Assembly (NCBI GenBank): GCA_041690175.1
Contig: JAWLHV010000004.1
Location: forward strand, 130,528 to 194,527
DNA: 64,000 nt
Origin: Dehalococcoidia bacterium
GTDB taxonomy: Bacteria; Chloroflexota; Dehalococcoidia; UBA2979
Direction of reading: 5' to 3'
The notes beneath the pieces were generated by a model. It searched no databases. It was not told the origin of the DNA and saw only the letters and a list, made by a program, of their open reading frames with translations. Every line of letters starts with the position of its first letter. Positions within the stretch are counted from its first letter, which is position 1. The position numbers were made by a program, and so were the translations under genes. Positions 1 through 64,000 of the stretch are shown here, one piece after another.

Positions 1-8
1 GATGCGCG

Positions 9-920
9 ATGCCCGAGTACCGCTACCTGCACTACGACGTCTTCACGGACACGCGCTTCCAGGGCAACCCCCTGGCCGTCTTCCCCGACGCGCGAGGGCT
101 GACCGACCCCCAGATGCAGGCCATCGCCAACGAGATGGCGTTCTCCGAGACCACGTTCGTCTTCCCGCCCGAGCGCGACGATACGGACGTGCGGATGCGC
201 ATCTTCACCCCCGCCCAGGAACTGCCCATGGCCGGCCACCCCACGGTGGGCACCACGTTCGCGCTCGCGCACGACGGGATCGTGGACGTGGGTGAGTTGC
301 GCCTGGTCTTCGGCCTGAACGTCGGGCCCACTCCCGTGGACCTCCAGTGGGCAGATGCGGCGCTCTCGTTCGCCTGGATGACCCAGCGCATCCCGGAGTT
401 CGGCGAGACTTTCCAGGACGAGGCGGCCCGCGAGGAGGTCGCCGCCGCGGTCGGCCTCGAGGTCGGCGCGCTGGCGGACGGCGTTCCGCTGCAGGTGGTC
501 TCCACCGGCGTGCCGTTCCTGTTCATTCCCCTCCGCTCGCGCGCGGCGGTGGACCGGGCTGCGCCGGACCTCGCACTGATGCGGCGGCTCCAGCAGGAGC
601 GCGGGGTGGAGCACTACTACCTGTTCACCGTGGAGCAGGGCGAGCCCGCGGCCACCTGCTACAGCCGGATGTTCGCGCCGGTGCTCGGCATCCCGGAGGA
701 CCCCGCCACCGGCGGCGCCTGCGGGCCGCTGGGAGGCTACCTGCTGCGCCACGGCCTGGTGGTGCCCGCCGGTGCCCAGGACATCCTGAACCTGCAGGGC
801 GCAGCCATGGGACGGCCCTCCTGGATCCGCATCCAGGTGCAGGGCGCGCCGGACGCCATCCAGGGTGTGCGCATCGGCGGGCAGTCCGTGCTGGTGGCTA
901 CCGGCACGCTCGAGGCGTAA
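9..920 (+). CDS. PhzF-family (phenazine biosynthesis-like) isomerase
   Basis: Complete 303-aa ORF with stop taa at 918-920. Family hallmarks present: YLHYDVFT...FQGNPLAVF N-terminus, SETTFV and GHPTVG motifs. GC3-rich codon usage. Confidence 0.85.
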   Translation: MPEYRYLHYDVFTDTRFQGNPLAVFPDARGLTDPQMQAIANEMAFSETTFVFPPERDDTDVRMRIFTPAQELPMAGHPTVGTTFALAHDGIVDVGELRLVFGLNVGPTPVDLQWADAALSFAWMTQRIPEFGETFQDEAAREEVAAAVGLEVGALADGVPLQVVSTGVPFLFIPLRSRAAVDRAAPDLALMRRLQQERGVEHYYLFTVEQGEPAATCYSRMFAPVLGIPEDPATGGACGPLGGYLLRHGLVVPAGAQDILNLQGAAMGRPSWIRIQVQGAPDAIQGVRIGGQSVLVATGTLEA

Positions 921-933
921 TCCCGACGCTGCG

Positions 934-2055
934 CTACTCGCCCGTCATGGCGTCGGCCAGCGCGACGTAGTCGCGCCTCAGCGCCTTCGCGACGGCGGGG
1001 TGGGTGACCTGGCCCCGCCAGATGTTCACGCCGCCGGCCAGCGCGGGGTCCCGCCGGGCGGCCTCGGCCACGCCGAGGTTCGCCATCCGCAGGGCGTAGG
1101 GGAGGGTCAGGCCGGCCAGCACGCGCGAGGAGGTGCGCGGCACCGCGCCCGGCATGTTCGGGACGGCGTAGTGGATGACGCCCTCCTCGATGTAGGTGGG
1201 CTGCGTGTGGTCCGTGGGCCGCGTGGTCTCGATGCATCCGCCCTGGTCCACGGCCACGTCCACGATGACGGCGCCGGCGGGCATGGAGCGCACCATGTCC
1301 CGCGTCACCACCACCGGGGCGCGTTCGCCCTCCACCAGCACGGCGCCGATCACCAGGTCCGCCGTGCGGATGCGGTCCGCGATCGCCTTGGGGGAGGAGA
1401 GGATGGTCTCCACGCGGCCCTGGTACTCCCGGTCCAGCGCCCGCAACTGGTCCTCCGCGATCGAAGCCACCGTGACGCGCGCGCCCAGGCCCACGGCAAT
1501 GCGGACGGCGTTGGCTCCCACGTTGCCGGAGCCGATCACGAGCACGTGCCCGGGAGGCGCGCCCGGCACGCCGCCCAGCAGCAGGCCGCGGCCCGGCCCG
1601 GGCCGCTTGAGGTACTGCGCGCCCACCTCCACCGCCATGCGGCCGGCCACCTCCGACATGGGCGCCAGCAGCGGCAGCGATCCGTCGGCGCGGCGCACCG
1701 TCTCGTACGCCACGCCGATGATGCCGCTGGCCAGCATGGCTTCCGCCACGGCGGGCGCCGCGGCCAGGTGGAGGTAGGTGAACAGGATCTGGTCCGCGCG
1801 CATCAGCGGGAACTCGGCGGCCTGGGGCTCCTTCACCTTGCAGACCAGGGAGGCGCGGCCCCACACCTCCTCCGCCGTGTTCGCGATCTCCGCGCCCGCG
1901 GCGGCGTAGTCCTCGTCGAAGTAGTGCGAGCCGTTGCCGGCGCCGCGCTCGATGAGCACCGTGTGGCCGGCCTCCACCAGCGCGGTCACGGACTCCGGCG
2001 TCAGCCCGACGCGGTACTCCTCTGTCTTGATCTCGGTGACACAGCCAACGATCAC
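934..2055 (-). CDS. ald: alanine dehydrogenase
   Basis: The track ORF 934..2646 is over-extended. The Ald-homologous portion begins at a GTG (VIVGCVTEIKTEEYRVGL...) preceded by GAGGAG. Rossmann motif VIGSGNVG is present. Predicted length is 373 aa. Confidence 0.9.
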   Translation of the reverse strand: MIVGCVTEIKTEEYRVGLTPESVTALVEAGHTVLIERGAGNGSHYFDEDYAAAGAEIANTAEEVWGRASLVCKVKEPQAAEFPLMRADQILFTYLHLAAAPAVAEAMLASGIIGVAYETVRRADGSLPLLAPMSEVAGRMAVEVGAQYLKRPGPGRGLLLGGVPGAPPGHVLVIGSGNVGANAVRIAVGLGARVTVASIAEDQLRALDREYQGRVETILSSPKAIADRIRTADLVIGAVLVEGERAPVVVTRDMVRSMPAGAVIVDVAVDQGGCIETTRPTDHTQPTYIEEGVIHYAVPNMPGAVPRTSSRVLAGLTLPYALRMANLGVAEAARRDPALAGGVNIWRGQVTHPAVAKALRRDYVALADAMTGE

Positions 2056-2098
2056 GCGCGGCTCCTCTGACTGGCGGGGTTGCCCCGGGTGACGGGGG

Positions 2099-3004
2099 TC
2101 AGGACGGGCGCTCCAGGACGTCACCGGCCTGCAGGACGTCCGCCGCGGCGGCCTTCGGCTGGCCGTCGCGCTGCACCCGCTCCACCACCAGCGTCCCGCC
2201 GATGGTGGCGACTTCCGCCGCGCCGTCCACGGTGGCCAGCACCGTGCCGGGCGGTTGGTCCGGGTGGCCCGGCCGCCAGCGAGACCCGAAAAGCCGCACG
2301 GTGTCGCCTCGCAGGCTGGCCCACGCGCCGGGCTGCGGGTCAGAGCCGCGGATGACGTTGTGCACCACGCGGCCGTGCTGGTGCCAGTCGATGCGTGCAT
2401 GCTCCGCGGCGGCGGGCGGCTCGTAGGTGGCGTCCGCGTCGTCCTGCTCCACGCGGGGAGCGTTGCCTTCGCGCACCAGGCGCACGGCCTCCACCAGCGT
2501 CTCCACGCCCAGGGGGTAGAGACGGTCGAAGTAGAGCGAACCCACGGAGTCGTCCGGGCCGATCTCCACCTCGCGCTGCAGGAGCACCGGGCCGGTGTCG
2601 ATGCCTTCGTCCACCCAGAAGATGGTGAGGCCGGTCTTCGCGGCACCAGACATAATCGCCCAGTTCATCGCCGTGCGGCCGCGGTGGAGGGGGAGCAGGG
2701 AGGGGTGGTACTGGATGGCGCCGTAGGTGGCGGCGTCCAGCACGCGCTTGCGGACGATGTCCGTCACGAAGGCGAAGACCAGCAGGTCCGGCTTCAGCGC
2801 CAGGTAGCGCTGGAACGGCTCGTCCTGCCGCAGGGCGGGAGTCTCGATGACGGGGATCTGGTGCTGCGTGGCAGCCTCGAACAGCGGGTCCGGCCGCGAA
2901 CCCTGTCGAGGCGTGGAGACGCCCACCACGTCCTCGCCCGCCGCAAGTAGCGCCTCCAGGACATCCTTGCCGAAGGCCGCCTGGCCGAAGAGGACGATGC
3001 GCAT
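2099..3004 (-). CDS. formyltransferase, methionyl-tRNA formyltransferase (Fmt) family
   Basis: 301-aa ORF. N-terminus MRIVLFGQAAFG and formyl-transfer motif HPSLLPLHRGRTAMNWAI, plus an Fmt-like C-terminal domain. No def gene is adjacent, so it may be an Fmt paralog. Confidence 0.65.
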   Translation of the reverse strand: MRIVLFGQAAFGKDVLEALLAAGEDVVGVSTPRQGSRPDPLFEAATQHQIPVIETPALRQDEPFQRYLALKPDLLVFAFVTDIVRKRVLDAATYGAIQYHPSLLPLHRGRTAMNWAIMSGAAKTGLTIFWVDEGIDTGPVLLQREVEIGPDDSVGSLYFDRLYPLGVETLVEAVRLVREGNAPRVEQDDADATYEPPAAAEHARIDWHQHGRVVHNVIRGSDPQPGAWASLRGDTVRLFGSRWRPGHPDQPPGTVLATVDGAAEVATIGGTLVVERVQRDGQPKAAAADVLQAGDVLERPS

Positions 3005-3150
3005 GGTGGGATCCTTGCCGCTACCCGGCCCACCGTGCGACCGAAGTCGCCCGCGGGCCCGCCGACTCGCTGCTCGGCGCCCAGTATAGGAGCGCCCCGG
3101 GCCACGGGCCGGTGAGCGCTCGTTGCGCGGTCCCGGCGTAAAGTGGCCGG

Positions 3151-3789
3151 ATGCCGCCGGAGCCGGACGCCACCCCCCAGCCGCCGTACGCGGTCACGCA
3201 TGGCGGGCTCTCAGAGGTCGACGCGTGGGCAGGGTGGCCCCCGACGCCGCGCGAGGCGCGCACGCTCCCGTTCCTGCGCGGCATCCGCGAGGTGGTGGAC
3301 ATCGGCGTCCTGGCGCTGGCGATGTTCCTGGTGGTGCAGTTCGCCGTGGCCAACTACGAGGTGGACGGCCGCTCCATGGAGCCCACGTTCCACCACGGCG
3401 ACCGGGTGATCGTGAACCGGCTGGTCTACCGCTTCAGCGAGCCGCGCGTGGGCGACGTGGTGGTGCTCCACGGCAACGGCCAGCGGGACCTGCTGAAGCG
3501 CGTCGTGGCCCTGGGCGGCCAGCGCGTGGAGATCGTGGGCGGGCGGGTGCTGGTGGACGGCGTGCCGCTGGAGGAGCCGTACATCGCGGAACCGCCGGAG
3601 GACTACGCGGAGATGCTGGTCCCGGAGGGGCACGTCTGGGTGCTGGGCGACAACCGCAACAACTCCCAGGACTCGCGTGCGTTCCTGGCAGTGCCGGTGG
3701 AGCGACTGGTGGGGCGCGCAGACCTGCGCTACCTGCCGCTGGACCGCTGGTGGATCGTGGACCACTTGCGCCAGGAGGCGAGCCCCTAG
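3151..3789 (+). CDS. lepB: signal peptidase I
   Basis: 212 aa with an N-terminal TM helix. Catalytic Ser box GRSMEPTF, Lys box region and GDNRNNSQDSR box are all present. Confidence 0.9.
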   Translation: MPPEPDATPQPPYAVTHGGLSEVDAWAGWPPTPREARTLPFLRGIREVVDIGVLALAMFLVVQFAVANYEVDGRSMEPTFHHGDRVIVNRLVYRFSEPRVGDVVVLHGNGQRDLLKRVVALGGQRVEIVGGRVLVDGVPLEEPYIAEPPEDYAEMLVPEGHVWVLGDNRNNSQDSRAFLAVPVERLVGRADLRYLPLDRWWIVDHLRQEASP

Positions 3790-4451
3790 CCCGCCGGTAC
3801 CGGCTCGGCCTCTGGCTCCGTGACGTACTCCGCGACGCCCTCCACGGCGCGCCACATGTACCAGGAACCCACGGACCGGTAGGGCGCCCAGGCCGCGCCG
3901 ATCTCGCGCGCCCGCGCCGGCGAGGGCATCTCGCGCAGGCCGTAGGCCAGGCGCATGCCGTTGCGGACGCCAAAGTCGCCCACCGGCATCACGTCCGGGC
4001 GCCCCAGCTGGAACATCAGGAACATGTGCGCGGACCACTCGCCCAGGCCGCTGACCTGGGTGATCTGCTCCACTACCTGCTCGTCGTGCATCTGGTCCAG
4101 GTGGCGGAAGTCCAGCGCGCCGGAGAGCATGCGGCCCGCGATGTCGCGCAGGTAGCCCGTCTTCTGGCGGGAGATGCCCACGGAGCGGAACGCATCGTCC
4201 GTGGTGGCCAGCAACTCGGTGGGGGTGGGGTAGCGCCCACCGTAGAGGGCCATCCACCGCTCCTGGATGGCGGAGGCGGCGCGCCCGTTCAACTGCTGGA
4301 ACATCACCGTCCGCAGGAGCGACTCGTAGTGGTCCATCGCGGGGCGGGGCCGGTAGGGGCCGTGTTCCTCGATGAGCCGCCCCACGACGGGGTCGGCCTG
4401 TCGCAGGTGTCGGTACGCGGCCGCTGCGGAGAAGCGCAGTCGCTGTGCCAT
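3786..4451 (-). CDS. DNA-3-methyladenine glycosylase II / HhH-GPD family base-excision repair protein
   Basis: 221 aa. HhH-GPD motif region (LGLGEWSAHMFLMF...GDFGVRNG). ATG at 4451 is preceded by GGGAGG. Converges with lepB with a 4-bp overlap. Confidence 0.85.
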   Translation of the reverse strand: MAQRLRFSAAAAYRHLRQADPVVGRLIEEHGPYRPRPAMDHYESLLRTVMFQQLNGRAASAIQERWMALYGGRYPTPTELLATTDDAFRSVGISRQKTGYLRDIAGRMLSGALDFRHLDQMHDEQVVEQITQVSGLGEWSAHMFLMFQLGRPDVMPVGDFGVRNGMRLAYGLREMPSPARAREIGAAWAPYRSVGSWYMWRAVEGVAEYVTEPEAEPVPAG

Positions 4452-4514
4452 GGCCGTCCCCCTGTCCTCCCTCGCGCGTGGCGCCGAGGGCGTCCGGCAA
4501 TGGTGGCGCGTTGA

Positions 4515-5100
4515 TGGTAGCCCGTGGGTTAGGGGGCGGTGGCGCCGGCCGCTGTCTCAATGCTCCGTGCAACGCCTCCACCTCCGCGGGGGACGTCAGG
4601 CGTATCCAGCGCAGGTGGGCGTAGGCGGGGTCAGCCATCGCGCCCACGTACCGCCGGCGCATGGAGCGGTGCGCCTGGAGCGCGTATCCCACGAGCGAGT
4701 CCGGATCCCACACCCTGAACTGCGGGAAGAAGCGCTCGTAGTTCGTCCCCCAGAGGAGTTCCCGGGAGCGCCAGCGCCTCCATGAGCGCCTGACGATCCT
4801 CGGCAGCGTGACCCGCAGCGGCAGGTCCATCCAGACGACCGTCTCGGCGCGTGGCCAGATGACCGGCGTGGTGTGCCGCCAGTAGTTGCCTGCCACCACC
4901 CAGGACTCCTGCGAAGCGACCTCGCGCAGCCGCGGGTGCCACTCTTCGTCCGCGGACCCAACCCAGCCCGGCTTCCAGAACAGGGCGTCGAGTTCCACGA
5001 GGGGCGCGCCGGTCGCTTCCGCGAGCCGTGCGGCCATGGTGCTCTTCCCGGCGTTCGTGCCCCCAACCACGATGATCCGCGAGCCCAGCGGGGCCGTCAT
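4515..5100 (-). CDS. P-loop NTPase, adenylate/shikimate-kinase-like (AAA_33-like), paralog 2. C-terminus unresolved.
   Basis: ATG at 5100 overlaps the stop of the upstream paralog (ATGA). Walker A GGTNAGKST. About 60% identity to the upstream paralog over roughly 190 aa. There is no in-frame stop until 3211, so the frame runs through alkA in another frame. The end coordinate is an estimate from paralog alignment. Confidence 0.5.
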
Positions 5101-5696
5101 TGCGTGCCCTCCAGTGCTCCCAGCGCGGCCTCCACGCTACGCGTGAAGGCGTCCACCTCGCGTGCGGACGTGAGGCGCACGAAGCGGATGTGCGCCCACC
5201 GCGGGTCGGCCATGTAGGCCAGGTAGCGGAGGCGCTTGCGGTGGTGGGTGGAGATGGCCCAGTACACGAGCGAGTCGCGGTCCCAGACCTTGAAGTGGCT
5301 CCAGAAGTTCTCGTAGTTCGTGCCCCAGAGCAGTTCCTTCGTGCGCCACCGCCGCCACGAGCGTGTCAGCACGCGCCACAGCACCACGCGCAGCGGCAGA
5401 TCCAGCCAGACGGCCGTCTGCAGGCGGGGCCAGAACGTACGCTCCGCGAACGCGGAGTAGGAGCCGGCGACCACCCAGCCGTCCCCTGCCGTCGCCTCGC
5501 GGATGCGCCGCTCGAACTCGTCCGGGTCATGCTCCGGGAGCGAGTGCCAGTTCGGCTCCCAGGAGAGCGCGTCCAGTTCCACGAACGGGACATCGAGCGC
5601 GCTCGCCAGGCGCGCCGCGAGCGTGCTCTTGCCACTGGAGGTGTTGCCAATGACCACCACGCGCGTGCCGATCGGCGAGGACACAGGCGACGACAC
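5097..5696 (-). CDS. P-loop NTPase, adenylate/shikimate-kinase-like (AAA_33-like), paralog 1
   Basis: Complete 199-aa ORF. Walker A GNTSSGKST. Conserved blocks VELDAL, WVVAG.Y and VWLDLPLRV..WR.L.RSWRRWR are shared with paralog 2. Confidence 0.75.
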   Translation of the reverse strand: MSSPVSSPIGTRVVVIGNTSSGKSTLAARLASALDVPFVELDALSWEPNWHSLPEHDPDEFERRIREATAGDGWVVAGSYSAFAERTFWPRLQTAVWLDLPLRVVLWRVLTRSWRRWRTKELLWGTNYENFWSHFKVWDRDSLVYWAISTHHRKRLRYLAYMADPRWAHIRFVRLTSAREVDAFTRSVEAALGALEGTQ

Positions 5697-5795
5697 AGCG
5701 GCCTCCGAGGGCGGCGCGCAGGCGAGGGTTGGAGCGAGCGCGGACGGCGGAGGATGCCACGCCCGCCCCCGCTCTGCAAGCGCAGTGGCGGGAGG

Positions 5796-7583
5796 CTACT
5801 CCGCGTGTGCGGCGGGGAGCGTGAAGCGGAAGTACGCCCCCTGCTCCGTGGGCAGGAGTTCCACGCGCCCGCCGGCAGCCTCCGCGATGCGGCGCACCTC
5901 TGCCAGGTGCTCGCCCTCCTCGAAGACGCGCTCGCGCCGCTCGAGGGCGACGCCGGGGCCGCTATCCGCGACGTCCAGGTGGACGCGGTCGCCGCTTCCG
6001 CGCAGCACCACCCAGGCGTTGCTCCCGGGCGGAGCGAACCGGATCGCGTTGGCCACCAGGTACTCGAGGGCGAGGGCGACCTGCGCCTCTTCGCCGGCGA
6101 GGCTTGCGGGCAGGTCGCCCTCCGCGGCCTCCAGCAGCGTCACGCCCCTGGCCTCCGCCCGCGCCCGCAGCCCTTCCAGCACGCCTCGCACGAGCGCGAG
6201 TGGCGCCATGAGGGCCGGCCCGGCCGGCGGTGCGACCTCCCGGATCAGGATGAGCAGGCCGCGCCCGTTGCCGCGGTGCTCGGTCATGCGGAAGGCCTCG
6301 AATGCCAGGTCGCGGCCGCCCACGGCGTGTACGTCCCCGCCGCCAGACGGCGAGTGCGCCCGCGCGCGCTCTACCAGCCGCGCGTAGAGGTCCGCTCCCA
6401 GCGCGTGGGAGATGCCGTCCTGCACTCCCAGCATCTCGTCCGCGGCGACGCCCAGGAGGCGCGCCGCGGCGGGGTTCACGACGATGCAGACGCCGTCCGA
6501 GCGCTCCACCAGCACGCCCTCGTGCATCGAGCGGATCACGTGCTCGCCCAGCATCTGACGGGCTGCGGCCACGCTCGCTTCCTCCGCGAGGATGGCGGCA
6601 CGTTCCTGGAGGTGTTGCAGCGTGTTCGCCGCCTGCTCCGCGGCGCGGCCCACCTCGTCCGGTCCGGCCAGCGACTCCAGCACCGCGGCGTTGCCGTCTG
6701 TCTCCTGCGCCGCCAGCAGTCCGGAGCGGAGGTTCGTGACGCCGCCGGCCATCCGGCGCACCACGAGGCCCAGCGCGGCGAGCCCCACTCCGCCCAGCAG
6801 CACGAGCCCCAGCAACCATCCCCACGCGCCCTGACCCGCCCCGTCCGGAAGGGCGGAAGCGGGAGCGTCGATGGTGGCGATGAGCGTCCGCTGCCCCTGG
6901 GCCAGCGCCAGCGGCCCCCGGATCTCCACGCGGTCCGGCCCCACCCCCGTGCCGACAGTGACACCGTCCGCGGCGCCGTCCTCGGTCCAGACCAGACTCA
7001 CGCGGCGGTTGTTGTCGCCAGCCAGCGTCGCCAGCGTCTCCGCGTCCAGGCGGACGCCCAGGGCGATCGCGGCGCGCTCCAGCGTGGGGTCGGTGCTGGC
7101 GCCTGCGGCCAGCACCGGGCCCTCTGCGAAGTCGAAGACGCCGCCCTCCGGCGCGCCGTCCAGCAGGTACTGCGCGGCCCCGGAGGGTGCGCCGTCCGCT
7201 CCCGCGGGGGCGTCCAGGAAGGAGCCGGGCAGGCCGTCCTGGTAGACCAGCGTGCGCCCCGGGCCGGAGACCACCAGGTAGTCAGCGCCGCCTCGGGAGG
7301 CGCGGCCGTGGGTCAGTACCGGGGGCGGGGAGGTGCCGCCGGTCGCCGCGAACCGCAGCACAGCGTCCTGCTGGAGCAGGGCGGCGGCGTGGTCGCTCAG
7401 CGCGTCCGCGCGGGCCTGCAGGGCCGCCTCCAGCGCCGCGAACTCGGCGCGCGCGGCCACCTGGCGGCGGTCGTCGTCGCCCGCGCCCAGGTTGAGGGCA
7501 AAGAGCGTCGAGGCGGCGGCCAGCACCAGGACCGTGAGGAGGCCGATCGCGAGGGCAGTGAGCTGGTATCGGGACTGTCGCAA
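5796..7583 (-). CDS. membrane sensor protein with periplasmic domain, PAS and HATPase_c (histidine-kinase-like, no recognisable H-box)
   Basis: 595 aa. TM1 is residues 8-30, followed by an extracytoplasmic domain of about 230 aa and TM2. A PAS-like segment (VIRSMHEGVLVERSDGVCIVVNPAAARLLG) follows. HATPase_c N-box EYLVANAIRF and G1 box DSGPG are present. No HisKA/DHp phosphoacceptor His motif is found between PAS and the ATPase domain. Confidence 0.6.
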   Translation of the reverse strand: MRQSRYQLTALAIGLLTVLVLAAASTLFALNLGAGDDDRRQVAARAEFAALEAALQARADALSDHAAALLQQDAVLRFAATGGTSPPPVLTHGRASRGGADYLVVSGPGRTLVYQDGLPGSFLDAPAGADGAPSGAAQYLLDGAPEGGVFDFAEGPVLAAGASTDPTLERAAIALGVRLDAETLATLAGDNNRRVSLVWTEDGAADGVTVGTGVGPDRVEIRGPLALAQGQRTLIATIDAPASALPDGAGQGAWGWLLGLVLLGGVGLAALGLVVRRMAGGVTNLRSGLLAAQETDGNAAVLESLAGPDEVGRAAEQAANTLQHLQERAAILAEEASVAAARQMLGEHVIRSMHEGVLVERSDGVCIVVNPAAARLLGVAADEMLGVQDGISHALGADLYARLVERARAHSPSGGGDVHAVGGRDLAFEAFRMTEHRGNGRGLLILIREVAPPAGPALMAPLALVRGVLEGLRARAEARGVTLLEAAEGDLPASLAGEEAQVALALEYLVANAIRFAPPGSNAWVVLRGSGDRVHLDVADSGPGVALERRERVFEEGEHLAEVRRIAEAAGGRVELLPTEQGAYFRFTLPAAHAE

Positions 7584-7648
7584 GAAGCGTCACTCGGGCA
7601 CGCCCGGCCGGAGCCAGGCGGGTGGAGCAGGAGAGCCCAAATAGTGTA

Positions 7649-7674
7649 CGGGCCGCCTCCGAAGAGGCGGCCCG
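7649..7674 (-). terminator. intrinsic terminator-like hairpin downstream of the fabG-like gene
   Basis: Perfect 11-bp stem cgggccgcctc / gaggcggcccg with loop cgaa. On the minus strand it is followed by TACACTATTTGG. Confidence 0.45.
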
Positions 7675-7725
7675 TGGGAGTGCTGTGATTGTGCGGTGGC
7701 CAGACGGCAGCAGGGCGGGGCCCTG

Positions 7726-8472
7726 CTACATGTACTCGCCGCCGTTCAGGTTCAACTGGGCGCCCGTGTAGAAGTTGCCGCTGGGCTTCACCAGGAAGAC
7801 CACGGTCTCCGCGACTTCCTCCGGGGTGGCGAAGCGGCCCAGGGGGATGCGGGAGATGAGCGTCTGCCGGATCTCGTCCGACAGGCCGGAGACCATGTCG
7901 GTGTCGACGTAGCCCGGGCAGACGGCGTTCACGGTGATGTTGTCCCGCGCCAGTTCACGCGCCGCGGACTTGGTGAAAGCGACCATGCCCGCTTTCGCGG
8001 CGGCGTAGTTGGAGAGGCCCACCGCGCCCTGCTGGCCCTGGATCGAGGAGATCTGGACGATGCGCCCGTACTTGCGGGTGCGCATGCCGCCTACCGCGGC
8101 GTTGGTGACATAGAACGCCGACGACAGGTCCGTCTGGATGACCAGGTCCCAGTCCTCTGGCGCCATGCGCGCGACCGTCTTGTCGCGATTGATGCCGGCG
8201 TTGTTCACGACGATGTCGATCTTCTCGAAGGCTTCCTCGCCCGCCTTCACGAGGCGCTGGGCCTCTTCCGCCTTGGAGACGTCCGCCTGCACCACCAGCG
8301 TCTTCACGCCGTGCTTCTCGCAGTCCGCGGCGGTGGCCTTGGCTGCGTCCTCGTTCGACGTGTAGTTGATGATCACGTTCGCGCCTTCAGCGGCGAGCGC
8401 GATGGCCGTGGCGCGGCCGATGCCGCGGCTGGCGCCGGTCACGAGTGCGACCTGTCCGTCCAGTGCCCCCAT
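7726..8472 (-). CDS. SDR-family 3-oxoacyl-ACP / acetoacetyl-CoA reductase (FabG/PhaB-like)
   Basis: ATG at 8472 (MGALDGQVALVTGASRGIG) with AGGAGG 6 nt upstream. The ORF-track start at 8487 is a TTG. Catalytic YAAAK and NAG motifs are present. Confidence 0.85.
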   Translation of the reverse strand: MGALDGQVALVTGASRGIGRATAIALAAEGANVIINYTSNEDAAKATAADCEKHGVKTLVVQADVSKAEEAQRLVKAGEEAFEKIDIVVNNAGINRDKTVARMAPEDWDLVIQTDLSSAFYVTNAAVGGMRTRKYGRIVQISSIQGQQGAVGLSNYAAAKAGMVAFTKSAARELARDNITVNAVCPGYVDTDMVSGLSDEIRQTLISRIPLGRFATPEEVAETVVFLVKPSGNFYTGAQLNLNGGEYM

Positions 8473-8669
8473 GCAAACCTCCTGCAACTGTTGCTGGGCT
8501 CGCCCACGACTTGCCGCCGGCTGAGCCGCGCCCCGCCCCCGGGGCGCCCCCTGCTTTGCTCGGACCGGGCCGGGCCCGGCGATCCGCTTGTCGGGGCCGC
8601 GCCGTCACCGCCGTATGCTCGGTCGTCGCGTCCCCTGGTTCGGCTGGTACCGCGCCGGGCGCGGCGAGC

Positions 8670-10358
<1,689 letters not shown>

Positions 10359-10450
10359 GGGCTGGATTCCCGTGCTCGCCGATCCGTGATGGATGGGAGG
10401 TCGAGCCGATGGTCCGCGTGCCGCGCTGTCGGCGTTGTCTGGGAGCGCCG

Positions 10451-10873
10451 CTACGAGAGCGCTTCCACCATCACCAGCGCGTCGCCCCGGATGACCTCCG
10501 TGCCGTCTTGCTTGGTCACCACTGTATCGAGCGAGACGCGAGAACGCTCCGGATCCACCTTGGTGACCGTGACCGTGGCCGTGATCTCGTCGCCGGCCAT
10601 GACCGGGCCGCGGAACTGCATGTTCTGCGCCAGGTAGATGACCACCGCGTCCGGGGCCAGGCGGGTGCCGAGCGCAGCGGAGATGGCTCCGGCGCCAAAC
10701 ATGCCATGCGCGATGGGCTGCTTGAAGCGCGTGCGCTTCGCGTACTCCGCGTCCGTGTGGAGCGGGTTACGGTCGCCGGTGACCTCGGAGAAGGTCGCCA
10801 CGTTCTCCTGCGTGACCTTCGCGGTGTAGGTCGCCTGCGAGCCCACGGTCAGGCCCTGCACGTCGTCCGCCAT
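10451..10873 (-). CDS. MaoC-like (R)-specific enoyl-CoA hydratase / dehydratase (hotdog fold)
   Basis: ATG at 10873 (MADDVQGL) preceded by GGGGG. Hotdog motif region GDRNPLHTD...AHGMF. The track ORF carries an 18-aa upstream extension. Confidence 0.8.
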   Translation of the reverse strand: MADDVQGLTVGSQATYTAKVTQENVATFSEVTGDRNPLHTDAEYAKRTRFKQPIAHGMFGAGAISAALGTRLAPDAVVIYLAQNMQFRGPVMAGDEITATVTVTKVDPERSRVSLDTVVTKQDGTEVIRGDALVMVEALS

Positions 10874-11083
10874 CTGATACCCCCATTGCTGCGGGCGCAT
10901 CGTACGAGGGCAGGGTGGACGGGACAAATCGCGAACGTAGCCGGCCGGTCCTCGACGCCGGTCTGCGTCGCCCGCAGCGCCGTCCCCGACCCGATTGTGA
11001 CAGGGCGCACATAGCCGGGGCTAAGTGCGGGAGTTCGCTGGGGCTGAGTTTACCCACTTACCTGCAATAAAATGCAAAAAACG

Positions 11084-11112
11084 TTGACTTCCCCCCTGGC
11101 CACACCTAGGAT
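11084..11112 (+). promoter_or_regulatory. sigma-70-like promoter of the suf operon
   Basis: TTGACT (11084-11089), 17-nt spacer, TAGGAT (11107-11112), about 30 nt upstream of the sufR ATG. It sits in an unusually AT-rich patch that contains AACGTT. Confidence 0.45.
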
Positions 11113-11142
11113 CGACGTAACGGACGGGGGCGCCTCATTCCC

Positions 11143-11865
11143 ATGGAACGCACGCGAGACGAGGTCCTGCGCCTGCTCTTTGAGCGTGGCGCCTGCACCG
11201 TGGCCGAACTGGCCGAGGTGGTCGGCGTCTCGGACGGCTCCGTCCGGCGTCACCTGGACCTCATGGTCGCAGACGGACTGGTGGAGGCGCACTTGGAGCG
11301 TATCCCGCGCGGTCGCCCCGTCACCCGCTACGCGCTGAGCGCCGCGGGGGAGGAGGCCCGGGCGTCAGACCACTACCAGCGGCTCCTGGGGCGCCTGTCG
11401 CCGGCGCTGGCCAGCCTTACCGCGGACGAGGTGGACCAGGGCGGTCCGGCCATCCTGGACCGCGTGTTCGACCACGTGGCGGAGTCCGTGGCGGACGAGT
11501 ACCGCTCCCGCGTAACCGCGGATCGCCTGGACGAGCGCGTGCAGCAGGTGCTGCTGGCGCTGACTGAGGAGGGCATCCTCCAGGAGGTCGAAGAGGACGG
11601 GGCGTTCTTCAAGTTGAAGAACGCGGGCTGTCCATACCGGTCCACGGCCATGGAGACGCACGCGTGCTGCGCGGCGGACCGCCGGACCATCGAACTCCTG
11701 CTGGGCACGCCCGTCGAACAGGTCATGACGGTCGCCGAGGGCGGCCACCAATGTGAATACCTCGTGCCGAAGGGGGACACGCCCCCACACGAGTCTGTGG
11801 AGGCCGGACAGGCAGGTGGCCTGCTGCCGGTACTCACCCAGAAAGGGACAGCGAGCCAGCGATGA
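11143..11865 (+). CDS. sufR: SufR-type transcriptional regulator of Fe-S cluster assembly
   Basis: 240 aa. N-terminal winged-helix domain (LFERGACTVAELAEVVGVSDGSVRRHLDLM). C-terminal Cys cluster (CPYRS...ETHACCAAD...HQCEY) typical of the Fe-S sensing domain. First gene of the suf operon. Confidence 0.8.
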   Translation: MERTRDEVLRLLFERGACTVAELAEVVGVSDGSVRRHLDLMVADGLVEAHLERIPRGRPVTRYALSAAGEEARASDHYQRLLGRLSPALASLTADEVDQGGPAILDRVFDHVAESVADEYRSRVTADRLDERVQQVLLALTEEGILQEVEEDGAFFKLKNAGCPYRSTAMETHACCAADRRTIELLLGTPVEQVMTVAEGGHQCEYLVPKGDTPPHESVEAGQAGGLLPVLTQKGTASQR

Positions 11866-12641
11866 GTGAACCGATTCTCGAACTGCGCGGGCTGAAGGCC
11901 AGCATCACGGAGCAGCCGGACGTCCAGCTCTTGAAGGGCCTGGATCTGACGATCCAGCCCGGCGAGATCCACGCGCTCATGGGGCCCAACGGCTCCGGCA
12001 AGAGCACGCTGGCCAACACCATTGCCGGCAGCCCCGCCTACACCGTGGACGAAGGCCAGATCATCCTCAAGGGCGAGGACATCACCACCGCGGCCGCGGA
12101 CGAGCGGGCGCGCAAGGGTGTGTTCCTGTCCTTCCAGTACCCCACGCCCATCCCGGGCGTGACCATGGTGAACCTCATGCGGGAAGCGCTGAAGGCGCGC
12201 CGCGGCCAGGAGGTCCCCGCCCGTGAGTTCCTGCAGGAACTGCGGGAGACGCTGGCCAGCCTGAAGATGAGCGAGGACATGGCCCGTCGTTACGTGAACG
12301 AGGGCTTCTCCGGCGGCGAGAAGAAGCGCGCCGAGATCCTGCAGATGGGCCTGCTGAAGCCGGACCTGGCCATCCTGGATGAGACGGACTCCGGCCTGGA
12401 CGTGGACGCGCTCCGCACCGTGGCGGAGGGCGTGCAGGCGCTGCGCCGCCCGGACATGGGCGTCCTGATCATCACGCACTACGAACGCATCCTGAACTAC
12501 ATCCGACCGGACCGGGTCCACATCCTGGTCAAGGGTCAGATCGTGAAGTCCGGTGACGCCTCGCTCTCCAAGGAGATCGAGGCCGGGGGCTACGACCCGA
12601 TCCTGAAGGAGCTGGGACTCCTGGAAGGGGCGACCGCCTGA
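11862..12641 (+). CDS. sufC: Fe-S cluster assembly ATPase SufC
   Basis: 259 aa. Walker [13 protein letters not shown] signature FSGGEKKR and Walker [13 protein letters not shown]. Start overlaps the sufR stop (ATGA). Confidence 0.95.
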
Positions 12642-14053
12642 TGACTACTACCAAGCCAGAGAGCCTGGTTGGCGAATACCAGTGGGGCTTCCACGATGAC
12701 GAGAAGCCGTTGTTCATGGCGGAGAAGGGCCTCAGCGAAGAGCTCATCCGCCAGATGTCCGCGATGAAGGAAGAGCCGGAGTGGATGCTCGAGCAGCGGC
12801 TCGACGCCTACCGCCTGTTCCAGGCGCAGGACGACCCGCAGTGGGCCGGCTCGCCGGAACTGCTGAAGGCCATCGACTTCGACAACATCCACTACTACGT
12901 GCGCGCCTCCGACAAGGACTCCACGTCCTGGGAAGACGTGCCGGAGTACATCAAGGACACCTTCGACAAACTGGGCATCCCGGAGGCTGAGAAGCAGTTC
13001 CTGGCCGGCGCCGGCGCCCAGTACGACTCCGAGGTGGTCTACCACAACATCCGGGAGGACCTGGCCAAGCAGGGCGTGGTCTTCCTGGGCATGGACCAGG
13101 GCCTGCGGGAGTACCCGGAACTCGTCAAGGAGTACTTCGGCACCATCGTGCCGTCCGGCGACAACCGCTACGCCGCGCTGAACTCCGCCGTGTGGTCCGG
13201 TGGCTCGTTCATCTACGTGCCCCCGGGCGTGAAGGTGGACATCCCGCTGCAGGCCTACTTCCGCATCAACACGGAGAACATGGGCCAGTTCGAGCGGACG
13301 CTGATCATCGCGGACGAGGGCTCCTACGTTCACTACGTGGAGGGCTGCACGGCCCCCATCTACTCCAGCGCCTCGCTGCACTCGGCGGTGGTGGAGATCG
13401 TGGTGAAGAAGGGCGCGCGCGTCCGCTACACGACGATCCAGAACTGGTCCAATAACGTCTACAACCTGGTGACCAAGCGCGCCTACGCCTACGAGGACGC
13501 GGTCATGGAGTGGGTGGACGGCAACCTGGGCTCCATGCTGACCATGAAGTACCCGTCCGTGTACCTGATGGGCGAACGCGCCCACGGCGAGATCCTGTCG
13601 CTGGCGTTCGCCGGCGAGGGCCAGCACCAGGACGCGGGCGGCAAGATCATCCACGTGGCGCCCAACACCACCAGCGCCATCGTCTCCAAGTCCGTCTCCC
13701 GCGGGAACGGTCGTACGTCCTACCGCGGCCTGCTCAAGGTGTACGAGGGCGCGGAGAACTCCTCTTCCACGGTGCGCTGTGACGCGCTCCTCCTGGACGA
13801 GAAGTCCCGGTCCGACACCTACCCGACGATGGAGATCGACGAGGAGCGGGTGAAGATCGGGCACGAGGCCTCGGTCTCCAAGTTGGGCGAGGACCAGTTG
13901 TTCTACCTGATGTCGCGCGGCATCGACGAGGAGTCCGCCGCCAAGATGGTGGTCAACGGCTTCGTGGAGCCGATCGTGAAGGAACTCCCCATGGAGTACG
14001 CGATCGAACTCAACCGCCTGATCGAACTGCAGATGGAAGGCTCGGTGGGCTAA
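12641..14053 (+). CDS. sufB: Fe-S cluster assembly scaffold SufB
   Basis: 470 aa, full-length SufB homology. Start overlaps the sufC stop (TGATG). Confidence 0.95.
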
Positions 14054-15309
14054 TGGCCGAGAGCCAGCAGCAGACCCTTTCCCAGCCCCCCAGCGGGGCG
14101 TACCTCGCGGACGCCGTGCGCGCGGCCTCCGAGGCGCGTGGCGAGCCGGCCTGGCTCGTCGAGAAGCGCCAGGACGCGGCCCGCGCCTTCGAGGCGCTGC
14201 CGATGCCGACCACCCGTCTGCGTCCGTGGAAGTACACGGACGTGAGCGGACTGGCCATCGACGCCTACCCGCCGGAGGCCTCGTTCCTCCCGGTGGTGCA
14301 GGTGGCCGGCGGCGCGACCGCCCCGGAGGGCGGCTACGCCGGCACGCTGGCGGCGGCCGTCACGGACGCCCGTCTCGCCGAGGTCGTGGAGCAGCACCTG
14401 GGCACCCTGGTGCCGCCCACGGAGGGCAAGTTCATTGCCGCCAACGCGGCGCAGTGGACCGGCGGCGTGCTGGTCTACGCCCCCCGCGGCAAGGCCTTCG
14501 AGGCCCCCGTCACCGTGGGCATCACCGGCGAGGGCGGCGCGATCTTCCCGCGCCTGCTCGTGGTCGCCGAGCCCGCGAGCGAGGTGACCATCCTGGTCCG
14601 CTCCGTCTCCGGCGACGCGGACCTCCTCGCCTCCGGCGTGCTGGAGATCGTGGCCGGCGCGGACTCCAACGTGCGCGTGGTGTTCGACGTGCAGTGGGGC
14701 GCAGCGACGCGAGAGTTCACGACCGTGCGGGCCCGGACGGACCGCGGCGCCACGGTGCGCGTGGCCACGCTGGCCATTGGCGGTGCGCTCGTGAAGCAGA
14801 CGCTGGAGGGCATCCTGGTGGGCGAGGGCTCCTCCGCGCGGTTCCGGGGCGTGGCCCTGGGCGACGCGGACCAGCACTTCGACTTCGTGACCCTGCAGGA
14901 CCACGTGGGCCCCAAGACGCTCTCGGACGTGCAGATCAAGACCGCGCTGGCCGGCGCCTCGCGCGCCATCTACTACGGCGTGACGCGCGTGGAAGAGACC
15001 GCCTCGGGCGCGGCCGCGGAGCAGGTGAACCGCAACCTGTTGCTCTCCCGACACTCCAAGGCGGACTCCGACCCCGTACTGGAGATCCTCACCAACGAGG
15101 TCATCCGCTGTGGCCACGCCGCCACGGTGGGCCCCGTTGACGAGGAAGCGCTGTTCTACCTCCAGAGCCGCGGCCTGGACCGGCGGCAGGCGCTCAAGTT
15201 GCTGGTGGCGGGCTTCTTCCAGTCCGTCCTGGACGACGTGGGCGACGAGACGCTGGTGGAGGAAGTGGCGGCCCAGGTGGAGCAGAAGTTGGCCGTCGCC
15301 CGCCTCTAG
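14053..15309 (+). CDS. sufD: Fe-S cluster assembly protein SufD
   Basis: 418 aa, SufB/SufD-family C-terminal beta-helix region. Start overlaps the sufB stop (TAATG). Confidence 0.9.
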   Translation: MAESQQQTLSQPPSGAYLADAVRAASEARGEPAWLVEKRQDAARAFEALPMPTTRLRPWKYTDVSGLAIDAYPPEASFLPVVQVAGGATAPEGGYAGTLAAAVTDARLAEVVEQHLGTLVPPTEGKFIAANAAQWTGGVLVYAPRGKAFEAPVTVGITGEGGAIFPRLLVVAEPASEVTILVRSVSGDADLLASGVLEIVAGADSNVRVVFDVQWGAATREFTTVRARTDRGATVRVATLAIGGALVKQTLEGILVGEGSSARFRGVALGDADQHFDFVTLQDHVGPKTLSDVQIKTALAGASRAIYYGVTRVEETASGAAAEQVNRNLLLSRHSKADSDPVLEILTNEVIRCGHAATVGPVDEEALFYLQSRGLDRRQALKLLVAGFFQSVLDDVGDETLVEEVAAQVEQKLAVARL

Positions 15310-15316
15310 GCCCCCG

Positions 15317-15682
15317 ATGGGCCCACTGATAGGCGAGGCCTGGAATGGACTCAGCGTGAGCCAGGAACGTGTCGCCGCCGCCTCGGACGTGCCGGAGGGC
15401 GAGGTCCGCGTGGTGGAGTGCGACGGGAAGTCGCTCGCGCTGAGCCGGGTGGACGGCGAGTACTACGCGATCGACAACCTCTGCACCCATGACAACGGCC
15501 CGCTGGGCGAGGGCACGGTCAAGAACGGCCGCATCATCTGCCCTCGCCACGGCGCCGCCTTCGACGCGAAGACCGGGCGGGTGCTGACCCTGCCCGCCGT
15601 CCGTAGCGTGGCGGCGTACCGCGTGGTGGTGGACGGCGAGGACGTGCTGGTGGAGTGCGACCCCGGGGAGGTGCAGCGATGA
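15317..15682 (+). CDS. Rieske [2Fe-2S] ferredoxin-like protein embedded in the suf operon
   Basis: ATG at 15317, 121 aa. Rieske boxes CTHDNGPL and CPRHGAAF. The track ORF 15110..15682 is over-extended. Confidence 0.85.
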   Translation: MGPLIGEAWNGLSVSQERVAAASDVPEGEVRVVECDGKSLALSRVDGEYYAIDNLCTHDNGPLGEGTVKNGRIICPRHGAAFDAKTGRVLTLPAVRSVAAYRVVVDGEDVLVECDPGEVQR

Positions 15683-16950
15683 CCCTGCCCGACCTGGACG
15701 TCCAGCAGCGGCTGCCCTGGGACACCGACCGCATCCGCCGGGACTTCCCGATCCTGAAACGGGAGATTCACCCCGGCAGGACGCTAGTCTACCTGGACAA
15801 TGCCGCCACCAGTCAGCGGCCCGTACAGATGCTGGCGGAGATGACGCGGTTCTACCGCGACCACAACGCCAACATCCACCGCGGGGTGCACACCCTCTCC
15901 ATCGAGGCGACCGACCTGTACGAGCAGGCGCGCGCCAAGGTGGCCCGCTTCATCAACGCCCCGCGCACCGAGGAAGTGATCTTCACCCGCAACACCACGG
16001 AGGGCATCAACCTTGTGGCCCACGGCTGGGGACGCAAGTTCCTGCGCGAGGGCGACGAGGTGGTGATCACGGAGGTGGAGCACCACTCGAACATCGTCCC
16101 CTGGCAGATGCTGCGGGACGAGCGGGGAATCACGCTGCGCTACATCCCCATGCTGCCGGACGGCACGCTGGACCTGGACTACGCCCGCCAGGTGATCGGC
16201 CCGAAGACGAAGTTGCTGGCGGTGACCGCCGTCTCCAACGCCCTGGGCACCATCACCCGCCTGGACGAACTGATCCCCATGGCGAAGGCGCAGGGCGCCC
16301 TGGTGCTGGTGGACGGCGCGCAGAGCGTGCCGCACATGCCCGTGGACGTGCAGGCGCTGGGCTGCGACTTCATGGCCTTCACGGCCCACAAGATGCTGGG
16401 GCCCACGGGCATGGGCGCCCTCTGGGCGCGCATGGAACTGCTGGACGCCATGGACCCCTTCATGGGCGGCGGGGACATGATCCTCACCGTCAGCATGGAG
16501 AAGTCCACCTGGGCGGACGTGCCCGCGAAGTTCGAGGCGGGGACGCCCAACGTGGGCGGCGCGGTGGCCTTCGGCGCGGCGGTGGACTACCTGAGTGCGC
16601 TGGGCATGGAGGCCGTGCGTGCGCACGAACTGGAACTGACGGACTACGCGCTGCGCCGCCTGGGCGACGTGCCGGGCGTCTCCATCTTCGGCCCGCCGGA
16701 GGCGAAGGAGCGCGGGGGCGTGGTTTCCTTTGAACTGGAGGGCGTGCACCCGCATGACGTGGGGCAGGTGCTGGACACGCATGGCGTGGCCATCCGCACC
16801 GGGCACCACTGCGCGCAGCCGGTGATGGCCGCGCTCTCCGTGCCCGCCACCGCCCGCGCCTCCTTCTACATCTACAACACCACCGAGGAAGTGGACCGCC
16901 TGGCGGTCGCCCTCGAGGAGGTCTCGAAGTTCTTTGGGATAGGCCGATGA
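15679..16950 (+). CDS. sufS: cysteine desulfurase SufS
   Basis: ATG at 15679 overlapping the Rieske stop (ATGA). PLP-lysine region TAHKMLGPTG. Active-site Cys region GHHCAQP. Confidence 0.95.
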   Translation: MTLPDLDVQQRLPWDTDRIRRDFPILKREIHPGRTLVYLDNAATSQRPVQMLAEMTRFYRDHNANIHRGVHTLSIEATDLYEQARAKVARFINAPRTEEVIFTRNTTEGINLVAHGWGRKFLREGDEVVITEVEHHSNIVPWQMLRDERGITLRYIPMLPDGTLDLDYARQVIGPKTKLLAVTAVSNALGTITRLDELIPMAKAQGALVLVDGAQSVPHMPVDVQALGCDFMAFTAHKMLGPTGMGALWARMELLDAMDPFMGGGDMILTVSMEKSTWADVPAKFEAGTPNVGGAVAFGAAVDYLSALGMEAVRAHELELTDYALRRLGDVPGVSIFGPPEAKERGGVVSFELEGVHPHDVGQVLDTHGVAIRTGHHCAQPVMAALSVPATARASFYIYNTTEEVDRLAVALEEVSKFFGIGR

Positions 16951-17426
16951 CGAGCGACCCGGGCCTGCTGGACGACCTGTACCGGGAGATCATCCTGGAC
17001 CACTACCGGCGGCCCCGGAACCACGTGGCGCTGGACGCCCCCACCTGCTCCGCGGAGGGCTCCAACCCGCTCTGCGGCGACACCATCACGGTGGCGCTGG
17101 TGCTGGACGGAGACACCGTGCAGGACATCGCCTTCGGCGGCGCGGGCTGCTCTATCTCGCAGGCGTCAGCCAGCATGATGACGGAGTACGTGAAGGGTCG
17201 CAGCGTGCAGGAGGCGCGCCAGGGCGCGGAGGCGTTCCAGCGCATGATGACCACGGGCGAGTCCCAGGACCTGCCCGGTTTCGATGACATTGACGCCCTG
17301 GTGGGCGTGGCAAAGTTCCCCGCACGGGTGAAGTGCGCCTCCCTGGGGTGGAAGACCCTGGAGCAGGCGCTACAGGCCGGAGGCGGCACCGTGACGACGG
17401 ACGAGAGGAGCGAGTCCCATGACTGA
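16947..17426 (+). CDS. sufU: SufU sulfur-transfer / scaffold-like protein
   Basis: 159 aa. Conserved Cys (NPLCGD, GAGCSIS, KCASL) in a NifU/IscU-like fold. ATGA overlap with sufS. Confidence 0.9.
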   Translation: MTSDPGLLDDLYREIILDHYRRPRNHVALDAPTCSAEGSNPLCGDTITVALVLDGDTVQDIAFGGAGCSISQASASMMTEYVKGRSVQEARQGAEAFQRMMTTGESQDLPGFDDIDALVGVAKFPARVKCASLGWKTLEQALQAGGGTVTTDERSESHD

Positions 17427-17802
17427 GACCGAGGCGACTGGTCCTGAGGCGACTGGCGAGGCGGTCGGGTCCCCGGCTGGTACGGAGACGGGCGCCCGGC
17501 CCACTCCGGACGAACTCCGCGACGTGCTGCGCGGCGTGGAGGACCCGGAACTCCACATGAGCATCGTGGAACTGGGCCTGGTCTATGGCGTGGACATTGA
17601 CGAGGACGGCCAGGTGAGCGTGGACATGACCCTCACATCGCCGGCGTGTCCCATCGGCCCCATGATCCAGGGAATGATCTTCCACAAGTTGACGCAGATG
17701 GACGGCGTGGAGGACGTGGAGGTCAACCTGGTGTGGAACCCGCCCTGGGACCCCCGCACCATGGCTTCCGAGGAAGTGAAGATGGCGCTCGGCATCTGGT
17801 AG
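17419..17802 (+). CDS. sufT: SufT / DUF59 (MIP18-family) Fe-S assembly protein
   Basis: 127 aa. DUF59 motif DPELHMSIVELGLVYGVDI and conserved TSPACP. Confidence 0.85.
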   Translation: MTETEATGPEATGEAVGSPAGTETGARPTPDELRDVLRGVEDPELHMSIVELGLVYGVDIDEDGQVSVDMTLTSPACPIGPMIQGMIFHKLTQMDGVEDVEVNLVWNPPWDPRTMASEEVKMALGIW

Positions 17803-17831
17803 CGAGCCTCGTCCCGAGACCGTGACAAGCG

Positions 17832-17857
17832 GCAGCCCCCTCGCAAGAGGGGGCTGC
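17832..17857. terminator. bidirectional intrinsic terminator-like hairpin between convergent sufT and a minus-strand gene
   Basis: Perfect 11-bp stem gcagccccctc / gagggggctgc with loop gcaa. Followed by TCGGTTGTCGG on the plus strand. Confidence 0.5.
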
Positions 17858-17870
17858 TCGGTTGTCGGAC

Positions 17871-18551
17871 TTACTCGCGCCCGAAGGCGTCCGGCAGCGT
17901 CCCGGAGGGCGTGTCGCGTACCTGGGGATCGTCCTCCGGCGAACAGGCGTCCCGGTTGTCCCCGCGACACTCCCCGAGCGTCAGGCGCTCGAAACTAACG
18001 ACATAACTGTTTGCCTCGCGTCGCACGCCGAACTCGTGCAGGTCGGCCCCGGCGTCCTGGTGCAGGGCGCTGCCGTTGCGCAGGTAGCGCCCGTCCGAGC
18101 AGGGGTCCACGAAGAGCCCCACCCCGCCCTGGTAGCGCGCGCCGGCGTCCCAGCGGAGGTTGCAGCCCGTCTCCGGGGAGCGGGAGAAGAACGCGGATGA
18201 GTTGGACAGGGCGGCGTCCGCGACCACCAGGTAGGCGCCGTAGGTACGCCCATCCGGGTCCGCGCCAAAGGTGGGGATCGCCAGGAACTTCGGCAGCCCC
18301 GGCTCGTACTCGGTGTCCCGCACGCGCATCTCCCGGTCGGGGGGCGAGGCGAAGGAGGCGACGCACAGCCCGGCGAGGGCCACCACGCCGATCACGCCCA
18401 GCGCGAAGGCCACCAGCCGCGGCCAGGGGTTCTGGGGGCGCGTGCTGTCCGCCGGGCCCGCCAGCACGTCTCCGTCGCGCCGAGGGCGGTCACCCCGGGC
18501 GCCTCCTCGGGAGCGGCGGGGCTGGGGGAAGTCGGGCGGTTCCTGGGCCAT
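17871..18551 (-). CDS. hypothetical membrane-anchored protein with degenerate Rieske-like C-terminal region
   Basis: ATG at 18551 (MAQEPP...), 227 aa. One TM (LVAFALGVIGVVALAGLCVASFA). C-terminal CNLRW...DPCSDGRY resembles Rieske boxes but lacks both His ligands. Confidence 0.5.
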   Translation of the reverse strand: MAQEPPDFPQPRRSRGGARGDRPRRDGDVLAGPADSTRPQNPWPRLVAFALGVIGVVALAGLCVASFASPPDREMRVRDTEYEPGLPKFLAIPTFGADPDGRTYGAYLVVADAALSNSSAFFSRSPETGCNLRWDAGARYQGGVGLFVDPCSDGRYLRNGSALHQDAGADLHEFGVRREANSYVVSFERLTLGECRGDNRDACSPEDDPQVRDTPSGTLPDAFGRE

Positions 18552-18829
18552 GGAGGGATCGTAGCGCCAGGGCACCGCGAGGGCTCCATGGGCTGGGCGC
18601 GTCAGGAGGGGATGCGTGCGTTGCCTCACCTCATGCCGCCTGACTACGATGCGCACGGCCGTGGCGGGCGCCCAGCGACACGCCCATCAGTACCGCCGGC
18701 CAGGCTGCGGGTTCCACCACTGGGAGAGAGCATGCACGGCGCGGACATCGCCGGCCGCAGGGCCATGGCGCGCATGGCCCTCGCCCGCGCAGCCGCCCGT
18801 GCGCGCCCCGTCCCCGGGACACCACCCGC

Positions 18830-20482
18830 ATGAGGGCGCGCTACACGCGCCGGCGCTTCCTGGCCCGCACGGGGATGCTGGGCGCCGGACTCGCAGCCGC
18901 TGCACTCGTCGGCTGCAGCGGCGACGAGTCGGACCCCAACATCACGCCAGAGGCCGTCCCGGGCAGCCGCATCCGCGTCCGCTCGGTGGTGCCGCGCACG
19001 GAGCGCCCGGCCTCTGCATCCGTCCTGCGCCTGGGCGCGCTGGCGTCAGAGGTGGGCGCGGGCGGCCTGGACCGGCTCACCAGCCTGCTCACATACTCGC
19101 GGCTCGTGGGCGTGGACCCGCGCAACGCGGCGGTCTACGGGGACCTGGCGCGCGAGGTGGAGATGCCGGATCCGCTGCAGGTGCGCCTGGGCCTTCGCCC
19201 CGGGGCCTTCTTCCATCCGGACGGCTCCGGCCGCGCCCAGCCACTGACTGCGGAGGCGTTCCTCCGGGAGGCGGACCTCCGCCGCGCGGAGGGCGTCTTC
19301 CTCTTCGACCAGGTGATCGAGTCCGTGGAGGCGCCGTCCGAGACGGAAGTCCTGCTCCACCTGCGCGCGCCCTTCAGCCTCCTGTTCGAGTTCCTGGCCC
19401 GGGAGGACGCCTCCGTGCGCGACCAGGGCTCGTACGGGCTGGTGGAGAGCCCTCGGGGCAGCGGGCCGTTCATGCCGTCTCGCTACGAGGAGGACACGCT
19501 CGTCCTGCGCCCCAACCCCCTGTTGCAGACGGAGGAGCGCCCGCGGCTGAGCCACCTCACCGTGCGCTACGGTGCGAGCCACGCGGACCTGGATGCCCTC
19601 CTGGCACAGGGCATGCTGGACGTACGCGTCCATCCGGACGAGGCGAGCCGCCGCGCAGCGGAAGCGCTCCCGGGGCGCGTGGAACTGCACCGCGTCCGCC
19701 AGCGGATGCGCGGGCTCGCCGTCTCCCTGCTGCCACCTCGTGACCCCGCTTCGGAGCCCACGGTGGAGGCGTTCCGGGATGCGCGCGTGCGCCGGGCCCT
19801 GTCGCTGGGGCTGGACCGCGAGGCGCTGGCGGCCATGGATGGCTCCACGGTGTGCGGGCCCGTGGGCCCCTCCTTCGGCGGGGACGCGCTGCCCGTGGTG
19901 GAGTTGCAGTCCCACCCCCTCTACCAGCACAACGCCTCCGGAGCCCGGGCCCTGCTGGCCGCCGCCGGATACGAAGGGCTGGTGATCCGCATCGCACATG
20001 CGGACACGCCGGCACTGTTGTTGCAGGCCCAGACCGTGGTGGAGCAACTGCGCGCCGCCGGCTTCGACCCGCGCCTGGTCACGCGTCACCAGCCTGACTT
20101 CCAGATGGCCTTCCTGGGCGGAGACTTCGAGGCGGCGTTCTTCGAACTGGACCGGCTGACCACACCAGACATCGGCCTCCGCCTGCACATGAGCGGCGGG
20201 CTGGACGGCAGGGGGTCGCCGTGGGGCTACTCCAACCCGATCTACGACGCCGCGGTGCGCGAGGCTCTGTCCCAGGTGGACCCGGTGCTCCGCACGCGCC
20301 TCTCCCGCGAGGCGCAACGTCTGCTGCTGGAGGACGTGCCGGCCATGCTGCCGCTGACTGCGCCGCCCGAGTACGCCTCCGTGGCGGAGGGCGTCAGCGG
20401 CTTCGAGTTCGACGCATTCGACTTCAACCCCGCCGTGCTCGCGCCCCACTGGGAGGGCCCGGCGGGAGCCGCCACCGGCTGA
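18830..20482 (+). CDS. ABC-transporter family-5 (peptide/nickel-type) solute-binding lipoprotein, TAT-secreted, orphan
   Basis: 550 aa. Twin-arginine motif RRRFLAR followed by lipobox LVGC. SBP_bac_5-like core. No permease or ATPase genes adjacent. Confidence 0.65.
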   Translation: MRARYTRRRFLARTGMLGAGLAAAALVGCSGDESDPNITPEAVPGSRIRVRSVVPRTERPASASVLRLGALASEVGAGGLDRLTSLLTYSRLVGVDPRNAAVYGDLAREVEMPDPLQVRLGLRPGAFFHPDGSGRAQPLTAEAFLREADLRRAEGVFLFDQVIESVEAPSETEVLLHLRAPFSLLFEFLAREDASVRDQGSYGLVESPRGSGPFMPSRYEEDTLVLRPNPLLQTEERPRLSHLTVRYGASHADLDALLAQGMLDVRVHPDEASRRAAEALPGRVELHRVRQRMRGLAVSLLPPRDPASEPTVEAFRDARVRRALSLGLDREALAAMDGSTVCGPVGPSFGGDALPVVELQSHPLYQHNASGARALLAAAGYEGLVIRIAHADTPALLLQAQTVVEQLRAAGFDPRLVTRHQPDFQMAFLGGDFEAAFFELDRLTTPDIGLRLHMSGGLDGRGSPWGYSNPIYDAAVREALSQVDPVLRTRLSREAQRLLLEDVPAMLPLTAPPEYASVAEGVSGFEFDAFDFNPAVLAPHWEGPAGAATG

Positions 20483-20533
20483 CTGCTCGTGCGGCCGTCG
20501 GGCGCCGACGCGGGGAGAGGCTAGGATGCCCTG

Positions 20534-21277
20534 GTGAGGTACGAGCCCACGGACGAGCGCATCGCGCGCCTGCTGGCGGTGGGGCCGGAGGCCACGCCCC
20601 TGGTGGACCTGCCCGGCGGCGAGTTCCTGATGGGCTCAGACCAGCGCAAGGACGAGTTGCCCGTGCGCCGCGTCCGCGTCGGCCCGTTCTCCGCTGCGCT
20701 GGCGCCCGTCACCAACCTCGAGTTTGCGCGCTTCCTGGAGGCGACGGGCCACGTGCCCCCGCCGTTCTGGGGCGACGAGCGATTTATGGCGCCCGAGTGC
20801 CCCGTGGTGGGCGTCTCCTGGCACGCGGCCGTCGCATACTGCGACTGGCTGAGCGAGGTGCTGGGCCGCCGCTGCCGCCTCCCCACCGAGGCCGAGCGCG
20901 AGTACGCCGCGCGCGGCGGCGTCCCTGACGTGCTGTACCCCTGGGGCGACGAGCCCTGGAGCGAGGGCGTCCATGCCCACGGCTCGAAGGGCGGAGACCG
21001 CCCCCATCCCGTCGGTTCGTCGCCGCCCAACGGGTTCGGGCTGTACCACATGGCGGACAACGTCCATGAGTGGTGCAGCGACTGGTACGCCCCCTACGAG
21101 CCGGCCGACGGCGTGGTGGTGGACCCTCGCGGTCCGGAGGATGGCGTCCGGCGCGCCTCCCGAGGAGGTTCGTGGCGGCACGGCGTGAAGGTGTCCCGCA
21201 TCGCCGCGCGGTCGTCCCTCGGCCCGGACCGCGAGTACAACGACTACGGGATGCGGGTCTACGCGGACATGGCGTAG
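20534..21277 (+). CDS. formylglycine-generating-enzyme (FGE/SUMF1) domain protein
   Basis: GTG start. FGE-sulfatase fold blocks VVGVSWHAAVAYCDWL, RLPTEAEREYAARGG, GNVHEWCSDWY and RGGSW. Confidence 0.8.
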   Translation: MRYEPTDERIARLLAVGPEATPLVDLPGGEFLMGSDQRKDELPVRRVRVGPFSAALAPVTNLEFARFLEATGHVPPPFWGDERFMAPECPVVGVSWHAAVAYCDWLSEVLGRRCRLPTEAEREYAARGGVPDVLYPWGDEPWSEGVHAHGSKGGDRPHPVGSSPPNGFGLYHMADNVHEWCSDWYAPYEPADGVVVDPRGPEDGVRRASRGGSWRHGVKVSRIAARSSLGPDREYNDYGMRVYADMA

Positions 21278-21311
21278 CAGCGGGCCGCGAGGCCAGAGCG
21301 GGAGCGCCAGG

Positions 21312-22121
21312 GTGGAGCAAGAGACGCTGAGGATCGGGCTGGTCGCCGCGCGCAACCTCCCGTCGCCGGAGGATCGACTCCAGACGGCCCGGCGCTTCCT
21401 GGAGGAGGCCGCCGAACGCGAGGTGGCCATCGTCTGCTTCCCGGAGACCTACCTCTTCGGCCTGCGTGGGCAGGGCTTCGAGGTGCCCCCGGCGGATCAG
21501 GCTCGCCAGGTAGCGGCGCTCGAGGAGGTGCGCCTTGCCGCCGAGCGCAACGGCGTGGCCGTGGTGATGGGCATGGAATGGGAGACGGCGCTCGGCCTGC
21601 ACAACGTGGCCTTCGTCGTCTCTGGAGACGGGGTCGTGCAGGGCTACCAGGCCAAGAATCAGATCCCGCCCGAGGAGAGGCCCCACTACGTCCCGGACGG
21701 CAGGCGCCGGCTCTTCCAGGTGGGCGAGGTCGCGTTCGGCGTGACCATCTGTCACGAGGGCTGGCGATACCCCGAAGCCACGCGCTGGCCGGCGGCCCGG
21801 GGCGCGCAGGTGGTGTTCCACCCGCAACTGACCGGAAGTGACGAGAGCGGCCCAACCCTGGCTACGTGGGGCGATCCCGCGGCCCCGTACTACGAGCGGG
21901 CGATGATGATGCGCAGCATTGAGAACACGATCTACTTCGCCAGCGTGAACTACGCCTTCCGCCACCAGGAGTCGGCAACGAGCGTCATCGGGCCAGAGGG
22001 GGAGTGCCTCACCTACCTCCCGTACGGGGAGGAGGGGCTCCTGGTCGCGGACCTGGACCTGTCGCTGGCAACCGGACTTCTCGCGAAGCGCTACAACCCG
22101 GGCTACTACCCGCCGGACTAG
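21312..22121 (+). CDS. carbon-nitrogen hydrolase (nitrilase/amidase superfamily)
   Basis: 269 aa. Catalytic triad context E (FPETY), K (GYQAKNQ) and C (TICHEGW). Confidence 0.85.
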   Translation: MEQETLRIGLVAARNLPSPEDRLQTARRFLEEAAEREVAIVCFPETYLFGLRGQGFEVPPADQARQVAALEEVRLAAERNGVAVVMGMEWETALGLHNVAFVVSGDGVVQGYQAKNQIPPEERPHYVPDGRRRLFQVGEVAFGVTICHEGWRYPEATRWPAARGAQVVFHPQLTGSDESGPTLATWGDPAAPYYERAMMMRSIENTIYFASVNYAFRHQESATSVIGPEGECLTYLPYGEEGLLVADLDLSLATGLLAKRYNPGYYPPD

Positions 22122-23428
22122 CCTCGCGCCCGCCCTGCCTCGATGGACTCGGCCAGCACCTCGATGACGTGGCGCACCTCCGCGTCCACCTCGTGGCGGC
22201 GCGCGCCGGCCTCGATCTGGAGGGTGCAGCCGGGGTTGGCGGTGCAGACCGTGCCCGCCGCAGTGGCGGCAATGGCCTCCATCTTGGCCTCCAGCACCTG
22301 GGCGGACATCTCCGACTGCACTACCGAGTAGATGCCGGCCGACCCGCAGCAGCGGTCAGGCGTGCGCATCTCCGTCAGCGTCACGCCGGGGATCGCGCCG
22401 AGGATCGCGCGAGGGGCCTCGCGGATGCGCTGGGCGTGTGCCAGGTGGCAGGCGTCCTGCAGCGTCACCGTGCGGGCCACCGGCCCGAGGCCGCGCGCGA
22501 AGTCCTGTCCGGCCACGTACTCCAGGGCGTCCCGCACCCTCGAGGCGAACCGCTCCGCGCGCTCGCTCCAGTTGGGGTCATGGCGCAGCAGGCGGCCGTA
22601 CTCCTTCATCGCCGCGCCGCAGCCGGCGGCGTTGACGATGACCGACTCCACGCCGGCCGCCTCGAACGCGGCGATGTTGCGGCGGGCCAGCGCGCGGGCG
22701 GTCCCTGCGTCGCCGGCGTGGGTGTGCAGCGCGCCGCAGCACACCTGCTCCGGCGGTGCGACGACCTCCGCGCCCACGTGGGCGAGCGCCGTCACGGTGG
22801 CCTGGTGCATGCCCGGGTACATCTCGCCGTGGATGCAGCCCAGCAACAGCGCCACCCGCTCCCGCGCGGCTGCGGGCGCGGTGAGGACGCCGGTGGCGCG
22901 GAAGGGCTGGCGGTCCAGCGCGGGAAGCGAGGACTCCAGGCGGCGCAGGCGCTCCGGCAGCAGCCCCGCCAGCGGCCCGCGCAGCAGCGACTGGAGCCCG
23001 GACCGCGTGTACAGCCGCCCCGCCGCCAGCGCGAGGCGCAGGCGACCTCGATGCGCCAGGACGTGGCGCAGCGCGAAGGCGCGGAGCGACCAGGCGCGCG
23101 GTCGCTCCCGGGGCGGGTTCGCCATCAGGCTCGCGCGGGCGTCCTCCATGATGCGGCCGTAGGGCACCGCGGAGGGGCAGGCGGTCTCACAGGCGCGACA
23201 TTGCAGACAGAGGTCCAGATGCGCCAGCGTCCGCGAGGTGGCGTCGATGCGGCCCTCGCGTAGCCCGGCGATGAGGTGCAGGCGGCCTCGCGGGGACTCC
23301 AGTTCCTGGCCGGTGGCCACGTAGGTGGGGCAGGAGGGCAGGCAGAAGCCGCAGTGGATGCAGTTCGCCAGGTCCTCCGCGGAGGGGATATCCGGGCCGC
23401 TGAAGGCACCGATTCGCAAGCCCGTCAT
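22118..23428 (-). CDS. glcF: glycolate oxidase iron-sulfur subunit GlcF
   Basis: 436 aa. Two 4Fe-4S ferredoxin motifs (CIHCGFCLPSCP and CLQCRACETACP) plus CCG domains (CCGSAG). Confidence 0.9.
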   Translation of the reverse strand: MTGLRIGAFSGPDIPSAEDLANCIHCGFCLPSCPTYVATGQELESPRGRLHLIAGLREGRIDATSRTLAHLDLCLQCRACETACPSAVPYGRIMEDARASLMANPPRERPRAWSLRAFALRHVLAHRGRLRLALAAGRLYTRSGLQSLLRGPLAGLLPERLRRLESSLPALDRQPFRATGVLTAPAAARERVALLLGCIHGEMYPGMHQATVTALAHVGAEVVAPPEQVCCGALHTHAGDAGTARALARRNIAAFEAAGVESVIVNAAGCGAAMKEYGRLLRHDPNWSERAERFASRVRDALEYVAGQDFARGLGPVARTVTLQDACHLAHAQRIREAPRAILGAIPGVTLTEMRTPDRCCGSAGIYSVVQSEMSAQVLEAKMEAIAATAAGTVCTANPGCTLQIEAGARRHEVDAEVRHVIEVLAESIEAGRARG

Positions 23429-24690
23429 GCGTCCCCTCCGGCCCTCGCGGGCTCAGGCCAGCGGCCGCGGTTGAGGATCCTGGAAGGGTCGAAGCGGTCG
23501 CGCAGCGCCGCCACCAGTACCCCGTCACCCGCGCCACCGGCGCCCACGGCCCGGCGCACTGCCACCGGAGCGGACTCCACCTGGAGGAACCCACCGCGTG
23601 CTTCGGCCTGCGCCCGCAGCCCGGCAATGACCGTGGCATCGAGGGCATCGGCATGGCAGATGACGGCCCCGGACGCGAGGTGCCCCCACGCCAGGGCACC
23701 CGCCGCACGTCCTGCCTCGATGAACTCGGCGATGGCAGAGGGCGGCACGCCCATGCGCAGGACGGTGGCCGCCTGCTCGCCCTGGAGGCGCCGAAGGTAT
23801 GCCCACGCCTCTGGTGGCGCCTCCTGGAACGCTCCCAATGCGACGAGTTCCGCAGCGGAGCGCTCGACCGAGGCGTTCGACCCCGCGAGGTCCACCAGCA
23901 CCGCCGTCGCCGAGGGCAGCCCGACGTGCGCAGCCGGCTCCGGCGCCAGGAGGGTGATCGCGCGCGTGCTCAACGAGGCGTCCCAGGCGCGCTGGGCCAG
24001 GCGGGCGGCGTCCGCGAGCGAGTCCGCGCGCGCAGCCATGGTGCGGGTGGATACCGGCAGGGGCGCGACCTTGAACGTCGCCTCCACGATCACGCCGAAG
24101 GCGCCCAGCGCCCCGGTGTGCATGCGGTGCAGGTCGTATCCCGTGACGTTCTTCACCACGCGCCCGCCGGACTTCACGAGCGCCCCGGACGGCTGCGCCG
24201 CCTCGATGCCGAGGACAAGGTCGCGCGCAGCGGGGAAGTGTCCGCGCCAGGCGCCGGAGCGGGCGGTGGCCAGCATGCCGCCGATGCTCACCGAGTCGTC
24301 CGGGGACGGGTCGATCGGCAGGTGCTGGCCGTGCGCGCCCAGTTCTGCCTGCAGCGCGCCCAGTGTCATGCCGGCCTCCACCGTGACGGTGAGGTCGTCC
24401 GGGACGTACTCCACCACGCGGGACAGCCCTCTGAGGTCAAGCGCCACGTCATATGCCTGGAGCGGCGCGCCCAGGGCGAGCGCCGTGCGCCCAGCCTGTG
24501 GCACCACCACCAGGCCGGCGCCCGTGGCAGCGCCCAGGAGCGCGGCAACCTCCGCCCGGCCCTCGGGGGCGAAGGCGGCGCGCGGCGTGACCCCCTCCAC
24601 CGGGTAGTCCTGCGGATCGCGCTCCCAGCGGCCGTCCAGCGCCTGCCGGAGCGGGCCGAGCGCTGGGTCCGAGGTGGCGCGCGAGGTCAT
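23425..24690 (-). CDS. glcE: glycolate oxidase FAD-binding subunit GlcE
   Basis: 421 aa, FAD_binding_4 domain. 4-bp overlaps with glcF and glcD. Confidence 0.85.
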   Translation of the reverse strand: MTSRATSDPALGPLRQALDGRWERDPQDYPVEGVTPRAAFAPEGRAEVAALLGAATGAGLVVVPQAGRTALALGAPLQAYDVALDLRGLSRVVEYVPDDLTVTVEAGMTLGALQAELGAHGQHLPIDPSPDDSVSIGGMLATARSGAWRGHFPAARDLVLGIEAAQPSGALVKSGGRVVKNVTGYDLHRMHTGALGAFGVIVEATFKVAPLPVSTRTMAARADSLADAARLAQRAWDASLSTRAITLLAPEPAAHVGLPSATAVLVDLAGSNASVERSAAELVALGAFQEAPPEAWAYLRRLQGEQAATVLRMGVPPSAIAEFIEAGRAAGALAWGHLASGAVICHADALDATVIAGLRAQAEARGGFLQVESAPVAVRRAVGAGGAGDGVLVAALRDRFDPSRILNRGRWPEPARAGGDA

Positions 24691-26159
24691 ACGTACGTCC
24701 CGGGCTGCAGGCGGCGGGAGACCTCCGAGGCGTGTCCGGACGCGCAGCCGTGTCCGCCGGGGAGCATCTTGCAGGGGTTGAAGCGGTCAGCGCCGCCGAA
24801 CGCATCCCGGACGGCCCGCTGCGCGTCCAGGTCCTGCTCGTTGAAGACCCACTCCATGTAGGAACGCTTCTCCAGCCCCACGCCGTGCTCGCCCGTGATG
24901 GAGCCGCCGGCGTCCACGCAGGCCCGCATGATCTCCTCGGCCAGTGCCAGCACGCGCTCGGTGGCTCCGGGCTCGGTGGGGTCGAACATGATGTTGGGGT
25001 GCAGGTTGCCGTCGCCGGCGTGGAAGACGTTGGCGCAGCGGAAGCCGTACTCGCGCGAGAGGTCCAGCACCCGACCCATCACCTGCGGCAGTTTCGTACG
25101 AGGCACCACGCCGTCCAGCAGGTAGAACGCGGGCGCTGCCCCGCCAATCGCGCCAATGGCGGCCTTGCGGCCCTCCCACAGGCGCTCGCGCTCGGACGCC
25201 TCCTCGGCGGAACGCACCTCGCGCGCGCCGGCGGCGAGGCAGGCAGCCTCCACCACCTCCGCGTCCAGCGCCACGCCCTCCGCCACGCCCTCCACCTCGA
25301 TGAGCAGGGCGGCGCCGGCGTCCAGCGGGTAGCCGGCCTGGATCCGCGGCTCCACGATGCGGATGATCTCCTGGTCCAGCATCTCCATGGCCACGGGGAT
25401 CACGCCCCGCCGGATGGTGTCAGACACGGCGTTGGAGGCGGCCTCCACGGTCTCGAAGATCGCCAGGAGGGTGCGCACTGCGGGCTGCTGGCGCACCAGG
25501 CGGAGCGTGGCCTCCGTGACGATGCCCAGGGTGCCCTCCGACCCGACGAAGAGGCCCCGGAGGTCCACGCCGGGCGCATCCGGGACGCGCGAGCCCAGGC
25601 GGGTGATGCGCCCGTCCGGCAGCACCACCTCCAGGGCCAGGACGTGGTTCACGGTGGAGCCGTGCGCCAGCGTGTGCGGGCCCCCGGAGTTGTTCGCGAT
25701 GTTCCCGCCAATGGTGCAGACGCGCTGCGAGGAGGGGTCGGGGGCATAGACCAGGCCCAGCGGTGCGAGCGCCTCCTGCAGGTGCAGGTTGATCACGCCT
25801 GGCTGGACCACTGCCACGCGGTCCCCGGCGTGCACCTCCAGGATGCGGTTCATCCGCGTCAGCACCACCAGCACGCCGCCTCGCACGGGGACGGCGCCCC
25901 CAGAGAGGCCCGTACCGGAACCCCGAGGGACCACCGGGACGTCATGGGCCAGCGCGATGCGCACGCAGGCCGCCACCTGCTCCGTGGTGCCGGGGAAGAC
26001 GACCACGTCCGGCAGGGCGCGCTCGATAGTGGCGTCGTACTCGTAGGCGATGAGGTCTTCTGGAGCGTCCAGGACATTCCGCGGGCCCAGGGCCGCCCGC
26101 AGGTCACGGACGAGGCTGCTCGTGCCGCGCCCCTGCGCGGGCGGGGAAGTGGTCGCCAT
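24687..26159 (-). CDS. glcD: glycolate oxidase subunit GlcD (FAD-linked oxidase)
   Basis: ATG at 26159 (MATTSPPAQG) preceded by AGAGGACAGG. FAD_binding_4 and FAD-oxidase C domains. The 50-aa track extension is rejected. Confidence 0.9.
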   Translation of the reverse strand: MATTSPPAQGRGTSSLVRDLRAALGPRNVLDAPEDLIAYEYDATIERALPDVVVFPGTTEQVAACVRIALAHDVPVVPRGSGTGLSGGAVPVRGGVLVVLTRMNRILEVHAGDRVAVVQPGVINLHLQEALAPLGLVYAPDPSSQRVCTIGGNIANNSGGPHTLAHGSTVNHVLALEVVLPDGRITRLGSRVPDAPGVDLRGLFVGSEGTLGIVTEATLRLVRQQPAVRTLLAIFETVEAASNAVSDTIRRGVIPVAMEMLDQEIIRIVEPRIQAGYPLDAGAALLIEVEGVAEGVALDAEVVEAACLAAGAREVRSAEEASERERLWEGRKAAIGAIGGAAPAFYLLDGVVPRTKLPQVMGRVLDLSREYGFRCANVFHAGDGNLHPNIMFDPTEPGATERVLALAEEIMRACVDAGGSITGEHGVGLEKRSYMEWVFNEQDLDAQRAVRDAFGGADRFNPCKMLPGGHGCASGHASEVSRRLQPGTYV

Positions 26160-26247
26160 AGATGCCTGTCCTCTGGCGGCGAGTGTAGCATCGGCGTCCG
26201 CGACGCCCTCCCGGGTGTCCGGCCGGTAGCGGTGTGAGGGGACGGGC

Positions 26248-27006
26248 GTGGACGTAAACGGCAAGGTGGCGGTGGTCACGGGGTCCTCGGCGGGCGTGGG
26301 CCGCGCCACGGCGGAACTCCTGGCGAGCCTGGGCGCGAAGGTGGTGGTGAACTACGCGCACTCCCAGGCGGACGCGGACGAGGTGGTGGAGGCGATCCAC
26401 GCCGCCGGCGGCACGGCCCACGCCTTCCAGGCGGACGTCCGCAACGACGTGGAGTGCCAGGCGCTGATCCAGAGCGCGGTGGACACCTACGGCGCGCTGC
26501 ACATCCTGGTGAACAACGCCGGGATGACGCACTTCATCCCGCACGAGCGGTTCGACCTGGTAACGGACGAAGTCTGGGCGGACACCTTCCAGGTCAACGT
26601 GCAGGGCACCTTCAACTGCACCCGCGCCGCCGCCCCGCACATGCAGCAGGCCGGCGAGGGCGCGATCGTCAACGTCGCCTCCATCGCCGGGGTGCGCGGG
26701 GTCGGCTCGTCCATCCCCTACGCGGCCTCCAAGGCGGCGGTGATCAACATGACGAAGTCAACGGCGCGGGTGCTGGGCCCGGAGATCCGGGTGAACTGCA
26801 TCGCCCCGGGCTTCATCGACACGCGCTGGCTGCGCGGGGGGCTGGGCGAGCGCTACGACCGCGCCAAGGAGGCCACGGCGGAGCGCACCCCGCTGAAGGC
26901 CGTAGCCACGCCGGAGACCTGCGCGGACGCGATCCTGGCGTTCATCCAACTCAACACCTTCGTCACCGGGCAGACCGTGATCGTGGATGGCGGATCCAGC
27001 CTGTGA
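26248..27006 (+). CDS. SDR-family oxidoreductase
   Basis: GTG start. TGSSAGVG cofactor motif, NNAG, catalytic YAASK. Confidence 0.85.
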   Translation: MDVNGKVAVVTGSSAGVGRATAELLASLGAKVVVNYAHSQADADEVVEAIHAAGGTAHAFQADVRNDVECQALIQSAVDTYGALHILVNNAGMTHFIPHERFDLVTDEVWADTFQVNVQGTFNCTRAAAPHMQQAGEGAIVNVASIAGVRGVGSSIPYAASKAAVINMTKSTARVLGPEIRVNCIAPGFIDTRWLRGGLGERYDRAKEATAERTPLKAVATPETCADAILAFIQLNTFVTGQTVIVDGGSSL

Positions 27007-27860
27007 CGGACGCGGCCGGGGGCGATACCCCGGACGGCGCCCGGGCGGGCGACCCCTCGGATCCCCCGATCGACCTCGATGCGGTGCGGGCCGGGCTCGA
27101 GGAGGCCGTGGAGGAGGCGTGCGAGGCGATCCGCGCCGTGCTGCGCCAGCAGACCGTGCGGGTGGGCCACAAGCCCGGCGAGGGCCCGGTCACCGAGGCG
27201 GACTACGCCGCAGACGACGTCCTGCACCGCCGCCTGCTGCCGCTGATCCCGGGGGCGCACTGGCTCTCGGAGGAGTCGGCGGCGGACAAGCCGCTGCTCG
27301 CGAACGAGCCCACGTGGGTGGTGGACCCGCTGGACGGTACGCGCGAGTTCCTGCGGGGGCTGCCGGAGTTTGGCGTCTCCGTCGGCCTCTTCCTGGGCGA
27401 CGAACTGGTGCTGGGCGGCGTGGGGCTGCCCGTGCAGGGCGAGGTCTACTCCGGCCTGACCTGGGGCGACCGCCGCGAGGCGCGCCGGGACGGCGTCCCT
27501 CTCCCGATGCTGCCGAACGACGGCGTGGTGCGCCGTGTGGTGGTCTCGCGCTGGGACTACGAGCAGCGCCGCATCCAGTTCGCCCTGCCGTACGAGGCGT
27601 ACCCGCTGGGCTCCGCCGTCCTGAAGTTGGTGCATGCCGCCACCCGGGACGCGGACATCTACTTCTCCACCGGCCCGCGCTCCATCTGGGACGTGGCCGG
27701 CGGCGCGGGCGTCCTCCAGGGCGTAGGCGGCGTGCTGATGATGGTGAACGGCGAGCCGCTCCCCCTCTCCCCGCAGGAGATCGGCGTGCCGCCCTACGTG
27801 GCCGGCGCCCCCGCGGACTGCCTCGCGCTGGTGAAGCGCCTGGGCCTGGACGAGTTGTAG
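27003..27860 (+). CDS. inositol-monophosphatase-family phosphatase (IMPase/CysQ/HisN-like)
   Basis: GTG at 27003 overlapping the SDR stop (GTGA). Motifs WVVDPLDGT and WDVAGG. Track ORF 26454..27860 is over-extended. Confidence 0.85.
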   Translation: MTDAAGGDTPDGARAGDPSDPPIDLDAVRAGLEEAVEEACEAIRAVLRQQTVRVGHKPGEGPVTEADYAADDVLHRRLLPLIPGAHWLSEESAADKPLLANEPTWVVDPLDGTREFLRGLPEFGVSVGLFLGDELVLGGVGLPVQGEVYSGLTWGDRREARRDGVPLPMLPNDGVVRRVVVSRWDYEQRRIQFALPYEAYPLGSAVLKLVHAATRDADIYFSTGPRSIWDVAGGAGVLQGVGGVLMMVNGEPLPLSPQEIGVPPYVAGAPADCLALVKRLGLDEL

Positions 27861-28003
27861 GGCCCCGTGCGTCCCTGCGGGTACGGACCAGCCTGGCGGT
27901 TACATTTTGGTTAAATCCCGTCGCGCCAGGCGGCGGCCCTGATAGCCTGCACGTACATCTAGCGCCGACCGCCCGGCCATCACTTTGAGAGCCTCAAAAC
28001 ACG

Positions 28004-29167
28004 ATGGACCCTACCGGTTCCCCGTCGGCGCGCCCTGACGCCTCAACTCCTGAACCCGCCACCGAACCCATCCCCTCGGGGGAGGCCCCGGGCCTCCGCC
28101 CCCGCGAACCCCTGACGGCAAAGGGTGTCCGCCGTTCCCCCGTGGTGGTCGGCACGGTCGACCGCGACCTGCGGTACACGTGGGTCTTCAACCCCCGCCC
28201 GCACTTTCCGGTGGAGGAGGCACTCGGCCGCCGCGACGACGAGATTGCGCCCCCGAGCGTCGGCCTGGATCGGCTCATGGCCCTGAAGCGGGACGTCCTC
28301 GCCACCGGGGTGGCGCGCGACGAGACCATCGACTTCGAGCTGGGCGACGCCATGCGTACCTACGAGATCGCGGCGACGCCCGTGTTCGACACGACCGGCG
28401 AGGTCTCCGGCGTCACCACGGTGTCCGTCGATGTCTCGGAACTCCAGGGGTTGGTGCGCAGCCAGCAGGAACTGATGGCCATGGTGGCCCACGACCTGCG
28501 CAACCCCGTCTCCATCGTGCGGAGCCGCGCGCAACTGATGCTGAGGCGCTCCGAGTTCGACGCGGAGGCCCTGCGCGACATCGTCCAGCAAAGCGACCGG
28601 ATGGCGCGCATGACCGAGGACCTGCTGGACACTGCCGTGATCGTGGGGGGCAGCGTGGCTCTACAGCGAGAGCAGGTGGACCTGGCTGATCTGGCTCGAG
28701 GGGTGCTGGCGCACTTCGCCGCATTCACCGACCTGCACACACTGGATTTCGCGGTCGTCGGTCCCGTAGTAGGCGAGTGGGACCGCGCCCGGGTGGAGCA
28801 GGTGTTGGAGAACCTGGTCGGGAACGCCGTCAAGTACTCCCCGGGCGGCGGAGCCGTCCGGGTGGACATCCAAGGGAGCGACGAGGACGTCCAGGTGTCC
28901 GTCAGCGACCAGGGCCTGGGGATCGACGCGCAGGATCTGCCGAAGGTGTTCGATTGCTTCGGCCGCGCCCAGGCCGTCCGGAACGCGGGCCTGCCCGGGC
29001 TCGGACTCGGACTCTGCATCTGCAAGGGGCTCGTGGAGGCGCACGGTGGCCGCATCTCCGCTGTGAGCGAGGGCACGGGCCGGGGTAGCACCTTCTCGTT
29101 CTCTCTGCCGCGCCGTGAACCGCTGGTCGGTCCGCTCCTCAACGCCGGCACGGACGCAGCCGGGTAG
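28004..29167 (+). CDS. cytoplasmic PAS-type sensor histidine kinase (orphan)
   Basis: 387 aa, no TM. H-box MVAHDLRNP. N-box NLVGNAVKYS. G1 box DQGLGI, G2 box GLGLGLCICKG. Confidence 0.85.
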   Translation: MDPTGSPSARPDASTPEPATEPIPSGEAPGLRPREPLTAKGVRRSPVVVGTVDRDLRYTWVFNPRPHFPVEEALGRRDDEIAPPSVGLDRLMALKRDVLATGVARDETIDFELGDAMRTYEIAATPVFDTTGEVSGVTTVSVDVSELQGLVRSQQELMAMVAHDLRNPVSIVRSRAQLMLRRSEFDAEALRDIVQQSDRMARMTEDLLDTAVIVGGSVALQREQVDLADLARGVLAHFAAFTDLHTLDFAVVGPVVGEWDRARVEQVLENLVGNAVKYSPGGGAVRVDIQGSDEDVQVSVSDQGLGIDAQDLPKVFDCFGRAQAVRNAGLPGLGLGLCICKGLVEAHGGRISAVSEGTGRGSTFSFSLPRREPLVGPLLNAGTDAAG

Positions 29168-29170
29168 GGC

Positions 29171-30241
29171 TTACGCGCACGCCTCGCGGGTGGCGTGAAA
29201 CATCTCCTCCGTGCGCACCTGGATGACGTACGGGTCGTGGAGGCCGTTTGTGAGGTAGGCGGCGGCGATGCCCGTCTCCGGGTCTCCCCAGGAGATCGCG
29301 CATTGCTGGCCGCTGTGTCCGAAGACGCCCGAGGTGTCGAAGGGCGGCCAGATGCCGCCCACGTGGAACCCAAGGCCGTACGAGGCCGGTAGGTTGCTGG
29401 TGCGGTCGAACGGCGTCTCCACCTGCACGCGGGTGGCCTCCGCCACCGTCTCCGCGGAGAGCAGCCGCGTCCCCCGGAACTCGCCGCCACCGAGCATCGA
29501 GGCGTAGAAGCGCGCGAGCGCCTCCGCTGTGCCGATGCCATTCGCGGCGGGCAGTTGGCCCCGCAGTGTGGAGGGCAGCGTGAAGCGCCGGACGATGTCG
29601 CTGGTGCGGCGCTCCGTGCCCTCCGGGTCGGCCATGGTGACCTCGCTCATCGCCTCCGGCAGGCAGATGTCGTCCGGGTCGTCGGTGCCCAGGGAGGCGG
29701 CCATGCCCAGCGGCTCGAAGATCTCCTGGCGCAGGAAGTCGCGGGGCGTCCGGCCGTCCACGCGCCGGATGACCTCGCCCAGCGCGAAGCCGTAGGTCAC
29801 CGGGTGGTAGCCGGTATCCGTGCCCGGTTCCCACTCCGCCGGGAGCGCGGCGGTGGCCGCTGCCACGGCATCCCAGTCATCGATGCGCTCCCAGTCGAAG
29901 GAGGCGGGGAAGACGGGGAAGCCCCCCTGGTGGGTGAGGACGTGGCGGATGGTGCAGCGCTCCTTGCCGCCCTGCGCGAACTCCGGCCATACCTCGGCGA
30001 TCGGGGCGTCGAGGTCGAGCACTCCCCGCTCTGCGAGCATCAGCACAGCGACCGCCGTCACCGGCTTGGTGGCCGAGAACCAGAGCATCCGCCTGCCAGT
30101 GGCGGTGCCGAGCGAGAGGTCCAACTCCAGTGTGCCGTGGCGGTAGACCGCCACCTGCGCGCCGGTGTGCCAGCCGCGCTCCAGGTGCTCCCGCGCGACC
30201 GCCTCGATGCGAGCGCGGCCCTGGGCGGTCAGTCCACTCAT
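29171..30241 (-). CDS. beta-lactamase-fold serine hydrolase (class C / esterase EstB-like)
   Basis: 356 aa. S-x-x-K motif FSATK. Conserved C-terminal HSG-like block in the FGHSGQ region. Confidence 0.85.
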   Translation of the reverse strand: MSGLTAQGRARIEAVAREHLERGWHTGAQVAVYRHGTLELDLSLGTATGRRMLWFSATKPVTAVAVLMLAERGVLDLDAPIAEVWPEFAQGGKERCTIRHVLTHQGGFPVFPASFDWERIDDWDAVAAATAALPAEWEPGTDTGYHPVTYGFALGEVIRRVDGRTPRDFLRQEIFEPLGMAASLGTDDPDDICLPEAMSEVTMADPEGTERRTSDIVRRFTLPSTLRGQLPAANGIGTAEALARFYASMLGGGEFRGTRLLSAETVAEATRVQVETPFDRTSNLPASYGLGFHVGGIWPPFDTSGVFGHSGQQCAISWGDPETGIAAAYLTNGLHDPYVIQVRTEEMFHATREACA

Positions 30242-30251
30242 GGCGTCCCCG

Positions 30252-31241
30252 CTACTCCTCCATGGAGAGGACGATCTTGCCGAAGTTGGCGTTGGACTCC
30301 ATCAGCGCGTGCGCCTCGGAGGCCTGCTCCAGCGGGAAGACGCGGTCCACCACCGGGCGGATGGTCTCGTCGGTGAACATCGGGAGGATGCGCTGGATGA
30401 AGGACTGCACCAGGGTGGCCTTCTCCTCCAGCGGTCGGGAGCGCAGCAGCGTGCCGTGGATGGTGGCGCGCTTCGCCTGCAGCGCGCCCACGGCCATGCG
30501 TTCCACCGTGCCGCCGCCCATGCTGCCCACGATCACCATGCGCCCCTTGAGGGCCAGCGAGGCGAGGTTCTTGTCCCAGTAGGGCGCGCCAATGACGTCC
30601 AGGATGACGTCCACGCCGGCACCGCCGGTCTGCTCCTTGATCACCTCCGCGAAGTCCTCCTCGCGGTAGTTGATGCCCACGTCCAAGCCCAGTTCCGTGG
30701 CCCGGTCGATCTTCTCCTGTGACCCGGCGGTGCCAAAGATGCGGCAACTCTGGGCGGCCGCCATCTGGATGCCGGCGGTGCCCACGCCGGATCCGGCCGC
30801 ATGGAGCAGCACCGACTCGCCGATGGCCAGCCCGCACTGCAGGAAGAGTGCGTCATATGCCGTCAGGAACGCTTCCGGAATGCTGGCGGCCTCCTGAAAG
30901 GTGAGGTTGGCGGGGACGGGCATCAGCATGCGCTCGTGCACCACCACGCGCGTGGCGTAGCCCTGGCCGCCCAGCAGGGCCATCACGCGGTCCCCCCGCT
31001 GCCAGTCGTAGACGCGCTCGCCCACGGCCTCCACCACGCCTGCCATCTCCAGGCCGGGGATGTCGTCCCGCAGACCGCGAGGCCCGCGGTAGTTCCCCCG
31101 ACGCTGGAGCAGGTCCGCGCGGTTCAGCGCGCTGGCCTTCACCGCGACCAGTACGTCCTCCGGCCCGGGTACCGGATCCGGCACCTCCTGGACCTGCAGG
31201 ACCTCCGGGCCACCGGGTGTGGTGATGACCGCTGCGCGCAT
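30252..31241 (-). CDS. NADPH:quinone oxidoreductase / zinc-type alcohol dehydrogenase-like (MDR family)
   Basis: ATG at 31241 (MRAAVITTPGGPEVL) preceded by GGAGGGG, 329 aa. Nucleotide motif AAGSGVGTAG. The 685-aa track ORF is an over-extension. Confidence 0.85.
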   Translation of the reverse strand: MRAAVITTPGGPEVLQVQEVPDPVPGPEDVLVAVKASALNRADLLQRRGNYRGPRGLRDDIPGLEMAGVVEAVGERVYDWQRGDRVMALLGGQGYATRVVVHERMLMPVPANLTFQEAASIPEAFLTAYDALFLQCGLAIGESVLLHAAGSGVGTAGIQMAAAQSCRIFGTAGSQEKIDRATELGLDVGINYREEDFAEVIKEQTGGAGVDVILDVIGAPYWDKNLASLALKGRMVIVGSMGGGTVERMAVGALQAKRATIHGTLLRSRPLEEKATLVQSFIQRILPMFTDETIRPVVDRVFPLEQASEAHALMESNANFGKIVLSMEE

Positions 31242-31472
31242 TGCCCCTCCGACCGTTCCTTCGACTTGTAGGCCCTCGCACATGCCCCGTGCGGGAGACG
31301 ACCTCCGGGGCCGCTGCCCGACTATAGGGGAGGCGGTGCCCAAGGGCAGACGGCCTGCAGGGCCGTGGCCCGCCGCATGAGGGTGCGTGGCAAGGCTGCT
31401 AGCATCGAGCAGGGTCGGTGCGGGATCGCCACGCCCGGGCCGGAGCGCACGTCTCATCCGAAGGGCGGAAGC

Positions 31473-33974
31473 ATGGTCCAGGCCTCCAGACTGCGGGACG
31501 AACTCCGCCTCTCCGTCCAGGACGTGACCGCCACCGTGGACGATGGGTGGCTGGCCTTCGAGACCACCGCGGACGTCCCCCTGCTGGACGCCGTCTTCGG
31601 CCAGGAGCGCGCCGTCCGTGCCATCGAGTTCGCGCTGGGTATGGACTCGCGCGGCTACAACCTCTACGCGGCGGGTCCGGACGGCTTCGGCAAGTCGACC
31701 ATCGTCAGCGCGTTCCTGCGCCGGCGCTCCGTGGCCTCGCCCCCGCCCTCGGACTGGGTGTACGTCTACAACTTCGAGGATCCCGACCGCCCGATCGCCG
31801 TCCCCATGGAGCCCGGTACGGCCCACGCCTTTGCCTCCGCCGTGCGACACGCCGTGGAGAGCGCGGCCCGCGACATCGTGGCGGCGTTCGAGTCGGACTC
31901 GTACGCGCGGATGCGCCAGGAGTTGGCGGACCGGCTGGAGCAGCAGCGGGGGGAGCAGATCGCCGCGCTCCAGGCACGCGCCGCGGAACTGGGGTTCGCG
32001 CTGCAGATCGGGCCGAACGGCATCGCCTCCGCGCCGCTGGTGGGCGGCAAGCCCGCCACGGAGGAGTCCTTCAACGCGCTGACTGACGAGGAGCGCGAGC
32101 AGATCGCGACCAACCGCCGGACGCTGGAGAAGGAACTCCAGGAGGCCATGCTGGTGCTGCGCGCCCGGGAGCGCGAGGTCCAGGAGGCCGCGGAGCGCCT
32201 GGACGAGCAGACGGCGGCGTATGCCGTGGGCCACCTGTTCGAGCGCCTGCTGGAGGAGCACGGCGCCGACCAGGAGGTGCGCCAGTTCCTGGAGGCAGTC
32301 CGCGACCACCTGGCGGAAAACCGCGACCAGTTCCGCCCCGCCCAGCAGCCGATGATTCCCGGCCTGCCGGTGCCCCAGCGCGACCCCACCCGAATCTACG
32401 AGGTCAATGTCTTCGTCTCCAACGATCCCCAGCAGGGGGCGCCCGTGGTCTTCGAGACCAACCCCACCTACTACAACCTCATCGGGCGGATCGAGTACCA
32501 GGGCACGCTGGGCTCAGCCGTCACGGACCACACGCTGATCCGGGCCGGGGCGCTGGCGCGGGCCAACGGCGGCTACCTGGTGATCCGCGTGCGTGACCTT
32601 CTGACCAACCTCGCATCGCTGGAGGCGCTGAAGCGATCGCTGCTCTCCGGTACGCTGCAGGTGGAGAACCTGTCCGAGAACTACCAATTGGTGCCCACCA
32701 CGGGCCTGCGCCCGGAGCCGATTCCGCTGGCCGCCAAGGTCATCCTGGTGGGCGAGTCCATCCTTTACAGCCTGCTCTACCGCCATGACCCGGACTTCCG
32801 CGAACTCTTCCGGGTGAAGGCGGACTTCGAGACGGAGTACGAGCGCAACCGGGAGACGGCCAACGGCCTGGCCTCCGTGACGCGGGCGGAAGTGGAGCGG
32901 GCCGGCCTGCTCCCGTTCACCCGCGCCGCCATCTGCCGGATGGTGGAGCACTCCTCGCGGATGGTGGAGGACAAGCGCCGCCTCTCCGCCAACATCGCTG
33001 GCTACCTGGACGTGGTGCGGCAGGCGGACTACTGGGCGCGCCACCAGGGCGACTCCCAGGTGCATGAGCGCCACGTCCTGCGCGCCCTGGACGAGCGCGT
33101 CTACCGCTCTTCGCTGATCGCGGACCGCGTCCTGGAGGCCATGGAGGACGGCACCATCCACGTGGAGACCCAGGGCGAGCGGGTGGGGCAGATCAACGCC
33201 CTGTCCGTGTACGACCTGGGTGACATTGCCTTCGGCCGGCCCTCGCGGGTGACGTGTGTGACGTCCGCCGGCCGCGGCAGCATCGTGATGGTGGAGCGCG
33301 AGAGCGAGATGGCCGGGCGCATCCACAACAAGGGCTTCCTCATCCTGCGGGGCTTCCTGGCCCACACCTTCGGGCAGGACCGCGCCTCGCTCTTCCACGC
33401 CAGCCTGACCTTCGAGCAGTTGTACGGAGACATCGACGGCGACTCGGCCTCCTCCACGGAGTTGTACGCGCTGCTCTCCTCGCTCGCCGACCTCCCCATC
33501 GACCAGCGCATCGCAGTCACCGGCTCCGTAGACCAGCTGGGCAGGGTGCAGCCCATTGGCGGCGCGACCGCCAAGATCGAGGGCTTCTTCGAGGTCTGCC
33601 GCATCCGGGGCCTGACAGGCGACCAGGGGGTGATGATCCCCCGCGCCAACGTGGACAACGTGATCCTCTCGGAGCGCGTGGCGAAGGCGGTGGCGGACGG
33701 CCAGTTCCACGTCTGGGCCGTGGACACCATCGAGGAGGGCATTGAGATCCTCACGGGCGTCTCGGCCGGCCGCGAGCGGACGGACGGGCGCTACGCGGAG
33801 GGCACGGTCTACCGGATGGTGGAGGACCGACTGGCGGAGTTCGCCACGCAGCTGCAGCGCGGCGCCTTCACGCCCTCCACGGAGGGCCACGTGCCGATGC
33901 CCCAGCGGGGGCCGTACCCCACGCCGCCGGGCATCCCGCCCAGCCCGCCGCCCGAGCCGCCAATCATCGTCTAG
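31473..33974 (+). CDS. Lon-like protease, LonC/COG1067-type: AAA+-like domain plus C-terminal S16 protease domain
   Basis: ATG at 31473 after GAAGGG, 833 aa. Walker A GPDGFGKST. Walker B position reads GGYLVIRVRDLL with no DE. Protease Ser in DGDSASS and Lys in GGATAKIEG. Confidence 0.75.
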   Translation: MVQASRLRDELRLSVQDVTATVDDGWLAFETTADVPLLDAVFGQERAVRAIEFALGMDSRGYNLYAAGPDGFGKSTIVSAFLRRRSVASPPPSDWVYVYNFEDPDRPIAVPMEPGTAHAFASAVRHAVESAARDIVAAFESDSYARMRQELADRLEQQRGEQIAALQARAAELGFALQIGPNGIASAPLVGGKPATEESFNALTDEEREQIATNRRTLEKELQEAMLVLRAREREVQEAAERLDEQTAAYAVGHLFERLLEEHGADQEVRQFLEAVRDHLAENRDQFRPAQQPMIPGLPVPQRDPTRIYEVNVFVSNDPQQGAPVVFETNPTYYNLIGRIEYQGTLGSAVTDHTLIRAGALARANGGYLVIRVRDLLTNLASLEALKRSLLSGTLQVENLSENYQLVPTTGLRPEPIPLAAKVILVGESILYSLLYRHDPDFRELFRVKADFETEYERNRETANGLASVTRAEVERAGLLPFTRAAICRMVEHSSRMVEDKRRLSANIAGYLDVVRQADYWARHQGDSQVHERHVLRALDERVYRSSLIADRVLEAMEDGTIHVETQGERVGQINALSVYDLGDIAFGRPSRVTCVTSAGRGSIVMVERESEMAGRIHNKGFLILRGFLAHTFGQDRASLFHASLTFEQLYGDIDGDSASSTELYALLSSLADLPIDQRIAVTGSVDQLGRVQPIGGATAKIEGFFEVCRIRGLTGDQGVMIPRANVDNVILSERVAKAVADGQFHVWAVDTIEEGIEILTGVSAGRERTDGRYAEGTVYRMVEDRLAEFATQLQRGAFTPSTEGHVPMPQRGPYPTPPGIPPSPPPEPPIIV

Positions 33975-34023
33975 CGTCTGCCTATCCACCCGTCCTGGCC
34001 TACCGCCCGGTCGAGGAGTGCGC

Positions 34024-35337
34024 GTGACTGCATCAGAGTCCTTGCCGGCAGAGCCACGGCTTCAGCGCAGCGTGGGTCTCCTCGGCGCGTCCATGTCCGG
34101 CATCGGCATCGTGCTCGGGGCCGGGATCTACGTACTCGTGGGGGAGGCAGCAGGCGAGACCGGGAACAGCGTGTGGGCGGCGTTCCTGCTAGGCGCGTTC
34201 TTGGCCGCGGCTACGGGCCTCTCCTACGCGGAACTGACGTCCTTCATCCCGGAAGCCGGAGCGGCTGCCGCATACGCGGAGGAGGCCTTTGGCCCACGCG
34301 TGGGCTTTGTGACGGGGTGGATGGACGTCACCGTGAACGTCATTGCCGCACCGGCCGTCGCGCTGGGCTTTGGCGGGTACTTCGCCGACTTGATCGGCGG
34401 CGACCGCCTCGTGGTGGCGGTGGGCGTCCTGCTCGTATGCGCCTTCATCGTTGCCATGGGTGTGGGCGGCACCGTGAAACTTGCCTCCTTATTCGCACTG
34501 ATCGAGGCGACGGGGCTTGCCGTGGTGGTCTTCGTGGGTGTGCCCTTCCTGGGCGACGTGGACCTGCTGGCACTGGACCATGGCTGGGCCGGCCTACTGG
34601 CTGCGGCCGCCCTGGTGTTCTTTGCCTACGAGGGCTTCGAGGAGATCGCGACGCTCTCGGAGGAGGTGCACGACCCCACGCGCAACATCCCCCGCGCGCT
34701 GCTGCTGGCCATCATGGTGACCACGGTGCTGTACGTCGCGGTCGCCGCGGCTGCGGTGTCCGTGCTGGGAGCGGGGCCCCTCTCGGAGGCCGCGGCGCCG
34801 CTCGCGCGGGTGGTGGAGGTGGCCGGCGGCGAGCGCCTGGGGGACGCCGTGGCCGTGATGGCGCTCTTCGCCACGTTCAACACCGTGCTGTTGATCCTCG
34901 CGACCGGGCCCCGGGCGATGTACGGGATGGCCAACCGCCGGATCCTTCCGGCCGTCATCGGCAAGGTGTGGCCCGCCCGTCGGACCCCGCTCGTCGCCAT
35001 TGCCATTGCCACGGCGCTGGCCGTGGCGTTTGGGCTGACCGGGGACGTGGGCTACGTGGCCCAGGTGACGAACTTTGCCGTGTTTACCCTCTTCGTGGCA
35101 GTCAACGCCTCGGTCATCCGGCTGCGCTTCACACAACCGGCCCGTGCTCGTCCGTTCCGCCTGCGCCCGGCTGTGCGAGGGGTGCCGTTGATCCCCGTAG
35201 CCGGACTCGGCGGTGCATTGCTGCTCGCTGGGTTCATGGACCGCGACGCCTTCGTGACCGGGCTGGCCGCGCTCGCCCTGGGTGTCGCGGCCTCGTTCCT
35301 GTTCGTGCGGCGCGGGCGTGGGCTGGGACAGGCATGA
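34024..35337 (+). CDS. APC-family amino acid permease
   Basis: GTG at 34024 after GAGGAG, 437 aa, about 12 TM helices. APC signature region GIGIVLGAGIYVLVGE. Confidence 0.85.
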   Translation: MTASESLPAEPRLQRSVGLLGASMSGIGIVLGAGIYVLVGEAAGETGNSVWAAFLLGAFLAAATGLSYAELTSFIPEAGAAAAYAEEAFGPRVGFVTGWMDVTVNVIAAPAVALGFGGYFADLIGGDRLVVAVGVLLVCAFIVAMGVGGTVKLASLFALIEATGLAVVVFVGVPFLGDVDLLALDHGWAGLLAAAALVFFAYEGFEEIATLSEEVHDPTRNIPRALLLAIMVTTVLYVAVAAAAVSVLGAGPLSEAAAPLARVVEVAGGERLGDAVAVMALFATFNTVLLILATGPRAMYGMANRRILPAVIGKVWPARRTPLVAIAIATALAVAFGLTGDVGYVAQVTNFAVFTLFVAVNASVIRLRFTQPARARPFRLRPAVRGVPLIPVAGLGGALLLAGFMDRDAFVTGLAALALGVAASFLFVRRGRGLGQA

Positions 35338-35906
35338 GCCGCGCGGACCTGCCGGTACTGACGGTGGACATGGACGGCGTGTTCTGCTCGCCCTACTTCG
35401 GGTGGAACGTGGGTATCAGTCGTACGTTCCTGGATCCAGAGGCGGACGCGCCGCTCGCCAGCGTGCCGCCGCGGTGGCTGGGCACGCCGCTGGACCACCT
35501 GCGCTTCAACGTCCGCCGCCCGCTGGCCGGGTCGCGGGAGGCGCTCACCCGCCTGCGGGAGGTGCGCCGGCTGGTGGTGGTCACCGGGCGCCGGACCTAC
35601 CCGCGATGGTGGCTCCGCCGCCACGGCCTGGAGGCGCTGTTCGACCGGGTGATGGTGAACACCACCTCGCTCAAGAGCCCGCACTACAAACTCGAGGCGC
35701 TCTCGCTCGTGGACGCGGCAGAACACATCGATGACGACCCGCGCACCGCGCAACTGCTTGCGCAGCGTTCGCGAGCGCGCATCTTCCTGCGGGAATGGCC
35801 CACCACTCGAGGGGTGGCGCTCGACCCGAGGGTGGAGCGGGTGCGTGACCTCTCGGAACTCGCGGACCGCCTGGGCGCGCCGCCGGCAGCGACGGCGCGC
35901 GGCTAG
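35334..35906 (+). CDS. HAD-superfamily hydrolase-like protein (5'-nucleotidase-like)
   Basis: ATG overlapping the permease stop (ATGA), 190 aa. HAD motif I DMDGV, motif II VVTGR, Lys in KSPHYK, motif IV HIDDD. Confidence 0.55.
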   Translation: MSRADLPVLTVDMDGVFCSPYFGWNVGISRTFLDPEADAPLASVPPRWLGTPLDHLRFNVRRPLAGSREALTRLREVRRLVVVTGRRTYPRWWLRRHGLEALFDRVMVNTTSLKSPHYKLEALSLVDAAEHIDDDPRTAQLLAQRSRARIFLREWPTTRGVALDPRVERVRDLSELADRLGAPPAATARG

Positions 35907-35942
35907 ACGCTCCTCGCGACCCGCGCGTACCTTCGGCCTCTC

Positions 35943-37271
35943 GTGAGTAGCACCCGCCCCTTTGACACATCCTCGGCCGCTGTAAAGGCGGGGTCCGCCT
36001 TCGGTGGCGGGCCGCCGCCGCCCTCCGGGCGGCACGGCACGTTCGCCTCGCTGCGCTACCGGGACTTCCGTCTGCTGTGGGCCGGGCAGGCGAGCCACGC
36101 CGCCGCGCTCTGGATGGAGCAGATCGCCCGCCCCTGGCTCGTGCTGGAGATGACCAACGACAACGCCGCCCACGTGGGCGGAGTGGTGGCGATGCGCACG
36201 ATCCCGCAGTTGTTGTTCGGCCTGCTCGCGGGCGTCGTGGCGGACCAGTTCGACCGCAAGACCATCCTGCTCACCACCAAGGTGGGCGTCCTCACGGTGA
36301 ACGTCGCCTTCGTGGTGCTGCTGGTCACGGGGCTGATGGAACTCTGGATGATCTACGCCACCGCGCTCATCCGCGGCACGTTCATGGCCTTCGACCAGCC
36401 GGCGCGCCAATCGATGATCGCCAGCATCGTCCCGCAGCCGATCCTGACGAATGCCGTGGCGCTGATGTCATCCACGCAGAACATCATGCGGATGGCGGGG
36501 GTCCTCGGCGCGGGCGCGATCATCGCCCTCATGGGGGTCGAGGGCGCGTTCATCGTGCTGACGTGCATCTACGTGGGCGCGGTGGTGTCCACGGCGCTGC
36601 TGCGAGTCCCCACGAACCGCGTGGCCGGCCGGGAGACCACGGTCTCCGGCATCCTCGAGAGCCTGAAGGAGGGCATGCGCTACGCCATCCGGGTGCCGGT
36701 GGTGCGCGGCGTGCTGGTGATGTCCCTCATCTTTTTCGTGTTCGGGCAGTCCTACCTGCAGGTATTCGCCCCGCTCTTCGCCAAGTCCGTGCTGGACATC
36801 GGGCCGCTGGGCTTCTCCGCGCTGGTCGCCACCAGCACCATCGGCGCGCTGACGGGGACGCTGCTGATCGCATCGCGCTACCCGAAGCGGCTGGGGCTGA
36901 TCCTGCCCCTGGCCGTGACGCTGATGGGCGTGGCGCTGGTCCTGTTCTCGCTGACGACGTACCTGCCCGGGGCGGTAGGCATCGTGGTGCCGTTCGCCGT
37001 GATCCCGCTGGTGGGGCTGATGCAGACGGCGTACTTCTCGCTCTCCAACGCCGCGCTGCTGTCGGCTGCGCCAGAGGACATGCGAGGGCGCGTGGTCAGC
37101 CTGCTCTCCCTGGACCGGGCGTTCGTCTCCGCGGGCGCGTCCGCGGGCGGCTTCCTGGCGGCGGCATACGGCGTGCAGATGGCGCAACTGACTTACGGGG
37201 CGCTCCTGGCCGTGCTGGGACTGCTGGTGGTTATCTTCGGCCGCCAGATCCGCTCGTACGTGGCGCCCTGA
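35943..37271 (+). CDS. MFS transporter
   Basis: 442 aa, 12 predicted TM helices. MFS loop motif region D.FDRK between TM2 and TM3. Confidence 0.85.
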   Translation: MSSTRPFDTSSAAVKAGSAFGGGPPPPSGRHGTFASLRYRDFRLLWAGQASHAAALWMEQIARPWLVLEMTNDNAAHVGGVVAMRTIPQLLFGLLAGVVADQFDRKTILLTTKVGVLTVNVAFVVLLVTGLMELWMIYATALIRGTFMAFDQPARQSMIASIVPQPILTNAVALMSSTQNIMRMAGVLGAGAIIALMGVEGAFIVLTCIYVGAVVSTALLRVPTNRVAGRETTVSGILESLKEGMRYAIRVPVVRGVLVMSLIFFVFGQSYLQVFAPLFAKSVLDIGPLGFSALVATSTIGALTGTLLIASRYPKRLGLILPLAVTLMGVALVLFSLTTYLPGAVGIVVPFAVIPLVGLMQTAYFSLSNAALLSAAPEDMRGRVVSLLSLDRAFVSAGASAGGFLAAAYGVQMAQLTYGALLAVLGLLVVIFGRQIRSYVAP

Positions 37272-37328
37272 CGCCCTGACGCACTGACGCCCCGACGCAC
37301 TGCCGGCGGGACGCGGTACGCTGGAAGC

Positions 37329-37772
37329 ATGACATCCCTCAACCTCGAGATCCCCTCGCCCGCCCCGCGCTGGCGTCGCCTCGGGCTCGCCGCCGTGCTG
37401 GTGGCGGCCGTGGCGTGGGCCTTCGCGTGGGGCGCGCACGGTCACGAACTGCTCCGCAAGGCGGACCTGTCCTCCGCCACCGTAGACCGCACCATCGTGG
37501 TGGACGCCTCCACGGGCACCCTGGACCTGGCGGGCATCGAGGTTGCGCCCGGCGAGGTGGTGGAGTTCGTGCTGGCCGGGTCGGCCGGATCGCCTCACTC
37601 GTTCGTCCTGACGGGCGCGTCGCCGGGCTCGGAGATGGACGAGTTGGTGGCGGCCAACGGCGACACGGTCATCCGCCTCCGCGTCCCTCCGGACGGCGGC
37701 TTCTCCTTCACCTGTGTCATCCCCGGACACGAGGGCCTGCACGGCAGCCTGGTCGTGGGCCCGGGCGAGTAG
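37329..37772 (+). CDS. membrane-anchored cupredoxin-like (Cupredoxin_1-type) protein
   Basis: 147 aa. N-terminal TM. His in SPHSFVL and C-terminal FTCVIPGHEGLHGSLVV. The usual Met position is occupied by Leu/His. Confidence 0.55.
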   Translation: MTSLNLEIPSPAPRWRRLGLAAVLVAAVAWAFAWGAHGHELLRKADLSSATVDRTIVVDASTGTLDLAGIEVAPGEVVEFVLAGSAGSPHSFVLTGASPGSEMDELVAANGDTVIRLRVPPDGGFSFTCVIPGHEGLHGSLVVGPGE

Positions 37773-37828
37773 CGGTACCCTCGCAGCGCCGGCACCGGGC
37801 CGGCGGTGCCGCCCCGGGGGGAACATCC

Positions 37829-38464
37829 GTGACGAACGAGCCGCAGTTCCCCGCGCAGTTCTTCCGGCGCGAGGACATGTCGTCCGACCGCTTCTTCTAC
37901 GAGGTCTCTCGACTGGTCACGCACATTGACGACGCGACCATCCAGGCGCTCACGGACCTGTACCGGGAGAGCGTGCCGCCCGGCTCTCGCGTCCTGGACC
38001 TGATGTCCTCCTGGATGTCCCACCTGCCGCCGGAGCGGGAGTACGCCCGTGTCTCCGGGCTGGGGATGAACCAGGAAGAGTTGCAGCACAACCCGCAACT
38101 GACGGACCTGGTGGTCCATGACCTGAACGCCAACCCCACGCTTCCGTACAAGGGCGGCGCCTTCGATGTGGCGCTCTGCGCCGTCTCCGTGCAGTACCTC
38201 ACCCAGCCGGTGGAGGTCTTCCGGGAGGTGGGGCGCGTGCTGGTGCCCGGCGGGACGTTCCTGGTGACCTTCTCGCACCGGATGTTCCCCACCAAGGCCG
38301 TGGAGGTCTGGCGCCAACTGGGGCCGGAGGACCGCGTGCGGCTGGTGGCGTCCTACTTCGGCATGGCCGGTAACTTTGGCGAGCCGCTGTTCATCGACCG
38401 CTCTCCACCCGACGCGGACCCGCTCTGGTGCGTAGTTGCGCAGCGTTCCCAGGACGCGCCGTAG
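37829..38464 (+). CDS. class-I SAM-dependent methyltransferase-like protein
   Basis: GTG at 37829 after GGGGGAA, 211 aa. Rossmann-like RVLDLMSSW (motif I degenerate). Post-I and post-II acidic/hydrophobic blocks (AFDVALCAVSVQYL, PGGTFLV). Confidence 0.5.
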   Translation: MTNEPQFPAQFFRREDMSSDRFFYEVSRLVTHIDDATIQALTDLYRESVPPGSRVLDLMSSWMSHLPPEREYARVSGLGMNQEELQHNPQLTDLVVHDLNANPTLPYKGGAFDVALCAVSVQYLTQPVEVFREVGRVLVPGGTFLVTFSHRMFPTKAVEVWRQLGPEDRVRLVASYFGMAGNFGEPLFIDRSPPDADPLWCVVAQRSQDAP

Positions 38465-38503
38465 GCGCCGGACGCGCGCCCCAAGGGGCCCGTGGAAAAT
38501 TTT

Positions 38504-38523
38504 GATCGCGTGGACGCGCGATC
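38504..38523. promoter_or_regulatory. 7-bp inverted repeat with 6-nt spacer in the AT-rich region upstream of the KPAA miniprotein
   Basis: GATCGCG-tggacg-CGCGATC. It lies within the only markedly AT-rich stretch (aaaattttgatcgcg...ctaatacgc) of this intergenic region. Confidence 0.3.
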
Positions 38524-38597
38524 GCCCCCCGCACAAGATTCCGTTGCTGTCTAATACGCATCAGCGAGTGCATCCAGGGCCCGGACGCTCGTCACCC

Positions 38598-38741
38598 ATG
38601 GGTTCCGGTACCGCGCGTAACCCGCGACGGGCCGGAGTAGTCAAAGGAACATCCTTGGCTGCAACGAAGAAGCCTGCGGCAAAGCCTGCGGCGAAGCCGG
38701 CTGCCAAGCCGGCCGCTAAGCCGGCTCCCAAGAAGAAGTAA
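38598..38741 (+). CDS. lysine/alanine-rich KPAA-repeat miniprotein (histone-H1-like / AlgP-like tail)
   Basis: 47 aa from ATG 38598. An alternative in-frame TTG at 38655 with AAAGGAAC SD gives 28 aa. C-terminus is KKPAAKPAAKPAAKPAAKPAPKKK. The four KPAA repeats use different synonymous codons (cct/ccg; gcg/gca/gct/gcc). A strong terminator follows. Confidence 0.5.
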   Translation: MGSGTARNPRRAGVVKGTSLAATKKPAAKPAAKPAAKPAAKPAPKKK

Positions 38742-38777
38742 CACTTCCTCTCGGCAGAAGCCGATCAGAATGAAGGA

Positions 38778-38808
38778 CCCCCGGGACGCCGGGGGTTCTT
38801 CATTTTCT
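38778..38808. terminator. bidirectional Rho-independent terminator
   Basis: Perfect stem CCCCCGG / CCGGGGG with loop GACG. Followed by TTCTTCATTTTCT on the plus strand and TCCTTCATTCT on the minus strand. Lies between convergent stops at 38741 (+) and 38830 (-). Confidence 0.8.
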
Positions 38809-38829
38809 GGGACGCACGAGACGCAGGCG

Positions 38830-39165
38830 CTAGCGTCGCCGGCGGCGCTCACGGCGGCGGCGGACGTGGTCAGGACGGGTGGTCGTGGCCTGCACCTGCT
38901 CGGGGCCCCGCTCGTCCTGGTCGCGCGCCCCTCGCGCAGGACGCCGCTTCCCGAGGCCCTGCGTCACCACCATCATGACGCGACTGATGAGTCGCAGCAT
39001 GAAGAACGTGAAGAAGAAGAACATGGCGGCGGTGACGGCCAGCACCATGGGGTCGCGTTCGTCCTGCAGGTACTGGATGCCGGTGAACACCAGCGTGGCG
39101 AAGGCGGTGTAGATCGCGTTGGCGCGGGCGCTTTGCACGGATCCTCCGTCAGTGATGCCCGCCAC
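38830..39165 (-). CDS. small two-TM membrane protein with poly-arginine C-terminal tail
   Basis: GTG start, 111 aa. Two hydrophobic helices (AIYTAFATLVFTGI; VLAVTAAMFFFFTFFMLRLI). C-terminus is RRRRERRRRR, encoded with varied Arg codons. GC3-rich. Converges on the shared terminator. Confidence 0.4.
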   Translation of the reverse strand: MAGITDGGSVQSARANAIYTAFATLVFTGIQYLQDERDPMVLAVTAAMFFFFTFFMLRLISRVMMVVTQGLGKRRPARGARDQDERGPEQVQATTTRPDHVRRRRERRRRR

Positions 39166-39302
39166 CCTGGCGAGCCGTCGCCCATCCTACCGGAGCCGGC
39201 AGTCGGTGGCTGGCCAGGGGCGCGGGGCCCATCGTCTACAATCGCGGGGCGGATGAGTACCAACGCGGGGGATGACCCTGCCAGACATGCCGGCGCAGTC
39301 CG

Positions 39303-40610
39303 ATGATGGTGCTGATCGTCATCATCGTGCTGATCGCGCTGAACGCCCTCTACGTCGCGGGGGAGTTCGCGGCAGTCTCCACCCGCCGTACCCGCGTCCG
39401 GCAGTTGGCGGAGGGCGGCAACCGCCAGGCGCGGTGGCTCCTCGGCGTCATTGAGAGCGGCGTGGGGCTGGACCGGTACGTGGCCGGCTGCCAGGTGGGC
39501 ATCACGCTCTCCAGCCTGCTCCTGGGCGCATACGGCCAGGCGGCGCTCACTCCAACCCTTGCAGATGCGCTCCAGGACATTGGCGACATGGGCCGGGCGA
39601 CGGCTGTCGGAAGCGCCGCCACCGCGGTGCTAATCACGCTGACGGCCACGCAGGTGGTGGTGGGTGAGTTGCTGCCCAAGTCCGTCGCCCTGCAGTTCCC
39701 GACGACCGTGGCCGTGTACACGTCGCTGCCCATGCGGCTGTCGCTCTGGGTGTTCCGGCCGCTGATCGCTGTCCTGAACGGCAGCGGTATCGCCATCCTG
39801 CGCTTGCTCCGGGCGCCGGCCGCGGGTCACCGTCACATCCACTCGCCAGGAGAGATCTCGCTGCTCATCGCAGAGAGCCGCGACGGAGGCCTCCTCTCCG
39901 CGGACGAACAGGAGCAGTTCGAACGCGCCCTGCGCCTGAGCGTGCTCCCCGTCCGCCGGATCATGGTGCCGCGGCTGGACATCGTCTCCGTCGACGCGGC
40001 CGCCACGCTCATCGAGGTGCAGGCGCAACTCGTCCGGTCCGGGTACACCCGCCTCCCGGTCTACCAGGGCTCGCCGGACGAACTCGTGGGCGTGATCCAC
40101 GCGAAGGACGTGGCGCGCGAGGTCATGGCGGGGCGCGGGCATGCGCGGACGGCCGACCTGATGCGGCGGATCGCCAGTGTCCCCGAGTCCATGCGCTGCG
40201 AGCGGCTGGTGGGCGAACTCCGGCGCCAGCGGTCGGAGCAGGCGGTGGTGGTGGACGAGCACGGCGGGGTGACCGGCCTGGTGACCCTGGAGGACCTCCT
40301 CGTGGAGGTCCTGGGGGATCCCGAGGCCATTCGGGGGGCGGAGGCGCACCCGGTGCGGCTGTCGGACGGCCGCCTGCGTCTGCCGGGCCGCATGCGGGTG
40401 GACGAGGCGGACGAGTGGTTGGGCGTGCTCTGGGAGGGCGAGAGCGACACCCTGAGCGGGATCATCTCCGAGCGGCTGGGCCACGTACCGCAGGCCGGCG
40501 AGTCGCTGGAGATCTCCGGCGTGGGCGTGGAGGTCGAGCAGGTGGACGGGGTGGTGGTGGCGTCGCTGCTGGTGCGGCCGGCTCGGGTGTCCGAGGAGGT
40601 GGAGCGGTGA
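39303..40610 (+). CDS. HlyC/CorC-family transporter (CNNM/DUF21 + CBS pair + CorC_HlyC)
   Basis: 435 aa. N-terminal DUF21 with 4 TM, a CBS pair, and a C-terminal transporter-associated domain. Confidence 0.85.
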   Translation: MMVLIVIIVLIALNALYVAGEFAAVSTRRTRVRQLAEGGNRQARWLLGVIESGVGLDRYVAGCQVGITLSSLLLGAYGQAALTPTLADALQDIGDMGRATAVGSAATAVLITLTATQVVVGELLPKSVALQFPTTVAVYTSLPMRLSLWVFRPLIAVLNGSGIAILRLLRAPAAGHRHIHSPGEISLLIAESRDGGLLSADEQEQFERALRLSVLPVRRIMVPRLDIVSVDAAATLIEVQAQLVRSGYTRLPVYQGSPDELVGVIHAKDVAREVMAGRGHARTADLMRRIASVPESMRCERLVGELRRQRSEQAVVVDEHGGVTGLVTLEDLLVEVLGDPEAIRGAEAHPVRLSDGRLRLPGRMRVDEADEWLGVLWEGESDTLSGIISERLGHVPQAGESLEISGVGVEVEQVDGVVVASLLVRPARVSEEVER

Positions 40611-41929
40611 GCGCCCTGGTGCCGGCAGCGATCGTTGCGCTCCTGATCGGGCTCAACGGCCTCTTCGTCGCCGCGGAGTTCGCCATCGTGGGCGCGCCAC
40701 GCGCCACGCTAGAGCGCCGGGCAGCGGAGGGGCATCGCGGGGCACGCCTGGTGACGGGCGTCCTCCGGGATCCGCGCTCGCAGGACCGGTACATCGCCAC
40801 TGCGCAACTCGGCATCACGTTCGCCACGCTGGGCCTCGGCATGTACGGCGAGCACCAGATGGCGCACTGGATCGCGGACCGCATTGACGCGTGGGAGGGC
40901 GTTCCCACCTGGCTCGCTGCCCACACGCTGTCCACCGTCCTGGCCATCACGGCCATGACCTACCTCCACGTGGTGCTGGGAGAGATGGTCCCGAAGTCCC
41001 TGGCCCTACAGCACGCGGAGGGCACGGCGCTGCGCGTCACCCCGCCCATGCTCTGGATACGCCGCCTCATGTACCCGCTGGTGCTGGGGCTGAACGCCGT
41101 GGGGAACGGGCTGCTTCGTCTGTTCGGGATCGACCGGTCGCAGGGGAGCCAGGAGCAGTTCTACTCGCCGGAGGAACTGGAACTCGTGGTGGAGGAGAGC
41201 CTGGAGGGCGGGCTCATCGAGCGCGGCTCCGGCCGCATCCTGCGCGAACTGTTCGACCTGGGCAGCCTGAGCGCGGAGGACGTCATGACGCCGCGCGTCC
41301 AGGTGGACGGGCTGCGCCTCGGCGCCGCCCCCGGCGAGGTGGCGGCCGTGGTAGCGGAGCACCTGCACACGCGCTACCCGGTCTACGGGGACGACCTGGA
41401 CGACATCCGCGGCGTGGTGCACGTGCGGGACCTGGCCACCTGTGTCAGCCGAGGCGTGCCCGTGACGGAGAATGTCATCCGCGCGGCGCCGTTCGTACCC
41501 GGGTCTACGCCGCTGTCCCACGTGGTCACGCGCATGCGCGACCAGTGGGTGCAGTTCGCGGTGGTCCTGGACGAGCACGGCGGCACCGCCGGCATCATCA
41601 CGCCGGACGACGTGAGCAACGAGATCCTGGGCCGCGTACCCGAGTCGGAGGCTCCCGCTGAGATGTTCCGGGATGCCGCGGGGACGCTGCATGTGGCGGG
41701 CACGGTGCGACTGGACGAACTGGGGGAGTACCTGGGGGTCTCGCTGGAGCACCCGGACGTGGACACCATCAGCGGCCTGGTGCTCGCGCTGCTGGAGCGC
41801 CCACCGCAGGTTGGCGACACCGTGGAGTTCGAGGAGATCCGGCTGCGCGTCACGCTCGTGGACGGCAGAGGCGTGGCGGAGGCGGTGGTCACCCGCTTGC
41901 CCGCCCCCGAGGGGAGCGAGGAGGTCTGA
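40607..41929 (+). CDS. HlyC/CorC-family transporter (second tandem paralog)
   Basis: GTG at 40607 overlapping the upstream stop (GTGA), 440 aa. Same DUF21 / CBS / CorC_HlyC architecture. Confidence 0.85.
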   Translation: MSALVPAAIVALLIGLNGLFVAAEFAIVGAPRATLERRAAEGHRGARLVTGVLRDPRSQDRYIATAQLGITFATLGLGMYGEHQMAHWIADRIDAWEGVPTWLAAHTLSTVLAITAMTYLHVVLGEMVPKSLALQHAEGTALRVTPPMLWIRRLMYPLVLGLNAVGNGLLRLFGIDRSQGSQEQFYSPEELELVVEESLEGGLIERGSGRILRELFDLGSLSAEDVMTPRVQVDGLRLGAAPGEVAAVVAEHLHTRYPVYGDDLDDIRGVVHVRDLATCVSRGVPVTENVIRAAPFVPGSTPLSHVVTRMRDQWVQFAVVLDEHGGTAGIITPDDVSNEILGRVPESEAPAEMFRDAAGTLHVAGTVRLDELGEYLGVSLEHPDVDTISGLVLALLERPPQVGDTVEFEEIRLRVTLVDGRGVAEAVVTRLPAPEGSEEV

Positions 41930-41937
41930 GGCGAGCC

Positions 41938-42552
41938 TCAGTCCCCCAGTTCCAGCGCGAGCCAGTCCGAGAGCCCGGCGATGAACGCATCCCGCCGCGC
42001 GCCCTGCGTCCCCACGAAGCCCTCGATGATCCGCTCCTTCAGGGGCTGCGGGTCCTCGTCCTCGGGGACGTGGAAGATCTCGATGGGGTCGCAGGCGATC
42101 CGCTGGTCCACGCCCGCCTCGAAGGACAGGTTGGCGGGCATCTCCAGCCGGCGGGCGCGGGAGGGCCAGGTGCAGTCCACGGTCATCCACTGGTCCCCGG
42201 TGGGGTCGTACTGCACGCGCAGGAAGGTGTGCACGTCCGGCACTGGCGCCAGTCGCACCTCGGTGGCCAGGTGGGGCGGCAGCCACTTCGAGTTCTCCGG
42301 CGTGAACTCGTGCGTGGCCAGGATGACCGTCGAGGGCATCCCCAGTTCCCGCAGCAGTTCGCGCAGGAGGTAGTGCTTCCCGGAGCAGGTGCCGCGCCAC
42401 TCGCCCAGGATCGTCTCGGGCTGGCGGTCGGTGGCGCGTCGGTAGGGCATGTCGCGCACCAGGCGGAATGCCACGGCCGGCGTGATCCGCTCGCCCGGGT
42501 CCAGCAGGCCGCGGCGGTCCGCCTCCTGCTGCAGCAGCGGCACCAGTGGCAT
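41938..42552 (-). CDS. transglutaminase-like superfamily protein (putative Cys protease fold)
   Basis: 204 aa. Core motif GTCSGKHYLLRELLRELGMP, then His (ATHEF) and Asp, matching the Cys-His-Asp order of transglutaminase-like domains. Confidence 0.45.
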   Translation of the reverse strand: MPLVPLLQQEADRRGLLDPGERITPAVAFRLVRDMPYRRATDRQPETILGEWRGTCSGKHYLLRELLRELGMPSTVILATHEFTPENSKWLPPHLATEVRLAPVPDVHTFLRVQYDPTGDQWMTVDCTWPSRARRLEMPANLSFEAGVDQRIACDPIEIFHVPEDEDPQPLKERIIEGFVGTQGARRDAFIAGLSDWLALELGD

Positions 42553-43100
42553 CAGCGTTCCCCTTCCGTCGCGCTTCCGGGCAGCGCCGCCTCCCGGGCC
42601 CCCAGCGCGAGGCGGACGGCGCGAAGTTCATCCGCACTCTCCAGCAGCGCCTCCGCCTCTTCCAGGGTCACCCACCGGGTCACCGCGACCTCCCACGAGG
42701 CCGGGGCCGCCGGCTCCTCCGTGGGCGCGTCCGTGGCCAGCCGGAATGCCAGGCTCAGCCCTCGAGGGCGGAAGCGCCCGTTCCAGTGCTCGAACGTGCA
42801 GAGGTAGCCCTCAAGCGTCACGGGGAGGGCCAGTTCCTCCTCCACCTCGCGCAGGAGTCCGTCCTCCGGCAGCTCGCCTCGGTGCAGCCACCCGCCGGGC
42901 AGCCCCCAGGGCGCCGAGGGCCGCGTGCGGTGGAAGGCGAGCAGCACGCGCCCGTCCCGCCCCACGATGACGCCGCAGGCTCCCACCGGCTGCCGCGTGG
43001 CCAGCAGCCCGGCCGCCACCTCCGCGAGGGCGCGCAGCAGAGGCACGCGTCGCGCCCAGCTGAGGAGCGGCGGGCGGTGGGGCCACAGGCGCCGCAGCAC
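42552..43100 (-). CDS. NUDIX hydrolase
   Basis: GTG start after GCGGAG, 182 aa. Nudix box GLPGGWLHRGELPEDGLLREVEEELAL. Confidence 0.85.
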   Translation of the reverse strand: MLRRLWPHRPPLLSWARRVPLLRALAEVAAGLLATRQPVGACGVIVGRDGRVLLAFHRTRPSAPWGLPGGWLHRGELPEDGLLREVEEELALPVTLEGYLCTFEHWNGRFRPRGLSLAFRLATDAPTEEPAAPASWEVAVTRWVTLEEAEALLESADELRAVRLALGAREAALPGSATEGER

Positions 43101-43112
43101 CAGATGCTCCGC

Positions 43113-43637
43113 CTACGGCCCGGCGAGGCGCATGTTGCCTCGGCCCTGGTCGGCGGCGACTTCGATGAGGCGGGCGACCTGCCCGAGGTGCTGCGCGTCG
43201 TGGTAGGCGGCGTGGTTCAGCACCTGGGCCACGTTGACCTCGCCCGCCACGGAGTGCGTACCCGTCCGCGCGAGGGCCGCCGCGTCCAGCGAGGCGTACC
43301 AGGGGACGTCCGCGTTGCGCTCGGAGGCCAGGATCTCCACCAGCGCGCCGGTGGGCTCGTCCATCAGGCCGGTGGCCACCAGCGACTCCCACTCGTCCAC
43401 GCTGGGGAGCAGCGGGCGGTCCTCCGCCACCATCTTCCGCACGCGCCCCACCTGCCGGCGGTGCGAGTCCACCAGGTGGACCACCACGGTGTGGACGCTC
43501 CATTCCCCCGCTCCGCTCTCGGGCGGCGGCGTGGCGCGAAGCACCTCATCCGGCAGCCGCGCCAATAGGCGCACCGCGTCCGGCGTCGCGGCGAGCGTGG
43601 GCAGGGTGACCGGCGTCAGAGTGGTGGCGATGTCCAT
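43113..43637 (-). CDS. DinB/YfiT-like (DinB_2) metal-dependent protein
   Basis: 174 aa. His-rich helices (VVHLVDSH; AAYHDAQHLGQ) typical of a DinB_2 four-helix bundle. Confidence 0.55.
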   Translation of the reverse strand: MDIATTLTPVTLPTLAATPDAVRLLARLPDEVLRATPPPESGAGEWSVHTVVVHLVDSHRRQVGRVRKMVAEDRPLLPSVDEWESLVATGLMDEPTGALVEILASERNADVPWYASLDAAALARTGTHSVAGEVNVAQVLNHAAYHDAQHLGQVARLIEVAADQGRGNMRLAGP

Positions 43638-43679
43638 GCGAGCCCCCTCAAGTCCCCCCCGCTGGTCCCCGGCGCCAGG

Positions 43680-43898
43680 TCACGGAGCGTAGTGGACGAC
43701 CGCCCAGCCGTGCGCGATGGCGTCGTGCGCCAGGGCCAGGACCTGGCTGCTGGTGGTCTCGTCCACGAAGAACTCGGTACACGCCTCGCAGATGTCGGCT
43801 GGGACGTCGCGGACCACCACCTGGGCGCCGTCCGCCTGGAAGCCCAGGTTCGTCACCCCGGTGCGCGTCTCTCCATTGCCGCAGGAGGTGCATCGCAT
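43680..43898 (-). CDS. YgiT/MqsA-type zinc-ribbon miniprotein
   Basis: 72 aa. CxxC...CxxC arrangement (CTSCG ... ICEACTEFFVDE) matching the YgiT finger consensus (vp..C..CGE.yv). No HTH domain is attached. Confidence 0.45.
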   Translation of the reverse strand: MRCTSCGNGETRTGVTNLGFQADGAQVVVRDVPADICEACTEFFVDETTSSQVLALAHDAIAHGWAVVHYAP

Positions 43899-43901
43899 GG
43901 C

Positions 43902-45065
43902 TTAGCGCTCCTCGATCCCAACGTAGGGCCTCGGTGGGGGGCCGGCGTAGAGGGTGAGGGGGCGGATCAGGATGTTGTGCTCCTGCTGCTCCACCACGCT
44001 CACGCACCAGCCGGGCGTGCGACCGACCGCGAAGATGGGGACGAAGAGGTCCTCCGGGATGCCGTGCAGGTAGTAGACCACGCCCGCGTAGAAGTCCACG
44101 TTTACGTTCACGCCCAGCCGCGCGTACGGCTTCATGGCGTCCACCACGGCTTCGAGGATCGCGTACCACTTCGGCTGGCCCATCTCCTCGGACAGGCGCT
44201 TCACGCCGGCGCGCATGTGGCGGGCGCGCGGGTCCTCCGTGCGGTACACGCGGTGGCCGAAGCCCATCACCGGTTGGCGTGCCTCGCGCACGCGCTTCAC
44301 GTAGGCGGCTGCGTTCTCCGGCTCGCCGATCTCCTGCGCCATGCGCATCACGTTTTCGGCCGCGCCGCCATGCGCGGGCCCGCTGAGGGCGGCCACCGCG
44401 GAGGTCACGGCCGCGTGCAGGTTGGCGTCCGTCCCCGCCACCACGCGCGCCGTGAAGGTGGAGGCGTTGGCGCCGTGTTCCGCGTGCAGGATCAGGTCCA
44501 GGTCCATCAGGCGCGCCGCGTCCTCCGAGGGCCGTTCGCCCGTCAGGAGCCACAGGAAGTTGGCGGCGTGGCCCAGGGTAGGGTCGGACTCCAGCGGCTC
44601 CATGCCGGAGCGGATGCGGTGGTGGGCGGCGACCAGCAGGGGCACCTGGCTGGTGAGACGGACCGACTTCCGCACCGTCGCCTCGCGAGAGTTGTCCGCC
44701 ACGTCCGGGTCGCTCGCCCCCAGTGCGGAGACGGCGGTGCGCAGCACCTCCATAGGGTGCGCGTCTCGGATGCTCCGGATCACCTCCAGCGCCGAGGGCG
44801 GCACGGAGCGCGCCGCCACGAGGTCGTCCGACCACTCCCGCAGTTGCGCCGCTGTGGGGAGTTCGCCGTGGAACAGGAGGTAGGAGGTCTCCTCGAAGGT
44901 GGAGTGCTCTGCCAGGTCATGGATGGAGTAGCCGCGGTAGCGGAGTTCGCCCGCGCGGCCGTCGATGTCGCAGACCGCGGAGCGGTCGAAGTAGACGCCC
45001 TGGAGGCCCCGGTGGATCTTCACGTCGTCCGCGGCCGGAGTCGTCGCGTTCGGCGTGTCAGCCAT
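43902..45065 (-). CDS. gltA: citrate synthase
   Basis: ATG at 45065 preceded by GAGGAGG, 387 aa. Catalytic His/Asp blocks (GFGHRVY; HGANAST). The 600-aa track ORF is over-extended. Confidence 0.9.
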   Translation of the reverse strand: MADTPNATTPAADDVKIHRGLQGVYFDRSAVCDIDGRAGELRYRGYSIHDLAEHSTFEETSYLLFHGELPTAAQLREWSDDLVAARSVPPSALEVIRSIRDAHPMEVLRTAVSALGASDPDVADNSREATVRKSVRLTSQVPLLVAAHHRIRSGMEPLESDPTLGHAANFLWLLTGERPSEDAARLMDLDLILHAEHGANASTFTARVVAGTDANLHAAVTSAVAALSGPAHGGAAENVMRMAQEIGEPENAAAYVKRVREARQPVMGFGHRVYRTEDPRARHMRAGVKRLSEEMGQPKWYAILEAVVDAMKPYARLGVNVNVDFYAGVVYYLHGIPEDLFVPIFAVGRTPGWCVSVVEQQEHNILIRPLTLYAGPPPRPYVGIEER

Positions 45066-45088
45066 CGGTGCCTCCTCGTGGGGTGTCG

Positions 45089-45868
45089 CTAGTTCGCCTC
45101 GACCGCTGCGGCCAGTCGGCTCCGTGCATTGTCCACGATGCTGCCAGCGTTTCGCTGCACCAGGTCCGAGTTCAATTCCATGAGCACCAGGCTGCTGACA
45201 GCGGGCCCCTCCGCCCACATGTGCAGTTCCAGGTGCAGCGCGATGGGGATGATCACCGCCAGCGCCTCCAGGTCCACCGCTATCCCCACGCCGCCCTCGG
45301 CCGTGTACTCCGGCTCGTGGACCTCCAGGCCCGAGAGGACGATGCCCTCCTCGCTCTCCAGGCTCTCGCGGAAGGCGTCCTCGAAGCAGGCGCGCATGCC
45401 GTCCGCGCTGAAGACCGCCTGCAGGCGGTTGAACGCCTCGTCGATCTCCACCTGCTCGTCCGGGACGAATACGTTGCTCACTACGTTGCGCACCACCAGC
45501 GACTCTCCACCGGTGGTAAAGGACCGCTCCAGGTCCGCCAGCGGCGGGACATCCTCCTGGTTCAGGTCCTCCAGGAGTGCCGCCACGGCCTGACAGGAGG
45601 GCGTGTTCGCGAACAGGTCGTCCGGGTCCTGCAGGGCCTCGGCGCCCGCGCCCTCCGACTCCTCCGCGTCGGCAAGCAGGTTGTCCGTCTCCTCGACGGC
45701 CCACGAGCCCGCCGGCAGGTCCTCCTGCATGAGGACGCCCGCCGCCACGATGGCCGCCGCCTGCTCCGGCGTCACCGGGTCGCTGCCTCCGCTACAGGCG
45801 AGGGCCAGTGCGGCCACGGCGCACGCCAGCGGTGTCACGGCGCGGCGGACGGCGAGCGAGTGGAGCAT
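45089..45868 (-). CDS. acidic lipoprotein, hypothetical
   Basis: ATG at 45868 after GGAAAGAGGG, 259 aa. Signal peptide with lipobox LALACSG. Asp/Glu-rich mature part. Confidence 0.5.
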   Translation of the reverse strand: MLHSLAVRRAVTPLACAVAALALACSGGSDPVTPEQAAAIVAAGVLMQEDLPAGSWAVEETDNLLADAEESEGAGAEALQDPDDLFANTPSCQAVAALLEDLNQEDVPPLADLERSFTTGGESLVVRNVVSNVFVPDEQVEIDEAFNRLQAVFSADGMRACFEDAFRESLESEEGIVLSGLEVHEPEYTAEGGVGIAVDLEALAVIIPIALHLELHMWAEGPAVSSLVLMELNSDLVQRNAGSIVDNARSRLAAAVEAN

Positions 45869-46017
45869 GGATGGCCCTCTTTCCGTGCCTGGAGGGTGCG
45901 TTACACCGACCGTAAGCGCACCCGGCACCGGGACGCCCTCGATCGTTACGCCGGTGTCACCCGCCGGCATCCCGGGAATCGACGCCGCAACGGGGATGCC
46001 CTCACCGTTCGAGGCAT

Positions 46018-46035
46018 CCGGCCCGTACGGGCCGG
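46018..46035. promoter_or_regulatory. perfect 18-bp palindrome immediately upstream of the desulforedoxin-like gene
   Basis: CCGGCCCGTACGGGCCGG equals its own reverse complement. It ends 5 nt before the AAGGAGG SD of the gene starting at 46053. Confidence 0.35.
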
Positions 46036-46052
46036 CGACGAAGGAGGCCAAA

Positions 46053-46241
46053 GTGTTCGAGGCAGGACAGGTCTACACGTGCAGCAACTGCGGCGCCGAG
46101 ATCCAGGTCACGCGCTCCGCCAACATGGAGCAGGGCGGGGACGAAAGCCCCGTCTGCTGCTGCGGCCAGGCGATGCAGCACGCCGGCGCCAGCGCCCAGG
46201 GCGCACAACCGCAGCGCCACGCCCAGGGGCCGACTGCGTAG
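46053..46241 (+). CDS. desulforedoxin-like / rubredoxin-like Cys4 metal-binding miniprotein
   Basis: GTG at 46053, 5 nt after AAGGAGG. 62 aa. The VYTCSNCG ... VCCCGQAM pattern parallels the desulforedoxin C-x2-C ... C-C site. It is not listed as a standalone entry in the ORF track (it is embedded in the 45603..46241 frame). Confidence 0.55.
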   Translation: MFEAGQVYTCSNCGAEIQVTRSANMEQGGDESPVCCCGQAMQHAGASAQGAQPQRHAQGPTA

Positions 46242-46260
46242 GCGGCCGCCTCGCCCGAAC

Positions 46261-48009
<1,749 letters not shown>

Positions 48010-48073
48010 GCGGTACCCCCATTCGGCTTCAAGCGACGGGAGTATAGCGCCGGGCCGGAGGGCTCCGATTGGG

Positions 48074-49618
48074 CTAGGGACGGAGGCGGTAGACGTGCCC
48101 ATCCAAGCGTGGATTCGCCTCGTCGGTGGTCACCTCCTGTGTGATGAGGAGCAGCGAGCCGTCGTCGGAGAGCACCGGGATGCCGCCGATGAGGGAGTGC
48201 GGCTCAGCCACTCTCAGCCTGGAGCCGTCGCGAGTGTCCAGGATCTCGGCCGGATGGATGACGGCACGATCCTGAGCCCCTTCCCCCGCAGCCATCACTT
48301 CCATGCATGCGGCGAGGAACAGACGTCCGTCGCGGAGGACGGTCCACGAGCCGGGGATGAGCCGCAGAATGCACCCCGGGCGAAGGCGCTGTTCCTCGAC
48401 CGCCCCCGAGGATGCGTCAACGAGGGCCATGCCCTCCGCCGCTCGGAGCGAAGGGAGTGCCGGCAGCGTCCACTCCTCTTCAGGGTTTCGAGCCTGGACG
48501 GCTTGCTGAAGCGCCTCACTGTACCCGCGCTTCGAGGACTCCTCGATGCCCCCGAGGACCGCGAACCGTCCGTCGCCGAGTCCCGCGACCGCGAGGTCGA
48601 CGCCCAGGCTGGCTGGCATGTCCAGCCAGTCACCCACGGCGTCGTCGGGTGAGATCACGAGCAGTCCCTGGGGGCCAACGAACGCCGCGTGGCCGTCGTC
48701 GGAGCGGGCGGCGCTGAAACTCCCGTCGTCTAGCACCTCGGAGGGCACCCGGACGAACGTCCGGAGGTTGACGGCTGTATCCGTACTCGGGTCATACCGG
48801 GAGATGACCAGTTGGCCGTCGTCGCTGCGCCCTGGAGCGTTTCGCTCCGAGAGCACCAGCGCCCCGCCACGACCGTCGCTCACCAGCGCGAGCACCCTAC
48901 TCCCGAGGTTGACCCGCGCGGCGGAGAACTCGCCCGTTGCGCTGTCAAAGATCTGCAGTACTGCACTGCTGGTGCTCTGCCCCAGGCCGGCCCCGCCACC
49001 GACGAGCGCGCGACCACCCTCAAGAGGAACGATTGCGTGGCCGACCCGCGGAAACAGCATGTCCCCGACGGGCTCCCACTCGTTTGCAGCGGGGTCGTAG
49101 AGCCAGGCCTCGCGGGAGTTGCCGAGGTCGTCAACCGCGAACTGGTAGCCACCGGTGGCAAGCACGCGTCCGGTGTCGAGCATCGTCGCCGCACCACCGT
49201 TAGGGTTCCATGGTGCCGCACCGAGGTCCTCCAGGGCGTCCGGCGCCACGAGGCGTCCCGGCTCCTCCTGGGCCGCGCCGCCGTTCCCCCACGCCACCAC
49301 CACGACCACCGCCACCACCACCACGGCCGCCACGGCCCCACCGCCGAGGAGCACCGGCAGCAGAGGAAGCGCGAACAGCGCTCGGAGGCGGGTGCGCCAG
49401 CCGTAGTGCTCGCGGTACCAGGCGCCCACGTCCTCGCGGCGTGCGAGGCCGAGGCGGCCGAGGAGTTCCGAGACGTGGTACTTCGCGCCGTCCAGCGAGA
49501 TGCCCAGGGCGTCCGCGATCTCGCGGTTGCTCTTGTCCTCCGCGATGAGCCGGGCCACCTCGCGCTGCCGGTCGGTGACGGGCTCGGTGCGATCGGTGCG
49601 GGCGGCGGGCGCGTCCAT
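48074..49618 (-). CDS. membrane-anchored LuxR/GerE-type HTH protein with Kelch-like beta-propeller ectodomain
   Basis: ATG at 49618. N-terminal GerE HTH (TDRQREVARLIAEDKSNREIADALGISLDGAKYHVSELLGRLGLARREDV). One TM (LFALPLLPVLLGGGAVAAVVVVAVVVVVAW). About 400-aa C-terminal domain with Kelch-like repeats (LYDPAANEWEPVGDM, GHAIVPLEGGRALVGGG). Confidence 0.7.
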   Translation of the reverse strand: MDAPAARTDRTEPVTDRQREVARLIAEDKSNREIADALGISLDGAKYHVSELLGRLGLARREDVGAWYREHYGWRTRLRALFALPLLPVLLGGGAVAAVVVVAVVVVVAWGNGGAAQEEPGRLVAPDALEDLGAAPWNPNGGAATMLDTGRVLATGGYQFAVDDLGNSREAWLYDPAANEWEPVGDMLFPRVGHAIVPLEGGRALVGGGAGLGQSTSSAVLQIFDSATGEFSAARVNLGSRVLALVSDGRGGALVLSERNAPGRSDDGQLVISRYDPSTDTAVNLRTFVRVPSEVLDDGSFSAARSDDGHAAFVGPQGLLVISPDDAVGDWLDMPASLGVDLAVAGLGDGRFAVLGGIEESSKRGYSEALQQAVQARNPEEEWTLPALPSLRAAEGMALVDASSGAVEEQRLRPGCILRLIPGSWTVLRDGRLFLAACMEVMAAGEGAQDRAVIHPAEILDTRDGSRLRVAEPHSLIGGIPVLSDDGSLLLITQEVTTDEANPRLDGHVYRLRP

Positions 49619-49668
49619 GGGCGCGAGCGTAGCCAGCGCCTCCGCGCGGTGCACTACCCGGCTTGTGA

Positions 49669-49722
49669 AACGGTGCGCGCCGAGCGCGAGCGCGCAACGG
49701 TGCGCGCCGAGCGCGAGCGCGC
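49669..49722. repeat. 27-bp perfect tandem direct repeat (x2) between the two LuxR-HTH membrane protein genes
   Basis: AACGGTGCGCGCCGAGCGCGAGCGCGC at 49669-49695 and again at 49696-49722. It starts about 50 nt upstream of the 48074..49618 gene start and ends 1 nt before the stop of the 49724..50917 gene. Confidence 0.9.
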
Positions 49723-49723
49723 G

Positions 49724-50917
49724 TCAGGGCAGGTACTGGAGCGGGTCCTGGAATACGCCCTCGCGGCGGACCTCGAAATGGAGGTGCGGCTCCGGCGTGC
49801 GGCCAGTCATCCCCACCCAGCCAATGGTGTCGCCCGCGTCCACGAAGGCTCCGAGGGCCACCGCGAAGTCGTTGAGGTGGGCGTACAGCGTCTCGTACCC
49901 GTCGCCGTGGTCGACGATGACGTGGTAGCCGTAGTCGCAGCAGGGGTTCCCGCTGGCATAGGTGACGGTCCCGGCACGAGAGGCCACTACGGTCGTGCCC
50001 CACTCCGTGGCCAGGTCGATCCCTTGCGGGTGGTTCGGCCCCCAGGCGTTGAGGATGCTGCCCTCGACGGGCCATATCCACCCACTCGCCACGATGCTCC
50101 CCGCTCCCGGCCGCGAGGGCGGCGCGGCCTGGAGCGGTACTTTTCGGCCGCCAGGGACGAGCACCAGCATGCCCGGCCGCAGGCGGTTCGGGTCACCGTC
50201 CAGCCCGTTCGCCTCGAACTCCAGGAGGGCGCGCCAGTCCGCGTCGAACCGTCCTGCGATGCTGGTCACGGTGTCACCCGGGCGCACGGAGGCGATGATC
50301 CCGGGGACCGGCGGGACCTGGAGGAGCAGTCCGGGCCGAAGGTCCGCATCGCTCCCGACCTCGATGTTGTTCCAGATGATGTGGTCCCGCTGGACGGCGA
50401 ACCGCGCCGCGATGCCGTCGAGGGTGTCTCCGGCCTGGACCTCGTACTCGTAGAACAGGGGGATCCGTTCCCCCGGTGTGGTCACGGCCGCTGTTGGGGT
50501 CACCTCCGGCTGGGGCGTCGCCTCCGGCACTTCGGTGACCACCGCGAGAGCCGTCGCCGTCGCCGTGGCGGTGGCAGTCGTCGGCGGTGTCTCCGCGCGT
50601 CCGCCACCGAGGGCGATGGCCACGGCGGCCACCGGCACGGCCAGTCCCAGCACCGCGCCGAGCGGCCAGCGCGCGCGCAGCCGTCCCCACCGCCGGCGCA
50701 CTACCGCGACGGGCCCCACGTTCTGGCGGTACCACGCCGCGACGTCCTCGCGCCGCTGCACGCCCAGCCGGCCGAGGAGTTCCGAGACGTGGTACTTGGC
50801 CCCGGCCAGCGAGATCCCCAGCGCTTCCGCGATCTCCGGGTTTGAGCGGCCCTCCGCGACCAGGCGGGCGACCTCACGCTGCCGATCCGTGATCTGCTCG
50901 ATGGCGTCCCGCTGCAT
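49724..50917 (-). CDS. membrane-anchored LuxR/GerE-type HTH protein fused to 2x LysM and an M23 (LytM-type) peptidase ectodomain
   Basis: 397 aa. N-terminal HTH nearly identical to the neighbouring paralog (TDRQREVARLVAEGRSNPEIAEALGISLAGAKYHVSELLGRLGVQRREDV). One TM. Thr/Ala/Pro linker. LysM repeats (YEVQAGDTLDGIAARF; VRPGDTVTSIAGRF). M23 catalytic motifs HQGID and HLHFE. Confidence 0.75.
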   Translation of the reverse strand: MQRDAIEQITDRQREVARLVAEGRSNPEIAEALGISLAGAKYHVSELLGRLGVQRREDVAAWYRQNVGPVAVVRRRWGRLRARWPLGAVLGLAVPVAAVAIALGGGRAETPPTTATATATATALAVVTEVPEATPQPEVTPTAAVTTPGERIPLFYEYEVQAGDTLDGIAARFAVQRDHIIWNNIEVGSDADLRPGLLLQVPPVPGIIASVRPGDTVTSIAGRFDADWRALLEFEANGLDGDPNRLRPGMLVLVPGGRKVPLQAAPPSRPGAGSIVASGWIWPVEGSILNAWGPNHPQGIDLATEWGTTVVASRAGTVTYASGNPCCDYGYHVIVDHGDGYETLYAHLNDFAVALGAFVDAGDTIGWVGMTGRTPEPHLHFEVRREGVFQDPLQYLP

Positions 50918-50976
50918 GCGCGGAGCATGCCCGACCGTGGGCGGGGATGCACTAGCCGATCAAATGTTCGTCAGAC

Positions 50977-52110
50977 TCACTCCGAAGGCGGTTCGTACCC
51001 CAGCAGCGCCAGGATCGGGTCGGCCTCCTCGGAGGTGGCGGGCCTCGGGCGGTTCTCGTCCACGTCGATGCGGGCGGGGCGGAGTTCCAGGGCGGGCGGC
51101 TTGCCGGTCTCGAAGGTCACGAGGGCGACCACGGACTGGAACGGGCCCTCGCCCAGGACCTCCAGGTCCTCCGCGTCCAGGTCGAAGACGAAGTTGCCCA
51201 GCGAGTGGAGGATGAGTCCGCCGCCGTACTCCTCCACCTCCTGCAGGACGTGCGGGTGCGTGCCCACCACCAGGTCCGCCCCGGCACCGATGGCGGCGTG
51301 GGCGAGTTCGCGCTGGCGTGCGGTGACCTGGTGGGTGTACTCCGTGCCGGCGTGCAGCGTGACCACCACGAAGTCCACGTCCGGCCGCTCCCGCATCCGC
51401 CGCACGTCCTCCTGGACCGCCTCCACGGACGCGCGCGCCACGCCGCCCTTCTCCCCCTCCGCCCAGATCACCTCGCCGATGTCGTCGTAGCCGAGGTAGG
51501 CGATGGTGGGGGTGCCGGGCGCCTTGCCCACGACGCCCGCGCGCGCCTCCGCCTCCGTGCGTCCCGCCCCGAACCAGCCGATGCGGTGCGCGTCCAGCGT
51601 CTCCAGCGTCCGCTCTAGGCCGGCCAGTCCGTAGTCCGTGGCGTGGTTGTTGCTCAGGCTCACCGCCCAGAACGGGGAGAGGCCGCCGGCCAGCGCCGGA
51701 TCGAGGGCAAACTGGTACTGCTTGTCCAGCGGCTCGCCCACGTCCGTGACCGCGCCCTCCAGGTTCGCCACCACCACGTCCGCCCCGGCGAACAACTCCG
51801 CCGTCCGCGCCAGGGGGTAGTCCACGCCGATCTCCGCCATGGCCGCCTCCACGTCGCGCTCGAGCATCACGTCACCCACGAACGCGACGGTGATGCGCTC
51901 GTCCTCCTCGTCCGGCTCGTGGGTGGGCGCGGGTGTAGCGGTGGCGGTGGTCGCCGGCGTGGGTGTGGGCGAGGGGAACGTGACGCCCTCGGTGCGCAGC
52001 GCGCCGTCCCCGCCGCACCCGGCCAGGAAGGAGGCGAGCGAGATGGCCAGGTAGACGAAAACTCCCCGCCGTCGCCGGCCCGGGGACCCGAGGCGGGCGT
52101 TGCTGCTCAC
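50977..52110 (-). CDS. CapA / PGA_cap-family metallophosphoesterase lipoprotein
   Basis: GTG at 52110, directly after the upstream thioesterase stop. Signal peptide with lipobox LAGCGG. Metallophosphatase His/Asp blocks (VAFVGDVM, NLEGA, NNHATD, GTHPHV). A start at ATG 52155 would overlap the upstream gene by 49 nt. Confidence 0.75.
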   Translation of the reverse strand: MSSNARLGSPGRRRRGVFVYLAISLASFLAGCGGDGALRTEGVTFPSPTPTPATTATATPAPTHEPDEEDERITVAFVGDVMLERDVEAAMAEIGVDYPLARTAELFAGADVVVANLEGAVTDVGEPLDKQYQFALDPALAGGLSPFWAVSLSNNHATDYGLAGLERTLETLDAHRIGWFGAGRTEAEARAGVVGKAPGTPTIAYLGYDDIGEVIWAEGEKGGVARASVEAVQEDVRRMRERPDVDFVVVTLHAGTEYTHQVTARQRELAHAAIGAGADLVVGTHPHVLQEVEEYGGGLILHSLGNFVFDLDAEDLEVLGEGPFQSVVALVTFETGKPPALELRPARIDVDENRPRPATSEEADPILALLGYEPPSE

Positions 52111-52583
52111 TCCGCTGGGGGCATCAGGATGAGCACGGCCTGGCCCCGCACGCACTCTTTGCCCTGCGCGCTCAGCGTGGTCGAGACGACCACCTTCCGC
52201 CCACTGATCTCGTCCACCCGGCCGCGCAGCGTCAGCGGGACCCCGACCGGCGTTGGCGCCGCAAAGTCCACCTTCAGCGACGCCGTCACGAACCGCGGCA
52301 AGTCACCCTGGCCCGGCTCCTGCCCGTCCTCGCGCGCGCGGGCGGCACTGGCGGTGGCGGTGCTGTGGCAGTCGATCAGGGAGGCGAGGATGCCGCCGTA
52401 GAGGTTTCCCGGGACGCCGCCGGTCAGGTGCTCCCCCGGGGTGAACACGGTCAGGCTGACCGCATCGTCCTCGGGATCCCAGGTGGTCCGGACCCGGAGG
52501 CCGCGCTCATTCAGGCGCCCGCACCCGTAGCAGTGTGAGTTCGCGTCCGAGTAGAGGTCCTGGAAGGCGGCTGGCTCTGTCAT
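52107..52583 (-). CDS. PaaI/YiiD-type hotdog-fold thioesterase
   Basis: 158 aa. Hotdog thioesterase core (GEHLTGGVPGNLYGGILASLIDCHS). Confidence 0.7.
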   Translation of the reverse strand: MTEPAAFQDLYSDANSHCYGCGRLNERGLRVRTTWDPEDDAVSLTVFTPGEHLTGGVPGNLYGGILASLIDCHSTATASAARAREDGQEPGQGDLPRFVTASLKVDFAAPTPVGVPLTLRGRVDEISGRKVVVSTTLSAQGKECVRGQAVLILMPPAE

Positions 52584-52648
52584 CCCTCTCCCACCAATTC
52601 CAGGCCCGTGGGGCCAACCCTGGGGGCGTACGGCGACCCCGGCCTCGC

Positions 52649-53638
52649 CTACCCCTTCATCCCCGCTGCTGCGTCAAAGGTAGCGCGGATGCTGGTCCGC
52701 ATCATGGCGTCCACCTGGTCCGAGGTGACGCCGTGGTCCAGGAGCCACGGGATCTCGTGGTTGGGGACCAGCGTCCAGAGGTCCGGGCGGCGCTCCGGGT
52801 TCCAGCGCGCCCAGAAGCCCGCCGGCTGCGCGTCGTGGCCCAGGCACGTCTGCTCCGCGTACCCCGCCTGTGCGAGGGCCAGCGCCACGCCGGCGCGGGG
52901 CTCCACGTACTCCGGTGTGGTCAGGAAGAAGCGGTCGAGGCCAATGGTGGCCCCGCGCTTCGCCAGGCCCGTGAGGTACTCCATGTCGTCCGTGTCGTTG
53001 GAGTGGCCGATGGTGACGGCGCGGAGGTCCAGCCCCTCGTCCTCGAAGATGTCGAGCAGGGGGATGCCGACCTTGTCGGCTGCCAGCGTGTGGCAGGAGA
53101 TGGGCACGCCGGTGGCCCTGGCCGCGCGGGCGGCGCCGCGCGCCACCTTCTCCAGCACCGAACGCGGCGACCAGCGGCCACCGTCCGAGAGCCGTGCTTC
53201 CAGGTCCCACGCGAGTTTGATGATGCCCGCGCGCGGGCCCGTTCCGTCGATGCCGTCCTCGATCTCGCGGACAAAGCGCTCCGCGATCTCGTCCTCCGTC
53301 CACCCGAAGTAGATCGGAGCCACCCAGCGGTAGACGCCCGTGGCGCAGACGATGTTGACGTTGTGCTCCTCGTGGCGGCCGGCCACTGCCTCGAAGAGCC
53401 ACGCCTGGCGGCCGAGGTCGAATGGCGTGAGGTCGATGATGCTCTGGATGCCGGCGGCGTGCGCGCGGGCCAGGCCCTCCACGCAGCGGTCCACCATCTC
53501 CTGACGGCGCTCCGGGGTGTCCATGAGGCCGGGGATGCGCTCCGCGCCCGCAGTGCTGGTGCTGAGGTGCTCGTGCGAGAGCGTCCAGCCCAGGTCCGCG
53601 CTGTCCAGGGGGCCTCGGATGGTGTTCACGGTAGCCAT
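52649..53638 (-). CDS. phosphotriesterase-family (PTE/PHP-like amidohydrolase) hydrolase
   Basis: ATG at 53638 after AGGAGG, 329 aa. Metal-binding HxH (TLSHEHL). Conserved downstream His/Asp positions (ISCHTL, GHSND, GLDRF). Confidence 0.8.
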   Translation of the reverse strand: MATVNTIRGPLDSADLGWTLSHEHLSTSTAGAERIPGLMDTPERRQEMVDRCVEGLARAHAAGIQSIIDLTPFDLGRQAWLFEAVAGRHEEHNVNIVCATGVYRWVAPIYFGWTEDEIAERFVREIEDGIDGTGPRAGIIKLAWDLEARLSDGGRWSPRSVLEKVARGAARAARATGVPISCHTLAADKVGIPLLDIFEDEGLDLRAVTIGHSNDTDDMEYLTGLAKRGATIGLDRFFLTTPEYVEPRAGVALALAQAGYAEQTCLGHDAQPAGFWARWNPERRPDLWTLVPNHEIPWLLDHGVTSDQVDAMMRTSIRATFDAAAGMKG

Positions 53639-53652
53639 GGGGATCCTCCTGC

Positions 53653-55017
53653 TCAGCGCTCGCGCTCGACGCGCACCGGCGCGTCCGCCTGGGATGGCTC
53701 GGGGAGGGCGATCATGCCGCGCAGGACGTGCAGCGCCGCCTGCGCCCAGCGCGCCACGTTCTCCGCGTCCACGGCCCGATCCACGGTGTCCTGCGGCGAG
53801 TGGAAGTATCGATGGCTGCCGAGGAATGTGACATAACGCGCTCCAGCGGCGTGAATGTTGCGCGCCTCGCCCGTGCCGGGTGTGCCTGTCTCGAGGTACT
53901 GGACCGGCGCGGCGTCCTGGCAGCGGAAGGCGTCGTGGGCCTCGTGCATGAGGGCCGCAAGCGTCTCGTCGCTGGCGCCCGAGCGCGGCTCCGGGTAGCG
54001 CGCGCCGATCGAGGCGCCCAAGTGGAGGAACGCCACCGCCTGGCGGGGCAGGGCGCGCCGGGCGTGCAGATACGCCTCCAGGCCCTGGTGGTTGATCTCG
54101 TGCCCGCCGGACGCGACGAAGTGCACCGTGCGAGCCGGGCGCTCCGCTGCCAACGTCTCCGCGAGCGCGAGCCACGTGGCGATGCCACCCCCGCGTTCCG
54201 CAGCGCACGTGAACCAGCCGGACTTGGGCGTCATTACCACCACCGGCGCGGCGTCCGGGTCCGTCCCCGGCACCGTGGCCACCACGTTGGTCGCCCGCGA
54301 CTTCAGACGCTCGCCGTCGATCTCCAGCGTGCCCTCCACGCCGCCAAGGACGAGCGAGGAGGCGAGGGCGCGGACGTCACGCGCGGCCACCTGGAGCACG
54401 GGCAGCGAGAACGGCGTGCGGATGTGCTCCGCGTTGCGGAGGATGACCTGGCCCTCCGGGTCGCCGGACGGCACCACCACGCCCACCACGCCCTGCTCCG
54501 CCAGCGCCTCGTAGTGCGCGCGGGCGTTGGGCGTCACCCAGCGGCGGTCGCCGCGGAGCGCGGACGTGGCCACCACGATCTTGCCGAAGGGGTCCTCGTC
54601 CGTGTCCTCGCACAGTTCGCCCTCGATGCCGCCGTAGGGCGTGAAGCCCCCGTCGTACATGGGGACGCCGTCGATGGCGCCGTCCGGCCACACCAGGCGG
54701 GCGGTGCGGAACTCCGTGCGAGGGAACTCGAAGGGCTCCAGCGCGGCCTCCACGCCGGCGGCGGTGAGTGTGTCGCGGAGCCAGGCGCTGGTGCGGTCGT
54801 CCCCCTCCCGGCCCGTGCGATGGATGCCGAACGACTCGAAGGCGCGGATGCGCGACTCGATGACCTCCGGCGTGAAGCCGGAGCCGGGATGAGAGGCTGG
54901 GTCAGCCAGGATGCCCTCCTTGGCATGCGTGTTGAGGAGCGTGCCGCGGGCCGGACGGCGGCACGGGAGAAGTAAGCCGGAGCGGTGTATCCCGTCAACT
55001 CTCCGCCCGGGCGGCAA
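53653..55017 (-). CDS. M28-fold peptidase-like protein with non-canonical metal-ligand positions
   Basis: 454 aa. The track start is a TTG with no SD, so the start is uncertain. The M28-like scaffold is recognisable around VVVMTPKSGWF...AAERGGGIA...HFVASGGHEINHQG, but the canonical H/D/EE/D/H zinc ligands are not all in place. Confidence 0.4.
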   Translation of the reverse strand: MPPGRRVDGIHRSGLLLPCRRPARGTLLNTHAKEGILADPASHPGSGFTPEVIESRIRAFESFGIHRTGREGDDRTSAWLRDTLTAAGVEAALEPFEFPRTEFRTARLVWPDGAIDGVPMYDGGFTPYGGIEGELCEDTDEDPFGKIVVATSALRGDRRWVTPNARAHYEALAEQGVVGVVVPSGDPEGQVILRNAEHIRTPFSLPVLQVAARDVRALASSLVLGGVEGTLEIDGERLKSRATNVVATVPGTDPDAAPVVVMTPKSGWFTCAAERGGGIATWLALAETLAAERPARTVHFVASGGHEINHQGLEAYLHARRALPRQAVAFLHLGASIGARYPEPRSGASDETLAALMHEAHDAFRCQDAAPVQYLETGTPGTGEARNIHAAGARYVTFLGSHRYFHSPQDTVDRAVDAENVARWAQAALHVLRGMIALPEPSQADAPVRVERER

Positions 55018-55157
55018 CGGTTGGGGAAGTCCCCGAACGGGCGGGCCCGCGCACCGTTAGAATGGCTGTCACACCAGCAGCGAGGGGGCCGGCTCTGACC
55101 GCTCATACCGCAGCGTCTCACGTGGGCCGGCGCCCACGTGGGCGCGGCCTGGGACTC

Positions 55158-56783
55158 ATGGCGTCGCTCGGGGCCTTGGCCCTGGGCTGGCTGCTCGTGG
55201 TCGCGCCCGCCGCTGCGGACGGCCCCGGCCCCGACCCGCATGACCCCGCCGGCCTGCCCCCCGGCTGGATGCTCTTCGATGGTGGCGCGCTGCTCGCCCC
55301 GGAGGACTACGCGGGCACAGGCTCCATGCCGGTGGAACTCGCGCTGGACTACTTCACCACCGGCTCGCCGGCGGTGCGCTGGGAGACCTCGATCGTCCCG
55401 ACCGTGGCGATCTGCACCCGCCAGGCGGGGCGTCCCGCCTGGGTCACGGCGGAGCAGTTCCAGGAGGCCGTCCACCACGGCGTGGGGGTCTGGAACCAGG
55501 CGGGTGCGAAGGTGGGGTTCGCCTACTCGGGCGACTGCGCCGGCACCGGCTCCTGGCGCTTCAGCAACAACATCAACGAGATCGGCTGGGACGACAGTCG
55601 CAACGCCGTTCGTTCACCGGCGGCGGCCGTCACGCAGGGCTCCTGGAAAATAGGCCTGGGCGCGCGCCCCTTCGCGGAGACGGACATCATCTTCGACCAT
55701 CTCCTGGACGTGCCGGAGGCGTGCTTCAGGAGCACCATGGCGCACGAACTGGGTCACGCCCTGGGCCTGGGCCACTCCACTACCTTCGGCGACCTGATGT
55801 ACCCCTCGTTCAACTCGTCGGACGTATCCACCTGCCCCTCGGGAGCGGCGACCGCGGAGATGGCGGTGGTGCAGGGCCTGTACGGGGTCAACAACCCGCC
55901 GAGGTTCGCTCCGCAGGACCAGCAGAGCGCTGCCGTGGGATCGCAGGTGACGCTGAGGGTGCCCGCGACGGATCCTGACGGGGACTCGCTGACCTACGGC
56001 TGGACCCAGACGGCAGGCCCCTCCGTCAGCCTGAACCCCTCCGGCTCCACGCTCTCCTTCACGGCCCCGAAGGCAGAGGGCCAGGTGCTGGCCTTCCAGG
56101 TGGAGGCGCTGGACCGCTACCTGCACCGCGCCACCACCAGCATCCAGGTGATGCTTACCGGCGTGAGCGCCCCGCCCGCCGGGACACCGTCGCTCGCGTC
56201 CATCCTCCCCGGCCCGTCCGGGCGGATGGCGCTGGAGTGGGACACGCTATCCGGCGCCGCGGAGTTCGAGTTCTGCACCACGCCGACAGGAGGCAGCCAG
56301 GCCTCCTGTGATCGCCTGGCGTCTCCCGTGGGCGAGGTCACCTGGGACACGGTGCTCACCGGCCCCGTGACGGACGCGCGGCGGCTGTTCACCACCGGGA
56401 CGCGGGAGACCGCCCTGCGCGCCTGCAACGTGGAGGGCTGCTCGCCGCTGGGCGTTGGCCCCCACGCCGGCGGGCTGCGCTGGACGGCCTACGACGTGGA
56501 CTACGACTACTTCGCGATGGCCTTCGACGTGCCGGGCACCAGCGTGCGCTTCACCATCATTGGCGTGGCGAACCTGGGTGGCCCCGCCCGCAAGTTCTCG
56601 CTCTACTCGGGGTCCGCTGCGGATCCCCAGGCCACGCGCGTGCAGAACTGCGGCAACGTGGCGGTGGGCCAGGTGTGCATCGGCATGCTCGCGCCCAGCG
56701 ACGGCGGGCACGCCTCGTTCGCCTCGGTAGTCTCCGAGCGCACCGGAACGCCCGTGCTGGAGCACCGCATCCGCATCCGCTGA
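55158..56783 (+). CDS. secreted matrixin-like (M10) zinc metalloprotease with C-terminal beta-rich domains
   Basis: ATG at 55158 (MASLGALALGWLLVVAPAAA signal peptide). Zincin motif HELGHALGLGHS with Met-turn (DLMYP). About 330-aa C-terminal region with Ig/cadherin-like repeats (TDPDGDSLTYGW). Confidence 0.75.
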   Translation: MASLGALALGWLLVVAPAAADGPGPDPHDPAGLPPGWMLFDGGALLAPEDYAGTGSMPVELALDYFTTGSPAVRWETSIVPTVAICTRQAGRPAWVTAEQFQEAVHHGVGVWNQAGAKVGFAYSGDCAGTGSWRFSNNINEIGWDDSRNAVRSPAAAVTQGSWKIGLGARPFAETDIIFDHLLDVPEACFRSTMAHELGHALGLGHSTTFGDLMYPSFNSSDVSTCPSGAATAEMAVVQGLYGVNNPPRFAPQDQQSAAVGSQVTLRVPATDPDGDSLTYGWTQTAGPSVSLNPSGSTLSFTAPKAEGQVLAFQVEALDRYLHRATTSIQVMLTGVSAPPAGTPSLASILPGPSGRMALEWDTLSGAAEFEFCTTPTGGSQASCDRLASPVGEVTWDTVLTGPVTDARRLFTTGTRETALRACNVEGCSPLGVGPHAGGLRWTAYDVDYDYFAMAFDVPGTSVRFTIIGVANLGGPARKFSLYSGSAADPQATRVQNCGNVAVGQVCIGMLAPSDGGHASFASVVSERTGTPVLEHRIRIR

Positions 56784-56838
56784 CATTGTGACACGGGGCG
56801 AGGCCCGTCGAGGGCCTCCGGAGCGCCGAGGACTCCCG

Positions 56839-57270
56839 CTAGGGCTCGCGGACCCGTCCTACCTCGTGGGAGGGGACGGGCGGAGGACCGGGCGGCGTGT
56901 CGCCAAAGGCCATGAAGTCATACAGGTAGAGCAGCGAGAACCAGAGCGCCTTGGCCCAGCGGTAGCCCAGCAGCGTGCCGAGCAACGCCGCCACCACGAC
57001 CGTCCACGCCGGGTCCAGCCCGGCGTCGCGCATGGGGCGGTAGGCGATCTCCACGAAGGCCAGCACCAGCGCGACCAGCGCGCCGATGCCATAGCCGATG
57101 GCGAGGGCGCCGATCCACGCGCCAGCGGAGGTCTCGTACCGCAGGTTGCAGTTCGCACAGCGGTCGTGCATGGCGATGAAGCCGGAGAACATGGAGGTCT
57201 GCCCGCACTCCGGGCAGAGTCCCCTGACTCCGGTCCGCCACAGCGTCCTGAGGTACGGGCGTCCAGCCAT
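56839..57270 (-). CDS. DUF983-family zinc-ribbon membrane protein
   Basis: ATG at 57270, 143 aa. Zinc ribbon CPECG...CANCNL followed by two TM helices. Confidence 0.6.
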   Translation of the reverse strand: MAGRPYLRTLWRTGVRGLCPECGQTSMFSGFIAMHDRCANCNLRYETSAGAWIGALAIGYGIGALVALVLAFVEIAYRPMRDAGLDPAWTVVVAALLGTLLGYRWAKALWFSLLYLYDFMAFGDTPPGPPPVPSHEVGRVREP

Positions 57271-57416
57271 GCATCGAGTGTAGGCCGGGTGGAACGGAGC
57301 AGGGAGGCTCCTCGTCCCTCCGCGACGGGACCCAAGGTCCCGCGTTTTCCATACAGGGGTCGTTCCTATACTGGGAGTATCCACCTGGCCCCAGGCGTGC
57401 AGCGGATGGCGGATCG

Positions 57417-58757
57417 GTGACCGAACAGAGCGCCCTGGAGATCGTCGCGCGCATCGCCTCGCTGCCGCGATCCCCGGCGTTCCAGTCCATGGCCCTCACG
57501 CCGGACTTCCAGCCGCTCCGTCTGCTGTCTGACCCCGCGTCCGCGGGTGTCTCCGCCTCGTACGAGCGCCCGGACCGCGGCCTCGCGCTCGTGGGCCTGG
57601 GGGTGGCTGCACGGGTGGAGGTGGCCCCCGGGCGCGGGCCGGCCTCGATCCATGACGACGCCCGCCGCCTGCTGGACCAGCCGCAGGCGGGCGACGCGCC
57701 CGGACTGCGCGCTCGCCTGCTGGGGGGGTTCCGCTTCAATCCGCACGTGGCCATGCAGGAGCCCTGGGAGGCCTTCGGCGCCGGCTGGCTCGCGTTGCCA
57801 CGCGTGCTGTTCGTCCTGGACGGCGAGGCCGCGGGCGTGGTGATCGCCCCCGGGGTGGACCCGGCGGAGGCTGCTCGTGCGGCGGAGGTCTGCCTGGGCC
57901 GCGTGGACGCGACCAACGGCACCACCCTGCAGGTGGAGCGGCCGATGAACCGCGGCCGCTGGCTCGAGTCCGTGGCGCAGATCGCGGCGCAGGTGCGCGA
58001 GGGCGTGTACGAGAAGGCCGTGCTGGCGTCCACCCAGCGGCTGGTGGCGGACCATGCCATCTCCGTGGGCGCCGCGCTTGGCCGGCTGCGCGAGAACTAC
58101 CCCAACTGCCACCTTTTCACCTTCAGCAGCGGTGAGGAGGGCTCGACCTCCACGTTCTTGGGGGCAAGCCCGGAGCTGCTGGTGAGCCTGGCGGACGGTC
58201 GAGTGCAGGCGTTGGGCCTGGCCGGGTCGCTGCGCCGCGGCGAGACGCCGGAGGAGGACGAGCGGCTGGGTGAGCAGTTGCTTGCCAGCGCGAAGGATCG
58301 CATCGAGCACGAGACGGTGGTGCGCGCCATCCGCGAGCGGCTGTCCCCCGCCACGGACGAACTGCACGCCCCCAACGCGCCGCGCCTGCGGAAACTCCGC
58401 AACATCCAGCACCTGTCCACGGAGATCACCGGGCGCGTGCGCCCCGGGGTGGACGTCCTGGACCTGGTGCAGCGCGTCCACCCCACGCCCGCCGTGTGCG
58501 GCTGGCCCATGGAGATCGCACGCGACGTCATCGACGCCCACGAGGACTTCGACCGCGGCTGGTACGCGGGGCCCGTGGGCTGGATGGACGCCACCGGGGA
58601 CGGGGAGTTCGCCGTGGCGCTGCGGTCCGCCGTCGTCCGCGGGGATCGCGCGTGGCTCTTCGCCGGCAACGGGATCATGGGCGACTCCGATCCCGAGTCC
58701 GAACTGGCGGAGGTCCAACTGAAGTTCCGCCCGCTGGGCGAGGCGCTCGGCGCCTGA
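57417..58757 (+). CDS. menF: isochorismate synthase (menaquinone-specific)
   Basis: GTG start, 446 aa. Chorismate-binding C-terminal domain (GWYAGPVGWMD, FAGNGIM). A TATACT -10-like hexamer lies about 45 nt upstream. Confidence 0.85.
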   Translation: MTEQSALEIVARIASLPRSPAFQSMALTPDFQPLRLLSDPASAGVSASYERPDRGLALVGLGVAARVEVAPGRGPASIHDDARRLLDQPQAGDAPGLRARLLGGFRFNPHVAMQEPWEAFGAGWLALPRVLFVLDGEAAGVVIAPGVDPAEAARAAEVCLGRVDATNGTTLQVERPMNRGRWLESVAQIAAQVREGVYEKAVLASTQRLVADHAISVGAALGRLRENYPNCHLFTFSSGEEGSTSTFLGASPELLVSLADGRVQALGLAGSLRRGETPEEDERLGEQLLASAKDRIEHETVVRAIRERLSPATDELHAPNAPRLRKLRNIQHLSTEITGRVRPGVDVLDLVQRVHPTPAVCGWPMEIARDVIDAHEDFDRGWYAGPVGWMDATGDGEFAVALRSAVVRGDRAWLFAGNGIMGDSDPESELAEVQLKFRPLGEALGA

Positions 58758-58822
58758 CCAGCTCCGGCCGAAACGCGCCCGTCCAGATCGCTCCTGTGCG
58801 GCCCTGAGCGTACGATTCGCTC

Positions 58823-60589
58823 ATGAGCCTGCCCGCGGACCGGTACGTGCGTGCCCTGCTCGAGTCCCTCTACCAGGGCGGCGTCCGCCACGTGGTGATC
58901 GCTCCCGGCTCCCGCAACACGCCGCTCACCACCGCCCTGACCGCCGCCGGCTCACCCTTTCGGACGTGGCTCCACCTGGACGAGCGCTCCGCCGCCTACT
59001 TCGCGCTCGGCCTGGCGAGGCAACTCGGCGCGCCGGTGGCGGTGACCTGCACCTCCGGCACCGCAGCCGCGAACTTCCTCTCCGCCGCGGTCGAGGCGCG
59101 TCTCTCCCGCGTGCCGCTGGTGCTCCTGACGGCGGACCGGCCGCCGGAGGCGCGGGACGTGGGCGCAGCCCAGACCGTGGACCAGGTGGGCATGTTCGGC
59201 TCCCACGTGAAGTGGGCGGCCGACCTCCCCGTGGCCGAAGAGGGCGCGCTTGCCGAACTCACGCGCTACGCGCGTTCCGCGGGCGCACGGGCCGCCGCCG
59301 TCGCCGTCGAGGCGCCCGCCGGCCCCGTCCACCTGAACGTCCCCTTCCGCGAACCGCTCATTGCCCCCGGCGACGCCCCTTTCGAGGGCTTCGACTCGCC
59401 GGCGGCACGGCTCGCCTCCGAACCGCTGGCGCCCGGCGCCGGAGCGGTGCAGCGCCTCGCCGCGATGCTGCCGGGCCGTCGAGGGCTGATCGTGTGCGGA
59501 CCGGAGCACCAGGGGCTGCCGGCCGCGGAGGTCGCCGCGCTGGCGGCGGTCCTCGGGTGGCCGGTGGTGGCGGACCCGCTGTCCGGCCTGCGGGCAGGGC
59601 CGCACGATCGCAGCCAGGTGGTGGACTGCGTGGACGCACTGGCGCGGGTGCCGGCATTCGCGGAGGCTGCCGTGCCTGACGTGGTGCTGCGCTTCGGCGC
59701 GGCCATGACGGCGAAACCGTTCAACACGTGGCTCGCGCAGCACCCGGAGGTCCACCGCATCGTGGTGGACCCGGCCACGCCCGGGACTGGCGGCTGGCGC
59801 GACCCTGACCTGCAGGCGGACGAGTCGATCGCCGCGGACCCCGGAGCGTTCTGCCGCGCCCTCACGGGCGCCCTCGCCGGCGACGGCGCGCCAGACCGCG
59901 CGTGGCTCGGCCTCTGGACCACGGCCAACGCCGCCGCCCGCGAGGCGATGCGCGCCGCCATCGATGCCATGGACGAGCCGTTCGAGGGCCGCGCGGTGCT
60001 GGACCTGGCGGAGGCGCTGCCGGACGGCAGCACGCTCGTAGCGGGCAACTCCATGCCGGTGCGCGACATCGACTCCTTCTTCTTCAGCACAGAGAAGCGC
60101 ATCCGCATCGTGGGCACGCGCGGCGCGTCCGGCATCGATGGCGTGGTCTCCACCGCCGTGGGCGCGGCCGCCGCCGGCGAAGGCCCGGTGGCGCTGCTCA
60201 TCGGCGACCTGTCGTTCCTGCACGACCTCAATGGCCTGTGGCCGGTCGGGCGGTACGGGCTGGACCTGACCGTCCTGCTGGTGAACAACAACGGCGGCGG
60301 CATCTTCTCCTTCCTCCCGCAGCGCGCCGCCACACCCGCCCGCTTCGACGCCTGGTGGGGCACGCCCCACGGGCTTGACCTGGCGCCCGCCGTGGCGCTG
60401 CATCGAGGGCGCCACCAGGTGCTGGGGGACGCCTCGGAGGCCGCGCGTATCGGTGCGGCGCTGGGGCAGCCGGGGCTGGACGTGCTGGAGTTGCGCACGG
60501 ACCGGGAGCGGAACGTGGCGCTGCACCGCCAGGCCTGGGACCGCGCGGCGGAGGCCGTCACGGACGCCCTGGCCGCGGTGAGCGCGTAG
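58823..60589 (+). CDS. menD: 2-succinyl-5-enolpyruvyl-6-hydroxy-3-cyclohexene-1-carboxylate synthase
   Basis: 588 aa. ThDP enzyme with TPP-binding region (GDLSFLHDLNGL...NNNGGGIF). Confidence 0.9.
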   Translation: MSLPADRYVRALLESLYQGGVRHVVIAPGSRNTPLTTALTAAGSPFRTWLHLDERSAAYFALGLARQLGAPVAVTCTSGTAAANFLSAAVEARLSRVPLVLLTADRPPEARDVGAAQTVDQVGMFGSHVKWAADLPVAEEGALAELTRYARSAGARAAAVAVEAPAGPVHLNVPFREPLIAPGDAPFEGFDSPAARLASEPLAPGAGAVQRLAAMLPGRRGLIVCGPEHQGLPAAEVAALAAVLGWPVVADPLSGLRAGPHDRSQVVDCVDALARVPAFAEAAVPDVVLRFGAAMTAKPFNTWLAQHPEVHRIVVDPATPGTGGWRDPDLQADESIAADPGAFCRALTGALAGDGAPDRAWLGLWTTANAAAREAMRAAIDAMDEPFEGRAVLDLAEALPDGSTLVAGNSMPVRDIDSFFFSTEKRIRIVGTRGASGIDGVVSTAVGAAAAGEGPVALLIGDLSFLHDLNGLWPVGRYGLDLTVLLVNNNGGGIFSFLPQRAATPARFDAWWGTPHGLDLAPAVALHRGRHQVLGDASEAARIGAALGQPGLDVLELRTDRERNVALHRQAWDRAAEAVTDALAAVSA

Positions 60590-60597
60590 GAGCCGGC

Positions 60598-61431
60598 GTG
60601 GGGCACGTCACCGTCGATGGCCTGGACTACTTCGTGGACCGCTACGGGCAGGGCCCGCCGGTCATGCTCCTCCACGGCTTCACCGGCTCCCGCAGCACCT
60701 GGTACGACCTGGTCCGCCTGCTGGAGGAGGAGTTCACCACCTACTCCATCGACCTCATCGGCCACGGCCGCACCGCCTCGCCGGCCTCCGTGGAGCGCTA
60801 CCGCATGGACCGCGCCGTGGACGACCTGGTGGAGGTCATGCGCGCGCTGGGGCACGAGCGCGCCACGTGGCTGGGCTACTCGCTGGGCGGGCGCACGGCG
60901 CTGCAACTGGCCGCACGCCACCCGGAGGCTGTCTCCGCATTGGTGCTGGAGGGCGCGAGCCCCGGCCTCGCCTCGGAGGCGGAGCGACAGGCGCGCATCG
61001 AGGGCGACGAGGGCCTCGCACGGATGATCGAGGAGCAGGGGCTCGAGGCGTTCGTGGAGTACTGGGGCTCCATCCCGCTGTGGGCCAGCCAGGAGACGCA
61101 CCTGTCCGGGCCGCAGCGCGAGGCGCTCCGTCAGCAGCGGATGGCGCAGCGGGGCGTCGGCCTGGCGAACTCGCTGCGCGGCATGGGTACCGGTTCGCAG
61201 CAGTGGGTGGGGGAGCGTCTGTCCGAAATCCGCGTGCCCGTTCTGCTGACGGCGGGTAGTCTGGATGTGAAGTACGTGGAGATCGCCCGGGGGATGGCGG
61301 CAGCATTCCCGGAGGCAACCCTGCGGATCATCGAGGACGCCGGACACGCGGCGCACCTTGAGCAGCCTCAGGCGTTCAACTCCACGGTGCTGGACTTCCT
61401 GCGCAGCGTTCGGCCCGCTCTGGTCGGGTAG
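60598..61431 (+). CDS. menH: 2-succinyl-6-hydroxy-2,4-cyclohexadiene-1-carboxylate synthase (alpha/beta hydrolase)
   Basis: GTG after AGGAG. HGFTGS oxyanion region, nucleophile elbow GYSLGG, catalytic His in AGHAAH. Confidence 0.8.
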   Translation: MGHVTVDGLDYFVDRYGQGPPVMLLHGFTGSRSTWYDLVRLLEEEFTTYSIDLIGHGRTASPASVERYRMDRAVDDLVEVMRALGHERATWLGYSLGGRTALQLAARHPEAVSALVLEGASPGLASEAERQARIEGDEGLARMIEEQGLEAFVEYWGSIPLWASQETHLSGPQREALRQQRMAQRGVGLANSLRGMGTGSQQWVGERLSEIRVPVLLTAGSLDVKYVEIARGMAAAFPEATLRIIEDAGHAAHLEQPQAFNSTVLDFLRSVRPALVG

Positions 61432-61491
61432 GGCCGGGCGAGTGGGCCTGGTCGAGCGGTCCGCGTAACCCCAGACGGAAACCAAGGCGGA

Positions 61492-62415
61492 ATGCCAGTG
61501 TCACAGGCCGCAGTCCACCCACCCGTCCTTCCTCCGCCCGGCAGCCTGCGCGCGTGGATCCTGGCGATCCGCCCGCCCACGCTGACGGCGGCCATCGTCC
61601 CCGTGGCGGTGGGCACGGGCGTGGCCTTCCGGGATGGACACAGGGAGTGGCTCGCCGCGCTCGCGGCCCTGGTGGGCGCGCTGGCGCTGCAGGTGGCCGC
61701 CAACTTCGCCAACGACCTCTCCGACTATAGGCGGGGTGCGGACAACGAGTCTCGCCTGGGCCCGCCGCGGGCCACCCAACTGGGGCTGCTGACGCAGCGC
61801 CAGGTGACCGGCGCGATCTTCGCGGCGTTCGGCCTCGCGACGCTCGTGGGCCTTTACCTCGTGTACGTGGGGGGCTGGCCGATCATCGCCATCGGGCTGG
61901 CCTCCATGCTCGCGGCCGTGACGTACACCGGCGGCCCGTGGCCCTTCGGCTACCGAGGGCTGGGCGAGGTCTTTGTCTTCATCTTCTTCGGCGTGGTGGC
62001 GGTGGCCGGGACCTACTACGTGCAGTCCGGCGGCGTGAGCGGCCACGTGATCGCCGCCTCCATCCCGGTCTCCCTGACCGTCACCGCCATCCTGGTCGTC
62101 AACAACGTCCGCGACATCGATACGGATCGCCTGGCCGGGAAGTTCACGCTGGCCGTCTACCTCGGCCGCCGTCTCGCCCGCACTGAGTTCGTGGTGGTGG
62201 TGGCCGGCGCCTACCTGGCTGCCGCATCGCTGTGGGTACTCGGCGGCTTCTCTGGCTGGGTGCTGCTCTCCTGGCTGTCCGTGCCCGCCGCCTTCGTTCC
62301 AGTGGGGGCGGTGATGGCGAGGACGGATGGGCCGTCCCTGAACCAGGCACTGCGTTCCACAGCGCGCCTGCATCTGCTCTTTGGCATCCTGCTCGCCGTC
62401 GGCGTCTCGGTATGA
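61492..62415 (+). CDS. menA: 1,4-dihydroxy-2-naphthoate polyprenyltransferase
   Basis: 307 aa, UbiA-family. About 8 TM helices. Asp-rich motif NDLSDYRRGAD. Confidence 0.85.
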   Translation: MPVSQAAVHPPVLPPPGSLRAWILAIRPPTLTAAIVPVAVGTGVAFRDGHREWLAALAALVGALALQVAANFANDLSDYRRGADNESRLGPPRATQLGLLTQRQVTGAIFAAFGLATLVGLYLVYVGGWPIIAIGLASMLAAVTYTGGPWPFGYRGLGEVFVFIFFGVVAVAGTYYVQSGGVSGHVIAASIPVSLTVTAILVVNNVRDIDTDRLAGKFTLAVYLGRRLARTEFVVVVAGAYLAAASLWVLGGFSGWVLLSWLSVPAAFVPVGAVMARTDGPSLNQALRSTARLHLLFGILLAVGVSV

Positions 62416-63515
62416 GCGCCCCGACGCCCATCGCGCTCCGCTGGCGGCCGTTCCGGGTGCAGATGCGCCACCGCTTCCAGGCCGCCCACGGCGCGCTGGA
62501 CGACCGCGAGGGCGTCCTGATCACGCTGCGCGATGCCGAGGGCCGGACCGGTATTGGCGAGGCGTCCCCGATGTCCTCGCTGGGGCAGGGCTGCGCCGCC
62601 GACGTCCTGGCCCTGCTGGAGCAGCACGGTGCTGCCCTGCTGGACGCGGATGCCGCGAGCGCCCTCGATGGCCCGGGCGCGAACGCCCTGCGGTGCGCGC
62701 TGGACGTCGCGACGCTGGACCTACGCGCGCAGGCTGCCGGCCGCCCGGTGGCAGCGCTGCTCGCGGAGGCGCCGCCCGCACCGTGGGTCATGGCGAACGC
62801 GGTCATCGGCGGCGGCACCGCCTACGAGGTTGCCCGCTACGGCCGCGAGGCGGTGGACGCGGGCTATGCGGTGCTGAAGGTGAAGGTGGGCGTCTCCTCC
62901 GTCAGCGAGGACCACCGCCGCCTCTCCGCGCTCCGCGAGGCCTGCCCGGAGGCGGTGATCCGCCTGGACGCGAACGGCGCGTGGGACGAGGCGACGGCCC
63001 TGGAGGCGATCAGCGCGTTCTCGCCGCTGGGCATCGAACTGCTAGAGCAGCCCGTCCCGGCTGCGGACGTGGCGGCGCTCGCGCGGGTGCGTGAACGTGC
63101 ACCGATGCGCATCGCCGCCGACGAGGCGGTGGGCGACCCCGAGGCGCTCGAGGCGATCCTGCAGCAGCGCGCCGCCGACCTGCTGGTGCTGAAGCCGATG
63201 ATCCTCGGCGGCCTGACCGCGTCCGTGGCTATCGCCGCGCGCGCCGCGGAGCGGGGCATCGGGGCGTTCGTCACCACCACGTTCGACTCGTCCCTAGGGA
63301 CGGCGGCAGCGCTGCACCTGGCCGCCTCGCTGCCCGCGGACGCTGCCCACGGCCTGGGCACCGGCGAGCACCTGGCCACGGACGTCCTGCCAACCACGAT
63401 CCTCCCGGAGCGCGGCCGCCTCACATTGCCCGCCGCGGCCGGCCTCGGCGTGACGCTGGACGAGGACGCGCTGGAGGCAGTGGCCACCGCGCCCTGGCGG
63501 ACGGCCGAGCGCTAA
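62412..63515 (+). CDS. menC: o-succinylbenzoate synthase (enolase superfamily)
   Basis: ATG at 62412 overlapping the menA stop (ATGA), 367 aa. Enolase-superfamily metal ligands in LKVKVG, RLDANGAW and LEQP blocks. The 427-aa track ORF is over-extended. Confidence 0.85.
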   Translation: MSAPTPIALRWRPFRVQMRHRFQAAHGALDDREGVLITLRDAEGRTGIGEASPMSSLGQGCAADVLALLEQHGAALLDADAASALDGPGANALRCALDVATLDLRAQAAGRPVAALLAEAPPAPWVMANAVIGGGTAYEVARYGREAVDAGYAVLKVKVGVSSVSEDHRRLSALREACPEAVIRLDANGAWDEATALEAISAFSPLGIELLEQPVPAADVAALARVRERAPMRIAADEAVGDPEALEAILQQRAADLLVLKPMILGGLTASVAIAARAAERGIGAFVTTTFDSSLGTAAALHLAASLPADAAHGLGTGEHLATDVLPTTILPERGRLTLPAAAGLGVTLDEDALEAVATAPWRTAER

Positions 63516-63517
63516 CG

Positions 63518-64000
63518 ATGGTTGCCCCGGGCACGGCACGGACCGTCTCCGTGGACATCCGCGACTGGGTCGCCGAGCGCGCCCGCACCCATCCCGAGCA
63601 CACCGCCATCGAGTGCGCCTCCGAGCGCTTGGTCTACGCCGACCTCGACCGTCGCGCTGGCCTGGCTGCGGCAGGACTCCGAGAGCGCGGGGTGGCCGGC
63701 GGGCCGGTGGGGGTGCTGGCCGGTAACGGCGTGCCCATGGCCGTGCTCGCGCACGCGGTGCCTCGTGCGAGTGGGCTGTTCATGCCGCTCAACGCGCGCC
63801 TCTCCGCCGCCGAGATAGCGTTCCAGTTGGAGGACTCCGGCGCGCGCGTCCTCCTCGCGACCGGCGAGTACGCCTCGGCGGCGCGGGAGGCGGCGCAGGG
63901 CCTGCCGGTGGAGGTGCTGGATGCGGACGGCGATGGCTGGTGGGGCGGCTCACCCCTCGAAGGGGCGAGCGCCATCGAGGCATCCACGCCGCACAGCGTT
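63518..64000 (+). CDS. menE: o-succinylbenzoate-CoA ligase, N-terminal fragment truncated by the window end
   Basis: ATG at 63518, 2 nt after the menC stop. AMP-binding N-terminus (ERARTHPEHTAIECASERLVYADLDRRAGLAAAGL). This frame is not in the ORF track; the listed 63522..63818 ORF is in another frame. Confidence 0.7.
   Translation, partial: MVAPGTARTVSVDIRDWVAERARTHPEHTAIECASERLVYADLDRRAGLAAAGLRERGVAGGPVGVLAGNGVPMAVLAHAVPRASGLFMPLNARLSAAEIAFQLEDSGARVLLATGEYASAAREAAQGLPVEVLDADGDGWWGGSPLEGASAIEASTPHSV

Follow-up and report, generated by a model that had tools for sequence, protein, structure and literature searches.

Lysine-rich repeats of the KPAA and histone H1-like kind have so far been studied just as tails, those of AlgP, PhaF, HupB, and histone H1. 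AlgP (AlgR3) of Pseudomonas aeruginosa, a 352-aa protein, joins a 124-aa helical N-terminal domain to about 25 or more repeats; KPAA-containing peptides and the C-terminal domain bind DNA, the protein associates with polyphosphate granules, and its KPAA domain is required for spacing those granules (PMC9239181). PhaF of Pseudomonas likewise carries a disordered region of 9 to 22 KPAA repeats behind a phasin N-terminal domain, and the lysines of this region bind 5' UTRs and activate translation (PMC12818456). The Lys-rich PAKK, KAAK, or PAKKA repeats in the tails of mycobacterial HupB/MDP1 and Ku are reported to raise DNA binding (PMC5676037 and PMC3553676). The C-terminal tail of histone H1, which is also Lys/Ala/Pro-rich and disordered, condenses DNA. 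Trypanosomatid H1 has no globular domain and is free-standing (Kasinsky et al. 2001, cited in PMC10919886).

The gene described here is a free-standing form of this known repeat type. It occupies positions 38655 to 38741 of the plus strand in the window, by which we mean the whole 64-kb stretch (71% G+C) of a Dehalococcoidia contig that was analyzed, and it consists of a TTG start, 28 codons in all, and a TAA stop. Its neighbors encode an MFS transporter, a cupredoxin-like protein, a methyltransferase, and CNNM/CorC proteins. The product, MAATKKPAAKPAAKPAAKPAAKPAPKKK, has a mass of 2.77 kDa (about 2.64 kDa once Met is removed) and a pI of 10.9, with nine lysines, zero acidic residues, and four perfect KPAA units plus one KPAP, and on its own it is almost certainly disordered. 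It resembles AlgP in its tandem KPAA repeats of Lys/Ala/Pro-only composition, in its predicted disorder, and in a repeat number that varies between strains or lineages, and it resembles PhaF in having a disordered KPAA-repeat region. In contrast to both, where the repeats form the C-terminal tail of a folded N-terminal domain, the microprotein has 26 to 34 aa, three to six repeats, and no other domain; no homology to AlgP was detected beyond the repeat, the host belongs to a different phylum (Chloroflexota), and RNA binding of the kind described for PhaF is only putative.

HupB/MDP1 and Ku share Lys-rich low-complexity repeats with the microprotein, but theirs use another repeat unit and extend from folded HU or Ku domains, and the N-terminal HU/IHF fold that defines an HU protein with a Lys-rich tail is missing here. 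A peptide of 28 aa is too short for the winged-helix globular domain of linker histones H1/H5, and its likeness to the H1 tail is one of composition and disorder, DNA binding by the microprotein being putative. Tail-only H1s are about two to three times longer, and common descent with them is unsupported. The peptide also matches neither of the families of the chlamydial histone-like proteins Hc1 and Hc2.

The first-pass annotation had pointed out this unlisted KPAA-repeat ORF, which is present in the sequence and occurs in neither gene calls nor protein databases, and had left two readings of it that share the TAA at 38739-38741, one of 47 aa from ATG 38598 and one of 28 aa from TTG 38655. 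A Shine-Dalgarno (SD) sequence, AAAGGA, lies at 38643-38648, six bases ahead of the TTG. Judged by the alignment of orthologues, translation starts at TTG 38655 and not at ATG 38598, because the TTG is the sole start common to all of them and the frame upstream is broken, either closed by TAG or shifted through 1- to 2-nt indels in the spacer between SD and start. Only the shorter reading survived this comparison, and with it the proposal that the KPAA-repeat peptide is free-standing, since the whole product is 28 aa and the upstream frame is closed in orthologues. That the real product is the 47-aa form, or the 101-aa ORF that begins at 38436, seems scarcely credible: the frame in the window is indeed open from 38436 and ATG 38598 falls within an invariant motif, but this ATG is lost in two orthologous loci (L059 and L068) and has no SD before it.

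An ORF of 28 codons is meaningless by itself, and what places this locus far beyond chance is that the frame is kept in 12 other genomes. These 12 further versions come from independent genome and metagenome assemblies, and in each of these contigs, from related Dehalococcoidia, the gene sits directly 3' of the same methyltransferase; JBFWOO010000001.1 and WBZO01000045.1 are among the carriers. Both ends of the peptide, MAATKK and KKK-stop, are invariant among the orthologues, the stop being TAA in 10 of 12 and TAG in the other two. From TTG to KKK-stop the genes measure 81, 84, 87, 93, or 105 nt, so that every difference amounts to whole codons. Across the 12 sequences, pN/pS is 0.22 in the coding frame, the lowest of the six, compared with 0.35 to 0.37 in the antisense frame that shares its wobble positions and 1.14 or more in the remaining four; variable alignment columns number 10, 5, and 19 at codon positions 1, 2, and 3. 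Against its two comparison loci, the window shows six synonymous differences and one nonsynonymous difference (L002) and 12 synonymous and two nonsynonymous differences (L004). By the pattern of these changes, 38655-38741 is a genuine and conserved protein-coding gene under purifying selection that had previously gone unannotated. The first-pass annotation had advised looking for the reading frame in related genomes, and there it was retained, with changes mainly at third codon positions.

Its argument that differing codons in the KPAA units betray selection on the protein was also borne out by the low pN/pS. The units are written AAG CCT GCG GCA, AAG CCT GCG GCG, AAG CCG GCT GCC, AAG CCG GCC GCT, and AAG CCG GCT CCC, and the 12-nt period is merely 71 to 86% identical as DNA where the peptide repeat is exact. 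This bears on the very improbable alternative that there is no peptide and that the locus is a noncoding RNA, or a 12-nt DNA repeat with an open frame of compositional origin. A G+C content of 71% favors long open frames, two other frames across the repeat are open as well, and the RNA structures at the 5' and 3' ends are the best-conserved parts of the locus. Such an origin does not accommodate third-position changes, whole-codon indels, a well-spaced SD, an invariant start codon, an invariant stop position after KKK, or a pN/pS far below that of four other frames.

The third codon positions of the sense frame coincide with those of an antisense ORF at 38561-38731, which would encode a (GLAA/GFAA)n protein, stays open in every orthologue, and ranks second-lowest in pN/pS. 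That pN/pS nevertheless lies above the value for the sense frame, and the antisense protein would undergo L/F, G/V, A/E, and G/D replacements where the sense changes are synonymous. The antisense ORF also has no conserved start, stop, or SD, its C-terminal half shifts frame between orthologues, and its start would fall just past the terminator of the minus-strand gene; we give a gene on the opposite strand hardly any weight.

The sense gene is missing from three close relatives, deleted in L001 and absent from L005 and L062, so that it must be either dispensable or replaced elsewhere in those genomes.

Neither the 47-aa nor the 28-aa peptide matched a Pfam or NCBIfam family. At E values up to 1, NCBIfam gave 0 families, ribosomal proteins included, and Pfam gave solely a subthreshold "PT repeat," with no match to Linker_histone, Hc1, HC2, or HU. 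A protein search with the 47-aa form found nothing at E values up to 0.01, and phmmer with a 30-aa form against 1.84 billion representatives found three long unrelated repeat proteins and no small relatives, a negative that is weakened by the low-complexity correction. A sequence search of the PDB gave no meaningful match. A set of 15 billion predicted proteins contained none of the 13 versions (six peptide versions were looked up exactly), and literature searches yielded no report of a free-standing KPAA microprotein. The absence from gene calls and databases can be explained by length and composition, since most versions measure 84 to 90 nt including the stop and are shorter than the usual 90-nt gene minimum, and protein searches also mask them as low complexity. 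The case exposes an annotation blind spot for very short genes.

The most conserved part of the locus, missed in the first-pass annotation, is a structured 5' leader of about 92 to 95 nt (38563-38654) with three helices, P1, P2, and P3, the first two of which are backed by covariation. P1 (38563-38592, plus strand) pairs 38564-38568 with 38588-38592 and holds an invariant GGGCCC (38577-38582) in its loop; among 12 sequences, all five of its pairs show changes on both sides. A near-invariant junction, ACCCAUGGGUUCCGG (38594-38608), is the same in 11 of the 12 aligned leaders and contains ATG 38598. P2 (38605-38635), with arms of the form CCGG..CCG..CGCG and CGCG.CGG.CCGG, shows one covarying pair (C-G to G-C in three sequences) and has a variable tip: L063 and L069 have a different and longer hairpin in its place, and L068 has a short one, CGGGC/GCCCG. 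The leader of L068 keeps the same architecture with P1 and P2 stems that are entirely different, its P1 stem being swapped for GUGGAUC/GAUCCAC around the retained GGGCCC loop. When the 12 leaders were aligned with a covariance model, 96.8% of cells were paired, compared with 24 to 45% when partners were slid. Six pairs changed on both sides, and the covariation score was 0.150 compared with 0.062 for shuffled alignments, figures that overstate the support because all 12 sequences belong to one clade and are not independent. In L001, where the ORF has been deleted, the leader is decayed and scores 21 bits.

With the covariance model, neither the window nor any of the 69 loci yielded a second leader copy, and Rfam 15 gave zero matches at gathering thresholds across the whole window; at permissive thresholds, the 38400-38850 region gave just subthreshold matches driven by the terminator. 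Two further elements were considered in the leader and rejected. A conserved upstream ORF from the invariant AUG at 38598 would differ in frame and length between orthologues and has no SD, and L059 and L068 lack the AUG. Pairing of the GGGCCC loop with CCCAUGGG as a pseudoknot has no covariation to draw on, and in L059 just one side is altered.

The third helix, P3 (38637-38662, plus strand), pairs GUAGUCAAAGGA with UCCUUGGCUGC and encloses both the SD and the TTG. An 11-bp stem is predicted in every orthologue and is 100% paired in 12 sequences, around a loop of 3 to 5 nt; it folds at -8.2 kcal/mol (z = -2.65). The sole change in the stem is A-U to G-U in two sequences, so that, with no variation on both sides to supply proof by covariation, the pairing rests on invariance and energy, and constraints on the SD and the N-terminal codons could contribute part of that invariance. 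P3 resembles SD-sequestering leaders, such as RNA thermometers, riboswitch platforms, and autoregulatory leaders of ribosomal proteins, in that the SD and start are paired in a conserved hairpin of modest energy, 3' of conserved helices whose loop and junction nucleotides are invariant. It differs from them in fitting no Rfam family and in lacking covariation in P3, and a signal or ligand is only putative.

Because the leader pairs the SD and the start codon, it points to translation that is gated rather than simply maximal. This qualifies the earlier view that the layout is typical of a highly expressed gene, which retains only indirect support, from atypical T-ending codon usage and a strong terminator. 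Codon usage in the microprotein gene does differ sharply from that of neighboring genes, with a GC3 of 0.71 compared with 0.88 to 0.94, a GCT share of 37% compared with 4%, and a CCT share of 28% compared with 4%.

A structured leader with an invariant loop and junction is also what is found ahead of genes for autoregulated RNA-binding proteins. One alternative, which we consider rather unlikely, is that the peptide is no nucleoid protein but an RNA-directed factor that binds mRNA leaders or rRNA, as do the PhaF KPAA domain and the smallest basic ribosomal proteins, and feeds back on its own leader. Ribosomal proteins bTHX, bS22, and bL37 are 24 to 33 aa long, highly basic, lineage restricted, and often missed in annotation, and the microprotein fits their size class. 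They are Arg-rich and nonrepetitive, however, as small ribosomal proteins tend to be, whereas the microprotein has zero Arg, shows no similarity to ribosomal protein families and no NCBIfam match, and has been lost from three of its close relatives, as would seldom be expected of part of the ribosome. Specific RNA recognition by just four to six repeats is putative.

Downstream of the gene, a hairpin terminator with a GACG loop spans 38766-38810, its 16-nt arms occupying 38769-38784 and 38789-38804, with ATTTTCT next to them. The 81-nt region around it folds at -43.7 kcal/mol (z = -6.1), and the terminator is common to the microprotein gene and a convergent gene at 38830-39165 on the minus strand. 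It is kept in all complete orthologues with compensatory changes in the stem (GAAGGAC/GUUCUUC, GAAAGGC/GCCUUUC, and GGCCGCCGG/CCGGCGGCC) and is retained in L001 despite the deleted ORF; the strong bidirectional hairpin and U-tract proposed earlier were well founded. A short ORF with structured RNA and a Lys run ahead of the stop could also suggest that a downstream gene is controlled through a leader peptide or attenuator. No codirectional gene follows, however: the strong terminator begins less than 30 nt away (28 nt past the stop), the next gene in the window is convergent, and in other lineages the ORF and terminator travel as a unit next to different downstream neighbors. Attenuation is for us an exceedingly improbable explanation.

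The best explanation, and one we regard as probable, is that the locus is a conserved KPAA-microprotein gene whose product would bind polyanions and whose translation would be gated by its leader. Its composition makes polyanions (DNA, RNA, or polyphosphate, for example) the most likely ligands of the peptide, and its closest analogues are the KPAA-repeat tails of AlgP and PhaF and the H1 C-terminal tail. The predicted transcript, about 245 nt long, would begin near 38563 and end at the hairpin terminator near 38806, with P1 as a terminal hairpin displaying the invariant GGGCCC loop, P2 with its variable tip, and P3 hiding the SD and TTG. The amount of peptide would then be set at translation initiation through the opening of P3, with the leader responding to some signal; feedback by the peptide itself is one possibility. 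Once made, the peptide may act as a nonspecific polyanion binder that coats and neutralizes DNA, RNA, or polyphosphate.

A narrower role, as the counter-ion of polyphosphate or other polyanion granules in the manner of the AlgP tail, is in our judgment quite improbable. AlgP resides on polyphosphate granules that its KPAA domain spaces, and the microprotein is a pure polycation, but the structured N-terminal domain of AlgP and PhaF is missing from it, and no polyphosphate genes adjoin the locus.

The general polyanion-binding reading can be taken further. It is possible, though we propose it only tentatively, that one clade of Dehalococcoidia possesses a kind of bacterial protamine, a free-standing KPAA polycation of 26 to 34 aa that compacts or protects nucleic acids and is switched by a new cis-regulatory RNA of about 95 nt. 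The RNA would comprise P1 with its invariant GGGCCC loop, the CACCCAUGGG junction, and a P3 that sequesters SD and start, and it would sense either the free peptide, in an autoregulatory loop, or a physical or chemical signal. If so, H1-tail peptides that stand alone could be common yet systematically missed, most of their genes falling below the 90-nt minimum of gene callers. A conserved gene for a tail alone would be a natural minimal system for what lone repeats can do, from binding of DNA, RNA, or polyphosphate to charge neutralization and condensates. The structured leader is in turn a candidate new cis-regulatory RNA in the phylum Chloroflexota, for which very few RNA elements have been described.

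Less can be said of the DNA upstream. The AT-rich block GAAAATTTTGATC (38495-38507, plus strand) may be a promoter-proximal or UP-like element. The first-pass annotation had called it the only strongly AT-rich patch of the region; it is present, conserved (group A orthologues have GAAAATTTTG, those of group B AAGAAAAAG), and rare at the 12-mer scale, where the 64-kb window has just three clusters with 10 or more A/T, but on a 100-nt scale the dip is ordinary (0.61 to 0.63 G+C) and comparable dips occur nearby. The inverted repeat GATCGCG-N6-CGCGATC (38504-38523), singled out in the same annotation, does exist and is probably incidental: perfect 7-bp inverted repeats with loops of 3 to 8 nt number 92 in the 64 kb, about one per 700 bp, so that this one is no more than chance would give, and neither its sequence nor its hairpin is kept across orthologues. 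An operator or terminator at the repeat was rejected on that lack of conservation and on the lack of a following T-run on the plus strand.

A consensus scan of the window and two orthologous loci found no canonical sigma-70 promoter, and no -35 element was assigned. A candidate promoter is formed by the box CCGCACAAG (38529-38537) and a -10-like hexamer, TCTAAT (38550-38555), on the plus strand, although read-through from the methyltransferase gene is also conceivable. The motif CC(G/A)CACA(A/G) is common to most orthologues, and the hexamer lies 4 to 7 nt before the base of P1 in every case, reading T(C/G)TAAT in group A and TTACAT both in group B and in L068. At the other end of the predicted transcript, between the stop codon and the terminator, the sequence is predicted to fold into a small 3'-UTR hairpin, UCGGC-AGAA-GCCGA (38751-38764, plus strand); absent from group B, the motif CTCGGC-N3-5-GCCGA recurs in L002, L004, L059, L063, and L069.

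A 28-codon open reading frame in G+C-rich DNA (71% in the window) proves nothing by itself, and orthologous regions were therefore collected by three routes: a methyltransferase scan using one genome per species, a search of metagenomes for a DNA pattern drawn from the conserved leader, and contigs bearing methyltransferase homologues. The ORF (38655-38741, plus strand) lies in the interval 38465-38810, between a class I SAM-dependent methyltransferase (ending at 38464; Pfam Methyltransf_11 match), whose nearest homologues are in uncultured Dehalococcoidia (Chloroflexota) genomes, and a convergent gene for a 111-aa membrane protein (38830-39165, minus strand). Every element listed there by the first-pass annotation is in the sequence: the ORF, the Shine-Dalgarno sequence AAAGGA six bases 5' of TTG 38655, the KPAA units, an AT-rich 13-mer, a 7-bp inverted repeat, and a hairpin with U-tract.

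These routes yielded twelve more versions of the small ORF (L002, L003, L004, L057, L058, L059, L060/61, L063, L065, L066/67, L068, and L069), each directly downstream of the methyltransferase. All begin TTG GCT GCN ACG AAG AAG (M-A-A-T-K-K), and all complete versions end in AAG AAG AAG and a stop codon. The conserved ends are separated by 81, 84, 87, 93, or 105 nt, whole codons in every case, giving products 26 to 34 residues long that contain three to six KPAA-like units. The window differs from L002 by 6 synonymous changes and 1 nonsynonymous change and from L004 by 12 and 2, respectively. For the proposed frame, pN/pS across 12 sequences comes to 0.22; the antisense frame that shares its third positions gives 0.35, and the other four give 1.14 to 5.8. 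The antisense value is the expected shadow of the sense frame; as a candidate, the antisense frame was rejected for its unconserved ends and for L/F, G/V, and A/E replacements at sites silent in the sense frame. Conservation of the reading frame in relatives, proposed earlier as a check, is thus borne out, as is the claim that selection acts on the protein rather than on a DNA repeat: KPAA codons vary, and repeat units share only 71 to 86% DNA identity while the peptide repeat is exact. On these comparative grounds we consider coding status established, short of direct detection. Two closely related contigs, L063 (2068-2172) and L069 (1128-1220), differ by exactly one KPAA unit plus surroundings (34 versus 30 aa); KPAA repeat number therefore shifts on short evolutionary time scales, as likewise reported for the AlgP tail (PMC9239181).

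The ORF is uncalled in every contig with a gene table, each of which shows a gap of 280 to 580 nt after the methyltransferase, and six versions of the peptide were absent from about 15 billion predicted proteins; it is indeed an unlisted gene. Most versions measure 84 to 90 nt including the stop codon, at or below the 90-nt minimum gene length of a common gene caller.

Conservation at the DNA level peaks not in the ORF itself but in some 95 nt 5' of it, a structured leader that went unnoticed in the first-pass annotation. A covariance model built on six sequences recovered the remaining versions at 72 to 100 bits, except L068 (17.6 bits); in L001 it picked up no more than a decayed remnant (21 bits). 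An Rfam search matched the leader to no family. In a 12-sequence alignment, 96.8% of cells pair, versus 24 to 45% with partners slid by 1 to 3 columns, and six pairs show changes on both sides; since the model itself shaped the alignment and the 12 are relatives of one another, these figures lean towards structure. Helix P1 (38564-38568 with 38588-38592) covaries at 5/5 pairs and is substituted in L068 by a different 7-bp stem. In P2 (38605-38635) a single pair covaries, and L063, L069, and L068 carry another hairpin in place of its tip. The hexamer GGGCCC in the P1 loop (38577-38582) is identical in 13/13 versions and the junction ACCCAUGGGUUCCGG (38594-38608) in 11 of 12 leaders. These two essentially invariant motifs, the hexamer and CCCAUGGG, are palindromic and could serve for tertiary contact, dimerisation, or protein binding; the alignment offers no covariation bearing on a pseudoknot.

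The third helix, P3 (38637-38662), in which GUAGUCAAAGGA pairs with UCCUUGGCUGC (predicted fold, -8.2 kcal/mol), encloses both the Shine-Dalgarno sequence and the TTG start. Two sequences have G-U for A-U in its stem, which is otherwise unchanged, and its loop spans 3 to 5 nt. A helix without variation is strictly not proven, but pairing in P3 best explains why GUAGUC (neither coding nor Shine-Dalgarno) is invariant, and why the T at the wobble position of codon 2 and TTG itself are so in 13/13 versions. Of the two starts offered earlier, 47 aa from ATG 38598 or 28 aa from TTG 38655, the second stands. Because the Shine-Dalgarno-to-start spacer differs by 1 to 2 nt among orthologues, the upstream frame is not preserved; ATG 38598 lies within a conserved RNA motif, is followed by frames that differ between genomes, and is missing in L059 and L068. 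The start is therefore TTG 38655.

In all lineages, a -10-like hexamer precedes the base of P1 by 4 to 7 nt (TCTAAT in the window, TGTAAT in L059, TTACAT in group B orthologues and L068), with a conserved CC(G/A)CACA box and an AT-rich block upstream; a promoter scan found no canonical -35/-10 pair. Were transcription to start after this hexamer, P1 would be a 5'-terminal hairpin. The GATCGCG-N6-CGCGATC inverted repeat, previously counted as part of the gene unit, is unconserved among orthologues, and repeats like it turn up about every 700 bp in the window; we leave it out of the unit. At the other end, the proposed strong bidirectional terminator held up: every complete orthologue keeps its hairpin, with compensatory changes, and the hairpin accompanies the ORF also next to other downstream neighbours; it therefore belongs to both the KPAA gene and the convergent gene. 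A small hairpin, UCGGC-AGAA-GCCGA (38751-38764), sits between stop codon and terminator and is kept, in the form CTCGGC-N3-5-GCCGA, by group A orthologues only.

The earlier description of the gene as highly expressed survives in part. Its GC3 is 0.71 (0.88 to 0.94 in six neighbouring genes), GCT and CCT make up 37% and 28% (4% each in the neighbours), and T-ending codons fall at conserved positions. Translational selection acting on a well-expressed gene would account for such usage; so would selection that disfavours identical DNA repeats or structured mRNA. Taken alongside the pairing of the Shine-Dalgarno sequence and the non-AUG start, the codon usage suggests to us a locus strongly transcribed with translation gated, rather than one simply highly expressed.

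The product (pI 10.9; 9 Lys, 11 Ala, 6 Pro, 1 Thr, 1 Met, with acidic and aromatic residues both absent) had no link to any family in database searches, so function can be approached by analogy only. Lys/Ala/Pro tails of HupB and histone H1 condense DNA. KPAA-repeat peptides and the AlgP tail bind DNA, and that tail is required for organising polyphosphate granules (PMC9239181); the PhaF KPAA domain uses its lysines to bind specific 5' UTRs, activating translation (PMC12818456). By analogy, the peptide would work like a KPAA or H1-type tail, most economically as a small polyanion-binding counter-ion for DNA, RNA, or polyphosphate. An RNA-directed or autoregulatory role is a serious rival, favoured by the elaborate leader. 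Unlike AlgP and PhaF, the peptide has no N-terminal domain, and unlike H1 no globular domain; membership tests placed it outside these families and outside Hc1/Hc2, HU, and ribosomal proteins. Such tails are already known; what appears new is a free-standing KPAA microprotein with an attached candidate cis-regulatory RNA, of which microprotein we found no report in a literature search of incomplete coverage.

The gene is carried by relatives whose methyltransferase is 74 to 82% identical to that of the window, is absent from the closest (L001, 84%) and from L005 and L062, and is not at this position in more distant genomes. The gene is thus either young or often lost, and dispensable at least at this locus. 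L001 is a natural knock-out. At 4596-4745 it has lost its Shine-Dalgarno sequence and ORF in a clean deletion between ...CCGGAG and AGCCG..., with the terminator hairpin intact; in the leader remnant CACCCACTGG is duplicated and ATG has become ACTG.

The convergent 111-aa protein, which matched no family in Pfam and NCBIfam scans, combines a transmembrane segment rich in Phe (MFFFFTFFML) with a C terminus rich in Arg (RRRRERRRRR); it is kept in L001 (110 aa) and was seen in L002 via antisense translation. Two tandem paralogous CNNM-CBS-CorC_HlyC genes of a putative Mg2+/Co2+ efflux family lie at 39303-40610 and about 40610-41929 (plus strand). Outside the window, a second uncalled mini-ORF (22 aa, wholly hydrophobic, MRIALPGLFTILLIVVILLILF and variants, with GAGGAG 5' of it) comes after the KPAA terminator in group B relatives and occurs by itself at loci lacking the KPAA gene (L003, 5020-5088; L060, 2541-2609; L005, 4778-4846; L062, 2330-2398). 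It matched nothing in an NCBIfam scan and could encode a small membrane protein or else a peptide resembling type I toxins.

Follow-up and report, generated by a model that had tools for sequence, protein, structure and literature searches.

Transmembrane transcription regulators carry a DNA-binding domain and a transmembrane (TM) helix in one polypeptide, as do the two proteins described here, M and K. A census catalogued 50,302 such regulators, and GerE was the third commonest DNA-binding domain with 4,943 proteins (Demey et al. 2023, PMC10269533). Among the partner domains, LysM was found in 25 regulators and PGA_cap in 3, and Peptidase_M23 was absent from the table, thus the architecture of M is not represented in it. 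The census is a catalogue without function, promoter or specificity. It includes Rcas_0145 of Roseiflexus castenholzii (454 aa; GerE, four Kelch repeats and one TM), another Chloroflexota protein, whose domains follow one another as in K. The initial annotation did not recognise the architecture as described. This holds for the M23 fusion, which is new to that census, but GerE transmembrane regulators are already known, including GerE-Kelch (PMC10269533).

Membrane LuxR-type activators have been proven genetically in two cases, the membrane-integral DadR, CadR and HcdR of Eggerthella lenta with 10-12 TM helices (PMC9734109) and BguR of Formosa agariphila (bioRxiv 10.64898/2026.01.10.698779). 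The E. lenta proteins are substrate-responsive and, like the M/K family, form a lineage-specific expansion (83 in one strain) with conserved HTHs and divergent sensors. Unlike M and K, they have a polytopic N-terminal sensor, a C-terminal HTH and no large ectodomain, and they regulate neighbouring enzyme genes. BguR acts without a phosphorelay and has a conserved putative operator motif recognised by comparative genomics, as here. However, it comes from Bacteroidota and its polarity is opposite to that of M and K (signal peptide, two propeller regions, Y_Y_Y, TM and C-terminal GerE). It controls an adjacent polysaccharide utilisation locus, whereas only self-promoters were detectable in the M/K family.

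ToxR, CadC and TcpP share with M and K an N-terminal DNA-binding domain, cytoplasmic or predicted to be so, and one TM helix; they have a periplasmic sensor and act from the membrane. Their DNA-binding domain is of the winged-helix OmpR type (Trans_reg_C), which had no match in M or K at E up to 0.1 (Pfam), so the ToxR/CadC analogy drawn at the outset stood as a likeness of logic only. ToxR and TcpP also need the partners ToxS and TcpH, whereas no conserved partner gene was found at the loci of the M/K family. The anti-sigma-I factors RsgI of Clostridium thermocellum comprise nine paralogs that resemble M and K in a conserved N-terminal module (cytoplasmic in RsgI), a single TM and diverse extracellular sensors; their module binds a sigma factor and not DNA, and signalling needs autoproteolysis and RseP. 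The combination of LysM and LytM in the ectodomain of M is common to the amidase activators DipM, NlpD, ActS and EnvC and to the active ShyA, MepM, LytM and Csd1, none of which has a cytoplasmic DNA-binding domain. RodZ-type proteins act in cell-wall morphogenesis, and the RodZ HTH binds MreB. RodZ resembles M in its N-terminal HTH, cytoplasmic in RodZ and predicted to be so in M, its single TM helix, its extracytoplasmic domain and its tie to cell-wall growth. It differs from M and K in that its HTH is of the XRE type (HTH_25) and its ectodomain is DUF4115; it occurs once per genome and lacks a private promoter box. Neither HTH_25 nor DUF4115 was found in M or K (Pfam).

Domain architecture of M and K

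Both genes were confirmed as open reading frames on the minus strand of the window, the whole 64-kb stretch of DNA that was analysed, with the following features.

49724-50917, minus strand: gene M, 397 aa (open reading frame; Pfam; AF2 model with mean pLDDT 79.9; identical to database protein P0012)
50735-50896, minus strand: LuxR/GerE HTH of M, residues 8-61 (PF00196, 41.4 bits)
50600-50668, minus strand: single TM helix of M, residues ~84-106 (hydropathy scan)
50153-50449, minus strand: two LysM repeats of M, residues 157-202 and 211-255 (PF01476, 44.8 bits, two stretches)
49742-50026, minus strand: Peptidase_M23 (LytM) domain of M, residues 298-392 (PF01551, 97.2 bits)
48074-49618, minus strand: gene K, 514 aa from the ATG at 49618 (open reading frame; Pfam; P0142 is 100% identical at 514 aa)
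49430-49579, minus strand: LuxR/GerE HTH of K, residues 14-63 of the 514-aa protein (PF00196, 37.6 bits)
49289-49378, minus strand: Val-rich TM helix of K (hydropathy)
48077-49258, minus strand: predicted extracytoplasmic Kelch-like propeller of K, residues ~121-514 (Kelch profiles; Foldseek)

The N-terminal GerE/LuxR HTH proposed for both proteins was well above the Pfam cut-off of 23.5 bits, and AF2 modelled it as a four-helix fold with a block-mean pLDDT of ~92-93 in each. The recognition helices, G-A-K41-Y42-H43-V44-S45-E in M and G-A-K46-Y47-H48-V49-S50-E in K, retain the conserved NarL-type Lys and His. BLASTP paired GAKYHVSE with TVKVHVKH of NarL, placing K41-S45 of M opposite K188/V189/H190/V191/K192. 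A receiver domain (Response_reg, PF00072) had no match in M or K, and NCBIfam response-regulator models matched them by their C-terminal 50-60 residues only, far under the cut-off. The two modules had been called almost identical, but their identity was only 75% over 65 aa (BLASTP E 3e-27). Since their DNA was 76% identical and third positions matched in just 63% of identical codons, there was no recent duplication or gene conversion between them; no third copy of the module was found within the 64-kb window.

Each protein has a single hydrophobic segment longer than 19 residues (~84-106 in M, ~95-122 in K), and the combination of GerE and TM corresponds to the operational definition used in the census (PMC10269533). 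The segment is flanked by an Arg-rich N side (6 Arg in M, within the tether VVRRRWGRLRAR, and 3 Arg in K) and an acidic or neutral C side, from which we infer, by the positive-inside rule, an N-in/C-out topology with a cytoplasmic HTH. In K the helix is encoded by a GTG-rich trinucleotide run (TRF period-3 rows, 49289-49346). The start of K is most likely the ATG at 49618 and not the GTG at 49654, because this ATG and promoter-like sequence upstream of it are conserved in relatives, and because P0142, its counterpart in the database, is 514 aa long; when numbered on the 526-aa open reading frame, the GerE match (Pfam) covers residues 26-75.

The two ectodomains of the initial annotation were borne out by Pfam, AF2 and Foldseek. 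K continues from its TM helix into a Kelch-type beta-propeller, with Kelch_4, Kelch_3 and Kelch_1 at 30.1, 29.2 and 24.1 bits, all above the Pfam cut-offs of 21.6, 22 and 20.1. AF2 predicted the propeller with a pTM of 0.71, and Foldseek matched it to the Kelch domains of NS1-BP, KEAP1 and KLHL12 (E 3e-13, TMt 0.6-0.66). In M, the TM helix is followed by a Thr/Pro/Ala linker, LysM, LysM and Peptidase_M23. Both LysM repeats were identified by profile and by fold, as two beta-alpha-alpha-beta units in the AF2 model. The M23 domain was modelled confidently, and its profile score far exceeded the threshold of 28.7 bits.

The M23 motifs in M are HPQGID, YAHL and HLHFE. The catalytic His of YxHL is thus present and HxH is intact, as claimed initially, but the first zinc motif, given there as HxxxD, is Hx4D, one residue longer than the canonical HxGID. 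In the HMMER alignment, the His of this motif met the ligand His of NMB0315 only with one inserted residue. HPxGID was conserved throughout the clade, including paralogs without an HTH (clade alignment). Asp, YAHL and HxH are retained in M, in contrast to DipM and EnvC, and its first motif differs from that of active enzymes. The loss of zinc ligands that defines degenerate LytM factors of the DipM, NlpD or EnvC type was not seen in M, given these retained residues. Foldseek matched the domain to the LytM-fold structures of DipM, ShyA, Csd1 and EnvC (E ~1e-13 to 1e-8); PDB matches by sequence and fold covered active and inactive LytM domains, and the nearest include the inactive DipM and EnvC. 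DipM was also the best NCBIfam match of M (E 1.4e-32), at 113 bits against a cut-off of 900. Some zinc or catalytic residues were missing in three HTH-fused orthologs of M, P0015 (HLRFE), P0021 and P0032, with HLHFE/YAHL motifs lost in P0015 and P0032. M is likely an effector, and its two LysM repeats and putatively active M23 domain would reach the peptidoglycan. In Tepidiforma, which has been cultured and is related to the host clade, cells are monoderm with a peptidoglycan layer of 20-30 nm (PMC10284905).

A lineage-specific family with a shared promoter box

A search with the HTH module at E<1e-10 returned 819 representatives after 50% clustering. In ~120 of the best 150 relatives the recognition helix lay near residue 42 and a single TM helix near residue 90. 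GerE was found in 101 of the 101 members scanned, and their ectodomains varied (Kelch, PD40, DPPIV_N, LysM, sortase and SH3 among others). Among GTDB species representatives there were at least 404 family loci, nearly all in Dehalococcoidia or Tepidiformales and several per genome. M and K are members of this large lineage-specific family of peptidoglycan-bearing Dehalococcoidia/Tepidiformales, with several paralogs per genome.

Upstream of M and K the following elements were found.

50948-50969, minus strand: promoter box of M, GAACATTTGATCGGCTAGTGCA, with the core TCGGCTAGTGCA at about -42 to -31 from the ATG (conserved upstream of M orthologs)
50924-50929, minus strand: -10-like hexamer of M, CATGCT, 6 nt ahead of the ATG at 50917 (sequence; geometry common to the family)
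49650-49661, minus strand: promoter box of K, CCGGGTAGTGCA, at about -43 to -32 from the ATG (relatives; window-wide uniqueness)
49626-49631, minus strand: -10-like hexamer of K, TACGCT, 7 nt ahead of the ATG at 49618 (conserved in loci L005 and L010)
49669-49722, no strand: exact tandem duplication of 27 bp between M and K, next to the K box on its upstream side (TRF; unique in the window)

The two boxes are nearly alike (CGG[C/G]TAGTGCA), and GGNTAGTGC occurred just twice when both strands of the window were searched, before M and before K. Across three genomes CGGGTAGTGC was invariant though their K proteins were only 38-39% identical. Dimeric binding is usual for LuxR-type HTHs, but neither version of the box is an obvious palindrome. 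The 27-bp repeat, which had been suggested as a binding site, was missing from relatives, and the conserved box sits just beside it; its predicted RNA fold was not better than that of shuffled sequences (z -0.67).

In this analysis the box cATCGG(G/C)TAG(G/T)G was found before nearly every family gene in a fixed geometry: box, 20 +/- 1 nt, TAnnnT hexamer, 6-7 nt, ATG. TAGTGC alone occurred in 15 of 77 family upstream regions compared to 0.9 expected. When 797 kb were searched on both strands for the composite pattern of box, N19-21, TAnnnT, N5-8 and ATG, 44 of the 46 matches lay directly ahead of family genes. No box was found before non-family genes in the ~860 kb sampled, which gives no sign of a regulon beyond self-regulation. 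The position of the hexamer, 6-7 nt before the ATG, implies that the family mRNAs would be leaderless. No recognisable -35 hexamer or extended -10 was seen in family promoters, and a consensus promoter scan returned nothing at those of M and K.

Only two residues are variable in the recognition helix of the family, and these align with V189 and K192 of NarL, which contact bases (PMC10853779). Among 57 genes, each of them co-varied with its own distinct position in the box. TAG-G went with Trp in 33 of 33 cases and TAG-T with Tyr, Phe or His in 22 of 24 (Fisher p 8e-14, kinship ignored); five Trp-type genes with TAGTG boxes were exceptions. The second residue, Arg or Ser, followed the 6-mer before TAG in 52 of the 53 genes having either. 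In a tree of the short module with both residues masked, all five changes of the first residue and all nine of the second shared a branch with the matching DNA change, compared to expected overlaps of 0.3 and 0.8. Because of its poor resolution, this tree may give too high a number of independent switches; all four combinations were seen, which gives at least three such switches. The genome JBFWUX01 has both Trp/TAGGG and Tyr,Phe/TAGTG paralogs. Since the box co-varies with two residues aligned to the base-contacting positions of NarL, these results suggest that the family HTH reads DNA, namely the family-specific box. If so, two residues matching two DNA positions make a compact, readable specificity code that was recovered purely by comparing paralogs and that short oligonucleotides and point mutants could probe directly.

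Proposed autoregulation from the membrane and its alternatives

The findings support a transmembrane one-component regulator with autoregulation at least, and we lean towards the reading that M and K are single-pass N-in/C-out regulators whose HTH acts on the box of their own promoter, likely activating it, with the ectodomain as input. The cytoplasmic HTH would lie ~20 residues from the membrane and bind cATCGG(G/C)TAG(G/T)G centred near -40 of its own gene's promoter, ahead of the TAnnnT -10 hexamer and a leaderless mRNA, and the extracytoplasmic part would differ between members. With neither a -35 hexamer nor an extended -10 recognisable in the promoter, binding would most likely activate transcription in a class-II-like arrangement such as that of NarL at -43.5 (PMC10853779). 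M and K should cross-regulate one another, since they have the same specificity residues (Tyr and Ser) and nearly the same box. The input of K would be its Kelch propeller with a putative ligand; in M, the LysM pair and the M23/LytM domain would reach the peptidoglycan layer via a 45-residue Thr/Pro linker, and the ectodomain is likely also an effector. If true, a peptidoglycan-binding peptidase module would be coupled directly to gene expression in basal Dehalococcoidia, whose cell wall was shown only recently. A mirror-image architecture, with the HTH first, one TM and a large ectodomain, would also join the membrane LuxR-type regulators of Coriobacteriia and Bacteroidota, and an entry point would be gained to gene regulation and to the structure of leaderless, activator-dependent promoters in a phylum where genetics hardly exists.

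More tentatively, and as a possibility that we hold to be somewhat doubtful, sensor, regulator and effector may be united in one protein, each extracytoplasmic protein, a LysM-M23 peptidoglycan hydrolase among them, being its own membrane-tethered activator. The private box would be read through a code of two residues (Trp/Tyr for the base that follows TAG, Ser/Arg for the 5' flank), paralogs with a common code would form a cross-activating network, and leaderless translation with co-translational insertion would hold each gene near its product at the membrane.

M and K could instead be mainly exported enzymes or binding proteins, with the HTH-TM part as one of several interchangeable anchors, signal-independent negative autoregulation by promoter occlusion and no transmembrane signalling. 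We consider this unlikely. The LysM2-M23 unit does occur behind a simple signal anchor among housekeeping genes (CTP synthase - Rho - LysM/M23) and fused to a PGA_cap lipoprotein in L010, and the box was detected before family genes only and overlaps the -35 region, where repression would also be possible. However, promoters in which no -35 hexamer or extended -10 can be recognised would probably be weak unless activated, the degenerate sites of P0015, P0021 and P0032 fit binding or sensing better than a pure enzyme, and those membrane LuxR-type proteins that have been proven respond to signals as activators. Regulated proteolysis, in which engagement of the ectodomain would lead to cleavage near or in the TM and free a soluble 80-residue HTH for its own promoter and a distant regulon, appears quite unlikely, as neither a family-linked protease gene nor a cleavage motif was found and ToxR, CadC and TcpP work while membrane-bound (PMC10269533). 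It would account for a tether of only ~20 residues, from which DNA is hard to reach, although a protein's gene could be held close to the membrane if translation is leaderless and insertion co-translational. The organisation of the family also matches that of RsgI, which signals by autoproteolysis and RseP cleavage (PMC10328401, PMC12203970).

The HTH could also leave the box unread and serve as a protein-interaction or anchoring module, as in RodZ for MreB, with the box as a -35-region element of a dedicated sigma or other regulator and the correlation arising from joint inheritance of promoter and 5' coding region. Physical linkage would pass on promoter and HTH together, Sigma70_r4_2 scored in 43 of the 101 members, and RodZ-type proteins (HTH_25, TM, DUF4115) were counted as transmembrane 'regulators' in the census (PMC10269533). 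Yet the co-varying residues are exactly the two aligned with the NarL base contacts, residue and DNA changes repeatedly share a branch, two specificity types in one genome would need two dedicated sigma factors, and the HTH is of the GerE type and not the XRE type of RodZ, which makes this account very improbable.

The neighbouring PGA_cap gene

50977-52155, minus strand: PGA_cap (CapA-like) gene, adjoining M on its upstream side (PF09587, 211.9 bits)

This gene had been placed directly downstream of M, but it lies upstream in the direction of transcription. PGA_cap recurred beside the LysM-M23 unit or fused to it: in L006 a PGA_cap gene lies ahead of the M ortholog, and the L010 fusion to LysM2-M23 is in frame. 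A lipobox-like sequence, FLAGC, was read by eye in the PGA_cap protein.

Architecture and gene order of M and K

M and K are encoded within a long series of co-directional minus-strand genes, in DNA with a G+C content of about 70%.

Genes of the M/K region in transcription order
50977-52155, minus strand: PGA_cap (CapA-like) protein with a lipobox-like sequence
49724-50917, minus strand: M, 397 aa, after the PGA_cap gene
48074-49618, minus strand: K, 514 aa, after M
about 48009 down to 46261, minus strand: acetyl-CoA-synthetase-like (Acs-like) AMP-binding enzyme, after K
minus strand: putative lipoprotein, from our own reading of the sequence, after the Acs-like gene
minus strand: citrate synthase, after the putative lipoprotein

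The initial annotation had placed a capA-like gene downstream of M, but the PGA_cap gene is upstream of it. K most likely begins at the ATG at 49618; both this codon and the preceding sequence were kept across genomes, and the database copy of K is 514 aa long. The Acs-like ORF as listed (46261-48102) and the end of K have 29 nt in common. Its ortholog at L001, a locus in a related genome, is 582 aa long with the N-terminus MIEGYPEIARD, so the true start probably lies some 31 codons further on, near 48009, leaving a spacer of about 65 nt after K. A scan of the M/K region for sigma-70 consensus promoters gave no matches, and a terminator scan gave a single terminator-like match, on the wrong strand and within K. 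In a relative with 62% identity, M is followed directly by the Acs gene and K is absent at the syntenic site; the M-K tandem is retained in another relative.

Pfam searches found a GerE/LuxR helix-turn-helix (HTH) at the very N-terminal end of each protein (41.4 bits for M and 37.6 bits for K, cut-off 23.5), two LysM repeats and a Peptidase_M23 domain (97.2 bits) in M, and Kelch repeats scoring over threshold in K. Each protein has only one hydrophobic segment, which is Arg-rich before and acidic or neutral after, so that by the positive-inside rule the HTH is predicted to be cytoplasmic and the large domains to be outside. AlphaFold2 gave a confident four-helix HTH in both models, with two LysM units and an M23 domain in M and a propeller in K. 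In Foldseek, the K ectodomain resembled Kelch propellers of both eukaryotic and designed proteins (E 3e-13), and the C-terminus of M resembled LytM-fold domains that are active (ShyA, Csd1 and LytM) or inactive (DipM and EnvC). With Pfam, hydropathy, AlphaFold2 and Foldseek in agreement, the architecture first read from the sequence was correct in substance for both proteins. NCBIfam holds no family-specific model and gave only sub-threshold matches, to response regulators, DipM and NlpD. The transmembrane (TM) helix of K is Val-rich (VVVVAVVVVV), and its coding sequence is a GTG-rich, trinucleotide-like run at 49289-49346, for which TRF gave rows of period 3, 9, 12, 15 and 18; slippage in this run could alter the TM length in frame.

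The census of Demey et al. holds 50,302 membrane-bound one-component regulators, with GerE as the third commonest DNA-binding domain (PMC10269533). Its supplement includes Rcas_0145 from Roseiflexus, which has GerE, Kelch repeats and one TM helix and thus the architecture of K, whereas Peptidase_M23, the ectodomain peptidase of M, is absent from its partner-domain table (PMC10269533). The earlier suggestion that the architecture is undescribed thus goes too far for K, which is close to a catalogued, unstudied architecture, but it is a fair one for M, which adds a LysM-M23 ectodomain outside the census. Membrane LuxR-type activators that have been proven by experiment have other layouts. In Eggerthella lenta, one strain of which has 83 paralogs, they have 10-12 TM helices (PMC9734109), and BguR from Formosa agariphila has a propeller sensor, a TM helix and, unlike M and K, a C-terminal GerE domain (bioRxiv 10.64898/2026.01.10.698779). 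The proposed analogy to ToxR and CadC is one of logic: their topology is the one predicted for M and K, but their DNA-binding fold is a different one and is absent from both proteins.

The HTH modules of M and K had been called almost identical, but they share 75% identity over 65 residues and 76% at the DNA level, with third positions matching in 63% of identical codons. These DNA and third-position values rule out a recent tandem duplication or gene conversion and point to M and K as old paralogs held similar by protein-level selection.

The family and its promoter box

An exhaustive HMMER search with the 112-residue M module (the N-terminal HTH and TM part) gave 819 cluster representatives at E<1e-10. 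About 120 of the best 150 are 280-670 residues long, with the recognition helix close to residue 42 and a single TM helix close to residue 90. GerE was present in all 101 family members scanned, and their ectodomains comprised Kelch-type propellers, PD40 and DPPIV_N propellers, LysM, sortase and SH3, with a majority lacking any Pfam match. With each GTDB species represented by one genome, at least 404 family loci were found. The best 78 of these came nearly all from Dehalococcoidia, Tepidiformales or Tepidiformaceae MAGs, with multiple copies per genome (at least five in JBFWUX01). Family genes also form tandem arrays of up to three genes, the number in L017 (1902-6915), with further arrays in L018, L019, L023 and L005. 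Predicted proteins of 2,800-7,700 aa with 6-18 GerE-like repeats (P0132-P0135, P0138, P0149 and others) also scored high against the module; they may reflect faulty gene calling or form a repeat family of their own.

The M-K spacer was aligned with those of two relatives whose K proteins share only 38-39% identity with K. In all three genomes the K promoter contains an invariant CGGGTAGTGC, with TACGCT about 20 nt on and the ATG 7 nt further. The M promoter reads CGGCTAGTGCA, N18, CATGCT, N6, ATG, and on both strands of the 64-kb window GGNTAGTGC is found at M and K only. In other genomes, nearly all of 77 family genes have some version of (CTTTACC)ATCGGGTAG(G/T)G at a constant distance from a TAnnnT hexamer, which sits 6-7 nt ahead of the start codon. 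The composite pattern occurred 46 times in 797 kb, counting both strands, and 44 of these occurrences were directly before family genes. This geometry sets the start codon where transcription would be expected to begin, and the family mRNA would thus be leaderless. The leaderless layout is not universal among family members: the second and third genes of the L017 array have the box and a -10 hexamer, but are preceded by a leader of roughly 25 nt that contains a Shine-Dalgarno-like GAGAGGAAC.

The box lies at about -51 to -33 in family promoters that have neither a -35 hexamer nor an extended -10. Its position in a promoter without a -35 makes it a candidate class-II-type activator site, as would be expected, and we infer activation over repression from promoter anatomy only. 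The structural archetype of this HTH is NarL, which binds the yeaR promoter at -43.5 (PMC10853779).

A wider set of targets and a different operator were both considered. A relaxed 10-mer gave 90 matches without a script-assigned family gene; a few were family genes missed by the motif filter, and most look like chance matches within coding sequence. In L018 one box-like site stands ahead of an ORF that is not credible, and it was not accepted as a regulon member. Clustering of the three neighbours on each side of L001-L084 revealed no conserved partner gene of the ToxS-like or anti-sigma type, as neighbour clusters were shared by at most 6 loci and consisted of generic enzymes. With no such partner, and no box ahead of a non-family gene in the DNA sampled, putative self-regulation is the sole output that can be pointed to. 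The other candidate operator, named as a possible binding site in the initial annotation, was a perfect 27-bp tandem duplication (GCGCGCTCGCGCTCGGCGCGCACCGTT twice, 49669-49722) directly upstream of the K box. Its final bases overlap a CGTTTCACAAG stretch that is conserved in L010, but the repeat itself is missing from L005 and L010, both of which have a matching spacer, and its RNA fold was not better than those of shuffled sequences. The duplication is thus private to this genome and abuts the box, and it was rejected as an operator.

Recognition-helix residues and box bases

The recognition helix of the family reads G-A-K-X1-H-V-X2-E, with variation at X1 and X2 only, and these residues align with V189 and K192 of NarL (BLASTP). 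In the NarL-DNA and NarL-RNAP structures the base contacts are K188, V189 and K192, and H190 contacts the backbone (PMC10853779). Among 57 genes with a detected promoter, X1 was Trp in all 33 TAG-G genes and Tyr, Phe or His in 22 of the 24 TAG-T genes. An Arg at X2 went with at[a/g]g[a/g/t][g/t] ahead of TAG (19/19), and a Ser with [a/g]tCGG[g/c] or atag[a/c]C. All four X1/X2 combinations were found, each with the matching box, and Trp/TAGGG and Tyr,Phe/TAGTG paralogs coexist in one genome. A relaxed scan added three Trp/TAGTG exceptions, bringing the total to five, and contained no Tyr/Phe/His gene with TAGGG.

When X1 and X2 were masked and a neighbour-joining tree was built from the rest of the module, 5/5 inferred changes at X1 and 9/9 changes at X2 fell on branches where the matching DNA character changes too, compared to 0.3 and 0.8 overlaps expected under independence; the tree was built from short sequence, and tree errors would inflate this event count, for which the four-combination argument sets a floor of three concordant events. 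The co-variation and the branch concordance make a good, though indirect, case that the family's own HTH binds the box. Both M and K have Tyr at X1 and Ser at X2, and their boxes are near-identical, so each would act on the other's promoter besides its own. The proposal of a one-component trans-membrane regulator that would sense or remodel peptidoglycan is supported in part: a transmembrane LuxR-type regulator is likely. A limited literature search found no match to a family-wide private promoter with a two-residue code. The interest of the system lies in this readable candidate specificity code and in the unusual way in which a cell-wall peptidase module is coupled to a DNA-binding domain.

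The LysM-M23 unit of M

The zinc motifs of M had been described as an intact HxxxD and HxH. The latter is intact (HLHFE), as is YAHL, but the first motif, HPQGID, has one residue more than the canonical HxGID, and its His aligns with the ligand His of NMB0315 only via an insertion (HMMER). The longer motif is kept throughout the clade, HTH-less paralogs included, and it is plausible that the M23 domain of M is catalytically competent. Ligand or catalytic residues were lost in three HTH-fused orthologs (HLRFE in P0015, DDPRAID in P0021 and several residues in P0032), and catalysis appears to be dispensable in some relatives of M. The same residues were retained in 6/6 nearest HTH-less paralogs and two more distant ones (alignment A1, P0018-P0026), which hints that joining M23 to the regulator module loosens the constraint on catalysis. 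Cultured Tepidiforma, a relative of the clade, is monoderm with a peptidoglycan layer of 20-30 nm beneath an S-layer (PMC10284905), so the LysM-M23 unit of M, on its 45-residue Thr/Pro linker, would have a reachable substrate.

The complete M architecture was found in about 10 sequence clusters, every one from this clade, and NCBI names these proteins only 'peptidoglycan DD-metalloendopeptidase family protein'. In some M-like proteins (P0016, P0025, P0027 and P0029), the TM helix is separated from the first LysM by a further conserved domain of some 120 aa (A1 columns ~230-390), with the motif CW.G.W..G.WP...G.L.P.YFPDGW and no Pfam match; P0027 and P0029 end after their LysM repeats and have no M23 domain. 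P0076 was dismissed as a convergent XRE-HTH-LysM-M23 protein, as its HTH_19 match is spurious and overlaps a LysM helix.

The closest HTH-less homologs have 59-61% ectodomain identity, a plain signal anchor and a conserved CTP synthase-Rho context. The order of this block is CTP synthase, DUF2269, transaldolase, Rho and LysM-M23 (L086:5001-6110 and the P0023 contigs), with an ECF-type sigma factor and HrcA nearby. This HTH-less LysM-M23 protein looks like a housekeeping copy and the source of the ectodomain recruited into M. At L010 (uncultured Dehalococcoidaceae, CAYTRA010000144.1), a 613-aa ORF at 531-2372 fuses a PGA_cap lipoprotein in frame to LysM-LysM-M23, with no HTH or TM helix in between and with HxH altered to WLH, and a K ortholog follows directly. 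As a Rosetta-stone protein, this fusion links the M ectodomain with the capA-like gene. In L006, PGA_cap precedes the M ortholog, as in the window. The in-frame fusion, the L006 neighbourhood and the signal-anchored homologs argue that the LysM-M23 unit is portable between anchors and functionally tied to PGA_cap.
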